Below, one piece after another: positions 1 through 64,000 of a stretch of DNA of 64,000 bases. The position numbers were made by a program, and so were the translations under genes. This DNA is from a virus (lineage: Duplodnaviria; Heunggongvirae; Uroviricota; Caudoviricetes): the IMG/VR virus record IMGVR_UViG_3300029852_000006. One strand, 5' to 3'. Numbering within the stretch: position 1 is the stretch's first letter; each line of letters starts with the position of its first letter. The notes beneath the pieces are model-generated. The model ran no database searches and was not told where the DNA came from. It was given only the letters and a program-made list of their open reading frames with translations.

Positions 1-100
1 TGACCCGCACGATTCTGTTATTTACGCAATCGGAAAAGCAGTTGAAAAAGAACTCAAACGCCCCAAAACTCTGATTGTAAATCCCGTTCAGCTGCAAAAA

Positions 101-361
101 ATGAATCAGCTGCAAAAAGCTATCACAAAATACATCGAGTACGCCAAAACCTATCCGCTGAATGATAAGGTAACTTTCAAGCTAATTCCCTATGTAAACC
201 AACATGACGTTGAACTTGTTTTGGTGCTTGATGAATTTTTGCATTTCAAAGATCTGATGCTGCTTGCATTTAATTTGGATATTGATGTTAGAATCGAAAC
301 TTCAAATGAAGATCGCGTCAGAGTCGGCTTTACGATTGAAAACCTTTACGTTGAACCGTAA
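101..361 (+). CDS. hypothetical small protein (86 aa)
   Basis: Clean ORF followed by a bidirectional hairpin terminator; no recognisable motif. Confidence 0.35.
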   Translation: MNQLQKAITKYIEYAKTYPLNDKVTFKLIPYVNQHDVELVLVLDEFLHFKDLMLLAFNLDIDVRIETSNEDRVRVGFTIENLYVEP

Positions 362-392
362 CCGTAACTAATTTCAAAATCGAATCCCAAAC

Positions 393-426
393 CGGAACCG
401 CTTTTCACAAGGCGGTTCCTTTTTTA
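393..426. terminator. Rho-independent terminator (bidirectional) between convergent ORFs
   Basis: ggaaccgc / gcggttcc 8-bp stem followed by TTTTTT on + strand and A-run on the other side. Confidence 0.5.
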
Positions 427-666
427 TTGCTTGTTTTCATCTCTAAGATGAATTTCATATTCCCCACTAATCAACCGCCGTATCATCTGCGGAAACGTGC
501 AATCAAGTTTTGCAAGTATAGCAGAAAGCGCTTCATCATCCTCTTTTACTAAAACAATTTTCCTTTCATTGCGATTTCCCGCAAGTTTTGCGCGCTTTAC
601 ACGATCTCTATTAAGCTGTCTGATATGTTCCAGCTGTTCCTCGGCTGTCTTAAATTGCTTTTCCAT
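424..666 (-). CDS. small ribbon-helix-helix / MobC-like DNA-binding protein (80 aa)
   Basis: Basic N-terminus plus segment 'RKIVLVKEDDEALSAILAKLDCTFPQMIRRLISGE' resembling MobC/CopG-type RHH accessory proteins; only minus-strand ORF here that does not overlap a + gene. Confidence 0.35.
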   Translation of the reverse strand: MEKQFKTAEEQLEHIRQLNRDRVKRAKLAGNRNERKIVLVKEDDEALSAILAKLDCTFPQMIRRLISGEYEIHLRDENKQ

Positions 667-762
667 TCTAAAACCTCTTTTACAACTTGATTTTTATTAC
701 ATTATACCAGAATAAAACTATTTTTACAAATCCAAACCATAAAACGAAAGGAAGCCCCCATC

Positions 763-999
763 ATGAAAAAGCTAACAAAACTTCTCGCCCGCTTCACCCT
801 GTTCAGCGCCGCCGAGTGCGCCATTCTCTTCGGCCTTCCCGCCCTGGCCACTCGCCACCCCTTCATTCTGTTGGCCGTTTCCCTGTCCGTTTTGTTCTGG
901 CCGTGTATGCCATTCACAAACCGGTGGCCAACCCCAAAGCGGCAAAGCACCGCACCGCCACCCACCGCAAAGCGGCCTGACCCCATCATCCCATCATGA
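763..999 (+). CDS. hypothetical small membrane-like protein
   Basis: Hydrophobic N-terminal half; followed by hairpin+T terminator at ~1028-1060; overlapping minus ORFs judged antisense. Confidence 0.25.
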   Translation: MKKLTKLLARFTLFSAAECAILFGLPALATRHPFILLAVSLSVLFWPCMPFTNRWPTPKRQSTAPPPTAKRPDPIIPS

Positions 1000-1027
1000 A
1001 TATCATGAATATTTTTGACCCAGAACA

Positions 1028-1060
1028 AACGCCTTAGCCATTCCGGTTAGGGCGTTTTCT
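1028..1060 (+). terminator. putative Rho-independent terminator
   Basis: aacgcc...ggcgtt stem followed by TTTCTT. Confidence 0.35.
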
Positions 1061-1129
1061 TGTGGGCCAAAACCACAAACAGCCCCCTCTTTGCACGCCT
1101 AAAGCAGTACATAGCAAAGGAGGGATATT

Positions 1130-1309
1130 TTGAAAGTTGTTTGTGAATTATGGACCGGTCTGCCAGGGGAACCCAAAGAACTTCTGACAAAGTACGAAGC
1201 TGAAAACCAAGAGCAAGCGGATGAGTATAAATCTCTGATGATTCAGACCTGTCTGCAAAGCTATAACCCCGCTCTTTGGGAATTCCGTTTCGTTTCGCAA
1301 CCGGTCTGA
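1130..1309 (+). CDS. hypothetical small protein (59 aa, TTG start)
   Basis: RBS AAGGAGGG 7 nt upstream of TTG; ORF ends at strong terminator. Confidence 0.25.
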   Translation: MKVVCELWTGLPGEPKELLTKYEAENQEQADEYKSLMIQTCLQSYNPALWEFRFVSQPV

Positions 1310-1317
1310 CCTGCACC

Positions 1318-1350
1318 ACGCCTTTGATTCAACCGTCAAGGGCGTTTTTT
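1318..1350 (+). terminator. Rho-independent terminator
   Basis: acgcctttgattcaaccgtcaagggcgt hairpin followed by TTTTTT. Confidence 0.55.
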
Positions 1351-1422
1351 CATACCTGCCGCGCTATCTTTGGCGTTACAGATAAATTGAATCGGCTTTG
1401 CCAATGAAAGGAAGTCTCCCAA

Positions 1423-1611
1423 ATGAAACCTCGCCGCATTTTCTCCGCCCTCCTCCTCTCCCTCGGCCTTATCCTCTTGACCTTCGCCGCCACCTGCCGC
1501 CTGGTTATGACCAACATCCAAATTGATTATGACCCGTCCAACCCTGTAACCGTCACCCTCACCGTCTTTGGCCAGTCGGATGAATACGCCCTGGCCATTG
1601 ATGCCGATTGA
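1423..1611 (+). CDS. small secreted/lipoprotein-like protein (62 aa)
   Basis: N-terminal signal-like hydrophobic segment with Cys (LTFAATC); RBS GAAAGGAAG upstream. Confidence 0.4.
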   Translation: MKPRRIFSALLLSLGLILLTFAATCRLVMTNIQIDYDPSNPVTVTLTVFGQSDEYALAIDAD

Positions 1612-1769
1612 ATCCCCTGCCAAAAACAGTTTGAAACCTTTGCCTATCACGCCGTCAACTCTCCCCTGCCCAATGAAAACTTCACAGACCTCAACGCGCT
1701 TGCCGATACCCTCCGCAAGGCCCTGGATGAAGGCACCCAGATTATTCTCTGATGGAAAGGAGTCCCGCA

Positions 1770-2126
1770 ATGAAACTGCAATACCACAAAATCCGCGGCG
1801 TGGATAAGTCCGTCTGCACCGCAGAGCAGAAAATCGCCTATAACATGGCCTCCCGCATCTATGGCGATATCCGTTTTGCCAAAGCCTGGCAGCAGTATGA
1901 TTCCGGCAAGGTCCCCGCCTTCCTCCAAAATGATTGGGAATCCAAAGCGATTCGGGCCTACTTTACCACCTGGCAGCGCGATTATAACAAAGCTTCCGCC
2001 CATTACAACGAAGACGCAATCTTCAGTGCCCTGCGTGCCGGCCTGCATGATTTTATCTGCTACCACGGCCCCATCTTCACCACCTATAAAGAAATCGGCC
2101 AGGCGTTTCCCGCCTACTACCTCTGA
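1770..2126 (+). CDS. hypothetical protein
   Basis: ORF with RBS GGAAAGGAG before ATG 1770 (six-frame ORF begins 1752). Confidence 0.45.
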   Translation: MKLQYHKIRGVDKSVCTAEQKIAYNMASRIYGDIRFAKAWQQYDSGKVPAFLQNDWESKAIRAYFTTWQRDYNKASAHYNEDAIFSALRAGLHDFICYHGPIFTTYKEIGQAFPAYYL

Positions 2127-2156
2127 ATAAATTGAATCATGAAAGGAAGCTGTAAA

Positions 2157-2663
2157 ATGAATACCCCCTACGCTCTCATTCTCACTGATTCCACCCACGC
2201 ACCTACCGTCATCGGCCATTATAACAGCCGCCAAACGACAGATGAAATCCGTTCCGCTATTCGCAGATACTTCACTGATGACGAACCGGTTCTCCCCAAT
2301 GTCCGCCACAGCCCCACCACCGTTTACTCTTACGGCTACAACTACAGCAACGAAGCCATTCACGAAAAAGCTTCTTATCCTTACACCATTGATGATTTCT
2401 TCGCTGACCCTCTTCGCAAGTCTCTGTTCGTCATCGGCTGCTATAACTACCTGCACGATGTTATTGACGGCAAAATCAAACCTACCAAGATGACGGAAGC
2501 CAAAGCCGAAACGAAACCTCTCACTCTCCAGTCCGCCACCACCCTTGCCGCTCCTCCTATCGCACCCACCATTCCCATCACCAAAACGAACACCGTTTCC
2601 TGTTCCGCCACCAAAACCTGCGCTGCCTACAAACCCGTGCCCCAGAGTCCCGCAAAACCGTAA
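2157..2663 (+). CDS. hypothetical protein
   Basis: RBS GAAAGGAAG before ATG 2157 (six-frame ORF begins 2139). Confidence 0.45.
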   Translation: MNTPYALILTDSTHAPTVIGHYNSRQTTDEIRSAIRRYFTDDEPVLPNVRHSPTTVYSYGYNYSNEAIHEKASYPYTIDDFFADPLRKSLFVIGCYNYLHDVIDGKIKPTKMTEAKAETKPLTLQSATTLAAPPIAPTIPITKTNTVSCSATKTCAAYKPVPQSPAKP

Positions 2664-3155
2664 CACAAGCGCAAAACCCGTGCCCATTCCAAACGCCGGA
2701 CGCACCGCCCTCTTATATATCTATCTTTATCTTTATATATAAACGCTATTGACGTGCTGTTTTCAGCCCGATTTTGAACCTTCCTAGTCGTATTGACACG
2801 CAATTTTTAGGCCGTTTTGGAACATTACTTTTACTAACCCACCACTTTACCGGGTTTGTACTGCTCAAAAACGAACATATCTTGTCATCGGCCATGCAAC
2901 ATTCTCACCGCATCAAGCAACATTTTTACGGCTTGAACATTTGCGAAAACTTGTATATAATCAAAATCACAAAGTCACCCGCCAGCATGAAACCGCATCC
3001 CTCTCAGCGCCCCACACAGCCCCTACAGGCCGTGTTTCCTTGTGGCTATGCAGTTTCTCGCCCGTTTTCTTCTCGTTTCTCACAGCGCATCCCAGCCTTA
3101 TTATAATTTGTTCCCCGCCCTGCCCCGTCTGGCAGGTTTTATTTCACCCTGTTAT

Positions 3156-3173
3156 TTACAAGTTTTCGCAAAC
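3156..3173 (+). promoter_or_regulatory. conserved near-palindromic motif TTACAAGTTTTCGCAAAC (copy 1 of 3)
   Basis: Same 18-mer recurs at 26407 and 34343, each ~20-30 nt upstream of an RBS/ATG; core GTTTTCGCAAAC is an imperfect dyad. Confidence 0.45.
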
Positions 3174-3190
3174 AAAAGGAGTTGACCCCC

Positions 3191-3316
3191 ATGTATATCA
3201 TCATCCCCACCCACGGCCATTACGAGATCCGTGACGGTCCCACCTTCATCCAGTCCGCCGATACTTACCGCGAAGCCTGGCATGAACTCGCTTCCCTCAC
3301 CAATTCCCCAACCTAG
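3191..3316 (+). CDS. hypothetical small protein (41 aa)
   Basis: RBS AAAGGAG + ATG just downstream of conserved operator-like motif. Confidence 0.2.
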   Translation: MYIIIPTHGHYEIRDGPTFIQSADTYREAWHELASLTNSPT

Positions 3317-3384
3317 GCAATCGTGCATTCCGCACTTGCAAATATTTTTTACATTGGCTACACGCCAAAGAAAGGACACACATT

Positions 3385-3831
3385 ATGTCTACTGTCAAAA
3401 TCAACGAAACCACCTTCTCCATCACCTCCACCCTGACCATGGCCCAGCTGAAGACCCTCCACACCAAGGCTCCCCAGGCCCTGCAGCTGACCAAGCCCGG
3501 CAAAAAGTCCGGCGATGACGATGAGATCATCTTTGCCATTGCCCCGTCCGCCAAGCAGAGCATGTCCACCTACGGCATCTGCTTCGCCAAGTCCGCCTTC
3601 GGCACCGACAATGCCATCTACGTTGAGGACCTGCCCGCCGACCTCGAAAACATCACCAAGGCCAAGGAGCATGTCGCCGAGCGCATCGGTTTCTCCAAGA
3701 AGCACCTGGATGAAATCGAAACCCAGGCCGCCGCAACCCTGGCTCAGCTCAAGGCCGACCACGATGCCATCATCGCCGGCATTGAAGTTTCCACTCCGGG
3801 CACCCCGGCAAACGACACCGCCGCTCAGTAA
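3385..3831 (+). CDS. hypothetical protein (148 aa)
   Basis: RBS AAAGGACA; codon usage consistent with neighbours. Confidence 0.5.
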   Translation: MSTVKINETTFSITSTLTMAQLKTLHTKAPQALQLTKPGKKSGDDDEIIFAIAPSAKQSMSTYGICFAKSAFGTDNAIYVEDLPADLENITKAKEHVAERIGFSKKHLDEIETQAAATLAQLKADHDAIIAGIEVSTPGTPANDTAAQ

Positions 3832-3937
3832 GCAAAACGGCCGGTGCTCACCCCCACAACAAGCAGCCCGGCCATGATTTTTCTTCCCCAATCCACAATC
3901 CAACACAAAAATATTTCATCATAAGGAGATTTTCACC

Positions 3938-4165
3938 ATGATTAACGTCACTATCGTCGATAACCTGCACCGCAACACCTACCCCGTTGACCCCAACACC
4001 ACCCTGCGCTCCGTCCTGGAAGCTCATGATGTCGATTACACCACCGGCCAGACCAAGCTGGATGGTTCCTCTCTGGCCGCAGGCGACCTGGATAAGACCT
4101 TCGCGGACTTCGGTATCGCGGAAAAGTGCTACATGGTCAACATTGCCAAGCAGGATAACGCCTGA
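3938..4165 (+). CDS. small protein, candidate ubiquitin-like protein (75 aa)
   Basis: 75-aa acidic protein directly upstream of a JAB + E1-like gene pair; does not end in Gly-Gly (ends ...KQDNA), so the Ubl call rests on context only. Confidence 0.35.
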   Translation: MINVTIVDNLHRNTYPVDPNTTLRSVLEAHDVDYTTGQTKLDGSSLAAGDLDKTFADFGIAEKCYMVNIAKQDNA

Positions 4166-4300
4166 TTGATTCCTCTCCGGTGGTGTCTCTTCCCCCACCG
4201 GGGTGCTGCCTTACAGGAACAGCCTCCACGCGGCAGGCAGCGGGCAACGCAAACGCGGCCAATCGTTCCAAATCTAATCAGAAAGGAAAAATGAATCACC

Positions 4301-5641
4301 ATGCCACTCCCCAATTACACCGATATTCTCAACACCATGTCGCCCACCATCACATGGCAGGACAACACCCCATGCCGCACCACTTTCAGAGTAATTTTCA
4401 CCAAGGCTCTGGCCTGCACGGTTTATCCCCGCCTCACCGCAGGCAAAACCCTTGCCATCCTTGGCGATGATTCCGGCCTCCAGCCTTCCACTAACCCGAA
4501 TGAATCCCTTCTGTTCTTTGTCACCGATAAAGCCGCCATCCCCGATTCCATCCAGGAAGTCAAGGATATTGGCGCTTATCTCTCTGATAAGTACAAAGTT
4601 TATCAGGATGCAGTCGCCCGTATCACCATCGTCCAGTTCCAGCGCGACGGCGACCTCTACAGCAGTGTTTTTTACCAGCGTGTTGCCTCAGCCATGCCCC
4701 GCCTGCTGCCCTGGCTCTTCAAGGATCACCCCCTCACCTCCGATGAGCTCGCTTACCTCCGCGCCCTCTCCACCCCGGATACTGGCTCGGAAACCCTCGC
4801 CCGGATGGCGGAGCCTCTTTATAACAAAACCGATCTGCCCTCCAGAGCCGTAGATAAAGCGATTGAATCCCTCTTCAAAGGTACCATTGACCGCCGTAAA
4901 GCGGATCTCAGGCGCTCTATTGAAAACCTTTACCGTCAGTTGAAAGAAACCCGCGCCCGTATCTCTGGAATTTTTACCAACATCACCAGCATCAACTGTG
5001 AGCTGACCGGCCTTGACTCCAAAGATGAATCTACCTTTATCACGGAACTCAAGGATTATCTCCACACCCAAAAAGGTATTTCCGTCGATACTGACGATGG
5101 AGCGCTTCTCCTCACCATCACCACATTCCTCTCCAACTATGACCCGGATGATGTCGAAACCTTTATCTTCAACAGTTACCACCCCTATGAGGATCTTACC
5201 GGCGAAGAAGAACACGATGTCCGCATCCTTTTCCGGGCTGTGTTCATTGACCATATCTTCAAAATCAAACTCGCTGCCACCTATAAGCTTAATTACGACT
5301 GCCATGTCACAGCCATGTCCGATGAAATCAATATGAACGTTGTTCAGGCTGTTCCCAACCCTCACATCAATCATCACTCCTGCCTCGGTAACTATGAACC
5401 CATGCTGGAGGATGCCGAGGATCGCCGAGATTTTATTGCCGCCATTGCCATCTGTCAGCAGAGCGCCAGCAGCATGAACCTCGTCGAAACTATCTCCACC
5501 AAATATTTCTTTAATGATTTTGCCACCGCCTATCACACGGATATCCCCGTCATCCTGACCGCCGCCGGTGAATCCATCACCCCCAAGCAGGCCATTGAAC
5601 AGCTCAAATCCGCAAATGATTCCGTTAAGGAAGGAGAATAA
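4301..5641 (+). CDS. hypothetical protein (446 aa); possible E2-like component
   Basis: Sits at the E2 position between candidate Ubl and JAB/E1. Segment 'PNPHINHHSCLGNYEP' loosely resembles the UBC HPN...C-L active-site region. Speculative. Confidence 0.5.
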   Translation: MPLPNYTDILNTMSPTITWQDNTPCRTTFRVIFTKALACTVYPRLTAGKTLAILGDDSGLQPSTNPNESLLFFVTDKAAIPDSIQEVKDIGAYLSDKYKVYQDAVARITIVQFQRDGDLYSSVFYQRVASAMPRLLPWLFKDHPLTSDELAYLRALSTPDTGSETLARMAEPLYNKTDLPSRAVDKAIESLFKGTIDRRKADLRRSIENLYRQLKETRARISGIFTNITSINCELTGLDSKDESTFITELKDYLHTQKGISVDTDDGALLLTITTFLSNYDPDDVETFIFNSYHPYEDLTGEEEHDVRILFRAVFIDHIFKIKLAATYKLNYDCHVTAMSDEINMNVVQAVPNPHINHHSCLGNYEPMLEDAEDRRDFIAAIAICQQSASSMNLVETISTKYFFNDFATAYHTDIPVILTAAGESITPKQAIEQLKSANDSVKEGE

Positions 5642-5643
5642 CC

Positions 5644-6408
5644 ATGCAAGTTATCCACATTGATCAGACCGCTCTGGATGCCGCCATCGAACTCTATCGC
5701 CAGCAGCTCCTCGCCGGCTCTGTTAAGCTCGCAAAAACCAAAGCAAAAGATAAAATCAACATCAATTTTACCGCCGATGCTTGGGCCAAACAGTCCCGCC
5801 TCATTGATGATTTCACTTCCGAAGTCGCCTGGCACGGCCTCATGCGCCAGCTTTCCCCCACCGAGTATGAAATCTATGATATCCTCGTCTACCCCCAGCA
5901 GGTTACTGGTGTCACCGTCGAAACCGACCAGGATAAATACAACGACTGGCTGCTCTCCCAGCCCGATGAAATCTTCAACAACATCCGCTACCAGGCCCAC
6001 AGCCACGTCAACATGTCCCCTTCCCCTTCCGGCGTTGATGACGAAAACGAGTCCAAAATTGTCAATAAGCTCAAGGGCAATGATTTCTACCTCTTCATGA
6101 TCTGGAACAAGCGCGGCGAGTTCACCGCCCGCCTGTATGACTACGCCGCCAACAAAATCTACGATAAAGATGATATCTCTGTCACCTACACCGATACCCT
6201 CTCCGATTTTGCCGCCACCGCTCAGTCCCTTGTCACCAAAGCTCTGCCCGTCTATTCCGCAGCGCACCCTCCCGTCAAGCCCACCGGCGGTACCGTGCCC
6301 CACGTCGTCTGGGATAACGCCGCCCGCTGCTGGATGGACGATGACGGCAATTATTACGACCACTACCCCACCTATTACGATTATCACACCAACGGAGGTG
6401 CCTTATGA
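5644..6408 (+). CDS. JAB/MPN (JAMM) metallopeptidase-like protein
   Basis: Exact JAMM signature H-S-H-x7-S-x2-D ('HSHVNMSPSPSGVDD') with upstream Glu. Confidence 0.7.
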   Translation: MQVIHIDQTALDAAIELYRQQLLAGSVKLAKTKAKDKININFTADAWAKQSRLIDDFTSEVAWHGLMRQLSPTEYEIYDILVYPQQVTGVTVETDQDKYNDWLLSQPDEIFNNIRYQAHSHVNMSPSPSGVDDENESKIVNKLKGNDFYLFMIWNKRGEFTARLYDYAANKIYDKDDISVTYTDTLSDFAATAQSLVTKALPVYSAAHPPVKPTGGTVPHVVWDNAARCWMDDDGNYYDHYPTYYDYHTNGGAL

Positions 6409-7088
6409 ATCTTGCCAAAAGCCTGGATGTCTTCTCCCCGCATGATGTCAAAGGCCGCATCCACATCATTGGCTGCGGTTCGGTCGGCTCCACCATCGCG
6501 GAGCTTCTTGCCCGCTATGGCCTGACCAACTTCACCCTCTACGATTTTGATACGGTGGAAAAGAAAAACATCGTCAACCAGATGTTTTTTGATCCTCAGG
6601 TCGGCCAGCCCAAAGTGGAAGCCCTCCGCGATATTCTCTGTGCCATCAACCCGGAGGCCAAAAATGATATCCGTTTGGAACCTTCCGGCTGGAACGGCCA
6701 GCCCCTCTCCGGTTACGTTTTTCTTGCCGTGGATAACATCGAGATCCGCCAGAAAATCGTGGATGCCAACCGCTTTAACACCTTCATTAAAGCCATGTTT
6801 GATGTCCGCACTGCCCTCTTTGACGCCCAGCTCTATGCCGCTGATTGGTCAGACCCCAAACAGGTCGCGGAATTTCGCGCCACAATGAACTTCACCCATG
6901 CCGAAGCCACCGCCCAGGTTCCCGTTTCGGCCTGCGGCACTACCCTCGGTGTTGCCCCCACGGTTCGCGTTGCCGCCTGTTATACCGTCACCAACTTCCA
7001 AAACTTCATCAAAAAAGGCGAGCTGATCCATACCGGTCTCTCCGCCCCCTTCAACCTCCAGGGTGAATCCGCTTTCCTCGGTCTGTAA
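6405..7088 (+). CDS. E1-like ThiF/MoeB-family adenylyltransferase
   Basis: Rossmann motif 'IIGCGSVGSTIA' (GxGxxG) followed by 'YDFDTVEKKNIVNQ' matching the ThiF/E1 D-x-D-x-V-x-x-S/K-N-x-x-R/N-Q block. Confidence 0.75.
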   Translation: MNLAKSLDVFSPHDVKGRIHIIGCGSVGSTIAELLARYGLTNFTLYDFDTVEKKNIVNQMFFDPQVGQPKVEALRDILCAINPEAKNDIRLEPSGWNGQPLSGYVFLAVDNIEIRQKIVDANRFNTFIKAMFDVRTALFDAQLYAADWSDPKQVAEFRATMNFTHAEATAQVPVSACGTTLGVAPTVRVAACYTVTNFQNFIKKGELIHTGLSAPFNLQGESAFLGL

Positions 7089-7478
7089 CCCTGTCGTCTT
7101 AGCGTTCCATTAAATTTCGTTTGTGTTGTATACTGTAAGCTTTTTCGCTTCAGGCTCTTCGGTCATATCCAAGAGTACGAATTTGTTACCCCGACCCACC
7201 CCTCCACCTGATCCTGGCCAGCGGATCTGACGGTGACGCCCGAACACATATCGCATCGTCCAAACCTTTTGACACACACCGACTGGTAGAAGAATACTAA
7301 GCCCAATCAATGAAAATTCGAAGATCAGGGTCTAATGGTAGCACAAAGTCCCATCAGAAATCAGTTCAAAAGCTCAACAGTTCAAGGGCATTCTCTTCGG
7401 AATCGGCGACGGAGTCGTTCCTGCAGCCACTATCTCCCATCAGAACACAAACATAACCCTCACATAAGGAGCACTCGT
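7089..7478 (+). ncRNA. candidate structured ncRNA upstream of the reverse transcriptase
   Basis: 390-nt ORF-free stretch in a tightly packed region. Contains the conserved hairpin motif (7155-7185) and a C-rich tract; 9-nt inverted match gtttgtgtt / aacacaaac near its two ends. Confidence 0.3.
7155..7185 (+). repeat. conserved hairpin motif copy 1 (stem ctctt/aagag, loop CGGTCATATCC, then tacGAATTTG)
   Basis: One of 7 copies sharing the loop CGGTYATAYCC closed by co-varying stems. Confidence 0.6.
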
Positions 7479-8669
7479 ATGGTTTACATCACTTATAACT
7501 GCCCGGAACGTTTCCGGGAAATGACGTTTGAAGAACTCCTCCGCGGGGATTTTAACCTCGCAAACCTTTCCACCGGCGGCCACGGTGCTACCCGTACCGT
7601 CATCTGCAACAAAGTTCCTCCCCGCATCATGCGCATCACCAAGGTGGAGCAAATGATCCTCCAGCTCCAGGCGTTCAACCAGCAGTATGAATCCCTTCGC
7701 CTCACCACTCCCCGTTCCAGCCTGTACAACCATTTCCCCATCCCCAAAGCCTCCGGCGGTCTCCGCTGGATCGATGCCCCCAATTCCGACTTAATGAAAG
7801 CCCTCAAGGAACTCAAAACCCTCTTTCAGTCCTGGATGTTTGCCGACCACCACACCTGCGCTTTCGCCTATGTCGAGGACCGCAGCGTCCTCTCCGCCGC
7901 CAAACGTCACCAAAAGTTCGGTGCCTGGTGGTTCGCCCACTTTGATTTCCATGGCTTCTTCCCCTCCACCACGCCGGAGTTTGTCCTCTCCCAGTTTGAA
8001 CTCATTTATCCTTTCAACCTCATCCTTGCCAGCCCCACCGGCCGCGCGGAACTGATCAAAGCCCTTGACCTCTGTTTCCTTAACGGAGCATTGCCGCAGG
8101 GCACCCCCATCTCCCCGCTCATCACCAACATCATGATGATCCCCTTTGACCACGCCTTCGCCAAGGCTGTCAACCATTTTGAATCCGGCAAGCATAACCC
8201 GGACGGAACCCCCATCACCGACCGCCTCTGCTACACCCGCTACGCCGATGATATCATCGTCTCCTGCAAAGTTATCTTCAATTTCCATGCTGTCGAGCGC
8301 CTTATTGTCCAGCTTCTCTCCCAAATGAACGCCCCCTTCACCCTCAATGAAAGCAAAACCCAGTTCCGCTCCCGCGCCGGCCGCAACTGGATTCTTGGCG
8401 TCATGCTCAATAAGGATAACCAAATTACAGTCGGCTACCGCAAAAATAAAATCTTCAAAGCCACCATTGATACCTACTTCCGCGATAAACAAAAGGGCAA
8501 AAAGTGGCCGGATGAAGACCTTCAGTCCTTCCAGGGCAACATTACCTGGTTCAAGGATGTCCAGCCCGATACCACCAAATACATTATCCAAAAGTATAAC
8601 GCCAAATATGGCCTTGACCTTGAATCCTGTATCAAGGCCGATCTCGCCCCGCCCAGCGTAACCGCATAA
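7479..8669 (+). CDS. reverse transcriptase (stand-alone; retron/DRT/Abi-like class undetermined)
   Basis: RT motifs 1 (IPKASGGLRWI), 2 (DFHGFFPS), 4 (LPQGTPISPLITNI), 5 (YTRYADDIIVS), 7 (LNESKT). RBS AAGGAG before ATG 7479 (six-frame ORF extends to 7335). No maturase or endonuclease domain. Confidence 0.85.
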   Translation: MVYITYNCPERFREMTFEELLRGDFNLANLSTGGHGATRTVICNKVPPRIMRITKVEQMILQLQAFNQQYESLRLTTPRSSLYNHFPIPKASGGLRWIDAPNSDLMKALKELKTLFQSWMFADHHTCAFAYVEDRSVLSAAKRHQKFGAWWFAHFDFHGFFPSTTPEFVLSQFELIYPFNLILASPTGRAELIKALDLCFLNGALPQGTPISPLITNIMMIPFDHAFAKAVNHFESGKHNPDGTPITDRLCYTRYADDIIVSCKVIFNFHAVERLIVQLLSQMNAPFTLNESKTQFRSRAGRNWILGVMLNKDNQITVGYRKNKIFKATIDTYFRDKQKGKKWPDEDLQSFQGNITWFKDVQPDTTKYIIQKYNAKYGLDLESCIKADLAPPSVTA

Positions 8670-8740
8670 TCCAAAAAAAAATCAATTTGTTTTCAAAGGT
8701 AAAGTTTCGTTTTGATTTTATTTCAAGTCAAAGCCAAACA

Positions 8741-8771
8741 CCCTCCGGTTATATCCGAGGGTTTGAATTTG
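8741..8771 (+). repeat. conserved hairpin motif copy 2 (stem ccctc/gaggg)
   Basis: Compensatory stem change relative to copy 1, identical loop family, followed by tttGAATTTG. Confidence 0.6.
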
Positions 8772-9231
8772 TCCCCCTGTCCCACCCCCTGGCCAGGACT
8801 CACTCACGTCGCAGCAGCGACTGCATCGAGTCATCGTACTCCCAGACACACGATGGGTCGCCCCACAGCGCATCAGAAAGGGCGGGCCAATGCCCCAGTC
8901 TTTAACAAAATAAGCGAGCAACATCGGAGGCCGCCCCAATCAAACTCAGAAGATCAGTCATCACCACCATCCGATTCCGGTGGCTGCCTCTCATCAGCTT
9001 TCACAAATTGATTTTTATTTTCTCCATTCCGCCCCATGGTTCCGGGGCATTCCCAGGCGCTTCAGTTGTTTCTTCTTTTCTTAGCAGCTCGTTGCGCCCC
9101 CTGTTCGTGCGCCTGGTAAACGCACGGTCATGGTTTTACTTTCCTTTCGCTGGGCCTCCGGCCATCCCAATGGTTGGAGCGCCTGGTAATACCCCGGAAC
9201 CCGCCCACAACAATGAATTCAGGTGATTTTT

Positions 9232-9522
9232 ATGAAACTTATCTCCCCCGGCTCACGGGTCAAATTCTTTACCGTAGGACCAGTTATCAGCCCGGATCAC
9301 AACCCCCTGAAAACTAAATTTCAAATCATCTATCTCTCCGGCACCGTCCAAGAAGATATCGGCAACTGCGTCATCGTCTGGACCGATGATTCCCGCACCT
9401 TCCACGTCCCTCATGGATACATCACCGAAATCCAGGACCCCAACGATCCTTTCACTTATAAGTCTCCCAATACCGTACCTTCCCCAACCGTTTCTTTTGA
9501 TGAAATTATTTCCGCCCTCTAA
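9232..9522 (+). CDS. SFD-L-tail family small protein, paralog 1/13
   Basis: RBS AGGTGA; C-terminus ...VSFDEIISAL. Confidence 0.55.
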   Translation: MKLISPGSRVKFFTVGPVISPDHNPLKTKFQIIYLSGTVQEDIGNCVIVWTDDSRTFHVPHGYITEIQDPNDPFTYKSPNTVPSPTVSFDEIISAL

Positions 9523-9540
9523 TTCATACAGGTGATTCTT

Positions 9541-9804
9541 ATGGACCCTTATTACATTCAACCCGGCACTCCCGTCTATTTTGAAATCAGAACGCTACAT
9601 GGCATAGCCCGTCGTACCCTCCACGGCTTTGTCCAATCTGATACTGGCGCTTATGTCACCGTTATTGTCCCCAGTATGAATAACAAAACATTTATCGCCA
9701 CCCATTCCGCCTTTACTTATGACGATACCCCCGAAGCCGTCACCCCCGCTCCTCTCCCCACTCCTTCCATCTCTTTTGATGAACTTATTTTTCAAGGCAG
9801 GTGA
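9541..9804 (+). CDS. SFD-L-tail family small protein, paralog 2/13
   Basis: RBS AGGTGA; C-terminus ...ISFDELIFQGR. Confidence 0.55.
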   Translation: MDPYYIQPGTPVYFEIRTLHGIARRTLHGFVQSDTGAYVTVIVPSMNNKTFIATHSAFTYDDTPEAVTPAPLPTPSISFDELIFQGR

Positions 9805-9810
9805 TTCCCC

Positions 9811-10107
9811 ATGACCCCCTTCCTCCCCGGCTATGAACCTGGCACCTGGGTCGAGATCGTCTCCGCTCCGGAAATGCTCTGCTCCCTCCAGTATGATTAC
9901 GGCACCACTTTCACCCTCACCGATTCTCTCCCCTATGATCCTATCCTCGGCAAGCAGGGCAAGATCGTTGCCATCCTCGGCAAATCCGGCCTTCTCCGCC
10001 TCTATTTTCCTCACAGCGATTCCTACCACATCATCCCGCCCAGCATGATCTCCCGCACTATCCCCGCTCCGTATCCCAGCTTTGATTCTCTTATCGCAAA
10101 CCTCTAA
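9811..10107 (+). CDS. SFD-L-tail family small protein, paralog 3/13
   Basis: RBS AGGTGA; C-terminus ...PSFDSLIANL. Confidence 0.55.
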   Translation: MTPFLPGYEPGTWVEIVSAPEMLCSLQYDYGTTFTLTDSLPYDPILGKQGKIVAILGKSGLLRLYFPHSDSYHIIPPSMISRTIPAPYPSFDSLIANL

Positions 10108-10133
10108 CCCCCATCACAGAAAGGAAGCCTACC

Positions 10134-10490
10134 ATGAATCCCACCTATAAAGTTGGTGATGTTGTCCAAATCATCTCCGAAGAAGAAGTTCGTTCCCATC
10201 CTACGGATGATTGCGGCAATTTTATTCTTATTCCTTCTATTTACGGCGCAAACGATTCTTTTCACAGAGATAAACTTCCTGTTTGCGGCTGTCCGGCTGT
10301 TATTACCCGCATTTCCAAAGGCAATGAAAGGAACCTATACGATCTCACCCCTCTCTTCGCTGAAGATAGAACCGTTTTTAACTGGAATGACTGGTTTTTC
10401 TCCGCCGCTGAATTTCACCCTCGTGTCGTTTCTCCGCCCCCGGTTCCTTCCATGTCCTTCGATGATCTTCTGAAAGGAGCTGCGCAATGA
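10134..10490 (+). CDS. SFDDLLKG-family small protein, paralog 4/13
   Basis: C-terminus ...MSFDDLLKGAAQ; stop overlaps next start (ATGA). Confidence 0.6.
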   Translation: MNPTYKVGDVVQIISEEEVRSHPTDDCGNFILIPSIYGANDSFHRDKLPVCGCPAVITRISKGNERNLYDLTPLFAEDRTVFNWNDWFFSAAEFHPRVVSPPPVPSMSFDDLLKGAAQ

Positions 10491-10855
10491 ATTTCCCCAC
10501 CTACCCCGTTGGCACCCTCGTTCAAATCATTTCTGACGCAGAGTTTGACGCTCTTCCCAAAAATGATGCTGGCTGTGCGCTGTTTCTCGATCCCCTTCCT
10601 AATGGTAACGCAGATTATATACCCCCTAAACGCCGTTCTCTTTGTGGCAGCATCATGCAAATTGATCGTAAACTTGACGCTTCTGGTTTTTACTTCTTAA
10701 AACCCTACGATCTCTCCACCGCTGTCGATCCCTCCGCAGCTGCCAAATTCTCTTGGAACTCCGCTCTTTTCTCCCCCAATGAATTCCACCCCTATGGTAC
10801 CCCGGTTCCCGTTTCCCCTGTTTCCTTTGACGATTTCCTGAAAGGAGGCATTTGA
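10487..10855 (+). CDS. SFDDLLKG-family small protein, paralog 5/13
   Basis: C-terminus ...VSFDDFLKGGI. Confidence 0.6.
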   Translation: MNFPTYPVGTLVQIISDAEFDALPKNDAGCALFLDPLPNGNADYIPPKRRSLCGSIMQIDRKLDASGFYFLKPYDLSTAVDPSAAAKFSWNSALFSPNEFHPYGTPVPVSPVSFDDFLKGGI

Positions 10856-11239
10856 ATGCCAGCCCCCTACCCCACCTACCACGTCGGTGATCGCGTCATC
10901 GTCCGCCAGTGGGATGATATGATGGAAGAATTCGGCTCCAATCCTTACGGTGATATCACTGTTCATCCCAATAAACTTTCTTTTATTCTTGACATGAAAC
11001 CTTACTGTGGCAAAGAGTTTATTGTTGTCAAAATCGTTCATGATAAAGATCTTCCTGATGAACCCATTTATTTTCTCAATTATTCACCGGATGTTTATGT
11101 AGACCTTAATGATGGTGATTCTCCTCGCGGTTGGTTTTTCACCTCTGCCATGCTTCTCCCCGCAACTCTCCCCAATGAACCCCAAAACCGTATTCCCACC
11201 CCTTCTCTCACCTTCGATGATTTACTTCAAGGAGTCTAA
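10856..11239 (+). CDS. SFDDLLKG-family small protein, paralog 6/13
   Basis: N-terminal 'YPTYHVGDRVIVRQWDDMMEEFG' module; C-terminus ...LTFDDLLQGV. Confidence 0.6.
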   Translation: MPAPYPTYHVGDRVIVRQWDDMMEEFGSNPYGDITVHPNKLSFILDMKPYCGKEFIVVKIVHDKDLPDEPIYFLNYSPDVYVDLNDGDSPRGWFFTSAMLLPATLPNEPQNRIPTPSLTFDDLLQGV

Positions 11240-11244
11240 TAACC

Positions 11245-11601
11245 ATGGATACTACCTTTAACCCCAATGACTATCCTACCTACCAAATTGGCGATCGAGT
11301 TACCATTCGCCAATGGGACGATATGAAGTCAGAATTTGGTTTGAACAGATTTGGTGACATTAAAGTCCCAAAAGCTTGTTTCACAGAGCCTATGAGAAAA
11401 TATTGCGGGAAGACACTCACCATTGTCCGTAAAAACCACCATCTATCTCCGAATTCTGATTGTTACTATTTCGACGGTAGCACAATGGTTTTTACTTCCC
11501 TCATGTTTGAACAATCTTATCCCACAGTTGTCTCCTCCACTCTCTCCTTTGATGATTTGTTGAAAGGAATTACCTCTCAACTGGCAAATCCCCAAGCATA
11601 A
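11245..11601 (+). CDS. SFDDLLKG-family small protein, paralog 7/13
   Basis: N-terminal 'YPTYQIGDRVTIRQWDDMKSEFG'; C-terminus ...LSFDDLLKGITSQLANPQA. Confidence 0.6.
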   Translation: MDTTFNPNDYPTYQIGDRVTIRQWDDMKSEFGLNRFGDIKVPKACFTEPMRKYCGKTLTIVRKNHHLSPNSDCYYFDGSTMVFTSLMFEQSYPTVVSSTLSFDDLLKGITSQLANPQA

Positions 11602-11730
11602 ATACCACGGCGCTTCCATGGCCGATTTTGCCAGCCACACCCCGCCGTGTCCCAACGATCAACCTCAAAAATAAAACAGCTTAACAAGGTAAAGAATCAT
11701 TTGCTGATTATATTTTCAGTTCATGCTTCA

Positions 11731-11762
11731 CTCTTCGGTTATATCCAAGAGTTCGAATTTGT
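11731..11762 (+). repeat. conserved hairpin motif copy 3 (stem ctctt/aagag)
   Basis: First 35 nt nearly identical to copy 1, then diverges into a C-rich tract. Confidence 0.6.
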
Positions 11763-11980
11763 TACCGCCTCCCCCTCCTGGATCGCAGGCGCCTGCTGCA
11801 GACTGAGCGCCTCATCGCGCGCTCGCGATGACACCAAAAGACCCACCACAGAGCCAAAATAAGCGATAACACGTCATGCGCAAGACAAACTTTTGATCCA
11901 CCCCAAAAAGACCGTTTCCCACCAGCTTGTTCCCTGTTTTATTTTGAATCTATTTTTACCATCAGAAAGGATCAACCATT

Positions 11981-12136
11981 ATGACCAAACTTACCTACAC
12001 CCTCGCTATCATCAACGGTACTGTCTGCTATGAATGTCAGCCCTCCACCCCGCACGCCTTCTATTCGGGCGGCGGCTGGTTCGCCCCGTTCTGTACCGTC
12101 CTCGAACTCACCCGCAAAAACACCGTCAAAGCATAA
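11981..12136 (+). CDS. hypothetical small Cys-containing protein (51 aa)
   Basis: RBS GAAAGGA; not in ORF table (<60 aa). Confidence 0.3.
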   Translation: MTKLTYTLAIINGTVCYECQPSTPHAFYSGGGWFAPFCTVLELTRKNTVKA

Positions 12137-12185
12137 CAAATATCCAATATCTATTTATCCCATATCACAGAAAGGAACTTTCAAA

Positions 12186-13622
12186 ATGACTCAAAATCTT
12201 ACCCTTGTTACCCAAAAGCCTTTTGGCTCCCTCACCTGCAACGTCTACCAGGACGAAAACAATAAAAACGAATTCTACATGACAAGGCGTCAAATTGGTG
12301 AAGCACTAGGCTATGTAAAAGCTGATGATGCTATTTGGCAAATTCATGAGCGAAATAAAGATCGCCTTGACTCTTTTTCAGAAACCTCCGTTCTGGGGGT
12401 CGCTGAAGGAAATCGCACGGTACGCCGTGAAATTTGTGTATATACTTTGAGGGGGGTTATGGAAATCTGCCGTTTCTCCCGCCAGCCCAATGCGGATAAA
12501 TTCATGGACTTCGTATGGGACGTTATGGAATCCCTTTACTATGGCCGCAGCGTCCTCGCCACCCCAGACCAAACCTCCGCCGTCGCCATGCAAACCATCC
12601 AGGCTCTTGTTGATTCCACCCTCAAAACCCAGGCCGAAACCACCCGCTGCATGGTCACAATGACCACCACCCTCGCTGCCCTCGCCAACCATTTCACCGG
12701 TGCCGTTCCCGCTCAGCAGCCTGCCCCGCAACCCGTCACCGTCACCCCCAAGGATTATGCCGTCCACGATGACCCCGCCCCCAGTTCCAAAAACGAATCC
12801 ACCCCGGTACCCGCCCCGCAAAAGTCAAGTGTCCCTGTTACTGTAACTCCAAAATCTGCATCCGCCCCCGTTACCTGGCGTGATGAAGTCTACCAAACCA
12901 TGGATAAAATCATCCGCAATGCCCCGGAGCTTTACCCCTCCCGCCGCGATATCCTCAACCAGATCTACGCCAAAATGAAACGGGATTACGGCTTTGTCCA
13001 GGAGCAGGAGCGCATCAACTACCGCAAAGCCCATGCCTGCACCTCCTACCTCTCCACCATCCAAATCATCGGGGCCTCCACCACCTACCGCGAAATCTTT
13101 GATTCCATTTTGAACGATATCTATAACGATGCCATCATCAAGCACGTCCGCAAAAACGATTCCAACCCCAATTCTCAGCTCCCCCTCGGCGTCCAGCGGG
13201 AACTTGGCCTGATTAAAGATGAACCCTGTATTATCAAGTCCCCCACCACCGACCTTGATTCTCAGCCCGTCCCTGCTCCCCTCCCGGACGAACCCAAAAA
13301 CTATAAGCCCATCCCTTCTCAGTCCCTTCTCGATGAACGCGCTGCCGCCATCAATGCCGCCATCGCCAAAGCCGCTGCCATCTACCATGATACCTCCTGC
13401 AACTTCTCCGTCACCTACCGCAACGTCTATAAAAATATGAATACCGATTGGGACGAAGTTCACACCCAGTTCCGTGCCCGCTATCATCGCGGTGCCCAGC
13501 AGCTCAAAACCCTTGTCATGTACAGCGACGTCCTGTTTGATCGCTTCAATGCCGCCGTCAACACTTATATTAACGCCGCATCCAAGCCGGAAGTCGAATC
13601 CGCATCCAAGAAGGAGGCTTAA
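12186..13622 (+). CDS. phage antirepressor-like protein (Bro-N/ORF6N-type N-terminal domain)
   Basis: N-terminal block 'FGSLTCNVYQDENNKNEFYMTRRQIGEALGY...IHERNKDRL' typical of ORF6N/Bro-N antirepressor domains; RBS GAAAGGAAC before ATG 12186. The six-frame ORF start at 12030 overlaps the previous gene. Confidence 0.6.
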   Translation: MTQNLTLVTQKPFGSLTCNVYQDENNKNEFYMTRRQIGEALGYVKADDAIWQIHERNKDRLDSFSETSVLGVAEGNRTVRREICVYTLRGVMEICRFSRQPNADKFMDFVWDVMESLYYGRSVLATPDQTSAVAMQTIQALVDSTLKTQAETTRCMVTMTTTLAALANHFTGAVPAQQPAPQPVTVTPKDYAVHDDPAPSSKNESTPVPAPQKSSVPVTVTPKSASAPVTWRDEVYQTMDKIIRNAPELYPSRRDILNQIYAKMKRDYGFVQEQERINYRKAHACTSYLSTIQIIGASTTYREIFDSILNDIYNDAIIKHVRKNDSNPNSQLPLGVQRELGLIKDEPCIIKSPTTDLDSQPVPAPLPDEPKNYKPIPSQSLLDERAAAINAAIAKAAAIYHDTSCNFSVTYRNVYKNMNTDWDEVHTQFRARYHRGAQQLKTLVMYSDVLFDRFNAAVNTYINAASKPEVESASKKEA

Positions 13623-13624
13623 AT

Positions 13625-14230
13625 ATGTCTACCCTCACCATCCCCGTTCAAACCAAACAAACCCTCACCGGCACCTACGCCAAATCCGGCAATGATCTTT
13701 ATTTTATCTCCGAAGAACCCGACCTCTTTCCTCCCAACCCCCGCACGGATTGGGATTGTTACTCCACATTCTATATCGCCCCCAACCGTTATTTCTCCGG
13801 TGATATACCTGTCAGCGCTTTTGTCCCTGATGTCAAAGCCGGCATCGAACCTGAATACGTCAAACTCCCTATCTATGCCTACGTTCACTCCGCCATCGCT
13901 CTCTCCACCACGCCGTTCCATGATGATTTTGATTCCGGCCTTGCCGGTTTCGCCGTCTGCACCCGCCAGGACGTGGCCGACCTCGGCTACTCCACCCCGG
14001 ACTGGCGCTCCCATGCGGAGAACGTGATCAAAAGTGAGCTTGAACTCTATCAGCAGTACCTCAACGGCGAAGCAAAAGCTCTCACCCTCTATCAATATAA
14101 CCCCGATTCCAATGAGTGGGAAGTAAACAATTCCTGCGGCGGCTGCTATAACATCGAATCCGATCAGGATATGGTTGATGTCTTCTTTTCCAACGCCACC
14201 GCCCTCGACCACCCCGATTTTGAATCCTGA
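13625..14230 (+). CDS. hypothetical protein (201 aa)
   Basis: ORF with coupled start (TAAATATG). Confidence 0.5.
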   Translation: MSTLTIPVQTKQTLTGTYAKSGNDLYFISEEPDLFPPNPRTDWDCYSTFYIAPNRYFSGDIPVSAFVPDVKAGIEPEYVKLPIYAYVHSAIALSTTPFHDDFDSGLAGFAVCTRQDVADLGYSTPDWRSHAENVIKSELELYQQYLNGEAKALTLYQYNPDSNEWEVNNSCGGCYNIESDQDMVDVFFSNATALDHPDFES

Positions 14231-14265
14231 CCCCCCTACATACAAAAAAAAAGGAAGTTGATCTT

Positions 14266-14958
14266 ATGCTTTACACCGTCAACGGTCATGAATATTCTTC
14301 CGATTCCACCCCCAACCAAAAAATTCTCGACCAGCTCATCAACCGTGAAGTCTTCTGCAATATGAACCAGGAAATGGATTTTATCCTCTCTGCCCTCGCT
14401 TATGACGCTAGTATCCCGGAAGATTCTCCTTTCGATGAATCCGATTACGAATCCGCTATCTGTGATGCTTCCTCCCAAACCTGCTCCGAGTGCGGTAATT
14501 CCAGCTATTTTGATGAAGTTGACGTCACGGACCTCGATGATTCCAAATTCCAAAACCCGGATTATGATTCTGACGTCCCGGACACCGTGGACCCCTATAT
14601 CTGCCCCGTCTGCGGCCTCACCTATCCTACTCTCGCCCAAGCCCGTGCCTGCTGCGAGTCCGAAACTGTTCATGTCTGCCAGTGTTGCGGTGCTGTCTAC
14701 AGTGACGATGAATACGATGACCTCGATACCACCCCGCCCGAAATCTTTGAATGGTGGGCGGTCTCCAACTGGTTCGGTGAAAAGCTCAAAGCCCGCGGTG
14801 AAGTCGTTCTTGATTGCTGGGGCAAGTCCTACTGGGGTCGCCAGACCACCGGTCAGCCCATCTCTCTTGATTTCGTTATCGCTTCCATCGCCAAGGAAAT
14901 GCAAATCCTGGATGGCCAGCCCCATTCCTGGGCACCCAAACCCCAGTCCAATCAATGA
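14266..14958 (+). CDS. hypothetical Cys-rich (zinc-ribbon-like) protein
   Basis: Multiple CxxC pairs (CSECG, CPVCG, CQCCG); RBS AAAGGAAG. Confidence 0.5.
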   Translation: MLYTVNGHEYSSDSTPNQKILDQLINREVFCNMNQEMDFILSALAYDASIPEDSPFDESDYESAICDASSQTCSECGNSSYFDEVDVTDLDDSKFQNPDYDSDVPDTVDPYICPVCGLTYPTLAQARACCESETVHVCQCCGAVYSDDEYDDLDTTPPEIFEWWAVSNWFGEKLKARGEVVLDCWGKSYWGRQTTGQPISLDFVIASIAKEMQILDGQPHSWAPKPQSNQ

Positions 14959-14969
14959 GGTGATTTTTT

Positions 14970-15362
14970 ATGACCTTCCAAGACCTCTACCTCGGCCAGC
15001 GCGTCCGCATCCTCTCCTGGGATGAACTCAATCACACCGGCTATCATGATAGTGCCTATGGTATTTACTTGCCGGACAACTCATTCTTTAATAACGGAAT
15101 GAAATACCTCTGCGGTGCCACTCTCACCATCGTAAAAGAACCTTCCTATTCTGACAGCGATGAAGATTATCTTTCTCCCGATATCTTCCAGTTCGATGAT
15201 CCTCTTCTCTCTTTCTCTCGTTCTTATGGCGCCGCCTTCCCTACAATCCGCCACTGGTCCCTATCACCCGCCATGCTCGCCCCTCTTAACGAATCCTCTC
15301 CCGTCATTCCTCCCGCCATCTCTTTTGACCAACTCCTTGCCGGAGGTGAACTCCCTCAATGA
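14970..15362 (+). CDS. SFDDLLKG-family small protein, paralog 8/13
   Basis: C-terminus ...ISFDQLLAGGELPQ; RBS GAGGTGA. Confidence 0.6.
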   Translation: MTFQDLYLGQRVRILSWDELNHTGYHDSAYGIYLPDNSFFNNGMKYLCGATLTIVKEPSYSDSDEDYLSPDIFQFDDPLLSFSRSYGAAFPTIRHWSLSPAMLAPLNESSPVIPPAISFDQLLAGGELPQ

Positions 15363-15694
15363 AACCTCTTAACCCTGCCGATTATCCTACCTACAACGTC
15401 GGAGATAAAGTTACCATCCGTCAGTGGGATGATATGGAATCCGAATTTGGTTTGGACGAATATGGTGGAATCAAAGTCCCAAAAACTTTCACAAAGTTTA
15501 TGAAAAAATATTGCGGACAAACACTTTCCATTGTTCATGTAAACCGCTATCCATCTCCAAAATTTGATTCTTATTTTTTCGACGGTACTTCCGTGGTTTT
15601 TTCTTCCCCTATGTTTGAACAATCCAAACTCCAATCCGTTCCGCCCTCTTCTCTCTCTTTTGATTCTCTTCTCCAAGGTGGTGACTTCTTTTGA
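15359..15694 (+). CDS. SFDDLLKG-family small protein, paralog 9/13
   Basis: 'YPTYNVGDKVTIRQWDDMESEFG'; C-terminus ...LSFDSLLQGGDFF. Confidence 0.6.
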   Translation: MKPLNPADYPTYNVGDKVTIRQWDDMESEFGLDEYGGIKVPKTFTKFMKKYCGQTLSIVHVNRYPSPKFDSYFFDGTSVVFSSPMFEQSKLQSVPPSSLSFDSLLQGGDFF

Positions 15695-16098
15695 TCCCCG
15701 AAACAACCGATCTTTTTTACCCCACCATCCTTCCTAACCAAGAAATTCTCTTTCCCTCCTTCGCTCAATGTAAAGCTCTCTATGATGATTTTCGCCAAAG
15801 CTCTGATCTACGTAAACAATCCGTCGCTCCCTATATGAACTTATCAGCTCGGTTTCATTTCGGTTTCTGTCCTGTTTCTGACGTTACTGCCGTTTCCCGC
15901 GGTGATTTTGATTCCCCTCAAATCGTTACCGCCACAGGTATCTGCAATCAAAATTTCTTTCAGTTCACCACCCAGGATGGCAAAATGTATTACGCTTCAA
16001 AAATTTATGCCGCCTACCAATCTCTTATGGAATCCTCCCCCGTGCCTACTCCTCCCCCTTCCGTTTCCTTTGATGATTTACTTCAAGGTGGTGCTTAA
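15691..16098 (+). CDS. SFDDLLKG-family small protein, paralog 10/13 (TTG start)
   Basis: C-terminus ...VSFDDLLQGGA. Confidence 0.5.
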   Translation: MIPETTDLFYPTILPNQEILFPSFAQCKALYDDFRQSSDLRKQSVAPYMNLSARFHFGFCPVSDVTAVSRGDFDSPQIVTATGICNQNFFQFTTQDGKMYYASKIYAAYQSLMESSPVPTPPPSVSFDDLLQGGA

Positions 16099-16101
16099 CC
16101 T

Positions 16102-16419
16102 ATGCCGTCTTACCCTCACAGATTTCAGCCTGGCGATACGGTCACAATCCGCGCCTGGGATGATATGCTCTCTCAATATGGCAGCTTCAGCGGTGAATTA
16201 GGAATTAAAACCCCTTATATAATCTTTAGCGATAGTATGAAACAGTATTGCGGTCGCTCTTTCAAAGTCAAACATGTCTGGCCATCCATTAACGATAAAT
16301 ATTGGATTTATAAATTGGACTGCTGCTATTTCCCTTTTACTGAAGACATGTTCGTTTTTGCCCCACCTGTTCCTGCTTCTACCATTTCTTTCGACGATCT
16401 TATGAAAGGAGCCACATAA
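16102..16419 (+). CDS. SFDDLLKG-family small protein, paralog 11/13
   Basis: 'GDTVTIRAWDDMLSQYG'; C-terminus ...ISFDDLMKGAT. Confidence 0.6.
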   Translation: MPSYPHRFQPGDTVTIRAWDDMLSQYGSFSGELGIKTPYIIFSDSMKQYCGRSFKVKHVWPSINDKYWIYKLDCCYFPFTEDMFVFAPPVPASTISFDDLMKGAT

Positions 16420-16715
16420 TGAGTTCGTATTTTCCTCAAGTCGGTGATTTTGTTATGATCCGCCCCTGGGATGATATGGTAAAAGAGTTTGGCACTGATT
16501 CCTATGGGGATATCCCAACGCTTCCTGCCGCCATCTTTCAAAGTATGAAACAATATTGCGGTCATTTCTACACTGTTGAACGTGTAACCACTACCGCTGT
16601 TGGCTCCTGGTGCTCTTTTGCGGATGTAAACTATGATTTTCCTGTCTGTTCTCTTGTGTTGCCCGTCTTTGAATCCTCTCTCACCTTTGATGATCTTATG
16701 AAAGGAGCTTCCTAA
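16419..16715 (+). CDS. SFDDLLKG-family small protein, paralog 12/13
   Basis: 'GDFVMIRPWDDMVKEFG'; C-terminus ...LTFDDLMKGAS. Confidence 0.6.
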   Translation: MSSYFPQVGDFVMIRPWDDMVKEFGTDSYGDIPTLPAAIFQSMKQYCGHFYTVERVTTTAVGSWCSFADVNYDFPVCSLVLPVFESSLTFDDLMKGAS

Positions 16716-17050
16716 TGAATTTTAACCCTCGGCCCGGTGATACCGTCACCATCCGTACATGGGATGACATGGCAGAAGAATACGGTTTGAATGAAAGTGG
16801 TGGAATTAAAACTCCGTATATCACCATTTTGCAAGGTATGAAACAATTCTGCGGCTACTCTTACATTGTGAAAGATGTTTACAATACATCTGATAGACGA
16901 ATGTATTCTTTTTACGGTTTCCATTATATCTTCCCTATCTGTGCTCTTGCCAGTTATTCTCCCTCCCTGCAGTCCATTCCCATCCCGCAGTCCATTCCCA
17001 TTTCCTCCATCTCTTTTGATTCCCTCATCCAGCCTCTCACCACCCCCTGA
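16715..17050 (+). CDS. SFDDLLKG-family small protein, paralog 13/13
   Basis: 'GDTVTIRTWDDMAEEYG'; C-terminus ...ISFDSLIQPLTTP. Confidence 0.6.
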   Translation: MNFNPRPGDTVTIRTWDDMAEEYGLNESGGIKTPYITILQGMKQFCGYSYIVKDVYNTSDRRMYSFYGFHYIFPICALASYSPSLQSIPIPQSIPISSISFDSLIQPLTTP

Positions 17051-17063
17051 AAGGACCGCCCCA

Positions 17064-17504
17064 ATGAAACAATTTTTCCAAACTGACCCGGACACCCGCC
17101 AGTTCTGCCGTGCGCTCTCTCCCACTACATACCAGTTCACTGATATCGTTCCTTTTCACTCCAAATCGGCTTCTCCTAACCGCAATTATTATGCCGTTGC
17201 CGCCGAAACGATCGACCTCTCTGCCTATACCATTCGCCAGCTGGAACAAGCCGTTGAACCTTATTACTGTTCTCTGCGCGGTCTTGTTGCCGCCTATGGT
17301 TCTGATACCACCTTGCCGGAAATTCTGCAAATCATCGCGGAATGTGTCTTTGAAAACATCGAAACCCCAAAACTTGTTTCCCCCGCTGCTGATTATCCCC
17401 GTGTTGTCTCCTACCAACGCCAGTGGATCTCCCGTCAGGAATCTACCCCCGGCCTTCCCAAAACGATGTTCAAATCCCTTACCGATTCCGCCGCCGCATC
17501 TTAA
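17064..17504 (+). CDS. hypothetical protein
   Basis: RBS GAAAGGAC before ATG 17064 (six-frame ORF extends upstream). Confidence 0.45.
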   Translation: MKQFFQTDPDTRQFCRALSPTTYQFTDIVPFHSKSASPNRNYYAVAAETIDLSAYTIRQLEQAVEPYYCSLRGLVAAYGSDTTLPEILQIIAECVFENIETPKLVSPAADYPRVVSYQRQWISRQESTPGLPKTMFKSLTDSAAAS

Positions 17505-17517
17505 AGGAGATGATTCC

Positions 17518-17919
17518 ATGTCCTACTTTACCCGCTACACTCTCGATGTCTTCCGCGATGATACCCCCGCTTTTATCCCGGAACCCACCCGCCGTGCCAT
17601 CCAGCATGAACTCCAAACCCTTTACGCCGATGCTTCCCCTTGCCTCAGACCCTTCGATCCTTCCGCCTATTTTTATGATGACGAGAACGATATCCTCACC
17701 TTCGACCCCGAAAACGAATGTCCGTTCGATGTCGCCAACGATATGATTAAACTCTCCCGCTCCTTCCCTTCCCTCACCTTCCGCATTACCTCCAAAGGCG
17801 AATGTGACGATGACTACTGGCGTCAGTATTTTGTCAATGGCAAAACCTGTACCTGCCCCGGCAAAATCGAAATCACTTACGCCCCCTATAATCCCCGCAA
17901 CCTCGAAGCCCCGTACTGA
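17518..17919 (+). CDS. hypothetical protein
   Basis: RBS AAAGGAGA before ATG 17518. Confidence 0.45.
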   Translation: MSYFTRYTLDVFRDDTPAFIPEPTRRAIQHELQTLYADASPCLRPFDPSAYFYDDENDILTFDPENECPFDVANDMIKLSRSFPSLTFRITSKGECDDDYWRQYFVNGKTCTCPGKIEITYAPYNPRNLEAPY

Positions 17920-18014
17920 TAACCGTACCACTTCCCATTTTTGTAATATTTTCCACCACCTCGTTTTACTTTTAACATTGTTCTATAACAAAAATCAAAA
18001 GGAGTTACATAATT

Positions 18015-19151
18015 ATGAAAATCGTCAACACCGGCATCAAGTACCAGATCTACAATGATTCCCTTCGCACCTTCGATTTCCTGCCCGCCGCCACCTACTG
18101 CGTCCGTTTCTCCAAGCTCAGCGGCTTCTACCTGGAATCCCGCCCCAATATGCAGGTCAACGAAACGGTCTATGGCCCGCATGAATCCAAGGTCGAAAAA
18201 GTTATAGCGTCCTACAACGCTTTCCCGCGTTCTCTTGGCGTCATCCTCAGCGGCGCAAAAGGTATCGGCAAGTCCATGTTTGCCCGCCTGCTCTCCACCC
18301 GCGCCATCTCTGCCGGCTTGCCCGTCCTCATTGTCGATGAAGCCATCCCCGGCATCGCCTCCTACCTCGAATCCATCGACCAGGAAGTCATGATCCTCTT
18401 TGATGAATTCGATAAAACCTTCGCTCACCCCTCCGATGATGATAAAACCGATCCTCAGTCCACCATGCTCTCCCTGTTCGATGGCACCTCCAACGGCAAG
18501 CGCCTCTTCGTTGTCACCTGCAATGATCTCAAAGGTCTCAATGATTTCCTTGTCAACCGTCCCGGCCGCTTCCACTACCACTTCCGCTTCGATTACCCCA
18601 CCGCCGATGAAATCCGCACCTACATGCAGGATAAGCTCAAGCCGGAATATTATGACCAGATCGATGCCGTCATCGGTTTTGCCGGTCGCGTTGACCTCAA
18701 TTATGACTGCCTGCGTTCCATCTCCTTTGAACTCAACACCGGCCTGCCTTTCACGGAAGCCATCAAGGATCTGAACATTGTCAACCTCAACGCTGAGCGC
18801 TATAACATCACCATGAAATTCGCAAACGGTATTGTCTATACCGCCAGCAATGTCCGCCGTGATCTCTTTGACCCCTCCTCGGAAGAATACGTTCGCTTCT
18901 TTAACAAAAACGGCGATTTTATCTTCGAAGTCACCTACAACAATGATTCCGTTCAGTTCGATAAAACCTCCGGTACTCCCTTTGTTGAAGGCAAGGACCT
19001 CACATTTGAATACCGCCACATCTCCGATGATGAACTCTCTGACCCGGATGAAAAGGCTTGCTATGACGCCATCACCCAGATCAAATCCACCACTCCCGCC
19101 GCTCTCGCCTTCCGCCGCACTCGCTCCCGCGATATCCACTACGCCGTCTAA
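18015..19151 (+). CDS. AAA+ family ATPase
   Basis: Walker A 'GAKGIGKS', Walker B 'ILFDEFD', sensor/arginine region 'VVTCNDL...NRPGRFH'. Confidence 0.7.
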   Translation: MKIVNTGIKYQIYNDSLRTFDFLPAATYCVRFSKLSGFYLESRPNMQVNETVYGPHESKVEKVIASYNAFPRSLGVILSGAKGIGKSMFARLLSTRAISAGLPVLIVDEAIPGIASYLESIDQEVMILFDEFDKTFAHPSDDDKTDPQSTMLSLFDGTSNGKRLFVVTCNDLKGLNDFLVNRPGRFHYHFRFDYPTADEIRTYMQDKLKPEYYDQIDAVIGFAGRVDLNYDCLRSISFELNTGLPFTEAIKDLNIVNLNAERYNITMKFANGIVYTASNVRRDLFDPSSEEYVRFFNKNGDFIFEVTYNNDSVQFDKTSGTPFVEGKDLTFEYRHISDDELSDPDEKACYDAITQIKSTTPAALAFRRTRSRDIHYAV

Positions 19152-19163
19152 GGGGGTTGTCCC

Positions 19164-20147
19164 ATGTCCGCCACAAATCCGCTTTACGATGAAGAGCTTC
19201 ACTGCCGTCACTGCGCTTATCATGGCATCAAATGTAAGCGTGCCAATAACATCACTGTCAATCTTGTTTCGAATTGCGCCCATCTTCACTACGGTTCCTA
19301 TCAGGGCATTTGTTCTGATTTTGCTCCCAATCCCAATTACCCGTTCTACTTCAAAAACTGGACAAGCTTCCAGGATTATTTTGATCACGCCGCCCCGGAT
19401 ATCCCCCGTCCCAACCTGGCCGACCAAACTGCCGCCGCTGTTTTCTGTTTCAATGGCGATCGCAGCATTCTTTACTTTGTCAGCCAGAACGATTTTATCT
19501 TCGGCAACCTCTATCAGGATGGTAAGCTCCGCACCGTCTATCGCCAGGTCAAAACCAAAAACATTCATTCTTCGTCCGGCTATTCCTATCCAACCGAAGC
19601 CTGTGATTTCATTCCTCTGCCCCAAGGTGCATCCGTTCCGCTGGAAGCTGTCTTCACCACCCAGCCCGCCTATCCGCCTTTAATCTACACCCCGCCTCTT
19701 ACCCCGGAACAGGATTGTCCTTACCCCTATGATGAAACTTTTACCCCAAAAGTATGGGAAGGCAATGATTTCATGCCGCCGCCCACCGTCTGCCCCTGGG
19801 GTTCCAACGTCCACCGCTGGCTCTCTTATTTTGGCGAAGGCTACACCTCAGCAAAGGATGATTCTCCCCTCGATCTCTACTGTTCTCCGTCCGCTGGCAT
19901 CCGCCTGCAAGTTACTGGTCCCTACTTCTACTTAACGGAAACTCACCCCGGTGCCGAGCTTCTTTTTACCAACAATGAATCCCATCGCAACTTTCTGGCT
20001 CAAGCCTGCACTCTTGCCCACCGCGATATGCCCAGGGACCGTGCCCTGCAACTCCTCTCCCGCACAAAACCGGATTGCAAACTCTGGCAGATTTTGCGTG
20101 CTCACTGCCTGCCCCTTGCCCAGTCCGCCTATGATTTCACCCAATAA
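19164..20147 (+). CDS. hypothetical Cys-rich protein
   Basis: N-terminal CxxC...C.C cluster; IS-like element inserted immediately downstream of its stop. Confidence 0.5.
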   Translation: MSATNPLYDEELHCRHCAYHGIKCKRANNITVNLVSNCAHLHYGSYQGICSDFAPNPNYPFYFKNWTSFQDYFDHAAPDIPRPNLADQTAAAVFCFNGDRSILYFVSQNDFIFGNLYQDGKLRTVYRQVKTKNIHSSSGYSYPTEACDFIPLPQGASVPLEAVFTTQPAYPPLIYTPPLTPEQDCPYPYDETFTPKVWEGNDFMPPPTVCPWGSNVHRWLSYFGEGYTSAKDDSPLDLYCSPSAGIRLQVTGPYFYLTETHPGAELLFTNNESHRNFLAQACTLAHRDMPRDRALQLLSRTKPDCKLWQILRAHCLPLAQSAYDFTQ

Positions 20148-20150
20148 ATC

Positions 20151-20367
20151 GGGTATTTGCAAAAATAGGTGGTTTGAATAAAACCATCTGTTTTTACAAA
20201 TACCACAGGCATTTGGATGTTTGTTGCGCCTATCGATTTTCCCAGTTGATAGCTCCGCACGAGTGGCATTGTCTCGTACAATACCGCTCACAGCAAACAC
20301 CCAGCCAAGGGAAACACAACCTCCTGTTTCAGCAGGAGAGACTTACAGTAAAAGGAGGGTAGCGTAT
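20151..20367 (+). ncRNA. candidate omega-RNA of IscB-1
   Basis: Conserved position of the guide/scaffold RNA immediately 5' of iscB; inferred from family knowledge, not folded here. Confidence 0.35.
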
Positions 20368-21906
20368 ATGCCTACTGTATATGTGTTAAACAAAGATGGT
20401 AAACCTTTGATGCCAACGACTCGCTGTATGCATGTGCGCCATCTCCTTAAGAATGGAAAAGCACGAGTCGTAAAATCAAAACCGTTTACTATCCAGTTGC
20501 TTTATGAAACTGATGATGTAGTTCAACCCCTATATTTGGGTATCGACCCTGGTAGGACCAACATCGGCGTTGCCGTTGTCAAAGCAGACGGGGCGGCGGT
20601 CTTTACTGCGCATCTTGAGACCCGCAATAAGGAAGTCCCTAAGCTGATGAAAAAGCGTAAGGAATCACGCTGCGCAAGACGCACCAACGGCAGACGCTGC
20701 CGCCGTCAGCGGAGAGCAAAAACCAACGGCACTATTTCTAAGAAGTGCGTAAAGCAAACCACTGCTCAAAATGGTAGTGTTAGTAAACGTGCAAAAGAAA
20801 TTGGCGTTATCAAGCGCCATCTTCCGGGTTGTGAGAAAGATGTACTTTGCATTGGTATCAAAAACAAAGAGGCAAAGTTCACCAATCGTGCAAGACCGGA
20901 AGGATGGCTTACGCCTACTGCAAATCAGTTGCTACAGACACACATCAACTTGGTGAAGAAAATTCAGAAGTTTCTTCCTATCAGTGATGTTGTGCTTGAA
21001 GTCAACAAATTTGCGTTCATGCAGCTTGACAACCCTAACATTCAGAAATGGCAGTATCAGCAAGGCCCACTCTACCAAAAAGGGAGCCTTGAAAATGCTG
21101 TTTCTGAAATGCAGGAACACCATTGCCTATTTTGTGAGAAGCCCATTGAACATTACCATCATGTAGTACCAAAATCCGAAAACGGTAGCAACACTATCGC
21201 CAATATTGTTGGTCTATGCACGGAGCATCACAATCTCGTTCATAAGGATGCTACCTGGCAAAAGAAACTCGCCAAAGAAAAAGTCGGACTCGTCAAAAAG
21301 TACAGTGCTTTGAGCGTATTGAATCAAATCATTCCGGCATTGACGAAAGAGATGAATTCTCTTTTTCCGAAGCATTTCTTTGTGACCAATGGTAAAAGTA
21401 CCTACGACTATCGTACAGCGCACGGTGTGAGTAAAGACCATTGGCTTGATGCTTATTGCATTGCCTGTTCTGTTTTACCCAACGATGTTTGTGATAGCAA
21501 TATAAACAGCCATGTGCCATACGAATTAAAGCAGTTCCGCCGCCATGATAGAAGAGTGCTACACAAAGCGAACATGAGCCGCGTGTACACACTCAATGGC
21601 AAAACAGTGGCAACGAATCGCCACAAGGCTATTAAACAGACTACCGACAGTTTGGAAGAGTTTCGTCAAAGCCATCCAGGTGATGTTTGCAAGCTCAAGG
21701 TGAAAGAGCATCATCCTGCATATAGAAACTTGAACCGTAACTATCCAGGAAGTGTATTTCTTGTTGACGGGCAAGTTCATGTGATGCAAGGAGTTAGCGG
21801 CTCACATAATGGCAAAGCAGATGGATATTACAATACGAATGGCAACGCATATCCATATTATAAATGTAAATTTGTTGTCAAAAACGAAGGAATTGTATTT
21901 GCATAA
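20368..21906 (+). CDS. iscB: IscB (OMEGA RNA-guided nuclease, Cas9 ancestor)
   Basis: N-terminal PLMP motif (GKPLMPT), RuvC-I 'LGIDPGRTNIGVAVV', HNH 'CLFCEKPIEHYHHVVPKSENGSNTIANIVGLCTEHH', RuvC-III 'HWLDAYCIA'. RBS AAAGGAGGG before ATG 20368. Confidence 0.8.
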   Translation: MPTVYVLNKDGKPLMPTTRCMHVRHLLKNGKARVVKSKPFTIQLLYETDDVVQPLYLGIDPGRTNIGVAVVKADGAAVFTAHLETRNKEVPKLMKKRKESRCARRTNGRRCRRQRRAKTNGTISKKCVKQTTAQNGSVSKRAKEIGVIKRHLPGCEKDVLCIGIKNKEAKFTNRARPEGWLTPTANQLLQTHINLVKKIQKFLPISDVVLEVNKFAFMQLDNPNIQKWQYQQGPLYQKGSLENAVSEMQEHHCLFCEKPIEHYHHVVPKSENGSNTIANIVGLCTEHHNLVHKDATWQKKLAKEKVGLVKKYSALSVLNQIIPALTKEMNSLFPKHFFVTNGKSTYDYRTAHGVSKDHWLDAYCIACSVLPNDVCDSNINSHVPYELKQFRRHDRRVLHKANMSRVYTLNGKTVATNRHKAIKQTTDSLEEFRQSHPGDVCKLKVKEHHPAYRNLNRNYPGSVFLVDGQVHVMQGVSGSHNGKADGYYNTNGNAYPYYKCKFVVKNEGIVFA

Positions 21907-21990
21907 ATTAGTAGACCACCTATTTTCAAATAGAAAATCACCTAATTTTGCAAATACCCAAATCCAACAAGGAGCTGACCCACTCCCTTC

Positions 21991-22197
21991 ATGTCTTCCC
22001 GTCTTGATCCTCTTGCCCGCAATTATTATCGCCGCAACAACTACCGGCAAACAGCCGGCTACCCCAAGCGTGAATGGACGACCGAGGAAATGAATCTTAT
22101 CCTCGTCCACTCCATCCCCGACCGTCAGCTTTCTGCCCGTCTTCAGCGCAGCGTCCAGTCCATCCAGGTCATGCGCTGCCGTCTTCGTTCCAAATAG
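21991..22197 (+). CDS. small putative DNA-binding protein (Myb/sigma-region-4-like helix pattern)
   Basis: 'WTTEEMNLIL...LSARLQRSVQSIQVMRCRL' helix-turn-helix-like pattern; weak. Confidence 0.3.
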   Translation: MSSRLDPLARNYYRRNNYRQTAGYPKREWTTEEMNLILVHSIPDRQLSARLQRSVQSIQVMRCRLRSK

Positions 22198-22231
22198 ATT
22201 TCAATTTTCAAAATCCAAGGAGGTAACAATT

Positions 22232-22615
22232 ATGTTAGGTGGTTTTGGTTTAATTCTCGGTATCGCTGGTTTGTTCGGTTCTGCCGCTGCAGCTGGTTAC
22301 ACATCCAATGATATTAAAGATTTTAATGCCCTCGGTGCCTATCAGCGCTCCATCTCAGAACCCACCCCGGAAGAAAAAGCCATCTATGAAAAATGGCGCG
22401 GCAAAACGTTTAATCAGCGGCATGAAGCTTTTTCAATGCTTGCAGGGGAACATCACGTTGATTGTGCCGATGCCAAACGTATCTGGTGGCAGCATATCTT
22501 CGAGGATGAAAAAGTTGAGGTCAATCCCAACTATCTCGACCGTATCAGCGGCGTGCATGATCGCGCTCTGACCTATAAGGCAGAACAAATCGGCAAAAAG
22601 CGCCGCGGCTGGTAA
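22232..22615 (+). CDS. small membrane-anchored protein
   Basis: N-terminal TM 'LGGFGLILGIAGLFGSAAAAG'; RBS AAGGAGG. Confidence 0.45.
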   Translation: MLGGFGLILGIAGLFGSAAAAGYTSNDIKDFNALGAYQRSISEPTPEEKAIYEKWRGKTFNQRHEAFSMLAGEHHVDCADAKRIWWQHIFEDEKVEVNPNYLDRISGVHDRALTYKAEQIGKKRRGW

Positions 22616-22630
22616 GGCAGGTGAATCCTT

Positions 22631-23041
22631 ATGCCCATCAAATTTCTTCTCCTCCTCTTTATGTTTTTCTCCCACCTCATTGCCGATTACAATCTTCAGG
22701 GCATCCTCGCCGATCTCAAGCAGCGTTTGTGGTGGGACCTCAAGTACTCCAAGGTGTTCGTTCAGGAACACTATCCTGTTGATTACATCACCGCCCTCAT
22801 CGAACATTCCTTCATGTGGTCAACCTGCATTACGATCCCGCTTCTGGTTTACTCTCTGTTCTTCCCCTATAACCCCCATGCAATCGCCTATTTCTGTTCC
22901 TCCATTCTTACTAATACCGGTTTTCATGCTATTATTGACCACCAAAAAGCAAACGAAGGTTCTATCTCTCTTACCACCGACCGGCTCCTTCATACCGGTC
23001 AAATCTTTTTTACCTGGCTGTTCTTCGTTTTGTCCTATTAA
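22631..23041 (+). CDS. integral membrane protein
   Basis: Three or more hydrophobic segments. Confidence 0.45.
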   Translation: MPIKFLLLLFMFFSHLIADYNLQGILADLKQRLWWDLKYSKVFVQEHYPVDYITALIEHSFMWSTCITIPLLVYSLFFPYNPHAIAYFCSSILTNTGFHAIIDHQKANEGSISLTTDRLLHTGQIFFTWLFFVLSY

Positions 23042-23105
23042 AAAAAATAAAAACCAGGGTCGCAAAACCCTGGCGTACATCCTCCCATTCAAAGGAGCGT
23101 TGCTT

Positions 23106-23672
23106 ATGAATTCTATCCCTCAGTCCTCCCAACAGCTTGTTGAACTGCTCAAATCCAAATCTCTTCACATCTCTGCTGCCGTAAGCTGCACCGCCGGCCT
23201 CTTCTCTTCCTCTCTCGCCAGCATCCCCGGCGCATCCAGCGTCATGGAGTATGGCTTTGTCACCTACTCTGCCGCTGCCAAAATGAACCTTGTCTCTGTC
23301 AAACCGGACACCATCAAGAATTACACTGTTTATTCCGGTCCTGTCGCCGCCCAAATGGCAATCGGCGCAGCTCAAAAATCTGGCGCAGAGCTTGGCGTTG
23401 GCATCACCGGCATTGCAGGTCCTCATGCAGAATCTCAGCCTGCCGGCACTGTCTATATCGCCGTGGCCAATTCGGAGATTCAAAATGTTTTCGTCCGCCG
23501 CTATCTTTTTCAGGATCACGACCGCAACATCATCCGCCAAAAAGCCGTCCTTGCTGCCATGGATCTTGTCACCGCCGTCATCACTTCCACCGGCCGCCAG
23601 CCCCACTTTGCCTGGTCTTGCAGCTCTGCTATCATCCATACCGTAACCGAATCCAAAACCCACTCATTCTAA
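23106..23672 (+). CDS. CinA C-terminal domain / PncC-like NMN deamidase
   Basis: 'ISAAVSCTAGL...SSVMEYGFVTYSAAAK...ELGVGITGIAGP...GTVYIA' matches the CinA-C/PncC family. RBS AAAGGAG before ATG 23106 (six-frame ORF extends upstream to 22680). Confidence 0.6.
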   Translation: MNSIPQSSQQLVELLKSKSLHISAAVSCTAGLFSSSLASIPGASSVMEYGFVTYSAAAKMNLVSVKPDTIKNYTVYSGPVAAQMAIGAAQKSGAELGVGITGIAGPHAESQPAGTVYIAVANSEIQNVFVRRYLFQDHDRNIIRQKAVLAAMDLVTAVITSTGRQPHFAWSCSSAIIHTVTESKTHSF

Positions 23673-23701
23673 TCACTATATAATAAGGTAGGTAATTTGC
23701 T

Positions 23702-23977
23702 ATGAATAGAGAACGCCGCTCCAGAATTCGCAGTCTTATCAAGGCTTTCAAGGATCTCTCCTCCACCATCCAGGACGATCTTTCCTCCCAGGTTCAAGAC
23801 CTGCATGATCTTGAGGAAGAAGCCTTCGATAATATGCCGGAGTCTATGCAGGATTCCGACCGCGGCATCGCCATGCAGGATGCCATGGATGAACTTCAGT
23901 CCGCTGTTGATCTCTGTTCCGAAGCCTCCGATGCCATTTATTCTATCGTGGATTCTTTACAGTCCGCTGCAGGATGA
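23702..23977 (+). CDS. small acidic hypothetical protein
   Basis: ORF with strongly acidic composition. Confidence 0.4.
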   Translation: MNRERRSRIRSLIKAFKDLSSTIQDDLSSQVQDLHDLEEEAFDNMPESMQDSDRGIAMQDAMDELQSAVDLCSEASDAIYSIVDSLQSAAG

Positions 23978-24195
23978 TTTTCCCTCCCCATCAGGTAGTC
24001 TACTGTGCAGTGCATCTCGTCCGCCAATACACCCAGCGCCCAAAACCCTGGGTAATTGATTCCGTTCTCCCACCCCATCACGGTGTGGGTTCCGCATCGC
24101 AGTCGCTCTGCCAGTTCCCGCTGGCTTATCCCGTTTGCCTTGCGCCACTCTCGTATAATTTGCCCAATCTCCATATTTTCGTGTCCTCTTTTCAA
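23938..24195 (-). CDS. XRE-family HTH transcriptional regulator (Cro/CI-like)
   Basis: 'IREWRKANGISQRELAERLRCGTHTVMGWENG' classic XRE HTH; divergent from + strand genes, sharing a promoter region (24196-24344) with an extended -10 TGTGCTATACT. Confidence 0.7.
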   Translation of the reverse strand: MKRGHENMEIGQIIREWRKANGISQRELAERLRCGTHTVMGWENGINYPGFWALGVLADEMHCTVDYLMGRENHPAADCKESTIE

Positions 24196-24344
24196 TGTTA
24201 GTACAGGTTTCCGTTCTAGTATCTTGAATTCCTTTGTGCTATACTCGCATTATACAACAAATGGTTGTCAATTACAACTATTGGGATTAAATTCTCACCA
24301 TTTTCCAGTCCATCTTTTCGGACGTCAATGAATAAGGAGGAGCC

Positions 24345-24680
24345 ATGAACACACAAACTATCACCCTTGCCCAGCTTGCCACCGCCTGCCAAAACGCAGC
24401 CTACATCAATGTCCACCTCTACACCCCGGCCATGTCTTCCCTCTCCACCTTCAAGCCAGATCAAATCCGCTTCATGTCCGCCTCCACCGGCGTCCCGCTG
24501 CTTCGCTTCCAAAGCAAAACCAGCACAATCGTCCTGCAGGCTCTCAGCATTCAGGCCGCCGTCACCCCCAGCACCCCCGGCAACGAGATCCCTTTTGGCC
24601 GTTGTACCTACTCCTACACCACTTATGATTTCGCCTTAGATGGTGTAAATTATTCCGTAAATATTTTTCAAAAATCTTGA
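24345..24680 (+). CDS. hypothetical protein (111 aa)
   Basis: RBS AAGGAGGAG. Confidence 0.45.
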   Translation: MNTQTITLAQLATACQNAAYINVHLYTPAMSSLSTFKPDQIRFMSASTGVPLLRFQSKTSTIVLQALSIQAAVTPSTPGNEIPFGRCTYSYTTYDFALDGVNYSVNIFQKS

Positions 24681-24764
24681 ATTTTACTGTTGACTTCTTG
24701 TAAGTAACGTGGTATGATAATATCACAAGGTAAGCAATAAATAAGTAAAGGAGGTTTCCCCGCT

Positions 24765-25184
24765 ATGTTCAAACCCAGTACCTCGGTTCCCAAATTTGGC
24801 GAAATCCGGCTGGGCTGTGCTCCGCAAGACCATGCCCTGCTCGGTACGCACAAGTACGTTGGTATTCATCCCTATCTGGTCGTCAGCAATGATGTTTATA
24901 ACAAATTCAGCGGCCAGTGTGATGTCATCCCCTTCACCACCAAGCGCTTTGCAAGTGCCAGTCCAACGCATGTTGATTACCCAGCCGGTTCCATCCGCGG
25001 CCTAACGCGGGATTCTACCCTCGTGGTCGAAGCGCGGGATACCCTCCTGAACTCTCAGCTTGGTGAACCGATTGCCCGCTTCTCGGATGAAAACTGGCAG
25101 CGGGCCAAAAAAGCTTTCCTCACTCAAAATCCATTCCTTACCCGCTGGATCATCCCGGAACCCCGCCCAACACCGGTTGCATAG
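24765..25184 (+). CDS. MazF/PemK/EndoA-family endoribonuclease toxin-like protein
   Basis: Aligns by eye to B. subtilis EndoA: 'GIHPYLVVSNDVYNKFSGQCDVIPFTT...SPTHVDYPAGSIRGLTRDSTLVVEARDT' vs 'RPVLVIQNDIGNRFSPTAIVAAIT...[27 protein letters not shown]'. Preceded by strong promoter TTGACT-17-TATGATAAT. Confidence 0.75.
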   Translation: MFKPSTSVPKFGEIRLGCAPQDHALLGTHKYVGIHPYLVVSNDVYNKFSGQCDVIPFTTKRFASASPTHVDYPAGSIRGLTRDSTLVVEARDTLLNSQLGEPIARFSDENWQRAKKAFLTQNPFLTRWIIPEPRPTPVA

Positions 25185-25247
25185 TTTTTCTTTGCATTTC
25201 CTGTCTACATACGTTATACTATAAATAACTAGAAAGGCAGGATCTGT

Positions 25248-26357
25248 ATGGGCAAAACTATTATCGATCGGTATAACAATGATTCTGTTCGTATTGATCG
25301 TTATCAGCAACTTATCTCTGATATTACCAATGCTTATATTACGGTCAATCACGGCAAAACCGTTCCGCAGTATATCCAAAAAATCATTCCCCGGCTTTCC
25401 TACACGCTCGAAACATATGAGCATCAGTACGGCACCCGGTTTGAATCCTTTTCCTATCAGCAGTACGCATCGTTTTATAAGCAGGCAATCATCGGCAACT
25501 CGGCAAGTGCAGTTATCAACCGCAACAAGCTGGTCCTTCTCTCCTGTTACCTGGATTACCTGGTTCTTCAAAACGTTATCACACTGGATCAGTCAACAGG
25601 TCATCCGTTCCGTCAGTTTCTTCAGATGTCACCGGCTGATAATGAGGACGATTCTCAAATTCCGTCCAAGCCATCCCTCACTACCGTTTCCAATCCCAGC
25701 AAACCCACTCTGCAGCAGTCCCTTGATTCCTATTCTCAGCAGATGCTCTTTTCTGATGAAGAATTTGAATCTCTGCTGGAAGCTATCTTTAATAACAGCG
25801 ATCTGGACTGTATGCCCCGTGCAATCTATACCCTTGCCTGGTGCGGTGTGGAGGTCAAAAACATTGCTCTTATCAAAAAAGCGGATGTCGATCTTACCCG
25901 TATGGTAATTTACGCCACCGAACAAAATCACCTCCCGCAGGATATTGTGATTTCTTCCTCTTTCTGCTGTATCAACCTTGAAAAAGCCATGCTTGCGCAA
26001 GGTATCCTGGTACCCAATCGTACCGGTATGCGTGAAGTATCGTTTTTTGGCCGCGATGATTATGTGATCCGCGGTGTAAAAGGCGCCAACAAGGCCGAAA
26101 CGCCGGACCCGGACGCCAGCGGTTTTTATATCGTCAATAACATCAACCGCGTCTATTCTCAGCGCCAAGAACAGCTCCCGGTGAACAATCCCTTCAAAAA
26201 CAAAAAAGTTCTCGTCAGCTCTTGTTATAAATCCGGCCGGTTCCTGCGGCTCTTCAAAACACAACAGCTGTCAGAAAAACTCTGGGGCGTTTATAGCAAT
26301 GATTTCGTTTACTCTTACAAAAAGTGGCTGTCTTACAAGCAGCTCAACTTAAAATAA
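25248..26357 (+). CDS. hypothetical protein; weak resemblance to tyrosine-recombinase N-terminal/core-binding region
   Basis: 'LAWCGVEVKNIALIKKADVDL' arm-like segment but no R..HxxR..Y catalytic motifs found. Confidence 0.4.
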   Translation: MGKTIIDRYNNDSVRIDRYQQLISDITNAYITVNHGKTVPQYIQKIIPRLSYTLETYEHQYGTRFESFSYQQYASFYKQAIIGNSASAVINRNKLVLLSCYLDYLVLQNVITLDQSTGHPFRQFLQMSPADNEDDSQIPSKPSLTTVSNPSKPTLQQSLDSYSQQMLFSDEEFESLLEAIFNNSDLDCMPRAIYTLAWCGVEVKNIALIKKADVDLTRMVIYATEQNHLPQDIVISSSFCCINLEKAMLAQGILVPNRTGMREVSFFGRDDYVIRGVKGANKAETPDPDASGFYIVNNINRVYSQRQEQLPVNNPFKNKKVLVSSCYKSGRFLRLFKTQQLSEKLWGVYSNDFVYSYKKWLSYKQLNLK

Positions 26358-26406
26358 TTTTTCTCATCGTGGGGCATCGTCGTCCCACATTTTTACGGGC
26401 GCTATA

Positions 26407-26424
26407 TTACAAGTTTTCGCAAAC
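26407..26424 (+). promoter_or_regulatory. conserved motif TTACAAGTTTTCGCAAAC (copy 2 of 3)
   Basis: Identical 18-mer to 3156-3173, 24 nt upstream of RBS of gene 26448. Confidence 0.45.
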
Positions 26425-26447
26425 ACTATTTTCAGGAGGTTTTTCCC

Positions 26448-27098
26448 ATGACTACCGAATCCATGTCCATTCACCGCGCTCTGGTGGAACTCAAAACTAT
26501 TGATTCCCGGATCATCAAAAAGATCGATTCCGCCAAGTTCTGTGTCGCCGCCAAAGCCAAAGCTACCAAGCTCGGTGCAATCACGGTGGATGAATTCAAA
26601 ACATCTGCTCAGGCCAGTTATGATTCCGCTATGGATCTCATCAATCGCCGCAACGCCATCAAGGCCGCTGTCTCAAAGTCCAACGCGGTCACAGAAATTT
26701 CAGTGAACAATAAAACTTATACCGTGGCCGAAGCCATCTCTCTCAAGCAGCACGGCATGGAATACCTGGACTACCTGCGCAGCCATATTCAGGCCCAGTA
26801 TTCAAACGAAACCTCTCAGATCACCTCCGCCAATCTCCGTGTGGAAGCCAAGGCCGATGATATGGTCAAATCGATCTGCGGCGGCGATTCCAAAACCAAG
26901 GATGCCGATCCTGAAACTGTCGCCAAGATCCGCAACACCTATCTTGAACAGAACTCCATGGAGCTGGTCGATGGCCTCACCAAAGGCTGTACTCAAATCA
27001 TTGAAGACCTGCAGTCCCAGATCAATTCCTTCAACAACGAAATTGATTCCGCCCTCTCTGTTTCCAACGCCATTACCCAGATCACATTCAGCTACTAA
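26448..27098 (+). CDS. hypothetical protein (216 aa)
   Basis: RBS AGGAGG. Confidence 0.5.
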   Translation: MTTESMSIHRALVELKTIDSRIIKKIDSAKFCVAAKAKATKLGAITVDEFKTSAQASYDSAMDLINRRNAIKAAVSKSNAVTEISVNNKTYTVAEAISLKQHGMEYLDYLRSHIQAQYSNETSQITSANLRVEAKADDMVKSICGGDSKTKDADPETVAKIRNTYLEQNSMELVDGLTKGCTQIIEDLQSQINSFNNEIDSALSVSNAITQITFSY

Positions 27099-27503
27099 GC
27101 TGTTTTGATACCATTTGCCTGTATACCGAAAGCGTCAAACCACAAGCCGCTTTGTCCGCTGTGGAATAATGACAAAGTTAAAACTATAAACACCTGTTCC
27201 ACGATCATTAGAATTATGATAAAAATATTGGTTCATTCTTTGTGGCTGCATTTTTGTATGCCCAGCCCATCAGAATGAATGTTTTGCCCGGAAAGTTTAA
27301 TGCTTAACGCTTAAACCTCAACGCTCAAATTTCAAACCTTATTTTTCATCAAAGTTTATTCTTCAACCCCCAAGGCTCAAGGCTCTATTAAATCCTTGGC
27401 GCAAGGTCATGTGCATGGCTGTGTCGGCACCTCGCTGTCCTCAAGGCTGGTACATGGGCAACGTGCGAAGGCGGTAGCACGTTAAAACAATCCGCCCTGG
27501 TAA

Positions 27504-27578
27504 GCGGCTGTCGTACAACGGCCAGTATACAAGCCTTCCAAGCTTGGGATGGGGGTTCGACACCCCTCAGCCGCTCCA
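27504..27578 (+). tRNA. tRNA-Gly (anticodon UCC)
   Basis: Hand-folded cloverleaf: acceptor gcggctg/cagccgc, D-stem gtac/gtat, anticodon stem caagc/gcttg with loop cuUCCaa, T-loop ttcgaca, encoded 3' CCA. Confidence 0.65.
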
Positions 27579-27670
27579 CAACAGAATAACTTCATTTTGG
27601 TTTCACACCGTAAAGTCCCGTCACACCGGCGCGGCCGTGGATTGGCGGCACCGGGTAGCAAACGGCTCCA

Positions 27671-27693
27671 CACCTCGGTCATATCCAGTGGTC
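27671..27693 (+). repeat. conserved hairpin motif, partial copy (loop CGGTCATATCC)
   Basis: Loop conserved; lacks the GAATTTG tail. Confidence 0.4.
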
Positions 27694-27857
27694 AGCGGCT
27701 TTTTCGAAGTTCTTGCTTCCATTCAGTTCAAACAGTTTGTCGAGCTGTCTGCGGCTGAAAATGTTCTGTTCGTATTTCCAAATGAACTGCGAAAAGCTTA
27801 TGCCCTCTTTGTTATCAAACGCAAGCCACTTGTCGTAAATGGCGTTGTTACAATTTT

Positions 27858-27890
27858 CCTGTGACTGCGTATATCCAGGTGTTTGAATTT
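27858..27890 (+). repeat. conserved hairpin motif copy 4 (...gcgTATATCCaggtgtttGAATTTG)
   Basis: Shares ATATCC loop core and GAATTTG tail; ~85 nt upstream of tRNA-Thr. Confidence 0.5.
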
Positions 27891-27973
27891 GAATCTATGT
27901 ACCCGTCACCAGTACAAATATATGTACCATATCGCGGGGTGTCGTCTCCATCATGAATTTATTCTGTTATTAT

Positions 27974-28050
27974 GCCAGGTTAGCTCAATTAGGTAGAGCA
28001 GCCGTTTTGTAAGCGGCAGGTTGTGGGTTCAAGTCCCCCACCTGGCTCCA
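27974..28050 (+). tRNA. tRNA-Thr (anticodon UGU)
   Basis: Acceptor gccaggt/acctggc, D-stem gctc/gagc, anticodon stem gccgt/gcggc with loop uuUGUaa, T-loop ttcaagt, encoded CCA; one T-stem mismatch. Confidence 0.65.
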
Positions 28051-28835
28051 CCGTTCCGGTTCATACCGGGGCGTCATGGCTCCCAGCGCCGGTCAAGTCT
28101 GGGGTACGCGGAGGGCAATCTCTCCGTCAAATCAGTGGGTGAAATAAACTCGCTGGACGCTTTATTCTGGTCTAACCCCCAGATGCTAAAGCAATGGCAG
28201 AGCAGCGGCACACTGCCTCAAAACTATTCCGTTGGCACCTTCGGGCAGGTAACAGTCCACCTTGCCGGGTTCAAAGCCGTCTTTACGGCAGTCTTAACAC
28301 GCAGCACCCAGCATGAAACCGATCGGCAGAACTTTTGGTCAGCTTCCAAACATCTTTCTGGCCAATGACAAGATGGGAAAGTCCTCCGGGCTGCGGCGAG
28401 TAATAAGCAGCGGTAAGTACCTATCGACATATGGTGAGACGGCTAAGCACGTCACTGGTACCTCAAGGGTGGGATGCCCTTTCACACGGAGCAATACTCA
28501 AGCTGGTTTAAGAGGCGTCCCTGCTAAGGACGTAGCCAACAACCCCGCCTAAACCGGTCCTCCGGTTATAGATGGGATTTACGGGGAAACTCGTAAGTCC
28601 GGTTGGTTAGCCTAAGTCTGCTGCTCCGGCAACAGGAAACTACGTTGTGTACCAATAATATAGGCACCTTACTCATGCTCCACAAGTGGTAAGCTCTGCG
28701 GACGGCTCGTTAAACATCTCTGAGGGTAGGAGAAGTGCGAACGTCATGTCGAAAGGCTAAAACGGTATAACAACATTGGCGATGTGGACCACAGGGCGCA
28801 AGCCCTGACTTATTGATTTATTATTTACGAAAGGG
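28051..28835 (+). ncRNA. long ORF-free structured region between tRNA-Thr and iscB; expected location of the IscB-2 omega-RNA
   Basis: 785 nt with only short ORFs, GC-rich with many local hairpins; IscB omega-RNAs are encoded immediately 5' of iscB (family knowledge). Confidence 0.35.
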
Positions 28836-30242
28836 GTGCCTTGCATGAGCACTTGTGCTTGTGTTTTCAGTAAAAGCGGCAAACGCCTGATGCCGACCAT
28901 CCGTCTTGGCAAGGTGCGCCATCTTCTGAAAGACGGAAAGGCAAAAATTATTAAGCATCATCCGTTTACCATCCAGTTGCTGTATGACAGCGAAACGAAT
29001 ATTCAACCCATCGAAATCTGCGAGGATGTGGGTTACAACTACATTGGCATCAGCGTGAAAAGCCAATCTCACGAATATGTGTCTGTACAATATGATACAT
29101 TGCAGGATGAGAAAGACTGCCACGATAGTTGTCGTAAGATGCGCCGCATCCGTAGAAACAGGTTACGTTACCGCAAGCCGCGTTTCGACAATCGTAAGCG
29201 TAATAAAGGTTGGCTTGCGCCCTCTCTTGAACATAAGAAAGAACTCAATGTTAATGTCATCAAGATGTATTGCAAGGTAGTTCCTATTACGCATGTAACT
29301 GTTGAAGTTGGTTCTTTCGACACAATGCTTGTAAAAGCCATCCAAGAGGGTAAAGCTATACCGGAAGGCGCAGATTATCAAAAAGGCCCTCGCTACAATT
29401 TGGCCACACTACGTGAAGCGGTTTTTTATCGCGATAAATATACCTGCCAAGTTTGCGGGCGCAAGGCTAATGAAGGTGCAATTCTGCATGTGCATCACAT
29501 GTTCTACTGGAAGGGTCGTCACGGCAATAGTCTCAGCGAACTTCTTACTGTGTGTGAAAAATGCCATACACCGGCTAACCACCAACAAGGCGGCAAGCTC
29601 TACAGATTTGGTGAAAATATAAAGTTCGCCAATCTTTCCGGTGCGGCATTTATGAATACTGTGCGCTGGCAAATCGTCAATGAACTTTACACTGCTTTTG
29701 GCAAGCTGTTCGTCACATTCACTTATGGTGCGATGACCAAGGAAAAGCGGATTGCCTTTCATCTTGAAAAGTGTCATAACAACGATGCGTATGCAATGGG
29801 GAACTTTCATCCAGTTGACCGCTGCGCGTTTGAACATTATAAAAAGGTGAAACGCAATAACCGCATTCTCGAAAAATTTCATGACTCCCAGTACATTGAC
29901 ATCCGCACCGGCAAAGTGGCTAACGGCAGAAGCCTCTTTAACGGTAGAATCAACCGCAGCCATAAAAAGAATTCCGAGAACCTGCACAAGTATCGTGGGA
30001 AAAGGACTCGTAAAGGCTACCGTGCTCTACGCCGCAAAAAGGTAGCCCTCAATCCCGGTGACTTGGTTTCTCTTAACGGAGAAATTCTTGTTGTCCATAG
30101 CACTCATGCCGGAAAGAATGGTTATGTAGGCGTAGAATTCAAAGCTCCATCAAAAAGCGGCAAAAAGTCTGCCAGTCTCAAAAAACTAAAAATTGTTAAA
30201 ACATCAAACTCCATGCGCTCTGCGTGGACTAAAGTATCTTAA
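28836..30242 (+). CDS. iscB: IscB (OMEGA RNA-guided nuclease), second copy
   Basis: PLMP-like 'GKRLMPT', RuvC-I-like 'DVGYNYIGISV', HNH 'CQVCGRK...HVHHMFYWKGRHGN...CEKCH', RuvC-III 'HNNDAYAMGNF'; basic C-terminus. Confidence 0.8.
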   Translation: MPCMSTCACVFSKSGKRLMPTIRLGKVRHLLKDGKAKIIKHHPFTIQLLYDSETNIQPIEICEDVGYNYIGISVKSQSHEYVSVQYDTLQDEKDCHDSCRKMRRIRRNRLRYRKPRFDNRKRNKGWLAPSLEHKKELNVNVIKMYCKVVPITHVTVEVGSFDTMLVKAIQEGKAIPEGADYQKGPRYNLATLREAVFYRDKYTCQVCGRKANEGAILHVHHMFYWKGRHGNSLSELLTVCEKCHTPANHQQGGKLYRFGENIKFANLSGAAFMNTVRWQIVNELYTAFGKLFVTFTYGAMTKEKRIAFHLEKCHNNDAYAMGNFHPVDRCAFEHYKKVKRNNRILEKFHDSQYIDIRTGKVANGRSLFNGRINRSHKKNSENLHKYRGKRTRKGYRALRRKKVALNPGDLVSLNGEILVVHSTHAGKNGYVGVEFKAPSKSGKKSASLKKLKIVKTSNSMRSAWTKVS

Positions 30243-30336
30243 AAACGTTTGTACTTACCAAGTATACCTCAAATATACTCTTGGCCAGCGCATTCCTCAC
30301 CGCCTAAGTCGCAGGTGACTATAGACGGTATAACAT

Positions 30337-30429
30337 GCTCCCATATCTCAATGGTAGAGAAGCGGCCTTATAGCCCGCCTAGCACCAGATTAGTGCGTAA
30401 TCCCTGTTCAAGTCAGGGTGGGGGTACCA
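30337..30429 (+). tRNA. type-II (long variable arm) tRNA with atypical anticodon arm; identity uncertain
   Basis: Acceptor gctccca/tgggggt (two G-U), D-stem tctc/gaga, variable arm gcac/gtgc, T-arm ccctg-ttcaagt-caggg, 3' CCA. Anticodon stem has only 4 clean pairs around the sequence ccttatagc. Confidence 0.45.
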
Positions 30430-30580
30430 GCCTTACGGACTTGCCGTAAGGGATTGAAACCGTTTTTTGACGGTTTATCGGTGATAACATAAAAACCACC
30501 GTTTCGGTATGGCAGCACCGATCAATGGCCAAACCTGCCACCCAATCATCCCGCTGGTAAAACCGTGCTCTAGCACCGCA

Positions 30581-30602
30581 CTCCGGTCATATCCGAGCGC
30601 TT
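30581..30602 (+). repeat. conserved hairpin motif, partial copy (stem ctc/gag, loop CGGTCATATCC)
   Basis: Loop identical to copies 1/5. Confidence 0.4.
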
Positions 30603-30755
30603 ATCCAAGTCGGCTGGGTTCTGTGATAGACAATCACTTCAACTGCGGTGGGATGATTTTTTTTCTTTGGTGTCTCGCCTTTCACGGCGTTTCATATTCC
30701 CGGCAAAGTCCCTGGTACCTACAGGCACCGCCTTCACGGCCTGCCCCGCATACCG

Positions 30756-30786
30756 CTTCCCGGTCATACCCGGAAGATTGAATTTC
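30756..30786 (+). repeat. conserved hairpin motif copy 5 (stem cttcc/ggaag, loop CGGTCATACCC, then attGAATTTc)
   Basis: Compensatory stem; sits 6 nt upstream of the start of gene 30792. Confidence 0.55.
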
Positions 30787-30791
30787 CTAAG

Positions 30792-31115
30792 ATGATGTCA
30801 TCATACAAGTTCTCGCTATGCCGGCTCGAACTTGTCGTTTGCCGGGATTTTATTTTTGATTCTATTCAGGGGGAATTTATCTTGTTATATACAAAACAGG
30901 AAATTCAATCTTTCTCTGATGAATTTATTTATTCTCGTATGAAAGAACTATTATCCTCTCCTCTTTGTCGTGACATTCCTGAATCTGAACAAGTGGACTG
31001 TTTGTTTTGTCTTGAACGTTATGACTGTGCAAATTCTATCCCGCCAGAATTTTTTCAGCTTAATGATGAATTTCAACGGAGAAGATATATAAATCGAAGG
31101 AGATCCGTCAAATGA
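30792..31115 (+). CDS. hypothetical protein (107 aa)
   Basis: ORF with Cys pairs. Confidence 0.4.
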   Translation: MMSSYKFSLCRLELVVCRDFIFDSIQGEFILLYTKQEIQSFSDEFIYSRMKELLSSPLCRDIPESEQVDCLFCLERYDCANSIPPEFFQLNDEFQRRRYINRRRSVK

Positions 31116-31651
31116 AATCCCGTCCCACTCCTGCCAACCTTTATACCACCCGCCGCACCGGCCTTTCCCATTATAAAGATCCTGAATCCAAAACCCTTTT
31201 CTCTCAGGGCAAATACCCCACTAAACTAACCTATCAGGATCTTCCCGGCTGTTTTCTTTCCGGCACTTACTATGGCGCAAGGGGTTATCTCCGCACGGAT
31301 TCAATCAAAGGTCTCTGGTATAAGCCCTGTTATCATACCAATCACATGTTTAAGGACGATTTCCTTTACATCTCTTATCAACATCCCACTTCATCTTTCC
31401 CTTTATTAGATATATACCTCTCCTCCCCTGATTCCAGGCTTTATGATGAAGTTATTTTCGGCGGCATCATCCCCCGTTTCCTCCGCTTCGCAGAGCAGTA
31501 TTCCCAGTATGATTGCACTTCCATCTGGTCACAGATCGAAGAAAAACGTGCCTGGTTCAAAGCCAATTATCCTACAGACTATCAGCATGAAGTTTTAATC
31601 CCCGATGCCGAAACGTTTTCCGGCCACTATCACAAAATTAAAATTCCCTGA
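31112..31651 (+). CDS. hypothetical protein (179 aa)
   Basis: Coupled start ATGA; RBS GGAG. Confidence 0.45.
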   Translation: MKSRPTPANLYTTRRTGLSHYKDPESKTLFSQGKYPTKLTYQDLPGCFLSGTYYGARGYLRTDSIKGLWYKPCYHTNHMFKDDFLYISYQHPTSSFPLLDIYLSSPDSRLYDEVIFGGIIPRFLRFAEQYSQYDCTSIWSQIEEKRAWFKANYPTDYQHEVLIPDAETFSGHYHKIKIP

Positions 31652-31663
31652 ATCCTCATTCAC

Positions 31664-32338
31664 TGAATTCTTATTCAGCAAAAAAGCCATAAAGCATCCT
31701 TCGAAGTCCCGTCCAATGATGGCAAAGGTCTCACGGTCGATATGACTTTTACCTACCGTTTTGATCCCGATCAGGTCGCTGATACCTTTACCCGTTTCAA
31801 GGGTCAGTCCGGCAAGGACGTCAAAGAGATTTTCATCAAGCCCAACATCATGTCCTGGACCAAAGAGGTCACGGCCAAGTATTCCGTTATTGATCTGCTT
31901 GGCGACCAGCGTGCTTCCCTCAACTCGGAACTCACCGCCTACCTCAAGGATAAATTCGAGCCTTACGGCATCATCATTGAATCCGTTTCTCTGATCAATA
32001 TCGACCCCGATGACGAAACCCGTGCAGCCGTTCAGAAAAAAGTCAACGCTCAGCAGGATCTGGAGCTGGCAAAGATCGAGCAGCAGACCGCCAATGTCAA
32101 TGCCGAAAAAGAAAAAGAAGTCGCTATCACGAAAGCCAACCAGGAAAAAGAAACCGCTCAGATCAACGCCGAAGCCAAACTGATCGAAGCCCAGGCTCAG
32201 GCCGATGCCAACCGTCTGATCTCTCAGTCCCTCACCCCGGAACTGATCCAGCAGCAGATGTATGAAAAATGGAATGGTCAGCTTCCCACTGTCCAGTCCG
32301 GCTCCGATACCCCCATTATTGTTGATACCACCAACTAA
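31664..32338 (+). pseudogene. 5'-truncated SPFH/band-7 (HflK/C-like) domain gene
   Basis: SPFH beta-strand region 'EVPSNDGKGLTVDMTFTYRFDPDQV' and coiled-coil tail present in frame. Frame opens only 12 nt after previous gene, with no TM/N-terminal part and no start codon before ATG 31742. Confidence 0.5.
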
Positions 32339-32366
32339 ATCCTGTTCCGCATTTGGAGGTGTTCTC

Positions 32367-32483
32367 ATGGTCATTCTTAATTCCGGTACCTTATTGTTTC
32401 TTGTCCTGCTTGCTTTTGCTGCCGGCTTCCTTGTTGATGCCGCCATCGGTGTCCGCGCCCATCTTCATGATAAGGAGGACTAG
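32367..32483 (+). CDS. small single-TM protein (38 aa)
   Basis: 'VILNSGTLLFLVLLAFAAGFLV' TM; position typical of small membrane partners following SPFH genes. Confidence 0.3.
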   Translation: MVILNSGTLLFLVLLAFAAGFLVDAAIGVRAHLHDKED

Positions 32484-32486
32484 ATC

Positions 32487-32855
32487 ATGAACACTTCCAA
32501 ACCTAACCCGCACACCATCACCCCCACCACCGTCATGGAATCTGAATTTGATGAACCCACGCCTCACCGCAAACCCGGTAAATCCACCGGTCGTCCCCGC
32601 TCTCGGCATAAGCACATGTATACCCCCGGCTGGGCCTCTTATACTTTCGCTTCTCATCTTACCGGCAAAACGTTCACCCGCTACCTGCCCGTCAATTATT
32701 GCACCATCTGCGGCCGTCTCGGTGGCGTGTCAGTTCCCCAATTTACCGGTAAAGAACCCAAAGTCCCTCCCATTGGCTCCAAGGTGTTTGTTGTGCCGTC
32801 TTTCGGCACCAACGCTTTAGATCTTAATAATTTTATCATTTTCAAAGGAGAATAA
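32487..32855 (+). CDS. hypothetical protein (122 aa)
   Basis: RBS AAGGAGGAC. Confidence 0.45.
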   Translation: MNTSKPNPHTITPTTVMESEFDEPTPHRKPGKSTGRPRSRHKHMYTPGWASYTFASHLTGKTFTRYLPVNYCTICGRLGGVSVPQFTGKEPKVPPIGSKVFVVPSFGTNALDLNNFIIFKGE

Positions 32856-32857
32856 TT

Positions 32858-33613
32858 ATGAAACCTAAGTTCCATCCTGGCGATCGTGTCACCGTCATCA
32901 AACCTTATGTTGCCCCCATCCCCGATTATGTCAAGGACAGCGAAATTTTCAACGATCTGTACAAGGTTTTTGGCTTGGATAAAGATATCCGTGGTGTCAA
33001 GCCCGGTGATACTTATACCATCATTGAAGCCGAATCCAAACCTCGCACCCGTTCCGACGGCAAAACTGTTTATGCCTATTCTTACCAGGGCAAAAGCGGC
33101 AAGCGTTCCGATTTTGTCTTGTGGGAAGATGAAATCAAGCTGATCGAAGCCACCAAGCCCGCCCCGGAAGACGATGACGAAGAGCCGGATACCGTCACCA
33201 TCGAGATCGAAGTCTCCCTGGACGACAAGGCCGAAGCTCACCGCATCGCTCACAAAGCTGTCGAGCTGGCTTTCAAGTCCTATGCCGCTATCACCAAGGC
33301 CACCAATGATCCCGCTTCCATCACCTGGACTGATGACGAAATCGCAGCAGCCCGCAAAAAGGTTGTTGAACTGTCCTCCCGCGTCACGGAACAGGGCGGC
33401 GATATGATCTTCCAGCGTTCCGGCAATACCGTATGCTGCATGGTTTACACCTCCAGCTTTGACGATGAATTCGCTTCCAAAGGTTTCGCCAAGCCCTTCG
33501 ATCACGACCCCTTCAATGAATGGATCGGCAAGTGTGTCGCCGCCTGCAAAGCTATGGGTGAACCCATCCCCGGCTTCATCGCCCACAAAAACACCAAACA
33601 GGATGCTGCGTGA
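32858..33613 (+). CDS. hypothetical protein (251 aa) with acidic linker
   Basis: RBS AAAGGAGAA. Confidence 0.5.
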   Translation: MKPKFHPGDRVTVIKPYVAPIPDYVKDSEIFNDLYKVFGLDKDIRGVKPGDTYTIIEAESKPRTRSDGKTVYAYSYQGKSGKRSDFVLWEDEIKLIEATKPAPEDDDEEPDTVTIEIEVSLDDKAEAHRIAHKAVELAFKSYAAITKATNDPASITWTDDEIAAARKKVVELSSRVTEQGGDMIFQRSGNTVCCMVYTSSFDDEFASKGFAKPFDHDPFNEWIGKCVAACKAMGEPIPGFIAHKNTKQDAA

Positions 33614-33849
33614 TGGGCACAGCACATGAATTTACCACCCGCATCCGCAGCTTTGCCGAGTGCCAGCGTCTTAACCAGGTCTCCAAAGAATGCGGCCAGG
33701 TCGTTGTCATCGACCGCAACGGCAACCAGGCCAACGCCAAAAGCCTGCTCTCCCTTATGAGCCTGGATTATTCCGCATCGGTTCGCATTGTTGCCTCCAC
33801 AGCGGAAGAACTCTTCGCCCTGCATACCGCCCTTCTCGCCTTGAAATGA
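33610..33849 (+). CDS. HPr-like (phosphocarrier-fold) small protein lacking the catalytic His
   Basis: 'VVVIDRNGNQANAKSLLSLMSLDYSASVRIVASTAEE' parallels HPr 'GKSVNLKSIMGVMSLGI.KGAEITISASG'; regulatory Ser46-like 'KS' present, His15 position not His. Confidence 0.4.
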   Translation: MMGTAHEFTTRIRSFAECQRLNQVSKECGQVVVIDRNGNQANAKSLLSLMSLDYSASVRIVASTAEELFALHTALLALK

Positions 33850-33956
33850 TTTGTCAGGAGGTGTCCGCCACGTTCATCCTACCGCGCTCCCCGCCCCCGT
33901 TTTTTCGTCAACCACCGCAATCATTTTTTCACTTATCTTAACGGGGGTGTTCTTAC

Positions 33957-34310
33957 ATGTTTATCTGCAATGTCTGCAAAAAGATTTTTCCTGATTTCAA
34001 AAGTTACGGTATGCGCATGAACTACCGCTTCGGCTATGGCTCCGAAAATGACGGCGATATCTTTGACCTCACCGTCTGCGATTCCTGTGCCGATACTGTT
34101 GCCAACGCCATTGAATCCGTCTGTGCCATCAACCCCCATCTCACCGTCGATGATGCCTTCTTCCCCTGCGATGAACCGTGTTCCGGCGATTGCTCTAACT
34201 GCTCCGGTGATTGTGCCGCCTCCCAGGACGATGAATCCTATGATTTCGAGGATGACGAGACCGATGAAGACGATGACGATGACGATTCCGACCTTGATTT
34301 TGGCGGCTGA
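33957..34310 (+). CDS. zinc-ribbon protein with poly-acidic C-terminal tail
   Basis: CNVC...CDSC plus 'DEDDDDDDSDLDFGG' tail. Confidence 0.45.
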   Translation: MFICNVCKKIFPDFKSYGMRMNYRFGYGSENDGDIFDLTVCDSCADTVANAIESVCAINPHLTVDDAFFPCDEPCSGDCSNCSGDCAASQDDESYDFEDDETDEDDDDDDSDLDFGG

Positions 34311-34342
34311 TTAACCCTGCCTTTTTATTTTTTCTTATCTAA

Positions 34343-34359
34343 TTACAAGTTTTCGTAAA
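34343..34359 (+). promoter_or_regulatory. conserved motif TTACAAGTTTTCGtAAAt (copy 3 of 3)
   Basis: 16/18 match to the 18-mer at 3156 and 26407; 24 nt upstream of gene 34383. Confidence 0.4.
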
Positions 34360-34382
34360 TATGCCATATTAAGGAGTCCTCT

Positions 34383-35507
34383 ATGCCTAAAAAAAACAAC
34401 ACCATCACCTTCAACTTTGTTGGTGATTTTACTCCTTCCACCAAAAATGATCTGTTTACCTCCACCCCGGCTACTTACGGCGGCATGTCTGATACCCGCC
34501 TCCAGCTCAGCTTTGGTGTCAAGGTCGGCAGCAGCGTTCAGTTCGTCTCTCTGCTGGATACTTCTCGCTCTGGCGATGTCATCAAAACTTACGACCGGGA
34601 TAATAACCCCATTGACGTCCGCTGGTCTGACCGCCTTGACCCCGATGTTATTTCCAAGGTTGCTCCCTACCGCACCTACCGCACCAACATCGGCTCGGAT
34701 GAAACAAAAACCTTCATCACCGGCTATGACCTGGCTGAATATCTGGCCGAAGCTCTCAAAAACTACACCGGCCGCATCACTGTCAATGGCCGTATGGTCC
34801 TCCGTTACGATTCCAAAGGCATCCTGCGTCGCAACTTCAACATTGATTCCGTTTGGAAACCCCTGCTCGATAAAGACGGCGAACCGGTCGAAAAACCCAA
34901 GCTGGCCATCATGGTCCCCTTCATCTTCAACAAGGATTGTATCGACAAAGCCGACCTCAAGGAAACCGGCAAGATCTACGTCAACGGCTATGTTGAATCC
35001 TACATCAACAAGGACGAAGGCGATAAGTATCTGCCCTTGCAGATGATTTTCAATACTGCCGTCTACAACATGGATGACCCTGGTGAAAAGTCCACTTATG
35101 AGTACCGCATGGGCGAGCTGGATACCAAAGCCAAAACGATGTTCTGCATGATGTGGGAAGGCCGTGTTGTCAACGGTGCTGAAGAAAAGCCGTTCGATGA
35201 ATCCTGCCTCACTCCCTTCCAGCTGCGTTCCATCAAGGCCGGCAACGCCACCCTCAATGATTTCCGTCCCCGCGGCTCCATCTACGGCAACCGTGTTCAG
35301 GAACTCCGCCTCATGCGTCCCATGCCCCGCGATGATTTCAAGGATGGCCCGATCGACCTCGGCCTCAAGAATTCCGAGTTTGTTGACCTGATCTACACTC
35401 CCACGAAGGATGAATCGGTTGCCGATATGGAAAAGTCCGCCAAAAAAGAGCCGGAAACTCCGCCCTTCACCGCCCCCACCTCGCGGGATGAAGACGAGCT
35501 GTTTTAA
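34383..35507 (+). CDS. hypothetical protein, possible ssDNA-binding protein (SSB-like acidic C-terminal tip ...DEDELF)
   Basis: Position directly upstream of Sak4-like ATPase and C-terminal acidic/aromatic tip reminiscent of SSB-Ct; fold not verified. Confidence 0.3.
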   Translation: MPKKNNTITFNFVGDFTPSTKNDLFTSTPATYGGMSDTRLQLSFGVKVGSSVQFVSLLDTSRSGDVIKTYDRDNNPIDVRWSDRLDPDVISKVAPYRTYRTNIGSDETKTFITGYDLAEYLAEALKNYTGRITVNGRMVLRYDSKGILRRNFNIDSVWKPLLDKDGEPVEKPKLAIMVPFIFNKDCIDKADLKETGKIYVNGYVESYINKDEGDKYLPLQMIFNTAVYNMDDPGEKSTYEYRMGELDTKAKTMFCMMWEGRVVNGAEEKPFDESCLTPFQLRSIKAGNATLNDFRPRGSIYGNRVQELRLMRPMPRDDFKDGPIDLGLKNSEFVDLIYTPTKDESVADMEKSAKKEPETPPFTAPTSRDEDELF

Positions 35508-35538
35508 TTAACTACCAACACAAAAGGAGCGTGAACCT

Positions 35539-36642
35539 ATGGCATTCAAAATGAATCAGATCAGCTGTGATCTTGCCAGCTACCCCTATTACATGCTGCT
35601 GTCCCCGCGTAAATTCGGCAAAACAACCTGGTGGCGCAACCTCGTTGTCGCCGCCTGGGGCAATGCCTCCAAGGGTCTGCTCATCTCCTGCGGCACCGAG
35701 TCCGGCTTCCACCACCTCGATAACCTCCAGGTCGAAGAAGCCCTCACCTGGGACGATGATTACGATGAAGAAACCGGCCACCGCGGCCTTGTCCAGATCG
35801 TCGATGATCTGATCGAAAACAATGCTGACTACGGCATCAAGGGCGTCTGCTTTGATACTTTTGATACCCTCTTTGATATCGCCACCGATGAAGTCATGAG
35901 GGAATCCCGTCGTGAAACCGGCAAGTCCTGCAAATCCATCAATGATGCTTTCGGCGGCTACAACCGCGGCTCTGACCGCCTGATTAAAATCATCAACGAT
36001 CAGCTCTCCCGCATCCGCAACGCCGGCATCGCCGTCTTCATCCTGTCCCATACCAAGTTTAAGGAGCGCACGGACCCCCTCACCGGCGAAAAGTATGAGC
36101 AGCTCACAAACCTCATGCAGGACCGTACATACAGCGCCATTGCCGATAACGCCCAGATGGTCATGGTTGGCACCATCGAGCGCGATATCGCATCTGGCAA
36201 AATCGAAAACGAAAAGCGCGTCATCCATCTGCGCGGCACCTCCACCATTGATGCCGGTTCCCGCTTCAATGACCTGCCCGAAACGATCACCCTTGATCCG
36301 CAGGATTTCCTCGCCGCCTTCAAACAGGGTGTCGCCGGTGCTCACACGGTTGCTCCGGTTACGGATAAGCAGATCGATGCTGCCGCCAAGGCCGAGCAGA
36401 AAGCCGCCGCCAAACAGGCAGCCGTAGCCCGCAAAAAGGAGGAAGCCGAAAAGCAGGCTGAACAGGACGAATCTCACCGTGATGAATATTACAACACCAT
36501 CGTCAATGGCTTCTCCAACGCCTCGGATGAAATCAAGGCCAAAGCCAAGGAATTGTTGGCCGCCACCGGTGAACCCAAGTTCTCCTCCCCCAACATCCCG
36601 GCTGCAACCCTGCGCCAGATCGCTGACCTCTTCGCAGCGTAA
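35539..36642 (+). CDS. Sak4-like / AAA_24-family RecA-like ATPase (phage recombination)
   Basis: P-loop 'SPRKFGKTT', overall RecA-like core, basic/alanine-rich C-terminal tail; typical neighbour of SSB and helicase in phage replication modules. Confidence 0.6.
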   Translation: MAFKMNQISCDLASYPYYMLLSPRKFGKTTWWRNLVVAAWGNASKGLLISCGTESGFHHLDNLQVEEALTWDDDYDEETGHRGLVQIVDDLIENNADYGIKGVCFDTFDTLFDIATDEVMRESRRETGKSCKSINDAFGGYNRGSDRLIKIINDQLSRIRNAGIAVFILSHTKFKERTDPLTGEKYEQLTNLMQDRTYSAIADNAQMVMVGTIERDIASGKIENEKRVIHLRGTSTIDAGSRFNDLPETITLDPQDFLAAFKQGVAGAHTVAPVTDKQIDAAAKAEQKAAAKQAAVARKKEEAEKQAEQDESHRDEYYNTIVNGFSNASDEIKAKAKELLAATGEPKFSSPNIPAATLRQIADLFAA

Positions 36643-36656
36643 AGGTGGTGTCAAAT

Positions 36657-37178
36657 ATGGCAGCACCCAAAGTCCGTAAAGGCCGCCGCGTCATCTGTCA
36701 CGCCACCGGCATCTATGGCAATTCGCTGGACTATTTCAAGGCCCCGGATGGTTTTTATTATCAAACCAAAGAGCTGTATGAGCAAAAAAAGCAGGAATCT
36801 GATTATTACCGTCAGGTCGTTACCCGCATGGCCTCCTATATGGGCTATGAGCCGGGCGATGTTTTCCCAACAGTCATCACCCGCGGCCTCATGCAATTCA
36901 AGCATTACGGCTATGCCGCTGTCCTTGCCACCATGGAGGAATGCCAGTCCAAAATTGAATACGCTCTGGCTTCCCGCTCTTTCGGTTCGGACTATCAAAA
37001 AGCCTCCTACCTCATGGCCATCCTTACCAACAATATCAACGATGTTGCCCGCCGCCTCAAATCTCAGCAGGAATTTGAATCCCGTCAGGCTGCACCCCAA
37101 CCGGCTCCGCCCCCACAGGATTTCACTTCCGCTGCTCAGCCCAAAGATATCACAGATTTTCTGGAAGGCGGTGACTAA
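36657..37178 (+). CDS. hypothetical replication-module protein
   Basis: RBS AAAGGTGG before ATG 36657. Confidence 0.45.
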   Translation: MAAPKVRKGRRVICHATGIYGNSLDYFKAPDGFYYQTKELYEQKKQESDYYRQVVTRMASYMGYEPGDVFPTVITRGLMQFKHYGYAAVLATMEECQSKIEYALASRSFGSDYQKASYLMAILTNNINDVARRLKSQQEFESRQAAPQPAPPPQDFTSAAQPKDITDFLEGGD

Positions 37179-37270
37179 ATATCGAACTCCAAACCTGTCT
37201 TGATAAAATCAATACCTCCCGCGCTCAAGACGAAGCCTCTTTTGTCTTCTGCCTCTGGAAAGAACCGGTT

Positions 37271-38662
37271 TTGTTTGGCGAGTACGATCAGGTCAACTTC
37301 GGAAATGATTTAACCATCAAAACCAAAGATGCCCTCTTCTACTACCAGCTTGGCCGCGGCATGTATGATTCTGGCTTCCGCAATTTCGACAGCATTTCGG
37401 TCGATACTTACCTTTCGGATAAAGCCGATACCCGCAAAGTCTTCTCGGCCTACGGCGGCTACCCGGAAGTCGAAAAGCTCAAATCCCTTGTGGATGTTGA
37501 TAACGTCGAAGCCTATTTTGACCGCATCTCCAAGCTCAACACCCTCTCCGATCTCTGCGAGCAGTTTTTCAAAACTTTCCAGGATACCTCCCGCTTTGAT
37601 TCCATGTCCAACTCCCAAGTCTACGATTTTTTCGACTATCAGCTTAACACCATCAGCATGAACTCCACACGCGATATAAAAGTCGAATCTGTCGCCTTTG
37701 ATGAATCGTATATCACAGAGCTGGATAAGGGCGAAACGGTCGGTCTGAATTACGGTAAAAACTGCCCCCGCCTCAACTGGGCTACTCTCGGCCTCCCCCT
37801 TGGTGATCTTTACATGCTGGGCGGTTTCTCCGGCACTGGCAAAACCTCTTTCGTGTTTGAAAATATGATCCTGCCTTTAACCGAATCCGGTGTCAAGTGC
37901 TGCATCATTTCAAACGAAATGCAGGTCCGTGCCTACAAACAGCTGCTCACCATCCATATCCTCACCAATGATCTCGGCTACTGGAAAATGACTCGCAAGC
38001 ATCTCAAGGTCGGTAAGTTCACGGATGAACAAAAAGAAATGCTGCTTAAAGCGGCAGCCATCAGCCAAAAGAAATACTCTTCCATCCGCTTCATCAAAAT
38101 GTTCGATAACGACACCTCCCGCGTCATCAAGTCGGTTCGCAAATATTCCAAACTCGGCTACCAGATGTTCCTGTGGGACACCATGAAGTCGGACGACGAC
38201 GGCGGCAATATGGAAATGTATCGCCAGCTCTTGCAGTCCTCGCGCAAAATTTTCCAGTGTGCCAGCCGGGAAAACGTCTCCATCGTCTGTACCTATCAGC
38301 TGGCCCTTTACATGAAAAACCAGCGCTTTCTCGATGCCTCCACCCTTTCCAACGGCAAGCAAATCAAAGAGGTCTTTTCCGAAATGATTTATATCCGGGA
38401 ACTTTGGCAGGATGAATACACCGGCGAAAAATGTGATTGTCACGCATACACCCGCACCCGCAAACCGGATGGCACCTGGGAAAAATTCACCACCCCCATC
38501 ACGCTGGATAAAACCAAAAAGTACATCGTCGCCTTTCTCGATAAAACCCGTAACGATGAAGACGGTCAGCAATTTTTGTATGAAGCAAACCTCAGCTGGA
38601 ACAACTGGAAAGAGGTCGGCTATTGTACCATCCGCAATGACCATGTAGCCATCGGCCGTTAA
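37271..38662 (+). CDS. DnaB-like replicative helicase (RecA-like C-terminal domain)
   Basis: Walker A 'GGFSGTGKTSF', DnaB C-domain layout; no in-frame ATG upstream, so TTG 37271 or translational coupling is assumed. Confidence 0.65.
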   Translation: MFGEYDQVNFGNDLTIKTKDALFYYQLGRGMYDSGFRNFDSISVDTYLSDKADTRKVFSAYGGYPEVEKLKSLVDVDNVEAYFDRISKLNTLSDLCEQFFKTFQDTSRFDSMSNSQVYDFFDYQLNTISMNSTRDIKVESVAFDESYITELDKGETVGLNYGKNCPRLNWATLGLPLGDLYMLGGFSGTGKTSFVFENMILPLTESGVKCCIISNEMQVRAYKQLLTIHILTNDLGYWKMTRKHLKVGKFTDEQKEMLLKAAAISQKKYSSIRFIKMFDNDTSRVIKSVRKYSKLGYQMFLWDTMKSDDDGGNMEMYRQLLQSSRKIFQCASRENVSIVCTYQLALYMKNQRFLDASTLSNGKQIKEVFSEMIYIRELWQDEYTGEKCDCHAYTRTRKPDGTWEKFTTPITLDKTKKYIVAFLDKTRNDEDGQQFLYEANLSWNNWKEVGYCTIRNDHVAIGR

Positions 38663-38675
38663 AGGGGGTGCGCCC

Positions 38676-39695
38676 ATGAATGCGGCACTCCTCTCCCAGC
38701 GCCTGATCGGCCACTCGGATGATATCTACGCCATCCTCGAAACCCTCGGCTATGAAAACATTACGTTTAATTCAGCCAAAGCCCAGTTCCGCTTTTCACG
38801 GGCGGACGGCACCAACCCTACCAGCATTGTTCTGGATGTTGATTCTTTACGGTTTTATTGCTTTTCCACCAACGGCAAAGGCAATCTTTTCACCCTCATC
38901 ATGTCGCGCCTGAACTGCACTTTCCCGGACAGCTTAACCTTTGTCACCACCGTTCTGGATCTCGACCAAAATGATTTCTCGGCCAAAGTTCACTACCCCT
39001 TCGGCGGCTTCTACCGCAAGCTTCTCCCTGATCAGCCGGAGGATTACTCCGTGCCTCCCATCCCAGAGGAAACTTTGCAGCCATACTTGGGCAAGTACAA
39101 CCAGATGTTCTTCCGTGATGGCATTGATTATGTAACGCAGGAAAAATTTCAGGTTGGTTATGATTTTCTTTCCAACCGTATCACCATCCCGGAGCGCAAT
39201 TTTGATGGCCAGCTCTGCGGTATCATGGGTCGTTCCAATGACCCCAACTGCCCCCATCAGGACCGCTGGTATCCCATCGTCAGCTGCCCGCGCAGCAAAA
39301 CCCTGTTCGCCCTGCAGCAAAACTACCAGCGCATCATCGAAACCCAGAACGTGGTCCTTTTTGAATCGGAAAAAGCCCCCATGCAGTGCGCATCATTCGG
39401 TGCCCATATCTCGCTCGGTCTCTGCGGCTGCCATGTCTCCCAGGCCCAGCGCAGCATGATTTTTTCTCTTCGCCCCAAAACTATCGTTCTCGCTCTCGAT
39501 GAAGGATTAGAAGAAGACGCTATCCGTGAAGAAGCCGCTAAGCTTGTCCAGAACAATTTAATCTTAACTACCAGGGTCGGCTATGTCTGGGACCCTGACC
39601 ACGATATTATCCCCGCAGGCAGCAAACAAAATCCCGCCGACCTTGGCCGCGATGCCTATGTCGCCTGCCTGCAAACGAAAGTGAGGTGGTTATAA
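38676..39695 (+). CDS. DnaG-like primase (TOPRIM domain)
   Basis: TOPRIM-like 'VVLFESEKA ... IVLALDEGLEED' (E...DxD). Confidence 0.5.
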   Translation: MNAALLSQRLIGHSDDIYAILETLGYENITFNSAKAQFRFSRADGTNPTSIVLDVDSLRFYCFSTNGKGNLFTLIMSRLNCTFPDSLTFVTTVLDLDQNDFSAKVHYPFGGFYRKLLPDQPEDYSVPPIPEETLQPYLGKYNQMFFRDGIDYVTQEKFQVGYDFLSNRITIPERNFDGQLCGIMGRSNDPNCPHQDRWYPIVSCPRSKTLFALQQNYQRIIETQNVVLFESEKAPMQCASFGAHISLGLCGCHVSQAQRSMIFSLRPKTIVLALDEGLEEDAIREEAAKLVQNNLILTTRVGYVWDPDHDIIPAGSKQNPADLGRDAYVACLQTKVRWL

Positions 39696-40789
39696 TCGAA
39701 CGCGCCAAAGACCCCCGCCTGCAAGAACTTTTCAATGCCGGCGTAAATGTATACAGTTTTTCCAAATTAGGAACCATTGAGCAGTGCCAACTCCAGGCGT
39801 GGTACTCCTACATCAAACATGAAGAAGGAATCGACGGTATTTATTCACGGTTAGGTGGCTCTATGCACGATGTTCTGGAACAGTTGATTCACCAGCGAGC
39901 AACCTGTGATGACCTTCTTCCAGCCCTACATAATGCCCTGGATGAATGTGAAACCCTCGGCCTTACCTTTCCTAAGGATTTTCGCGGCAATGACTCCATC
40001 AAAGAGAAATGGGTCAAGGATATGACCCACTTCTGCCAGAACTTTTACCCGCCTAGGGGCGAGTTCAAAACAGAACAGCTGCTTATCTACCGCGTCAGTC
40101 CTACCCGCGCCATTCAAGGTTACATTGACCTGATGAAATTGGAACCCGATGGCTCTGTGTCGGTTTACGACTGGAAAACGAGCACACGATTCGCCCCATC
40201 TACCCTATTAGAGCATGGTCGCCAGCTCGTGATCTACGCTATGGCATTGGAACAGGCCGGTTATACAGTCAAAAATCTCGCCTGGATCATGCTCAAGTAT
40301 GTCGAGATCCGTTACACCTGGTACGCTACATCCCGTTCGCGCAACAAAACCCAGTGTATCCGCATCGTCAACCGCTCTAAAATTTACGATACCATCGCCC
40401 CCGCGGTCGAATCCGCCTGCCGCGATGCCGGTATGGATGAAGCCGAGATTGAATTTGCCATGCTGGATTTCAAAGAAACAAATCTTCTCGGTCCCAGGTT
40501 CCCCATGTCGGTCGCCCAGCAGTTCATTATCAAACCTTTTGTAGAGCCTTACCCCTACACCCCGGAACTCAAGCAGGAAGCTCTTACTTACATCAACAAG
40601 GTCGCCGATGTCTATGAGTCTCTGCCCCAGGATGAAACCACTCCCTGGCCTGCCCGCAAGGTCGATAAGGAATGCGCTTTCTTCTGTAATAACCTCTGCA
40701 ATTACCGCAAAATCTGCCCCGCCATCCGGGATTATAACGCCCAGGCCCTTATCGCAGACCCGCCCAAAACCGAAGCTGATTTGTTCTAA
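39686..40789 (+). CDS. Cas4/RecB-family PD-(D/E)XK exonuclease with C-terminal Fe-S Cys cluster
   Basis: 'GYIDLMKLEPDGSVSVYDWKTS' (D...D-x-K), C-terminal 'CAFFCNNLCNYRKIC' four-Cys cluster; GTG start. Confidence 0.65.
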   Translation: MVIIERAKDPRLQELFNAGVNVYSFSKLGTIEQCQLQAWYSYIKHEEGIDGIYSRLGGSMHDVLEQLIHQRATCDDLLPALHNALDECETLGLTFPKDFRGNDSIKEKWVKDMTHFCQNFYPPRGEFKTEQLLIYRVSPTRAIQGYIDLMKLEPDGSVSVYDWKTSTRFAPSTLLEHGRQLVIYAMALEQAGYTVKNLAWIMLKYVEIRYTWYATSRSRNKTQCIRIVNRSKIYDTIAPAVESACRDAGMDEAEIEFAMLDFKETNLLGPRFPMSVAQQFIIKPFVEPYPYTPELKQEALTYINKVADVYESLPQDETTPWPARKVDKECAFFCNNLCNYRKICPAIRDYNAQALIADPPKTEADLF

Positions 40790-40859
40790 CCAAGGAGCCG
40801 CCCATGACAACCCGTTCCCCGCCCCCGCAGGGCTTTTGAAATAAATTACAGGAGGTGAA

Positions 40860-41473
40860 TAAAAACGCCATCAATTTATGATCATTCAAGAGATATAACT
40901 CATTTTAATACAAAAAGAAATTCATATGTCTTATCTGACGATGGAACATATTATATCGGTACAACCCGTGCTGGTTATGAATTTTATTTTTCCAAAGAAG
41001 ATTATTCCCTTATCTCTTCGTACTGTTGGCATAAACATCAAGATGGTTATTTACGAACTCTTTATACTTATTATCTTGACGAAAATAATATTCGGCATAA
41101 TCACTACGTCTTGATGCATCGGCTTTTATTTGGAGAGGAAAATATTCCGGCCAAAATGGAAATTGATCATATTAACGGCAAGCCATACGATAACCGACGT
41201 TCAAATTTGCGGTTAGTTACACATGCCGATAATATGAAAAACCAAGCAATGCGTGCGGACAATAAAAGCGGTTATGCCGACGTCTGGGAAAATAAAGGCT
41301 GGGGCAAACCGTGGACAGCACAAATTACCTGTAATGGCATTCGGCATTACCTTGGCCATTTTGATACTCCAGAAGAAGCTGCAAAAGCAGTGGCTGCAGA
41401 ACGAGAACAATCTTTTGCTGAGTTCTCACGAGCATCGGAGGATATGTTCAATGGTACACGGAGGCCATGCTAA
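40860..41473 (+). CDS. HNH (HNH_3) + AP2-domain homing endonuclease; start codon unclear, possibly decaying
   Basis: 'DGTYYIGTTRAGYEFYFSKEDYSLISSYCWHK ... MEIDHINGKPYDNRRSNLRLVTHADN' (HNH_3) followed by AP2 'SGYADVWENKGWGKPWTAQITCNGIRHYLGHFDTPEEAAKA'. Continuous frame from TGA at ~40857 has no ATG until TTG/ATG at 41111; the ATG at 40926 is in a different frame. Confidence 0.6.
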
Positions 41474-44400
41474 TGCAGAACTACCATAAGCACACCTGCT
41501 GCTCCAACATCTATACCCCCGATTCTCCCGCCACCTATGAACAATATGCTAAACGCGCTGTTGAACTCGGTCAGAACATCCTTTGCTCTTTGGAACACGG
41601 ATGGCAGGGTAAATATCATGAATGCCGTGAAATCGCTATCAAGTATGGCCTCAAGTTTATCTTTGGCACCGAAGCTTACTGGGTCAAAGACCGGCACGAA
41701 AAAGACCGTACCAACTGCCATATTGTTCTTCTCGCCAAAAACGAAAACGGTCGTCAGTGGATCAACGAAGTTCTATCTACCGCCAATGAGGACGGTTATT
41801 ACTATCGCCCACGTCTGGATGAAGAACTCCTGTTCCAACTGCCGCCCAACGATGTTTTTGTTACTTCTGCCTGCGTTGCATTCTGGCATTATGAACCTAA
41901 TTATGTTGAAAATCTTGTCCTTCGCCTACATAACCATTTTAAGGATAACTTCATGCTTGAAATTCAGGCTCATAATACCGATAAGCAAAAGCAGCTAAAC
42001 GCAAGAATCTTGGAGCTTTCCAAAAAGTACGGTATCCAGATGATTGTTGGCCTTGACAGCCACTATATCTACCCGGAACAATCTGTTGAACGTGATGCTC
42101 TTCTTGCCGCCAGTGATACCCACTATGACGACGAGGATGGCTGGTATATGGACTATCCAAATGAAGCTACCGTTCGCCAGCGTTTTGCCGAACAGGGCGT
42201 CGTCCCGCCAGAATCAGTTGACCAGGCCATTCGCAACACAGATCTGATTTGTGATTTTGAAGATTATGATAGCGAGGTTTTTCAAACCAACCGCAAACTT
42301 CCCACCCTGTACCCGGATAAAACCCCAGAGGAAAAATATCAAATCTACAATCGCTTAATCAGTTCCAAATTCCGCGAGTACATGAAACACGTTCCGCTAG
42401 AGGATTATCAGCGTTACTTTGATGGCGTCAAGATGGAAGTTCATACTTACCGCGATACCGGCATGGTGGATTATCCACTAATTGACTATCAAATCGTCAA
42501 ACGCGGCATTAAATATGGTGGCATCATCACAAACACTGGCCGTGGTTCTGCTGTCAGCTACTTTACCAATACCCTCTGTGGTTTCAGTAAAGTTGACCGT
42601 TTCAAATCTCCCATTCGTCTGTACCCAGAACGATTCCTCTCTACTACTCGTATTATTCAGACGAACAGCCTGCCCGATATCGACCAGAATATCAGTGCGC
42701 AGGAACCATTCGAGCGTGCCCAGCGCGAAATCCTCGGTGCAGACCATGCTTACCCCATGATTGCCTTTGGCACCATGAAAAAGAAAGCTGCATTTAAGAT
42801 GTACGCCCGTGCTCAAAGGCTGGACTTTGAAACTGCCAATAAAATCAGCGACCAGCTTGAAAAGTACGAAGTTGCTCTCAAATATGCCGATGATGACAAT
42901 AAAGCCGATATCAGTATCTACGATTACGTTGACCCAGAATATCAGGATCTTGTCAAACGCAGCGAGGTTTACTGGGGCTTAATTGTATCCAAATCAAAAG
43001 CTCCCTGTGCCTATCTTCTTTATCAGGGCAGCATCCGCCGCCAGATTGGTCTTATCAAATGTAAAAGTGAAACAACCAAAAAGGAATATATTACCACTGT
43101 CATTGATGGCGCTGTGGCTGAAAAATATAAGTTCCTTAAAAATGACTGGCTGATTGTTGATACCGTAGCTCTTACCGCAGCAGTATTCAAGCGTATCGGC
43201 ATGGAACCTCTGACCGTTGATGAACTATCAGAAAAAGTCAAGGATAATCCAGCCGTCTGGAATATCTATGCCAGCGGTCTCACCTGCGGTGTCAACCAGT
43301 GCGAAAAAGCTTCCACCACTCAAAAACTCATGCGTTACAAACCACAAAACGTTTCTGAGCTGTCCGCTTTTGTTGCTGCCATCCGCCCCGGTTTCAAGTC
43401 CATGTATCCCACATTTGAGCGCCGCGTTCCGTTTGATTACGGCGTTCCTGTCATTGACAACCTGATTCAAACAAAAGAGTTCCCATACTCCTTTATTCTG
43501 TATCAGGAAAATTTGATGACGATTCTGAACTTTGCCGGCTTCCCCATGGACCAGTGTTACGGCATCATCAAGGATATTGCCAAAAAGCATCCTGAAAAGG
43601 TTAAGCCGTTAAAGGCACAGTTTATCTCCGGCCTCTGTGATAAGCTTCAAGGCCAATGTCCACCGGGCAAAGAGCCGGTTGAAATCGCAAATCAGATTTG
43701 GCAGATTATTAACGACGCTACAGCGTACAGTTTCAACTCATCGCATTCAGCCTGTATGGCCTATGATTCCCTCTATAATGCCTGGCAGAAAGCCACATAT
43801 CCCTATGAGTTTTACGAGGTCTGCCTGCAGCACTTCTCCAATAAAGGCAAAAAGGAAAAAGTAGCTGCTCTCAAAGCTGAAATGCTCCGCGGTTTTGGTA
43901 TTCATGAAGGCCCTATCCTGTGGGGGCATGATAACCGCAAGTTTACCGCTGATAAAGAAAACCACGCCATTGACCCTTCGCTTCTTTCCATCAAAGGTTT
44001 AAGCCAAGGTTGTGCCAATGACCTCTGGAAAATGTATCAGTCCGGTAAATTCACCGATTTTTACTCTCTCTGGAAAGAAATGTCCCATACCCGCAGCTTA
44101 AACTCCGCCAAGATCGAAACGCTTGTCCTGCTGGATTATTTTAAGCCATTCGCTGGCGGCAATAAGATTCTCAAGTTTATCAGTGCGTGTAATGACCTCT
44201 ATGGCCGTTCTCAATTTCCAAAGGACACTAAGTCTTCGTACAAACCTTATATTGAAGCTTATTCCACCACATCTGACCAGCTTAAAACCTATAAAGATTT
44301 CCAGTATGATTCTGCTCTTCAAGCCATCTGGAATGATCTGCCGGATGAACCGCTGCATGTTAAGCAGGTCTTAGATGCCCAGAGCGAGTACCTTGGCTGC

Positions 44401-44685
44401 CTCCAATACCAAAACCCTTCTCTCGCTTCCACCTACCACTACATTCTCTCTATTGACGGCAAATATAAAAACAAGACCATCGCACTGTACCAGCTTGCAA
44501 CCGGTCAAACCGTTAATTTCAAAATCCGTCCCTCCACCATGGATCAAAACCCCATCGCCAAAGGCGATATCATCAAGGTTCTTGGCACCAAGCAGGAGGG
44601 CAAGTGGTCCCGCACCGATGCCGGTTGGGTCCAGTCCACAACGGATTTCAACACCTTCCTTTATAAATACAGCCATGTACGTTAA
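41467..44685 (+). CDS. DNA polymerase III alpha-like (DnaE/PolC family) replicative polymerase
   Basis: N-terminal PHP domain 'YHKHTCCSNIYTPDS', >1000 aa, polymerase core composition; overlaps stop of HNH gene. Confidence 0.8.
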   Translation: MLMQNYHKHTCCSNIYTPDSPATYEQYAKRAVELGQNILCSLEHGWQGKYHECREIAIKYGLKFIFGTEAYWVKDRHEKDRTNCHIVLLAKNENGRQWINEVLSTANEDGYYYRPRLDEELLFQLPPNDVFVTSACVAFWHYEPNYVENLVLRLHNHFKDNFMLEIQAHNTDKQKQLNARILELSKKYGIQMIVGLDSHYIYPEQSVERDALLAASDTHYDDEDGWYMDYPNEATVRQRFAEQGVVPPESVDQAIRNTDLICDFEDYDSEVFQTNRKLPTLYPDKTPEEKYQIYNRLISSKFREYMKHVPLEDYQRYFDGVKMEVHTYRDTGMVDYPLIDYQIVKRGIKYGGIITNTGRGSAVSYFTNTLCGFSKVDRFKSPIRLYPERFLSTTRIIQTNSLPDIDQNISAQEPFERAQREILGADHAYPMIAFGTMKKKAAFKMYARAQRLDFETANKISDQLEKYEVALKYADDDNKADISIYDYVDPEYQDLVKRSEVYWGLIVSKSKAPCAYLLYQGSIRRQIGLIKCKSETTKKEYITTVIDGAVAEKYKFLKNDWLIVDTVALTAAVFKRIGMEPLTVDELSEKVKDNPAVWNIYASGLTCGVNQCEKASTTQKLMRYKPQNVSELSAFVAAIRPGFKSMYPTFERRVPFDYGVPVIDNLIQTKEFPYSFILYQENLMTILNFAGFPMDQCYGIIKDIAKKHPEKVKPLKAQFISGLCDKLQGQCPPGKEPVEIANQIWQIINDATAYSFNSSHSACMAYDSLYNAWQKATYPYEFYEVCLQHFSNKGKKEKVAALKAEMLRGFGIHEGPILWGHDNRKFTADKENHAIDPSLLSIKGLSQGCANDLWKMYQSGKFTDFYSLWKEMSHTRSLNSAKIETLVLLDYFKPFAGGNKILKFISACNDLYGRSQFPKDTKSSYKPYIEAYSTTSDQLKTYKDFQYDSALQAIWNDLPDEPLHVKQVLDAQSEYLGCLQYQNPSLASTYHYILSIDGKYKNKTIALYQLATGQTVNFKIRPSTMDQNPIAKGDIIKVLGTKQEGKWSRTDAGWVQSTTDFNTFLYKYSHVR

Positions 44686-44744
44686 TTTTTTTCTGGTTAT
44701 GGCGGTTCTCAATACTGCCATCAGTGTTATTGCCACTATTTTCG

Positions 44745-44880
44745 GTAACGTCACCAAAAGTTCGATGTTTGGTGATACGCCCATTTTGATTTCCACGGCT
44801 TCTTCCCCTCCCAGTTTGAACTCATCTATCCCTTCAACCTCATTCTCGCCTGGCCGGTGGAACGGTTCAAAGCCCTCAAC
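44745..44880 (+). pseudogene. degenerate fragment homologous to an internal part of the RT gene (RT 7903-8070)
   Basis: ~85% nt identity incl. 'aacgtcaccaaaagttcg' and 'ttgatttccacggcttcttcccctcc...cagtttgaactcat.tatcc.ttcaacctcat'. In-frame 24-nt deletion relative to RT gives HFDFHGFFPS-QFELIYPFNLILA; no complete ORF. Confidence 0.5.
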
Positions 44881-45085
44881 CAATGACAATCGGTTTTTTT
44901 TATCTCGTGATGCCTTGTACAAACTCTATCTCACAGCCATCGTTTTCAGCTTGTTTTGGTGGTTCCTCTCCTAAGGGGGTGATGTTATCGAACCAGTCTT
45001 TGTTAAATCCGCCCTTGAAACTTTTACTATCCTGATTGATACCCGTGAGCACGAAACCTCGGCGCTCACTCAACGCATTCAGCAA

Positions 45086-45505
45086 ATGGGCTGCCCAGTC
45101 GAACGGCAAAAGCTCAATTTTGGCGATTATTCTGCCAAGGTCATCTTGCCCACCAGCGTTCCCTACAGCCTGGAAAATATCGTCGTGATCGAACGGAAGA
45201 TGTCCAGCGACGAAATCGCAAATTGCTTCACCTCCCAGCGTGCTCGCTTTACCCGTGAATTTGAACGCGCCAAAGCAGCCGGTGCCCGTACCTATCTGCT
45301 TGTTGAGCGCACTACCTGGGAAATGCTTTACGCCGGTACATACCGCAGCAAAATGTCCCCTGTCGCCATGGTGGCCAGCCTCACAACCTGGCTTGCCCGC
45401 TATGACTGCAAGCTCATTTTCTGCGAACCTCAAACCTCCGGCAAGCTCATCCATGATATCCTCTACCGCGAAATGAAACAGCACCTGGAGGGGGTTCAGC
45501 CATGA
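45086..45505 (+). CDS. ERCC4-type (XPF/Mus81-like) nuclease, putative junction resolvase
   Basis: 'GDYSAKVI ... VVIERKMSSDEIANCFTS' matches ERCC4 GDx(n)ERKxxxD motif. Confidence 0.55.
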   Translation: MGCPVERQKLNFGDYSAKVILPTSVPYSLENIVVIERKMSSDEIANCFTSQRARFTREFERAKAAGARTYLLVERTTWEMLYAGTYRSKMSPVAMVASLTTWLARYDCKLIFCEPQTSGKLIHDILYREMKQHLEGVQP

Positions 45506-45696
45506 TGCAAGCCGTCCTATTTTCCAATTATCCATCCGTTTCTCCCCTGCTCCGTGCCCGCCGCAGCTACCAGGTCGTCACCCGCCTTCAAATCGGTTGC
45601 TTCGTCCTCGCTGCCGGCCGCCTGGTCTTTCTTCCGGCCGCCCTCCAGGGCAAAACCTACCTTCTCGTTAAAGGAGTTGATCCACCGCCCCCATGA
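45502..45696 (+). CDS. hypothetical small protein
   Basis: Coupled ATGA start. Confidence 0.3.
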   Translation: MMQAVLFSNYPSVSPLLRARRSYQVVTRLQIGCFVLAAGRLVFLPAALQGKTYLLVKGVDPPPP

Positions 45697-45875
45697 ATAC
45701 TACCCGTGAACTCCACCGCAAAGAGCGCGCCAAGGCAGAGCTTGAATCTATCTGCCGCAGTTATGCTTCCAAATGTTCCGCTCTCATCATTACCTATAAC
45801 ATCAATGATCTAACACCCGCCCAGCGTGCAGCGTTCAATGCCCGCCAACCTTTTCACTCTTACCAAAGCAGGTGA
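45693..45875 (+). CDS. hypothetical small protein
   Basis: Coupled start. Confidence 0.3.
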   Translation: MNTTRELHRKERAKAELESICRSYASKCSALIITYNINDLTPAQRAAFNARQPFHSYQSR

Positions 45876-46230
45876 TCTTATCAAAAACAAAGCAATCGCA
45901 AACGCCGTCAATATCAAACGTAACGGCAAAGCCATCGCCTGGCTCTATCAGAACACCGGCAATATCCTGGATTACAAAGATGGCGATAAAGTCAAGTTCG
46001 ATCTCACCGCTATCCAAAACGATCCCGATTGGCCTATCCTTCGCCAGGACTATAAAGACTTCATTCTCTCCAATGCGGATACCGTTTTTACTCTGGAGTT
46101 TGAACCTCGTTTCCGCAAAAACCACACTCTTGCCTGCCTGAAAGAAGATCCCGTCACCCCTAAGCGCCTGTTCTGGATCGGCCATCTTATCAAGCAGCGC
46201 GAACCCGAACAGGAGGCCGCCCATGACTGA
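45826..46230 (+). CDS. hypothetical protein (134 aa)
   Basis: ORF; start uncertain. Confidence 0.4.
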   Translation: MQRSMPANLFTLTKAGDLIKNKAIANAVNIKRNGKAIAWLYQNTGNILDYKDGDKVKFDLTAIQNDPDWPILRQDYKDFILSNADTVFTLEFEPRFRKNHTLACLKEDPVTPKRLFWIGHLIKQREPEQEAAHD

Positions 46231-46459
46231 ACCTATTACCGATGCCATTGGCCGCGAAATCCATGTCGGCGATACCGTTGCCTATGCGCAGACGGATAAA
46301 AACAGCGGCATCAACTGGAACACTTATGTTGTAATCGGTTTCACTTCTTACCGCGTCAAAGTTTCCAACCCTACCTACCGCGGTTATGCCTGGAAGAAAG
46401 ATTATATCCTTCTCTACCCATCCAACTGCGTCATCTTACAGGAGGCACCCACAGAATGA
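46223..46459 (+). CDS. hypothetical small protein
   Basis: Coupled start. Confidence 0.4.
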   Translation: MTEPITDAIGREIHVGDTVAYAQTDKNSGINWNTYVVIGFTSYRVKVSNPTYRGYAWKKDYILLYPSNCVILQEAPTE

Positions 46460-47076
46460 AAATTATCCCTCAATCCCACGAATGGATCACCCCGCTCAAC
46501 CGTGATGTCACCATGCAGCGTATCGAGCGCATCGCCCGCACCTGCTATCAAAGCGAGGATGCTATCAAGCCCGGCAGTGATTCCAAAATGGTCGCCATGC
46601 TCTGCAAAAATCATCATTACGCCATGATCGAGCATATCAGCCTGACCATTAAATTCATCACCGACCGCGGCGTTGCCAACGAGATCGTCCGTCACCGTAT
46701 CGGCTCCTATGCCCAGGAATCCACCCGCTACTGCAATTACAACAAAGATAAGTTCGGCAATGAAATCACAGTCATTGACCATGGCTATACCGGCAGGAAA
46801 CGCATTTCCTGGAAAAACTATTGTGGCTTTGCTGAAACAGGCTATCGTGACATGTTGAATGCTGGTGCCACCCCAGAAGAAGCCCGCGATGTCCTGCCTC
46901 TTTGCCTTAAAACCGAGATCGTCTGCACCTGGAACCTGCGCGAATGGCATGAAGTCCTCCGCCTTCGTACCGCTAAGGATGCCCACCCCGCTATCCGCGC
47001 CCTCATGATTCCTGTCCTCAAGGAGCTGCAGACTGTCTACCCTGAAATTTTCAATGATATCGAGGCGTCCGAATGA
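46456..47076 (+). CDS. thyX: flavin-dependent thymidylate synthase ThyX
   Basis: Exact ThyX signature RHRxxSxxxxSxRY: 'RHRIGSYAQESTRY'. Confidence 0.85.
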   Translation: MKIIPQSHEWITPLNRDVTMQRIERIARTCYQSEDAIKPGSDSKMVAMLCKNHHYAMIEHISLTIKFITDRGVANEIVRHRIGSYAQESTRYCNYNKDKFGNEITVIDHGYTGRKRISWKNYCGFAETGYRDMLNAGATPEEARDVLPLCLKTEIVCTWNLREWHEVLRLRTAKDAHPAIRALMIPVLKELQTVYPEIFNDIEASE

Positions 47077-47564
47077 CCCAAGAAGAAATCCGCAAGCTCC
47101 TCAAAACTTACGAGTTACATATCAACCAGGTGGAAGACGATGAAACTGCTCTTCGGGACTTGTCCGAAGTTGTCCATAAAGTCCTCACTGATTCCACCCG
47201 CACTGTAAAGCTTAACGCCTGCGCCGTTGCTGCCTGGGCTTTGCACATCCCCGTCTGGGGGTTCGCCGCATCCAAACTTTGGAACTGGTTTTTAGCCATT
47301 GGCCCTATCCCCACCATCGGCGTCTTTCATGCAGCCGGTATCGGCCTGGCTCTTGAATTTATCGTTGATACCACCGGCATCCCCCACAAAATCCCCCTGC
47401 AGAATGATGTTCAAAACGTCATTGACGGCAAATCCAGCTGCTTTGATTCCTGGTCTTTGCCGGATGGTTTGTGTGTTTTCCTCGGCACTTTTGCCGGTCT
47501 CTGCCCGCCCGCGTTGGTCGCCCTCTTTGCCGGCTGGCTAATTAAATTTTTTATGTATCTATAA
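47073..47564 (+). CDS. membrane protein (163 aa)
   Basis: Multiple hydrophobic helices. Confidence 0.45.
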   Translation: MTQEEIRKLLKTYELHINQVEDDETALRDLSEVVHKVLTDSTRTVKLNACAVAAWALHIPVWGFAASKLWNWFLAIGPIPTIGVFHAAGIGLALEFIVDTTGIPHKIPLQNDVQNVIDGKSSCFDSWSLPDGLCVFLGTFAGLCPPALVALFAGWLIKFFMYL

Positions 47565-47576
47565 GGAGGTTACTTC

Positions 47577-48014
47577 ATGAATGATGTTCAGCGCTTTGGT
47601 CGCATCCAGGTTGAAATGTGCGATACCTTCAAATCCAAAAACGCAGATTACGGCAATTCCTTCTCCCAGCTCTATCAGGAGTTTGGCGATAACGGCATCA
47701 TCACCGCCGCCGTCCAGATCTCCCATAAGTACCACCGCTTCATGAATCTTATCAAGGGCACCCCCGCCAAGGTCAATGAATCTCTGCGCGATACTCTGTT
47801 GGATCTCGCCAACTACTGCGTCCTCACCGTCATGGAGCTGGATAAGGCCAAAGAAAAAGCAAACGCTTCAAGCTCCTCTGCCTTCGCTCAGGCTGCTTCT
47901 GCCGTTACATATCGTACAACTCCGCAGTTTGATTACAGCAAGTATATCTCTGACGACACCCTCCTCACCTCTCGTGATGCTCCCGCCGCCACATTGAAGG
48001 GAGATGCCGAATGA
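47577..48014 (+). CDS. nucleotide-metabolism-associated protein (MazG-like/DUF1599-like pattern)
   Basis: 'KNADYGNSF...HKYHRFMNLIKG...NESLRDTLLDLANYCVL' pattern recalled from phage nucleotide-modification-associated domains next to thyX; not verified. Confidence 0.35.
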   Translation: MNDVQRFGRIQVEMCDTFKSKNADYGNSFSQLYQEFGDNGIITAAVQISHKYHRFMNLIKGTPAKVNESLRDTLLDLANYCVLTVMELDKAKEKANASSSSAFAQAASAVTYRTTPQFDYSKYISDDTLLTSRDAPAATLKGDAE

Positions 48015-48118
48015 ACATCATTATGTATACAACCCATTGCCCGCGCTGTCACAGTCACACTCGATAAGAACAGCCGCCAAGCAGCAACAGAAAAATTGTT
48101 TATTTACAAGGAGGGTTT

Positions 48119-48322
48119 ATGGAAAATGTAATTCTCTACACCACGCATTGTCCGCGCTGTCTGATTCTGGCAAACAAACTGCAGGAAAAAGGCATCCACT
48201 ATACAGAGTTTACCGATGTACAGAAAATGCTTGAAATGGGCATGGATATGATGCCTGTTCTGCAGGTGGGCGAACAGCAGTATGGATTCAAAGAAGCAAT
48301 CAAAATCGTAGGAGGTATGTAA
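48119..48322 (+). CDS. nrdH: NrdH/glutaredoxin-like redoxin
   Basis: 'LYTTHCPRCLILANKL' CxxC thioredoxin-fold motif, 67 aa, immediately upstream of nrdD. Confidence 0.65.
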   Translation: MENVILYTTHCPRCLILANKLQEKGIHYTEFTDVQKMLEMGMDMMPVLQVGEQQYGFKEAIKIVGGM

Positions 48323-50157
48323 TGGCTATCGAACAATATGAAAAATATCAGCCGTATCTTGACTTTATCAAGGAGTATGCCGCATCCAGCAACGCAGCCA
48401 CTGGCAGTAAGGTTGATGCGAACGCGAATGTGGAATGCAAGAATGTCACCACTTTGACTGGTGAACTTTATAAAAAAGATGGTATCGGCATCAACCGTCT
48501 GCGTATGTGGCAAAAAATCAAAGAGCTGTACGGTCAGGAGTATGCCGACAAGTACATTTACCAGCTTGACCATCATTTTATTTACCGCCATGACGAAACA
48601 AATCCGTGCCTGCCGTACTGCGTCTCCATTACCATGTATCCGTTTCTGTTCAATGGTCTGGAAAGCATCGGCGGCGGCTCATCTGCTCCTCACAACCTTG
48701 ATTCCTTCTGCGGTGAATTTATCAACCTGTGCTTTGCCATTGCATCTCAGTTTGCCGGTGCAGTTGCCACCCCTGAGTTTATCCCCTATCTTGATTACTT
48801 TATCCGCAAGGACTATGGCGACGATTATTACCTGCACGCTGATAAGGTAGTTGATCTTTCCAGCCGTCATCGCACCATCGACAAGGTTATTACTGACCAG
48901 TTTGAGCAGGTCGTCTATTCCCTGAATCAGCCTGCCGCTGCCCGTAATTTCCAGTCCATCTTCTGGAACTGCGCATACTTCGATAAGCCGTATTTTGAGG
49001 GCATGTTCTCTGATTTTGTATTCCCTGATGGCACAGAAATGCAGTGGGAGTCCGTGTCCTGGCTGCAAAAGCGCTTTATGGAATGGCTGAATCAGGAGCG
49101 TCTGAAGAAGATTCTTACCTTCCCTGTCGAGACTCTGAACCTGCTGGATGATGGCACTGATTATGTCGATAAGGAATGGGCTGACAATGCTGCCGAAATG
49201 CTTTCTAAAGGCCATAGCTTCTTTATCTATCGTTCCAATAGTGTGGACTCTCTGGCATCCTGCTGCCGTTTGCGCAATGAAATGAGCGACAATACCTTTA
49301 GTTATACTCTTGGTGCTGGCGGCGTGGCTACTGGGTCTAAGGGTGTTATCACCATCAATATGAATCGCCTAATCCAGACTGCTGTTGCCAATGGCCGTGA
49401 TATTTGCGAGGCCGTTCGTGAACAAGTCAAAGATATCCATGTTTACCTCAAGGCATGGAACGCAATTTTGAAAGACGAATTCAATGCAAAGCTGCTCCCT
49501 ATCTACGATGCCGGATATATCTCTTTGGATAAGCAGTTCCTGACCATTGGCATTAACGGCTTTGTTGAGGGCTGTGAATTTCTTGGCTACACCATCTCCC
49601 CGGACGATCAAAACTATGTTGATTTTACGAACAAAGTGCTCAAGGTCATCTATGACGAGAACAAGGCAGATCGCTCTGACGGCATTATGTTTAACACAGA
49701 ATATGTCCCCGCTGAAAACCTTGGTGTCAAGAACGCAAAGTGGGATAAGCAGGATGGCTTCGTAGTTCCGCGTGACTGCTACAACAGTTACTTCTATGTT
49801 GTCGAAGATCCTACCAAGCCGCTTGATAAATTCATGCTTCACGGCTCCAAAATGACGCAGTATCTGGACGGCGGCAGCGCTCTGCATTTGAATCTGGAGG
49901 AACATCTGGATAAGGAGCAGTACCGCAAACTGATGGATGTGGCCATCAAGACTGGGTGCCCCTACTGGACGGTGAATGTGCCGAATACCATCTGCAATGA
50001 CTGCGGACACATTTCTAAACACCACCTGCATAAATGCCCTAAGTGCGGCAGTGAAAACCTGGACTATGCAACCCGTGTCATTGGTTATCTCAAGCGCGTA
50101 TCCAGCTTCTCCGAAGCCCGTCAAAAGGAGGCAGCGAAGCGCTATTATGCAGACTGA
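48322..50157 (+). CDS. nrdD: anaerobic ribonucleoside-triphosphate reductase NrdD
   Basis: C-terminal Zn ribbon 'CNDCGH...CPKCGS' and glycyl-radical motif 'RVIGYLKR'. Confidence 0.85.
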   Translation: MAIEQYEKYQPYLDFIKEYAASSNAATGSKVDANANVECKNVTTLTGELYKKDGIGINRLRMWQKIKELYGQEYADKYIYQLDHHFIYRHDETNPCLPYCVSITMYPFLFNGLESIGGGSSAPHNLDSFCGEFINLCFAIASQFAGAVATPEFIPYLDYFIRKDYGDDYYLHADKVVDLSSRHRTIDKVITDQFEQVVYSLNQPAAARNFQSIFWNCAYFDKPYFEGMFSDFVFPDGTEMQWESVSWLQKRFMEWLNQERLKKILTFPVETLNLLDDGTDYVDKEWADNAAEMLSKGHSFFIYRSNSVDSLASCCRLRNEMSDNTFSYTLGAGGVATGSKGVITINMNRLIQTAVANGRDICEAVREQVKDIHVYLKAWNAILKDEFNAKLLPIYDAGYISLDKQFLTIGINGFVEGCEFLGYTISPDDQNYVDFTNKVLKVIYDENKADRSDGIMFNTEYVPAENLGVKNAKWDKQDGFVVPRDCYNSYFYVVEDPTKPLDKFMLHGSKMTQYLDGGSALHLNLEEHLDKEQYRKLMDVAIKTGCPYWTVNVPNTICNDCGHISKHHLHKCPKCGSENLDYATRVIGYLKRVSSFSEARQKEAAKRYYAD

Positions 50158-50653
50158 TTGCAAACCGCTTCTGTATAGCCACTATGATGTAACATTCCAA
50201 GAGGTCCCCGGCGAAATAAGCCTTGTGTTTGATATTACAGGCTGTCCGCATCACTGCCCTGATTGCCACTCCAAATTCTTATGGGAGTATAGCGGCAACC
50301 CATTGCTGGAGAATCTTCCATCGGTTATCAATAAATACCGGTCCATGATTACCTGCGTGTGTTTTATGGGCGGCGACCAGAACAAAATCGAACTGCTGAA
50401 AGCATGCGAAATCGCACATCGGTACAACTTGAAAACATGCCTCTACACAGGTCTTGACTACCCAAGTTTTGTTCACCTGATGTATGACAATGAACCGCGC
50501 GATTACGGCGCATACTTCAATTTTATCAAGGTTGGCCCGTATGTCTCTGAATTCGGCGGCCTTGACAATCCAAAAACGAATCAACGTTTTTATGAACTCA
50601 AAGGAAATGTACCGATTGATAAAACAATCCTGTTTCAAAAGGAGTACAAATGA
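50147..50653 (+). CDS. nrdG: anaerobic RNR activating protein NrdG (radical SAM)
   Basis: 'ITGCPHHCPDCHS' CxxxCxxC radical-SAM cluster; ATG 50147 overlaps nrdD stop. Confidence 0.8.
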   Translation: MQTDCKPLLYSHYDVTFQEVPGEISLVFDITGCPHHCPDCHSKFLWEYSGNPLLENLPSVINKYRSMITCVCFMGGDQNKIELLKACEIAHRYNLKTCLYTGLDYPSFVHLMYDNEPRDYGAYFNFIKVGPYVSEFGGLDNPKTNQRFYELKGNVPIDKTILFQKEYK

Positions 50654-50838
50654 AAATTATTACAAACCCCAGCTGGACAAAAGAAGAGGTCGAAGAATTC
50701 CGCGCCTCCATCAAATCCAATAACGGCTATTGTCCCTGTCGCATTGAGCATATCCCGGCCAACAAATGTATGTGTCAGGAATTTCGTTCTCAGGTTTCCG
50801 GCCAGTGCCATTGCGGCCTCTACCTCAAGGAGGATTAA
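50650..50838 (+). CDS. ferredoxin-thioredoxin reductase catalytic-subunit-like small Cys protein
   Basis: 'CPCR...CMC...CHCGLY' spacing matches the FTR-beta CPC/CxC/CHC pattern. Confidence 0.45.
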   Translation: MKIITNPSWTKEEVEEFRASIKSNNGYCPCRIEHIPANKCMCQEFRSQVSGQCHCGLYLKED

Positions 50839-50840
50839 CT

Positions 50841-51449
50841 ATGAATCTTAATAAATGCAACAAACTTTTTCGCTTTGGCGTGCTCTTCTCAGCGTTCTTC
50901 ACGGCGCTTGTTCTGATTGTTTTCTGCCCTCGGCTCAGCGCCACCGCCTATGCTGAGTCTTCCACGCCCGAAACCGCCGTCACTACTTACACCGTTACCT
51001 ATCACGCCAATGGCGGCTGCTGGTGGAGCAACTGGTCCCGCCCGACTTATTCTTTCGCCACTAAAAAGTATGAGCAGGAGGAAGGCAAAACCTATCAGAT
51101 CATTGATTCCAAGCCCACCTACGGTGCCAACACCTTCAACGGCTGGAACACAGAGTCCGACGGCTCCGGCACCTGGTATTCCCCCCATCAGGAATATGTC
51201 TGTACCGGTAATATGGACCTCTACGCTCAGTGGCTCGGCCCCGTTCCTGCGCCCACCGCTGAACCTACTGCCACACCGGAACCTACCCCGGAACCAACTG
51301 TTGCGCCCACAGCGACTCCGGCACCGACCGCAACTCCCGAACCCGTGACCACTCCGGCACCCGTTCCCTCGGCCAAGCCCAATTACCGCGCCATGTGCCG
51401 CGCCTGGTTCCGCTATCTTCGCCGCCAGATGATTGGTCTGTATAAGTAA
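50841..51449 (+). CDS. secreted/cell-surface protein with Listeria-Bacteroides (Flg_new) repeat and Pro/Thr-rich linker
   Basis: Signal peptide 'LFRFGVLFSAFFTALVLIVF', 'YTVTYHANGG...GWNTESDGSG...LYAQW' repeat, then (PT)-rich tract and basic C-terminus. Confidence 0.6.
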   Translation: MNLNKCNKLFRFGVLFSAFFTALVLIVFCPRLSATAYAESSTPETAVTTYTVTYHANGGCWWSNWSRPTYSFATKKYEQEEGKTYQIIDSKPTYGANTFNGWNTESDGSGTWYSPHQEYVCTGNMDLYAQWLGPVPAPTAEPTATPEPTPEPTVAPTATPAPTATPEPVTTPAPVPSAKPNYRAMCRAWFRYLRRQMIGLYK

Positions 51450-51461
51450 AGGAGGTACTTT

Positions 51462-52043
51462 ATGCACTATGAAACTCCGTATGTAAACTATACCTACCCC
51501 ATCTATGATACAAAAGTCGACCATCTCGGTGAAATCGTGTCTACTGGTACAGTCCTGGATGAAGGCGATGTCGTTTTTAAGGATGAACTTTCCGTCAAAC
51601 CTCTTGCCCCCGACATCCCCCTCCCTTCCTATGCTCACCCCACGGACGCCGGCCTGGATCTGCACGCCATCAGTGTGGAAGCACCCGGTACCGTTATCGT
51701 TGCCACCTGTATTATTCAGCCTGGCATGACCGCCAAAGTACATACCGGCATCGCCATCAAGCTGCCCCACGGCACATTCGGCGCTGTCTATCCCCGCAGC
51801 GGCCTTGCCACCAAAACCGGCCTCGCCCCCGCCAATATGGTTGGTGTTATTGATGAAAACTATACTGGCGAAATCATTGTGGCCTTACATAACTACAGCA
51901 ATGAACCTCAGGCGTTCGCTATCGGGGATCGTATCGCCCAGCTGGTCATCCAACCCGTTGTCCACTGCACCGTCACCCAGGTCACAGAACTCCCTGATAC
52001 CGACCGCGGCAGCGGCGGATTTGGCAGCACAGGAGAACAGTGA
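51462..52043 (+). CDS. dut: dUTPase
   Basis: dUTPase motifs 'AGLDL', 'YPRSGLA', 'GVIDENYTGE', 'GDRIAQLV', 'RGSGGFGSTG'. Confidence 0.85.
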   Translation: MHYETPYVNYTYPIYDTKVDHLGEIVSTGTVLDEGDVVFKDELSVKPLAPDIPLPSYAHPTDAGLDLHAISVEAPGTVIVATCIIQPGMTAKVHTGIAIKLPHGTFGAVYPRSGLATKTGLAPANMVGVIDENYTGEIIVALHNYSNEPQAFAIGDRIAQLVIQPVVHCTVTQVTELPDTDRGSGGFGSTGEQ

Positions 52044-52435
52044 TGCACAAGTTTTATCATATGAATTGCTTCTTGGATTTAGGTAGTAGCAACCGTTCTA
52101 TTTACAACAACTATATTTTCAAAGAAGGTGCGCCGCCTCCCTATTTCAAAAGTTTTCATACTTTTGAAGAACTTTATGATTTTGCTTCTTCTTCTGATTG
52201 TTCATTTTGCAGCACTGGCAACTCCTTGCTTTATGATAAATTTGTTACGTTTCATTGTACTGAAGATAATCTAACAATCACAGCCAAAACCTTCAAAGCT
52301 CCTGTTATCATCCGGGCGCAATACAAAGAATGTTCCACCAAGGATTATAACTTTGATTTCTTCAAAGAAAACTTATCCATGGACGACTTTATCATCTTTC
52401 TGCAAGAGCACGGTCTTATCGGAGGCAACACTTAA
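52040..52435 (+). CDS. hypothetical protein
   Basis: Lower-GC ORF, coupled start. Confidence 0.4.
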   Translation: MMHKFYHMNCFLDLGSSNRSIYNNYIFKEGAPPPYFKSFHTFEELYDFASSSDCSFCSTGNSLLYDKFVTFHCTEDNLTITAKTFKAPVIIRAQYKECSTKDYNFDFFKENLSMDDFIIFLQEHGLIGGNT

Positions 52436-52818
52436 TGAATCTTACTTTTGTTCCAAACGCCCTTGAAAAAATCTCTCCCACCTGGGTTATGTCAGACATT
52501 ACATACCCCGATGGTATCATAACCCGCACCGAGGACGATTACCTTCACCGCATCGGCAGCACCTTCAAGGGTATTTCTTTCCTTGGCCCCGGCTATCCTG
52601 CCTGGTTTGAATACTCCAAAGATAACCTCGGCGCTTCCAAGTCTGGCTTCTTACATACCAGCCTTGTTAAAGAGCTTGAAATTATCCTAGATATAGGTTA
52701 TGCCAAGCTTGCCATCACAACCGAACATAGCATTTTCTTTCTGGAATCCGCAGAACCCGTTCAGGAAACCGCTGAAATTCGTGAGCTGATGGATCAAATC
52801 AACGCTCTAAATAAGTAA
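52435..52818 (+). CDS. hypothetical protein
   Basis: Coupled start. Confidence 0.4.
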   Translation: MNLTFVPNALEKISPTWVMSDITYPDGIITRTEDDYLHRIGSTFKGISFLGPGYPAWFEYSKDNLGASKSGFLHTSLVKELEIILDIGYAKLAITTEHSIFFLESAEPVQETAEIRELMDQINALNK

Positions 52819-52874
52819 CAAAAACATTAAAGGTTGCGCTCTTAACGCGCGGGTGGGTATGGGGTTTACTATTT

Positions 52875-53114
52875 ATGACATTATCAGAAAAATCAGAACT
52901 GCTACGCCTATTACAGCTCTATCAGGACGATCTTTTGCGTAAAAACCGTGAGAATATTCAAACAGCTGATGCTGTTGCCAAAGATAACCTGTCCTTTATG
53001 GATGCTTCTTATTTTTACGGTATTAAGGCTCAGTACAACCACGCCCGCCTGATTGCTCGTAAGTTATCAGTTGAAATCAGTAAAGATGTCAAATCTTACT
53101 GGGAGCTGTCCTGA
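52875..53114 (+). CDS. hypothetical small protein
   Basis: ORF. Confidence 0.35.
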   Translation: MTLSEKSELLRLLQLYQDDLLRKNRENIQTADAVAKDNLSFMDASYFYGIKAQYNHARLIARKLSVEISKDVKSYWELS

Positions 53115-53162
53115 TTCACAAAAAAAACCGTGCAGGCACAACCACCCACACGGTCCATCCTA

Positions 53163-53513
53163 TTACTTTAATTTTTCCAAAATCTCATCAGCACTCATGC
53201 CGTTCGCCAGCAGCTGGTTGATCATTTCCTGCGCCTGAATTTTCTTCGCTTCCGCCTCAGCAGCAATGTCCGCCTTGGCCTTTTTCTCTTCCAGCTTGGT
53301 CAGCTTTTTCTCCGCGGCCTTCACATCCGCCTTCTGCATTTTCAAGGTTTCTTTCATGGATTGCAGGTCAGTTTTCAGCTCCTCAATGCTGGCATTGGTC
53401 TTGGCAACTTCGGCTTCCGCCTCTTCCTTTTCTTTCTGAGCAGCAGCAATCAGGTTTTCGTAATCAACACCGGCAGCTTTTACTTTATTCTTGCTTCCCT
53501 TGGTTCTCGGCAT
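53163..53513 (-). CDS. Lys/Ala/Glu-rich coiled-coil, histone-H1-like small protein
   Basis: 'MPRTKGSKNK' basic N-terminus followed by KAE-rich coiled coil; minus strand with RBS GGAGG. Confidence 0.5.
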   Translation of the reverse strand: MPRTKGSKNKVKAAGVDYENLIAAAQKEKEEAEAEVAKTNASIEELKTDLQSMKETLKMQKADVKAAEKKLTKLEEKKAKADIAAEAEAKKIQAQEMINQLLANGMSADEILEKLK

Positions 53514-54852
53514 AGTGCTAACCTCCTACAAAATATTTTATGCGCTTAGTATATCACAGCGGTTTTCAAACTGCAATAGACGTTCAAAGGGGGAATTCTC
53601 TCTGCTTATTTTTTATGATACCTGCGCCCTGCTCAATATGGGCGCACATGTTGTCGATCGTCCATTTATTATCTCCGTCCAAACCCTACTGGAGCTGGAA
53701 TCCATCAAAACCAGCCGCACCAAAGATGAATCCGTTCGTTATCGTGCCCGCCAAATGGCTCACTATCTCGATAGCGCCCACGATTCCGACCTTTATCATG
53801 TCTCCAATGCTACCGATTATCTGAACGATGATACCTGCCCGTTTCGCAGCACACTGCCCAACACCCCGGATTCCATCATCATTTATGCGGCCTGGAAAAC
53901 ATACAGCCAAAACCAGGATATGATCTTCTGCACGGACGATCTTTGCTGTAAACACCTGGCCTCTTCCCTCGCCCACCTGCCCGTCTGTTCTTCCAAGGAT
54001 CTTCTCCCCCGCCAAAGCTATACCGGCTTCCTGGAAGTCACTCCAACCGATGAGCAATACGCTGCCCTCTATGAACAGCCGGAACGAAATACCTTTGGCC
54101 TTATCCCCAATCAATATCTTATCGCTCACAGCCCCGCAGACAGCTCCGTACAGGCGTTTAAGTGGGTAGACGGTAAACATGTCGCGGTGGATTATAAGCC
54201 CTTCAAAACGCAGGCATTTGGCGCTGTCAGGGCCAAAGAGAAAGATATCTACCAGATGCTCGCCTTTGACAGCCTCTTACATAACCAAATCACCATGCTG
54301 TGCGGTCCTGCCGGTACTGGCAAAAGCTATCTGGCTCTGGCTCATATGTTCAAGCTGCTGGAAACCCACAAGATTGATAAAATTATCGTGTTCACCAACC
54401 CCTGTGCCACATCCGGCGCTGCCCGCCTTGGCTTTTACCCCGGCACCCGCGATGAAAAGCTGCTTGACAGCCAAATCGGCAACATGCTCGGCGCTAAACT
54501 CGGCGATACCATGGAACTCCAGCGCTATATTGACGCCAACAAAATCCAGCTTCTCCCCTTCTCAGACCTGCGCGGCTTTGATACCACCGGCATGAACTGC
54601 GCCGTCTATATTACCGAGGCCCAGAACCTTGATATTGAAATGATGCGGCTTGCTCTTCAGCGTATCGGCGAAGATTCCATCTGTATCATTGATGGTGATT
54701 ATGACGCCCAGGTCGATCTCGATATCTACTCTGGCGATAACAACGGCATGCGCCGCCTCTCCCAGGTCTTCCGCGGTCAGGATTTCTATGGCGAGGTCAA
54801 GCTCCAAAAAATCTACCGTTCCCGTATCGCCGCACTTGCACAGGAGATGTAA
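53491..54852 (+). CDS. PhoH-like ATPase with N-terminal PIN domain
   Basis: PIN 'LLIFYDTCALLNM', Walker A 'LCGPAGTGKSYLA', PhoH core; true start uncertain because the ATG at 53491 overlaps the convergent gene by 23 nt. Confidence 0.7.
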   Translation: MLPLVLGIVLTSYKIFYALSISQRFSNCNRRSKGEFSLLIFYDTCALLNMGAHVVDRPFIISVQTLLELESIKTSRTKDESVRYRARQMAHYLDSAHDSDLYHVSNATDYLNDDTCPFRSTLPNTPDSIIIYAAWKTYSQNQDMIFCTDDLCCKHLASSLAHLPVCSSKDLLPRQSYTGFLEVTPTDEQYAALYEQPERNTFGLIPNQYLIAHSPADSSVQAFKWVDGKHVAVDYKPFKTQAFGAVRAKEKDIYQMLAFDSLLHNQITMLCGPAGTGKSYLALAHMFKLLETHKIDKIIVFTNPCATSGAARLGFYPGTRDEKLLDSQIGNMLGAKLGDTMELQRYIDANKIQLLPFSDLRGFDTTGMNCAVYITEAQNLDIEMMRLALQRIGEDSICIIDGDYDAQVDLDIYSGDNNGMRRLSQVFRGQDFYGEVKLQKIYRSRIAALAQEM

Positions 54853-54855
54853 TCA

Positions 54856-55119
54856 ATGACAGCTAATACAGATAAACTTCTTTCAATTCTTACCGGCATT
54901 CTTATTACCGTTCTGGTTTATTTTTTGGTCTTTTGGTTTCACCTGGCTCTCGCCAAGTTTATTTTGGTGCCTATGTTTGGCACCGCCATCTGCTCCACAT
55001 TGAACCAATTATTCAACACCGCATCCTTCACCCCGCAAATGCTGCCCTCTACATATGCCTGGGCCTGCCTGATCGGCGGCATCTTCTTCTGGCCTCATAT
55101 CAGCAGCAGTAAACATTAA
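54856..55119 (+). CDS. small membrane protein
   Basis: Two TM helices. Confidence 0.4.
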   Translation: MTANTDKLLSILTGILITVLVYFLVFWFHLALAKFILVPMFGTAICSTLNQLFNTASFTPQMLPSTYAWACLIGGIFFWPHISSSKH

Positions 55120-55131
55120 GGAGTACACGCC

Positions 55132-55584
55132 ATGAAAAAATATACCGCACAAACGCTCACTGATGAAGGCTACACCATTGAGAACGCTCAGATTACAAAC
55201 GTATCTCTTTCAACCACAAATTATTGCTGTCTCTCTCTTGATCTTACTCTCAAAGCTGCCAGTTGGGATGTTGTTTACGGCGGTTACTGCCTTGGCAAAG
55301 TCTACCCCGACAGCTATGAAAAAGATTCTTACGAGGGTTCTGCCATCGGTATGGAGGCTATCATGCGCATCATGGATGTCGTCGGTGTTTCCCGTCTGGA
55401 AGACATGAAAGGTAAATACATTCGTGTCGCTACCAAGGGCTGGGGCAGCACCGTTAAAATTATCGGCAATATCATCAACAACCGCTGGTTCGATTATGAC
55501 TCTTTCTTCAAAGATAAGGAATCAGCCTCTGTTCAAGACGCAATCGCAAAACTCGTTACCGTTTCAGCCGACCTGGCGGATTGA
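55132..55584 (+). CDS. hypothetical protein (150 aa)
   Basis: RBS AAGGAG. Confidence 0.45.
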   Translation: MKKYTAQTLTDEGYTIENAQITNVSLSTTNYCCLSLDLTLKAASWDVVYGGYCLGKVYPDSYEKDSYEGSAIGMEAIMRIMDVVGVSRLEDMKGKYIRVATKGWGSTVKIIGNIINNRWFDYDSFFKDKESASVQDAIAKLVTVSADLAD

Positions 55585-55881
55585 TTACTTTCTTCGTCTT
55601 ACCACCACTCGCGGCTGTGCATGTTCAAACAAACTCCGCTTCGGCACTTCAAACGCTGTTTCAAACTCCTCGTCAAATTTGGCCCGCACCTTAAAATAGT
55701 CTGTGATTTTTGCCTGGATCTCCCGCAGCGCCTGCTGTTCCTTTTCAATCTGGATGTATTGTTCTTTTGTGCAGCTGTCCCCTTCCTGTATCCGCTGTTT
55801 CCATTCGTTCAGGGTATCCTCCTGGTAGCCGCACAGCTCCAGCATCTCATTGCAAAATCTTACGCTTGTCGGTCCTGCCAT
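55585..55881 (-). CDS. hypothetical small protein (minus strand)
   Basis: RBS AAGGAGTGG on minus strand; no + gene overlaps. Confidence 0.4.
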   Translation of the reverse strand: MAGPTSVRFCNEMLELCGYQEDTLNEWKQRIQEGDSCTKEQYIQIEKEQQALREIQAKITDYFKVRAKFDEEFETAFEVPKRSLFEHAQPRVVVRRRK

Positions 55882-55937
55882 TCATAACCACTCCTTGCCT
55901 TTTTCTTTTATCTTACCATATCAGAGGTGATTTCACT

Positions 55938-56510
55938 ATGAATTTCTTTACTGCTGACCTTCATTTTTCTCACCGTAACATTATCCGCTTCGATGACCGT
56001 CCGTTTCCTGACCTGCCCTCTATGCACGCGGAGCTTATCAAGCGCTGGAACAGCGTTGTCTCTCCGGATGATAATGTTTATGTCATTGGCGATATGTTCT
56101 GGGACCCGTCCGAAGCTCCTATGATCCTTGAACAGCTCAATGGCCATATCCATCTCATCAAGGGCAACCACGATAAAATCTCACCGGAAATGATGCGCTA
56201 CTTTTCTTCCATCAAGGGCTATGATGAACTCACAGCCGGCAAATACAAACTTATTCTCTGCCACTACCCTATCATGTTCTACAACCACTCCTATTCGCCG
56301 GAGTGCTACATGCTCTGCGGCCACGTCCATAACACCCGTGAGAACGCCTATCTCGCCAAGTGGAAAGCAGAACTGCGCGATAATGCGGTCGGTATCGCCA
56401 GTAACAAGGGCAACATCATCAACGTTGGCTGTATGCTGCATGATTATACCCCCAAAACCCTTAACCAGCTCATTACCTGGGATAAGGAAGGAGGCTGGAA
56501 AGTTGAGTAA
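55938..56510 (+). CDS. calcineurin-like metallophosphoesterase
   Basis: 'FFTADLHFSH', 'VYVIGDMFWD', 'IKGNHD', 'CGHVH' phosphoesterase motifs. Confidence 0.7.
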   Translation: MNFFTADLHFSHRNIIRFDDRPFPDLPSMHAELIKRWNSVVSPDDNVYVIGDMFWDPSEAPMILEQLNGHIHLIKGNHDKISPEMMRYFSSIKGYDELTAGKYKLILCHYPIMFYNHSYSPECYMLCGHVHNTRENAYLAKWKAELRDNAVGIASNKGNIINVGCMLHDYTPKTLNQLITWDKEGGWKVE

Positions 56511-56707
56511 AACAATCTTTACCTTTACAGAAGAATTTGATGATGCCGGCCATCTCATCAAACGCACCATCACAACCGAACAGGGCGAAACAATTTTGCC
56601 GGTAACGCCAAACACCAAGCCGATTGATAACATGCCGTTTATCCCCACTCCAACCCCCTGGATAGCGCCGCCTGATATGACTTGTAATTCTACTGGAGGT
56701 ATCGTCC

Positions 56708-56974
56708 ATGAATCCTAAAGAATTTGAACTGGCTGCCTGCACCGCCATCTCCCGCTACTTCAATGATAACGCTGATGTAACTGGTGTCTATCTGTCACCG
56801 GATGATATCTACACCGTCTGGTCGTGCAAAACTCTTCAAAACAATAAAGGTCTTTTCACCACCCCTGTCAAAGACGGCCTGTATTACGAAGTTATCTATA
56901 ACGGCGATAAACAGGAACTCTACATTGACTGTTATCAAAAGCTTAAAAACTTTGCAGTAAAAATCAGCGAATAA
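56708..56974 (+). CDS. hypothetical small protein
   Basis: ORF. Confidence 0.4.
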   Translation: MNPKEFELAACTAISRYFNDNADVTGVYLSPDDIYTVWSCKTLQNNKGLFTTPVKDGLYYEVIYNGDKQELYIDCYQKLKNFAVKISE

Positions 56975-57023
56975 AACAACAAAGCCCCTATCCACTGTCA
57001 CCCAGTGGACGGGGGCTATCTTT

Positions 57024-57476
57024 TTAGTTCAGGCCAAAATCAGCGAACAACGGGTTCTTCAACAGCATCCCCACAATCACATACCGGTAAGATTTCACAC
57101 TGCCGTCATAGTAAAGGGTTCCTCGTATCCTCTGCTTTTTCACCAGTCCGGCCATGAACTCTGCCTGCTCTTTTGTAAAGTACAAAGAAACCTGCGGGTA
57201 GTTCTTGTCATCCAGCCGCGTTGTAATGTGCCGGTTGATTTCCAGTTCTGTCGGTAGCACATAGCTTCCTTCCAGGTGCGGCATCAAAGCCCGGTATTCT
57301 TTGGTATCTTTCATCACGCAGCGGTCGGCACCCACCGCCATCATCCTGCCAAGCTCTTCCTGCAATAGCCGGTTTGTCACGGTTCCAATGCGGGTATCTT
57401 CAACCTCGGCCTCATCGTTCAGCACCTCGCGTACACGCATACTCAGCCGCAGGTTGATTTTCACTTCCTTTGCCAT
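57024..57476 (-). CDS. hypothetical protein (minus strand, co-oriented with parAB)
   Basis: ORF downstream of parB in same orientation. Confidence 0.45.
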   Translation of the reverse strand: MAKEVKINLRLSMRVREVLNDEAEVEDTRIGTVTNRLLQEELGRMMAVGADRCVMKDTKEYRALMPHLEGSYVLPTELEINRHITTRLDDKNYPQVSLYFTKEQAEFMAGLVKKQRIRGTLYYDGSVKSYRYVIVGMLLKNPLFADFGLN

Positions 57477-58669
57477 TACTTAACCGTCTCCAGCAGCTCT
57501 TTCAGCTTCGCAGCTTTTTCAATCAGCTCTGTCAGCGTCTTAATGTCTTCTGCCCGCTGTTCCTGGCTCATCTTTTTCAGTCCTCTCTTATATGCCGGCG
57601 TTGCAATCTTCTTACCAATCTTACCGGCCAGCGGCTGTAAAGTTTTCTGAACAAATGTTTTGGTTTCGGCTTTCTTTTCAGCTACCTCCACCTCGCGTTC
57701 AAGTGCAGCCTGTTTTTCAGTTTCCTCAGTTGCGTTTTCCGTTTCTTTTTCAACCAGTGTTTTAATTCCGTTTTTCAGCTCTGTCAGTACATCTTCAAAA
57801 AGTTGGTCGCGCTCTTCCGTTGAGCCGCCTTTCCAAACGTTTTTCAACCCTGCCATAACTTCATTCTTAATCTCGTCTTGTAGATCTTTTACCTCTGGGT
57901 TTTCAATGGCAAAAAGTTCCTCAAACAAAGAACCAATTCTCTGTTGCTGTTCCTGGTTGAGCCTTGTTAATTCTTCGCCTTCATTTCGTGTCAGATACTT
58001 TTCATCTAACATTTGCAGCAGCTGCTTATTTAACGTATGTTCAATTCGTATGTCTTTATCAATCGTCCGCCCAACTGCACCACTGATTTCCTTCAGGGCT
58101 TTCTTGGCCTCGGCCTGGTTCATGTTATATGGCTCTTTTTGCAGACACTCAATAAATTCAACTGTTGCCTTGCGCCGGATCATTTCATCACCAAAACCAC
58201 CACGCACCTGCAGGTTCGCGCTGTACAAAATAACTTTCTTTTCATTGGGGGATAGGGGAGTGGTAACTACATTACAGTTCTTGGCCGCATTCCAGGTCGC
58301 ATCCTGTTCCTGCAACAGCATCAATGCCCGGTATCTCCGCTCGCCAGAAAGCAAAACATATACCGTCTTACCATCTTCCTGCTCCGGGAACATGACCAGG
58401 TTGTGCAGCAGGCCATTGCGCTTAATGTCTTCGGCTAATATTTCAATATCTTCTCCATTGTCATTCTGGCGAAAAATCTCGTTGTCTGGGTTCAGCCGGA
58501 TATCTGCCAGGCTGATATCCTTATTTTCAAACTCAATGGTCTTATTACCAACGATCTTTCCAACCAGGGCACGGCCGGCATCGTTATCGTTCACTTCTTT
58601 TGCTGCACTGCTGGTAGGAATGTTCAGTTTCTTTTCATTGCCTTTCTTCGGCTTCGATTTCAAACCCAT
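57476..58669 (-). CDS. parB: ParB-like partition protein (ParB/Srx N-terminal domain)
   Basis: 'GLLHNLVMFPE...VYVLLSGERRYRALMLL' ParB box; start placed at MGLKSK after RBS AAGGAGG. Confidence 0.7.
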   Translation of the reverse strand: MGLKSKPKKGNEKKLNIPTSSAAKEVNDNDAGRALVGKIVGNKTIEFENKDISLADIRLNPDNEIFRQNDNGEDIEILAEDIKRNGLLHNLVMFPEQEDGKTVYVLLSGERRYRALMLLQEQDATWNAAKNCNVVTTPLSPNEKKVILYSANLQVRGGFGDEMIRRKATVEFIECLQKEPYNMNQAEAKKALKEISGAVGRTIDKDIRIEHTLNKQLLQMLDEKYLTRNEGEELTRLNQEQQQRIGSLFEELFAIENPEVKDLQDEIKNEVMAGLKNVWKGGSTEERDQLFEDVLTELKNGIKTLVEKETENATEETEKQAALEREVEVAEKKAETKTFVQKTLQPLAGKIGKKIATPAYKRGLKKMSQEQRAEDIKTLTELIEKAAKLKELLETVK

Positions 58670-58670
58670 C

Positions 58671-59525
58671 TCACTTTTCCTCCTTGTCCAGTTTTTCAAG
58701 CCTCTGTTTTAGCTCTTTATAAGCCGCCACATAGCTCCTGCCAATCGGCTGGGTCTTAGCAGAATAACATACCGGTACACATCTTCTTACCGATGTTTTC
58801 ACAGCCAAAGCGCTGGGTATTTCAGTCTTGAACAGGGTAGAGCCAAGCACTCTCTGGCATTCTTCCCGCGTCTCTCTCGTGGCCGCGCCCTTGTCCACCA
58901 TGGTCAAAATCACGCCGATTCCTTTCAGGTTCGTCTTTGGGTTCTTGCGCAGCTCATTGCAGATGGAATAAGTTCTAAATGCCGAATCCTCAGAGAACGA
59001 ATCACACATCATTGGGATCAATACATAATCCGCTGCCACCAATGCGTTTGAAAGGATCATACTGTCACGGGTTGGCTGGGTATCCACAATGATATAATCA
59101 TAGTTTTCCCGCACCTGGTTCAAAAAGTATAGCAAAAAGTCGGCCGTAGATTCCAACCGTCTTGGGTCGCCCACATCATACTGCTGCGCATCAGCCAATA
59201 GGTCCGGCAGCCGCTTGTTGATCCGCGGTGTCTGGCTGCTTGCCGGGATCATATCAACATTCTCATACTCTGTCCCCACAATATATTCCTTCGTGGAGGT
59301 ATACTTGAACCCGTCAAACATATCATACAGTGCTTTGCGGGAATAGGCATTGCTCGTGATTGTATTGCCGCCGCTCAACGCAAAGGTCAGGTTGCCCTGT
59401 GGGTCAGTGTCCACACACAAAACCTTTTTTCCTTCATCTCCCATTAAGTAAGCAAGGTTAGAAGCAGTAACTGTTTTACCAGAGCCGCCCTTTTCAATCG
59501 CAATCGTAATAATTTTTGCAGCCAT
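58671..59525 (-). CDS. parA: ParA-family partition ATPase
   Basis: Deviant Walker A 'KGGSGKT'; start at MAAKIITIA after RBS GGAGGG. Confidence 0.8.
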   Translation of the reverse strand: MAAKIITIAIEKGGSGKTVTASNLAYLMGDEGKKVLCVDTDPQGNLTFALSGGNTITSNAYSRKALYDMFDGFKYTSTKEYIVGTEYENVDMIPASSQTPRINKRLPDLLADAQQYDVGDPRRLESTADFLLYFLNQVRENYDYIIVDTQPTRDSMILSNALVAADYVLIPMMCDSFSEDSAFRTYSICNELRKNPKTNLKGIGVILTMVDKGAATRETREECQRVLGSTLFKTEIPSALAVKTSVRRCVPVCYSAKTQPIGRSYVAAYKELKQRLEKLDKEEK

Positions 59526-59680
59526 ATACAGCCCTCCATGTAAAAGAACCAATTCTTTGTTGCTATTTTAATTTCATTATAACACATCAACACTCAAAGT
59601 CAACAAGCAAAAGAATCAGTTCTTTGTTGCTGTAATAAAGTTAAAAATAGGGGAGCCACCTCGTCAGCAGCTCCCCCTGG

Positions 59681-61234
59681 TTATTCTTCAAATGTTGTTT
59701 CATCCAGCCGGAACATCGGCTCTTTGCCGTCCTGTCCCATCCGCCGTTTTCCGCTTTCAATGATCGTGGCGGAATTTTCTACAATGTCGCTGTACACCAC
59801 CGTGCGGTAATACTGCGCAGATTTCTTTTCCACATCCTGCCTCAGCATCACGCTAAACTTTTCCAGTTCACCCAACGCCCAGCTTTTCAACCCGTGGTTA
59901 TTCTGGATGATTCCATTCAGCGCTTCCAGTGTTTCTTCAGCCTGGTCTTGTTTGTTCTGGTTAGTCAATATCTTGGCCGCATAAGTAAACACATTTGCCA
60001 AAACATTCCGCTCTTCTACGGTCAGCTCCTTCTTGTAGCCCGCATATCCAGCCCGGTCTTCTATCTCGCCCCGCGCCTTGCGGAACGTCATTCTCATCAC
60101 AGCCGGGGGCAGGGGAGAGACCTCTCCGGTTTCAGCCGCCAACACAGCTTGTTTCTTCGCCTTTTGTTGGCGTGCCACCTCCTGGTCATTGCGCTGGTTC
60201 GCGCTCAAAAACGCCCGCACCTTCTCCATCTCTTTGCGTGATTTGTACTTGATAAAAATATACAGATGGGTGTATTTCCGCACGCCTTTGGTTCGCACCG
60301 GCTCATAGTCAAACCACAGGTCTGTCATCTCGTTGATTTCATTTTTTACCAGCTTCAAAACATTGCGTTCAAAGTCTGAAAAATTCGGGTACTTTTCTGT
60401 CAACGGTTTTTCGCGGTCATACTTGTTATCCACATCGGACTTTTTGCGGTTCATACCGCGCTCTTCTTTGGTCGGTACAGACAGCAGGTTTTTGAAATCA
60501 TCAATGCCAAACTTTTTGTACTTGTATCCGCGCAGCTGGCTCCGCTTGGCGGGGAACATCCCCAGCACCTCGTCCGTCACCGGCTCAAACACCAGCCCAT
60601 TGGCGTATTCGTAGTCCCGGTTGCCGTTATCATAAGATAAGATAATTTCATACACACGCATAGAATAGGTGCTCTGCATCATCAGCAAGTATTCAATACT
60701 GTAAGATGTGTAGTTGCTTGTCAGCTGGGCAATGTCTTTCCAAATGTCCTCATTAAACCGCATACTGATGGTTTTGCCCTCAGTATCAATAATCGAACCT
60801 TTGCGTACCCAGCTCATGCTCTTGTACTTGGTCGGGGCAATCGGCACCCAAAATGTCCGGTTCTCCAAATTTTCAATCGTGTGCTGCAAATATGCCACAT
60901 AGGCCGGCTTTTCCGCGTTCACACCAGTCAGTTTTGAAAAGTCGCTGAACGTAATCGTGTAATACTTCGAAGCATCCGTGTCATTTTTCTGGTCAATTTT
61001 GGAAAGCAGCATGAACAAAATTTTCTGCTCGTTGCGCGGCAGGGAATACTTGGTCTTCTGGATCAGGTCATTGCTCTTGGTGATGTAAGAGCCAACGGCA
61101 AAAGGGGAGCCGGTCTTCTTTTCCTGCTCCTTTTTCGCCTTAACCTCTTCGTCCGTCATCACCTCTCCGGTAATCGCCGTTCCTGTGCCTGCACGGTTTA
61201 CTTTTTGGTCTTTCATCATTCTGTTCGCCCGCAT
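59681..61234 (-). CDS. plasmid-type replication initiator (Rep_3/RepB-like)
   Basis: 'YSLPRNEQKILFMLLSKIDQKN...YTITFSDFSKLTG...YLQHTIENLENRTFWV' matches Rep_3 initiator pattern; adjacent iteron array. Confidence 0.55.
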   Translation of the reverse strand: MRANRMMKDQKVNRAGTGTAITGEVMTDEEVKAKKEQEKKTGSPFAVGSYITKSNDLIQKTKYSLPRNEQKILFMLLSKIDQKNDTDASKYYTITFSDFSKLTGVNAEKPAYVAYLQHTIENLENRTFWVPIAPTKYKSMSWVRKGSIIDTEGKTISMRFNEDIWKDIAQLTSNYTSYSIEYLLMMQSTYSMRVYEIILSYDNGNRDYEYANGLVFEPVTDEVLGMFPAKRSQLRGYKYKKFGIDDFKNLLSVPTKEERGMNRKKSDVDNKYDREKPLTEKYPNFSDFERNVLKLVKNEINEMTDLWFDYEPVRTKGVRKYTHLYIFIKYKSRKEMEKVRAFLSANQRNDQEVARQQKAKKQAVLAAETGEVSPLPPAVMRMTFRKARGEIEDRAGYAGYKKELTVEERNVLANVFTYAAKILTNQNKQDQAEETLEALNGIIQNNHGLKSWALGELEKFSVMLRQDVEKKSAQYYRTVVYSDIVENSATIIESGKRRMGQDGKEPMFRLDETTFEE

Positions 61235-61374
61235 AGCCTGTCCGCCATGTCAAGCTCAACCTCCAAATCACAGTGTATGTATCGCATCGCACAGGTGGGT
61301 ATACCTAACGCATTATATCTTTATCTTACCCTATTTTTATCCGCTCGTCAAGCCTGATTTTTTTGCGCTTTTCT

Positions 61375-62062
61375 TCAAAACAAAACTCGTAGTAAAATTT
61401 TTTGCGCTTATTATTATTTATTATTTATATTTTATATTTATATTATATAAGGTATATTGCGAGTTTCTTTTACACAAGCTGCGAGGTTCTTTTATTCTAC
61501 ATACGAGTTTCTTTTATACGGGCTACGAGTTTCTTTTATTCTTGCTACGAGTTTCTTTTACGCAAAATCCTGCCTTTCGCTGTCAAACAACCTCGTAATT
61601 GCCATCAAAAAATCTCGCAGTTCGCATCAAACAATCTCGTAATTCACGTTAAATTTTTTATTTCCTGCGCTTTTCGTCAAACAAACTCGTAGTTTTAAGC
61701 CAAACGGATAGGGTAGGGGAGTGGTCCCGCCCCTGGTTTTTTACGCCTTTTCAAATCAAAAAAACTCGTAGTTAATTCCGCTGCATCAACCATCCATATC
61801 TGGCCGTCTGAACCATATTTTTTCAATCTTTTGGTCAAACAAACTCGTAATTCTGGCTATGGGTGGTCATAAATCAACTTCAAGTCCTGCCATGCGCCGC
61901 CCGTCCATACCATCCTGGCTTTATTACAATCGGTATTTTTTGCACTTTTTCACCGTAAAAGAAACTCGTAGTTCAGCTCTAAATGCTCTGCTCATCAATC
62001 GGCAGCAGGGGAGAGGGGGCTGATTTTTTTGCAGTTTTCGGCGTAAAACAAACTCGTAATAG
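61375..62062. repeat. iteron array / putative origin
   Basis: ~9 dispersed direct copies of (C)AAACAAACTCGTA(G/A)T on the top strand. Five 21-22-nt tandem copies of its reverse complement (CGAGTTTCTTTTA) at 61459-61560, preceded by a 60-nt AT-rich tract (61400-61460). Confidence 0.7.
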
Positions 62063-62242
62063 CTGCAGCAGCCAGCGCCGGTCGGATTCAATCTTGTCGC
62101 ATGTATCATCTATCAATTCATAAACCGTTCATATTGGCCGTTTTCCCAGTTTCACACCCCATAAACCCATATACCAAAAAGTATACACCCCACATGCCGG
62201 CAGTTCAACAAAAATCAATCCCGTCAACCAAATAATAACCGC

Positions 62243-62318
62243 GTACACATTCTTGGGTATAACTTTGTACAACCTGCCTATTGTATTCGTACCCATAAAT
62301 GTGTACAATAAGGTCAAT
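62243..62318. promoter_or_regulatory. cluster of TGTACA palindromes upstream of the HTH gene
   Basis: gcGTACAca, ttGTACAac, gtGTACAat within 75 nt; candidate operator. Confidence 0.3.
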
Positions 62319-62346
62319 CTAAAAAGCAAATCAGGAGGGAACAAAC

Positions 62347-63036
62347 ATGGAAATCAAACCTATGGGTAATACAGAACAGGAAAAAATGTCCAGCTTGTGG
62401 GGTTATTTCATCGCGTGCTGCAAAATTCTTGATGATGTTACAATCGAGTATCAAGAACCCTGTGTGTCGGATTACTACCTCAATCACATTAGCGTCATGC
62501 AAAGCAAAACAATCCTTTCCGGCATGGAAAAATTTCATACCCTTGCTAATGAGCGTGTGGTTAAAATGCCCTCTAAACTCTATCCTCAAGGCAAAGCCGT
62601 TCTGGATGTAATGACTGCTATTGTTGCCGCCAGCGGAAAATACCCGATTGCCAAAACCAGAATCGCAGATCTGCATGAATTTGAGCTTCTGGCTCGTGCG
62701 ACAATCGGTACCTGCTGGAGAGAGGGTAATATGCTCAAGGTTGTCCGCAATCTGGAGGGTATCTCCCTACAAAAACTGGCGGAAAAAAGCGGCGTCAGCA
62801 AAAACACAATTTTCCGCATTGAGAACAACCAGTCTATCCCGCGCATTGATGTTCTGCGTAAGCTTGCTGATGCTCTGGAAGCCCCTCTGGAACTTGTAGC
62901 CATTGGCATTGGTAAAACCGAACCGGAAACAGCCCCTGAAGAAGAAGTTCCTAACCCCCATGCCCCTAAATTGCCAAGCGTTTACGATAGCCAGGATCGT
63001 AGCGCCGACGATGAAATCAAAGCTTTTCAAGAATAA
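62347..63036 (+). CDS. XRE-family HTH regulator (C-terminal HTH)
   Basis: 'ISLQKLAEKSGVSKNTIFRIENNQSIPRIDVLRKLADAL' HTH_XRE. Confidence 0.65.
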   Translation: MEIKPMGNTEQEKMSSLWGYFIACCKILDDVTIEYQEPCVSDYYLNHISVMQSKTILSGMEKFHTLANERVVKMPSKLYPQGKAVLDVMTAIVAASGKYPIAKTRIADLHEFELLARATIGTCWREGNMLKVVRNLEGISLQKLAEKSGVSKNTIFRIENNQSIPRIDVLRKLADALEAPLELVAIGIGKTEPETAPEEEVPNPHAPKLPSVYDSQDRSADDEIKAFQE

Positions 63037-63051
63037 AAAAGGTAAATCACA

Positions 63052-63792
63052 ATGCCTCAAAAATTAGAAATTGCACCCAACACTGTTTTTGATCAGTGGA
63101 CCGTCATCGGCCGTTCTAAAGACCCGGCAAAAGCGAAAAAGGGATATCTTGAATGCCGTTGTTCTTGCGGAACTGTTTCTGATGTTTCCGGGCACTCACT
63201 CATTAGCGGGAAAAGTAAATCATGCAAAAAATGCGGGTATGCAAGATCGGCGCTTACTAAATTAGAAGCAAACACTAAAAATTCAAAAAAAAAATATGAA
63301 GGCAAAACAATCAACGGTTTTTTTATAAAAAAGATTGTTGATAAAGAAAAAAGCGGCACCTGTACCAGATGTATTGCAATTTGTCCCAAGTGTGGGCGCG
63401 AATTCACAACGCGGTTGTCAAGCATAAAGAATTTACAATTCTGTGGTCATTGCGAACGAGACAAAAAAGAACTATTGGAAATAACCAGAAAAGTCGTAAA
63501 CGTGGATGGAACCGACTTGTCAAAAATTCGTTCGCGCATAAACGGAACAGTAAATAAAAACTCTAAAACCGGAGTAAACGGTGTTGCACTTACCCAAAAA
63601 GGAACCTACAAAGCATATATTAACTTTAAGCATAAACGCATTCACCTTGGCTTCTTCACCAATCTAAAAGACGCAGCCGCTGCCAGAAAAGAAGCCGAAG
63701 AAATTCTTTACAATAAATTTTTAGACGATAACGCCGGTTGGGAACAGCGCCTGGCAGACGCAATGGCCGAATACAAAAAGAATAAGAAATAA
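63052..63792 (+). CDS. zinc-finger + AP2-domain protein (homing-endonuclease-associated DNA-binding module)
   Basis: Several CxxC pairs and C-terminal AP2 'TGVNGVALTQKGTYKAYINFKHKRIHLGFFTNLKDAAAARKEAEE'. Confidence 0.55.
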   Translation: MPQKLEIAPNTVFDQWTVIGRSKDPAKAKKGYLECRCSCGTVSDVSGHSLISGKSKSCKKCGYARSALTKLEANTKNSKKKYEGKTINGFFIKKIVDKEKSGTCTRCIAICPKCGREFTTRLSSIKNLQFCGHCERDKKELLEITRKVVNVDGTDLSKIRSRINGTVNKNSKTGVNGVALTQKGTYKAYINFKHKRIHLGFFTNLKDAAAARKEAEEILYNKFLDDNAGWEQRLADAMAEYKKNKK

Positions 63793-64000
63793 CCGCCAAC
63801 TTCGCTAAAGCTTAATTTAGCGAAATATAGGTGACCCAATAAAATTTTCAAAACCTCCTTGACATATGACACAAAATGTCGTGTCCTATAACCAAAGGAA
63901 CGACATAAAACGTCATGTGAACAGGAGGCTTTCTTATGGCTCTTACTACGGAACAGGTTTTTGCACTGGGTATTCTTTATAACAAGCTCGCCACGATTGT

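Follow-up and report, generated by a model that had tools for sequence, protein, structure and literature searches.

Templated or “filler” insertions, events of the MMEJ and MMBIR type, and the capture of DNA fragments by end joining make up the class of known events with which the locus described here is compared. Cases mediated by a reverse transcriptase (RT) are exemplified by the capture of Ty1 cDNA at double-strand breaks in yeast and by the processed pseudogenes that LINEs generate. Retron-type RTs are known neither to copy mRNA nor to have their products integrated into a genome, and the class is thought to copy dedicated ncRNA only. In bacteria, a group II intron-like RT, G2L4, acts in MMEJ (doi 10.1101/2022.03.14.484287).

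The locus belongs to a tailed-phage genome of ~146 kb, of which one stretch of 64,000 nucleotides (IMG/VR record IMGVR_UViG_3300029852_000006), referred to as the window, was analyzed. It holds a partial copy of the phage’s own retron-type RT gene, located 37 kb from its donor. The feature behaves like a templated insertion, or like a fragment captured where a break was repaired, and adds a further example to a known type of event. As with templated insertions, a short copy from the same genome occupies a site for which a precise empty form exists (14 of 54 alleles), the donor is intact and unchanged, and a single site with a single pair of junctions is seen. Little or no junction homology, unexplained junction bases, and a small internal inversion and deletion are further points of likeness. 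Unlike polymerase-theta-type filler, the copy is long, at 159 nt, and unlike the usual templated insertions it occurs in a phage genome, has the genome’s own RT gene as donor, is kept in frame, and is found at high frequency. The aspects that appear unusual are this choice of donor and the predicted translation of the copy, out of frame, within a putative small membrane-protein gene.

The locus is like RT-mediated cDNA capture in that an RT-encoding genome carries, at an ectopic position, a partial and non-functional sense copy of a transcribed sequence; a preference of the RT for its own mRNA would explain the donor. It is unlike the Ty1 and LINE cases in that it lacks poly(A) and a target-site duplication and shows nothing indicative of a spliced or processed RNA intermediate, and unlike these and G2L4 in that the RT is retron-type. 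A further difference from this insert is that G2L4 fills gaps and does not insert cDNA. The arrangement also recalls the TR/VR pairs of DGRs, with an RT-encoding phage and two imperfect repeats of ~130 nt, one of them within a protein-coding gene. In DGR terms, however, the “template” would lie inside the RT ORF, where the only repeat partner is found. Moreover, mismatches are not adenine-specific, the two repeats are not updated in concert, the RT falls outside the DGR clade, and the copy is dispensable and sits mid-gene, not at a 3′ end. Finally, as in overprinting, DNA specifying RT residues in one frame would be translated in another within a different protein. Unlike overprinting, the two readings occur at two separate loci, one being a copy, and the new peptide is without sign of selection on its sequence.

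On the evidence set out below, the fragment is probably an insertion of single origin that is polymorphic in the phage population; it is neither a second RT gene nor an active target of the RT. Under the most likely reading, a gene fragment was copied ectopically, survives by luck of frame, and is translated out of frame as new protein sequence. It would represent a small, datable case of coding sequence derived from recycled DNA, for which the sequences before and after insertion are known exactly from the population data. With the RT gene as donor, the question also arises whether the retron-type RTs of phages occasionally write cDNA into DNA.

The copied segment and its donor

The features involved are the following.

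7479..8669, + strand: retron-type reverse transcriptase, 396 aa, intact (Pfam RVT_1, 9.5e-15; PADLOC retron RT_II-A, 1e-43)
7903..8070, + strand: donor segment within the RT gene, coding for RHQKF...DFHGFFPS...KALD in the N-terminal part of the RT domain
44747..44881, + strand: RT-derived insert, 135 nt, homologous to RT gene 7903-8070 (blastn E=2e-21)
44807..44808, + strand: site of a 24-nt in-frame deletion (CTCCACCACGCCGGCGTTTGTCCT) between CTCC direct repeats (alignments)
44851..44866, + strand: rearranged 3′ part of the insert (alignments)

An uninterrupted RT ORF is found both in the window and in relatives, and the sequence of the window shows the YADD box of the catalytic motif at about 8241-8255. 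The RT protein matches the NCBIfam retron St85 family at 1.8e-49, which is under the family cutoff; the best matches are retron families, and the RT is not of the DGR clade. A retron ncRNA was sought upstream of the RT gene and not found, as a single fold gave z=+1.7, RNAalifold returned no shared structure, and Rfam returned no match. Among GenBank phages there was no DNA match, and the best polymerase match was 42% aa. A literature search on phage-encoded retron-type RTs and on RT-linked templated insertions in phages returned nothing directly relevant.

When positions 7200-8800 were compared with the whole window by blastn, a single strong non-self match was obtained on the same strand, pairing 44747-44876 with RT-gene positions 7903-8065 (E=2e-21). 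This alignment has 163 columns, of which 33 are gap columns and 115 are identities, corresponding to 88% over 130 aligned bases. The gaps consist of a 24-nt block after 44807 plus 8+1 = 9 nt toward the 3′ end. The copy of an internal RT-gene segment that the original prediction had placed near 44745-44880 is thus real and well above chance-level similarity.

The HFDFHGFFPS codons are still present in the RT frame of the fragment, and reading the copy in that frame still gives ...YAHFDFHGFFPSQFELIYPFNLILA.... Three stop codons close this frame: a TAA (cgg TAA cgt) that abuts the homology on its 5′ side, a middle TGA that arose from tgg tgg to tgg TGA, and a TGA at the 3′ end. The sole open frame across the region, 44675-44974, differs from that of the RT. 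Retention of the DFHGFFPS codons, the 24-nt gap, and the lack of an intact RT-frame ORF had all been noticed beforehand, and each is upheld by the alignment and the RT-frame translation. Recoding of TGA as Trp was considered and rejected on the grounds that a TAA lies directly 5′ of the copy and that both a start codon and a suppressor tRNA are absent.

Toward the 3′ end of the insert, the RT sequence AGCCCCACCGGCCA is replaced by TGGCCGGTGGGGC in most insert alleles and by TGGCCGGTGGAAC in the window. TGGCCGGTGGGGC matches the reverse complement of the RT sequence at 13 of 14 positions, with ~9 nt lost beside it, and this rearrangement is common to all alleles. The 13-nt inversion could possibly be aligned instead as a 9-nt deletion plus ~6 substitutions, which is less economical.

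In a self-blast of the window, no second distant gene-fragment duplicate was found, and the other repeats were a paralogous gene pair and short regulatory repeats. This search for donor/insert pairs covered 64 kb of the ~146-kb genome.

Filled and empty alleles among relatives

Queries with the RT and ERCC4 proteins each retrieved a clade of ~90–150-kb IMG/VR contigs at 96–99% aa identity, plus remoter clades. In addition, metagenome contigs were scanned with a 26-nt flank pattern, which yielded 23 further loci on ~146-kb human-gut contigs; in these, the two main states recurred without any longer form, and 7 of the 23 were empty. Together, 54 complete alleles (39 distinct sequences) were available, 40 filled and 14 empty. 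All but one of the filled alleles carry the 135-nt form (39 alleles), the exception being L080, a 159-nt form that retains the 24 nt. The empty alleles in IMG/VR are L082, L083, L086, L095, L096, L105, and L112. Their junction is precise, with ...TTTTCAG followed directly by (T/C)GATGACGATCGG... (also written as ...CAG followed by (T/C)GATG(A/C)CGATCGG). Both junctions are identical in all 40 filled alleles.

Other searches led to the same site. For example, a 29-nt pattern common to the RT gene and the fragment occurs at 55 places in IMG/VR, comprising 34 RT genes and 21 fragments, and the context is identical in 21 of the 21 matches outside RT genes. Likewise, when 21 RT proteins were compared by tblastn with the 1.9 Mb of related DNA that had been fetched, RT-like fragments were recovered at this site only, corresponding to RT residues of about 143–197. 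In a sister clade (75–77% aa with the polymerase C-terminal query, 62% for the RT), a small ORF with two TM segments occupies the same position and contains no RT-derived sequence. Neither this clade nor those with RTs at 37–62% identity had other RT-derived inserts in the RT and polymerase neighborhoods covered.

Since the site and the pair of junctions are the same in every copy, the alignments point to a single insertion event. Its direction would be a gain and not a precise loss, as inferred from parsimony and the sister clade rather than from a rooted tree. The simplest history would consist of one insertion in one lineage of the species, followed by slippage between the CTCC repeats that deleted 24 nt, with L080 having kept the full 159 nt. 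L105, which is frameshifted by a T6 run, is the only empty allele on a filled-type 5′ haplotype and may represent an infrequent precise deletion. A mobile element, whether a MITE, IS, intron, or homing cassette, was rejected in view of the single site in all genomes and the lack of inverted termini and of an ORF of its own.

One reading put forward originally was a decayed second RT copy, for which a full paralogous RT gene would once have been present downstream of the polymerase and have been reduced to 135 nt. Many of the differences between fragment and RT are synonymous in the RT frame and at first look like coding constraint, but the same differences also segregate among RT alleles. The 40 filled alleles, all with identical junctions and at most 159 nt of RT-derived sequence, together with the precise empty alleles, argue against such decay. 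Moreover, the ORF around the fragment also occurs without it, at 53 aa, and has the two-TM counterpart in the sister clade. An intact second RT, which had been suggested as something to look for, was found at this locus in none of the relatives, where the longest RT-derived stretch is 159 nt. Remnants of other RT regions are missing as well, so an RT pseudogene was rejected. A decayed second RT gene is accordingly very improbable.

The RT alleles themselves are polymorphic at many of the sites where the window’s fragment and its own RT differ, so part of the 12% divergence is not decay. Compared with the closest RT alleles (L015/L016/L030), the fragment shows 5–9 differences over 118–142 sites, versus 10–14 with the RT of its own genome, and two of these three closest alleles come from phages with an empty site. 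Being nearer to the RT alleles of other phages, the fragment gives no indication of concerted evolution. In 15 genomes for which both alleles could be paired, no association was found between the fragment and the RT allele of the same genome, and gene conversion or re-copying from the resident RT was rejected on this basis.

These comparisons bear on the proposal that the fragment is a sequence on which the RT acts at present, either as a DGR-like variable repeat templated in the RT gene or as a retron-like template or target RNA. An RT is indeed encoded in the same genome, and fragment alleles differ from one another at ~20 sites. The diversity (pi) of the insert among filled alleles is 0.045, however, versus 0.011–0.039 in the rest of the small ORF that hosts it, 0.021 in the ERCC4 gene, and 0.02–0.04 for the flanks as a whole. 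It is thus like its neighbors, and hypermutation was rejected. The fixed differences between fragment and RT are G>A, T>C, and C>T, while the polymorphic sites of the fragment fall at template G, A, C, and T and are neither A-specific nor biased toward third positions. A DGR variable repeat was rejected because differences are not confined to template adenines and because the best matches of the RT are retron families, not DGR-type enzymes.

The RNA-based versions of the proposal fare no better. The insert region has no significant fold (z=+0.31), no terminator that uses its T-run, and no Rfam match, leading to rejection of a functional RNA or terminator; a retron ncRNA (msr-msd) was rejected on the same fold and Rfam results and on its 37-kb distance from the RT. 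The insert is also missing from 26% of alleles despite the presence of the RT, and its own RT allele is not tracked. As a sequence that is not hypervariable, not adenine-specific, unstructured, and closest to other RTs, the fragment is not being acted on by the RT now, and the contrary reading, offered as one of three in the original prediction, can be given hardly any credence. At present, drift of the fragment is uncoupled from the RT gene.

The host ORF and its flanking genes

The insertion site lies in a small ORF between two recognizable genes.

41467..44685, + strand: DNA polymerase III alpha (Pfam), upstream of the insertion site
44675..44974, + strand: small ORF hosting the insert, 99 aa (translation and hydropathy), whose ATG overlaps the end of the polymerase gene
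44987..45505, + strand: ERCC4-type nuclease (Pfam ERCC4; PHROG 3490, 5e-36)

Hydrophobic N- and C-terminal segments of the small ORF constitute two predicted TM helices. The ORF has no family match and no clear Shine-Dalgarno sequence, and it is regarded as putatively coding by its conserved frame and hydrophobicity. The product of the empty allele reads MYVNF...SSDDDRFLSRD...WWFLS and is 53 aa long, as compared with 98–99 aa in alleles with 135 nt of insert and 106 aa in the 159-nt allele. The insert, 44747..44881, encodes residues of about 25–69 in a frame other than that of the RT, where it reads as a Ser/Thr/Pro-rich loop of 44–53 aa. The copy would have landed in sense orientation in the loop-coding middle of the two-TM ORF. 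At least 35 blocks of public assemblies contain a gene call for precisely this 99-aa product.

No interruption of the small ORF is seen in 36 of the 40 filled alleles and in 13 of the 14 empty ones. Exceptions are homopolymer frameshifts, namely T7, T6, or an extra T near the start. The T-run comprises 8 in 25 intact alleles and 5 in 11, while a run of 7 yields a frameshift (3 alleles). Length changes (the gain of 159 nt, the loss of 24 nt, and a T-run of either 5 or 8) are all multiples of three, so the host ORF stays open and the RT-derived DNA is read in a shifted frame. This also modifies part of the earlier description, in which the 24-nt loss was a clean in-frame deletion: the deletion stands, but the constraint that explains its length is that of the overlapping small ORF and not that of the RT frame.

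Whether the loop itself has been favored was weighed as a separate possibility, in which a Ser/Thr/Pro-rich loop alters the small membrane protein and out-of-frame RT sequence was thereby exapted. The filled state is the majority (40/54), the 99-aa product recurs exactly in those assembly blocks, and the frame has been kept through three separate indels. The inserted peptide, NVTKSSM.GDTP.LIST.SSPPSLNSSIPSTSFSPGRW..SKPSTN, nevertheless varies freely, non-singleton polymorphic sites in the insert are distributed over codon positions 1:2:3 as 7:2:5 (counted from variable columns), and a frame open over 44 codons occurs by chance in 21% of shuffles. Together, these provide no evidence of selection on the new loop. 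Keeping the second TM segment explains the preserved frame equally well, and the frequency of the filled state may reflect hitch-hiking. An adaptive gain of a domain is therefore considered improbable. The insert is more readily seen as a passenger in a constrained ORF, and would persist because the frame of its host is kept.

Upstream of the site, the last ~300 codons of the polymerase gene (about 43500-44400) exist in two forms, with 99% or 45% aa identity to the window, in phages that are otherwise 98–99% identical. At about 44400, pi falls sharply. By these alignments, a recombination mosaic boundary is located ~300 nt upstream of the insertion site.

The ERCC4 gene on the other side lacks an ATG, GTG, or TTG start downstream of the in-frame TAA at 44972. 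It does have a strong Shine-Dalgarno sequence (GGGGGTGA) and a conserved ATC 7 nt after GGGGG, and the same start arrangement is seen in the sister clade (GGAGGTGATTTT ATC). The start codon is thus probably a non-canonical ATC at 44987. Public gene calls miss the ERCC4 gene, and a spurious 184-aa ORF on the minus strand is called instead. Annotators are accordingly warned that the adjoining ERCC4 gene escapes gene callers and that the insertion locus itself contains neither a second RT nor a pseudogene.

Origin of the copy and other variable loci

The origin of the insert was examined by comparing an empty allele, the L080 allele, and the closest RT allele. Junction homology amounts to at most 1–3 nt, and 1–2 junction bases are explained by neither partner. 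There is no target-site duplication, no terminal repeat, and no repeat of >2–3 nt at the junctions. The 10 nt on the 3′ side of the insert include two G-to-A differences that are linked to its presence. Taken together, the junctions, the 13-nt inversion, and the 9-nt loss fit a model in which a polymerase switched template and its product was then joined into a break. Approximately 159 nt would have been copied from the internal part of the RT gene, and the copy either patched into a break or made during a template switch in replication.

No sequence feature separates cDNA from DNA as the source. An origin at the DNA level, by capture of a DNA fragment or by replicative template switching, is given about even chances and is held to be somewhat likelier than a cDNA patch. 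As a control, ~12 other short presence/absence segments in 43 kb compared with close relatives were inspected, and none had a distant donor in the window; events of this type are therefore not numerous, and the RT-derived insert stands alone. As a single observation, the use of the RT gene, ~0.8% of the genome, as donor in the only event is suggestive of RT-made cDNA.

The cDNA route would have the phage RT reverse-transcribe part of its own mRNA, by cis preference, mis-priming, or a template switch, with the cDNA patched or ligated into a double-strand break in the small ORF. As the donor, the RT gene itself makes up ~1.2 kb of ~146 kb (about 0.8% by chance), and its fragment is the only distant gene-fragment duplicate in the window. 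The copy is in sense orientation and its donor region is transcribed. Junctions without homology and with 1–2 unexplained bases are in line with this route, the internal 13-nt inversion and 9-nt loss fit a switch-prone polymerase, and bacterial group II intron-like RTs act in MMEJ break repair (doi 10.1101/2022.03.14.484287). Against this stands the fact that small inversions also arise by replicative template switching, and that no hallmark distinguishes a cDNA source from a DNA source. There was only the one event, with no second RT-derived insert at other sites or in the sampled RT-bearing clades, and phages with the same RT (98% aa identity) include ones with empty sites. Moreover, the enzyme is of the retron type, for which neither the copying of mRNA nor the entry of cDNA into DNA is known. 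Insertion of cDNA is consequently regarded as rather unlikely, if clearly more plausible than either of the two other readings originally proposed. What survives of the idea that the fragment is a footprint of RT-mediated mobility is this weaker form, a single cDNA patch. If true, this would provide the first example of a tailed-phage genome with a footprint of cDNA inserted through an RT.

Several other loci in the window are worth recording.

7201-7435, + strand: hypervariable block 1, pi 0.30–0.45
8790-8980, + strand: hypervariable block 2, pi 0.26–0.31
11780-11915, + strand: hypervariable block 3, pi 0.25–0.33
6405-7088, + strand: ThiF/E1-like adenylyltransferase directly upstream of the RT gene, with a weak match to a Cap2-like anti-phage model
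28535-28794, + strand: HEARO/omega RNA (Rfam RF02033, 83.4 bits), directly upstream of the IscB gene
28836-30242, + strand: IscB-type protein, 468 aa, with RRXRR and HNH domains
30337-30429, + strand: tRNA-Ile, anticodon TAT, 93 nt (ARAGORN), unusually long

A nearly invariant element of ~50 nt is present in three copies on the + strand (7157-7202, 8743-8792, and 11729-11781). Its parts are, in order, a hairpin, TWCGAATTTGTYMCC, and a C-rich run, and each copy is directly followed by a sharply bounded, hypervariable non-coding block. For comparison with the values listed for the blocks, pi is 0.02–0.06 in neighboring genes and 0.086 at third codon positions of the RT. Block 1 is the leader of the RT gene. 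In 29 phages with RT proteins 96–98% identical, it falls into 17 families at 15% divergence; its transition:transversion counts are 38:49, versus 134:21 in the flanks. No shared RNA structure was found in the hypervariable blocks, and their differences are not A-specific. In one relative, L038 (two such loci were counted by the indel scan), 122 nt of the RT leader within block 1 (7240-7362) are absent and the RT is 98% identical, so that part of the leader is dispensable. These leader blocks may be more interesting than the fragment. Viewing all three as products of RT-dependent, error-prone re-copying of transcript 5′ regions would be a bolder extension of the cDNA route.

Upstream of the ThiF/E1-like gene, the ORFs at 4301-5641 and 5644-6408 have no family match. 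The tRNA-Ile at 30337-30429 goes unreported by the Rfam tRNA model at its gathering threshold, and may have an intron or be a false call. The HEARO/omega RNA and the IscB gene, by their family matches, make up a phage-borne RNA-guided nuclease module. An IscB/omega-RNA-guided cut at the insertion site was considered, but the bases just 5′ of the HEARO scaffold are, by eye, unlike the target site. Positions 28914-28987 have weak DNA similarity to 20434-20507, and the 561-aa ORF around the latter is a presence/absence segment in relatives.
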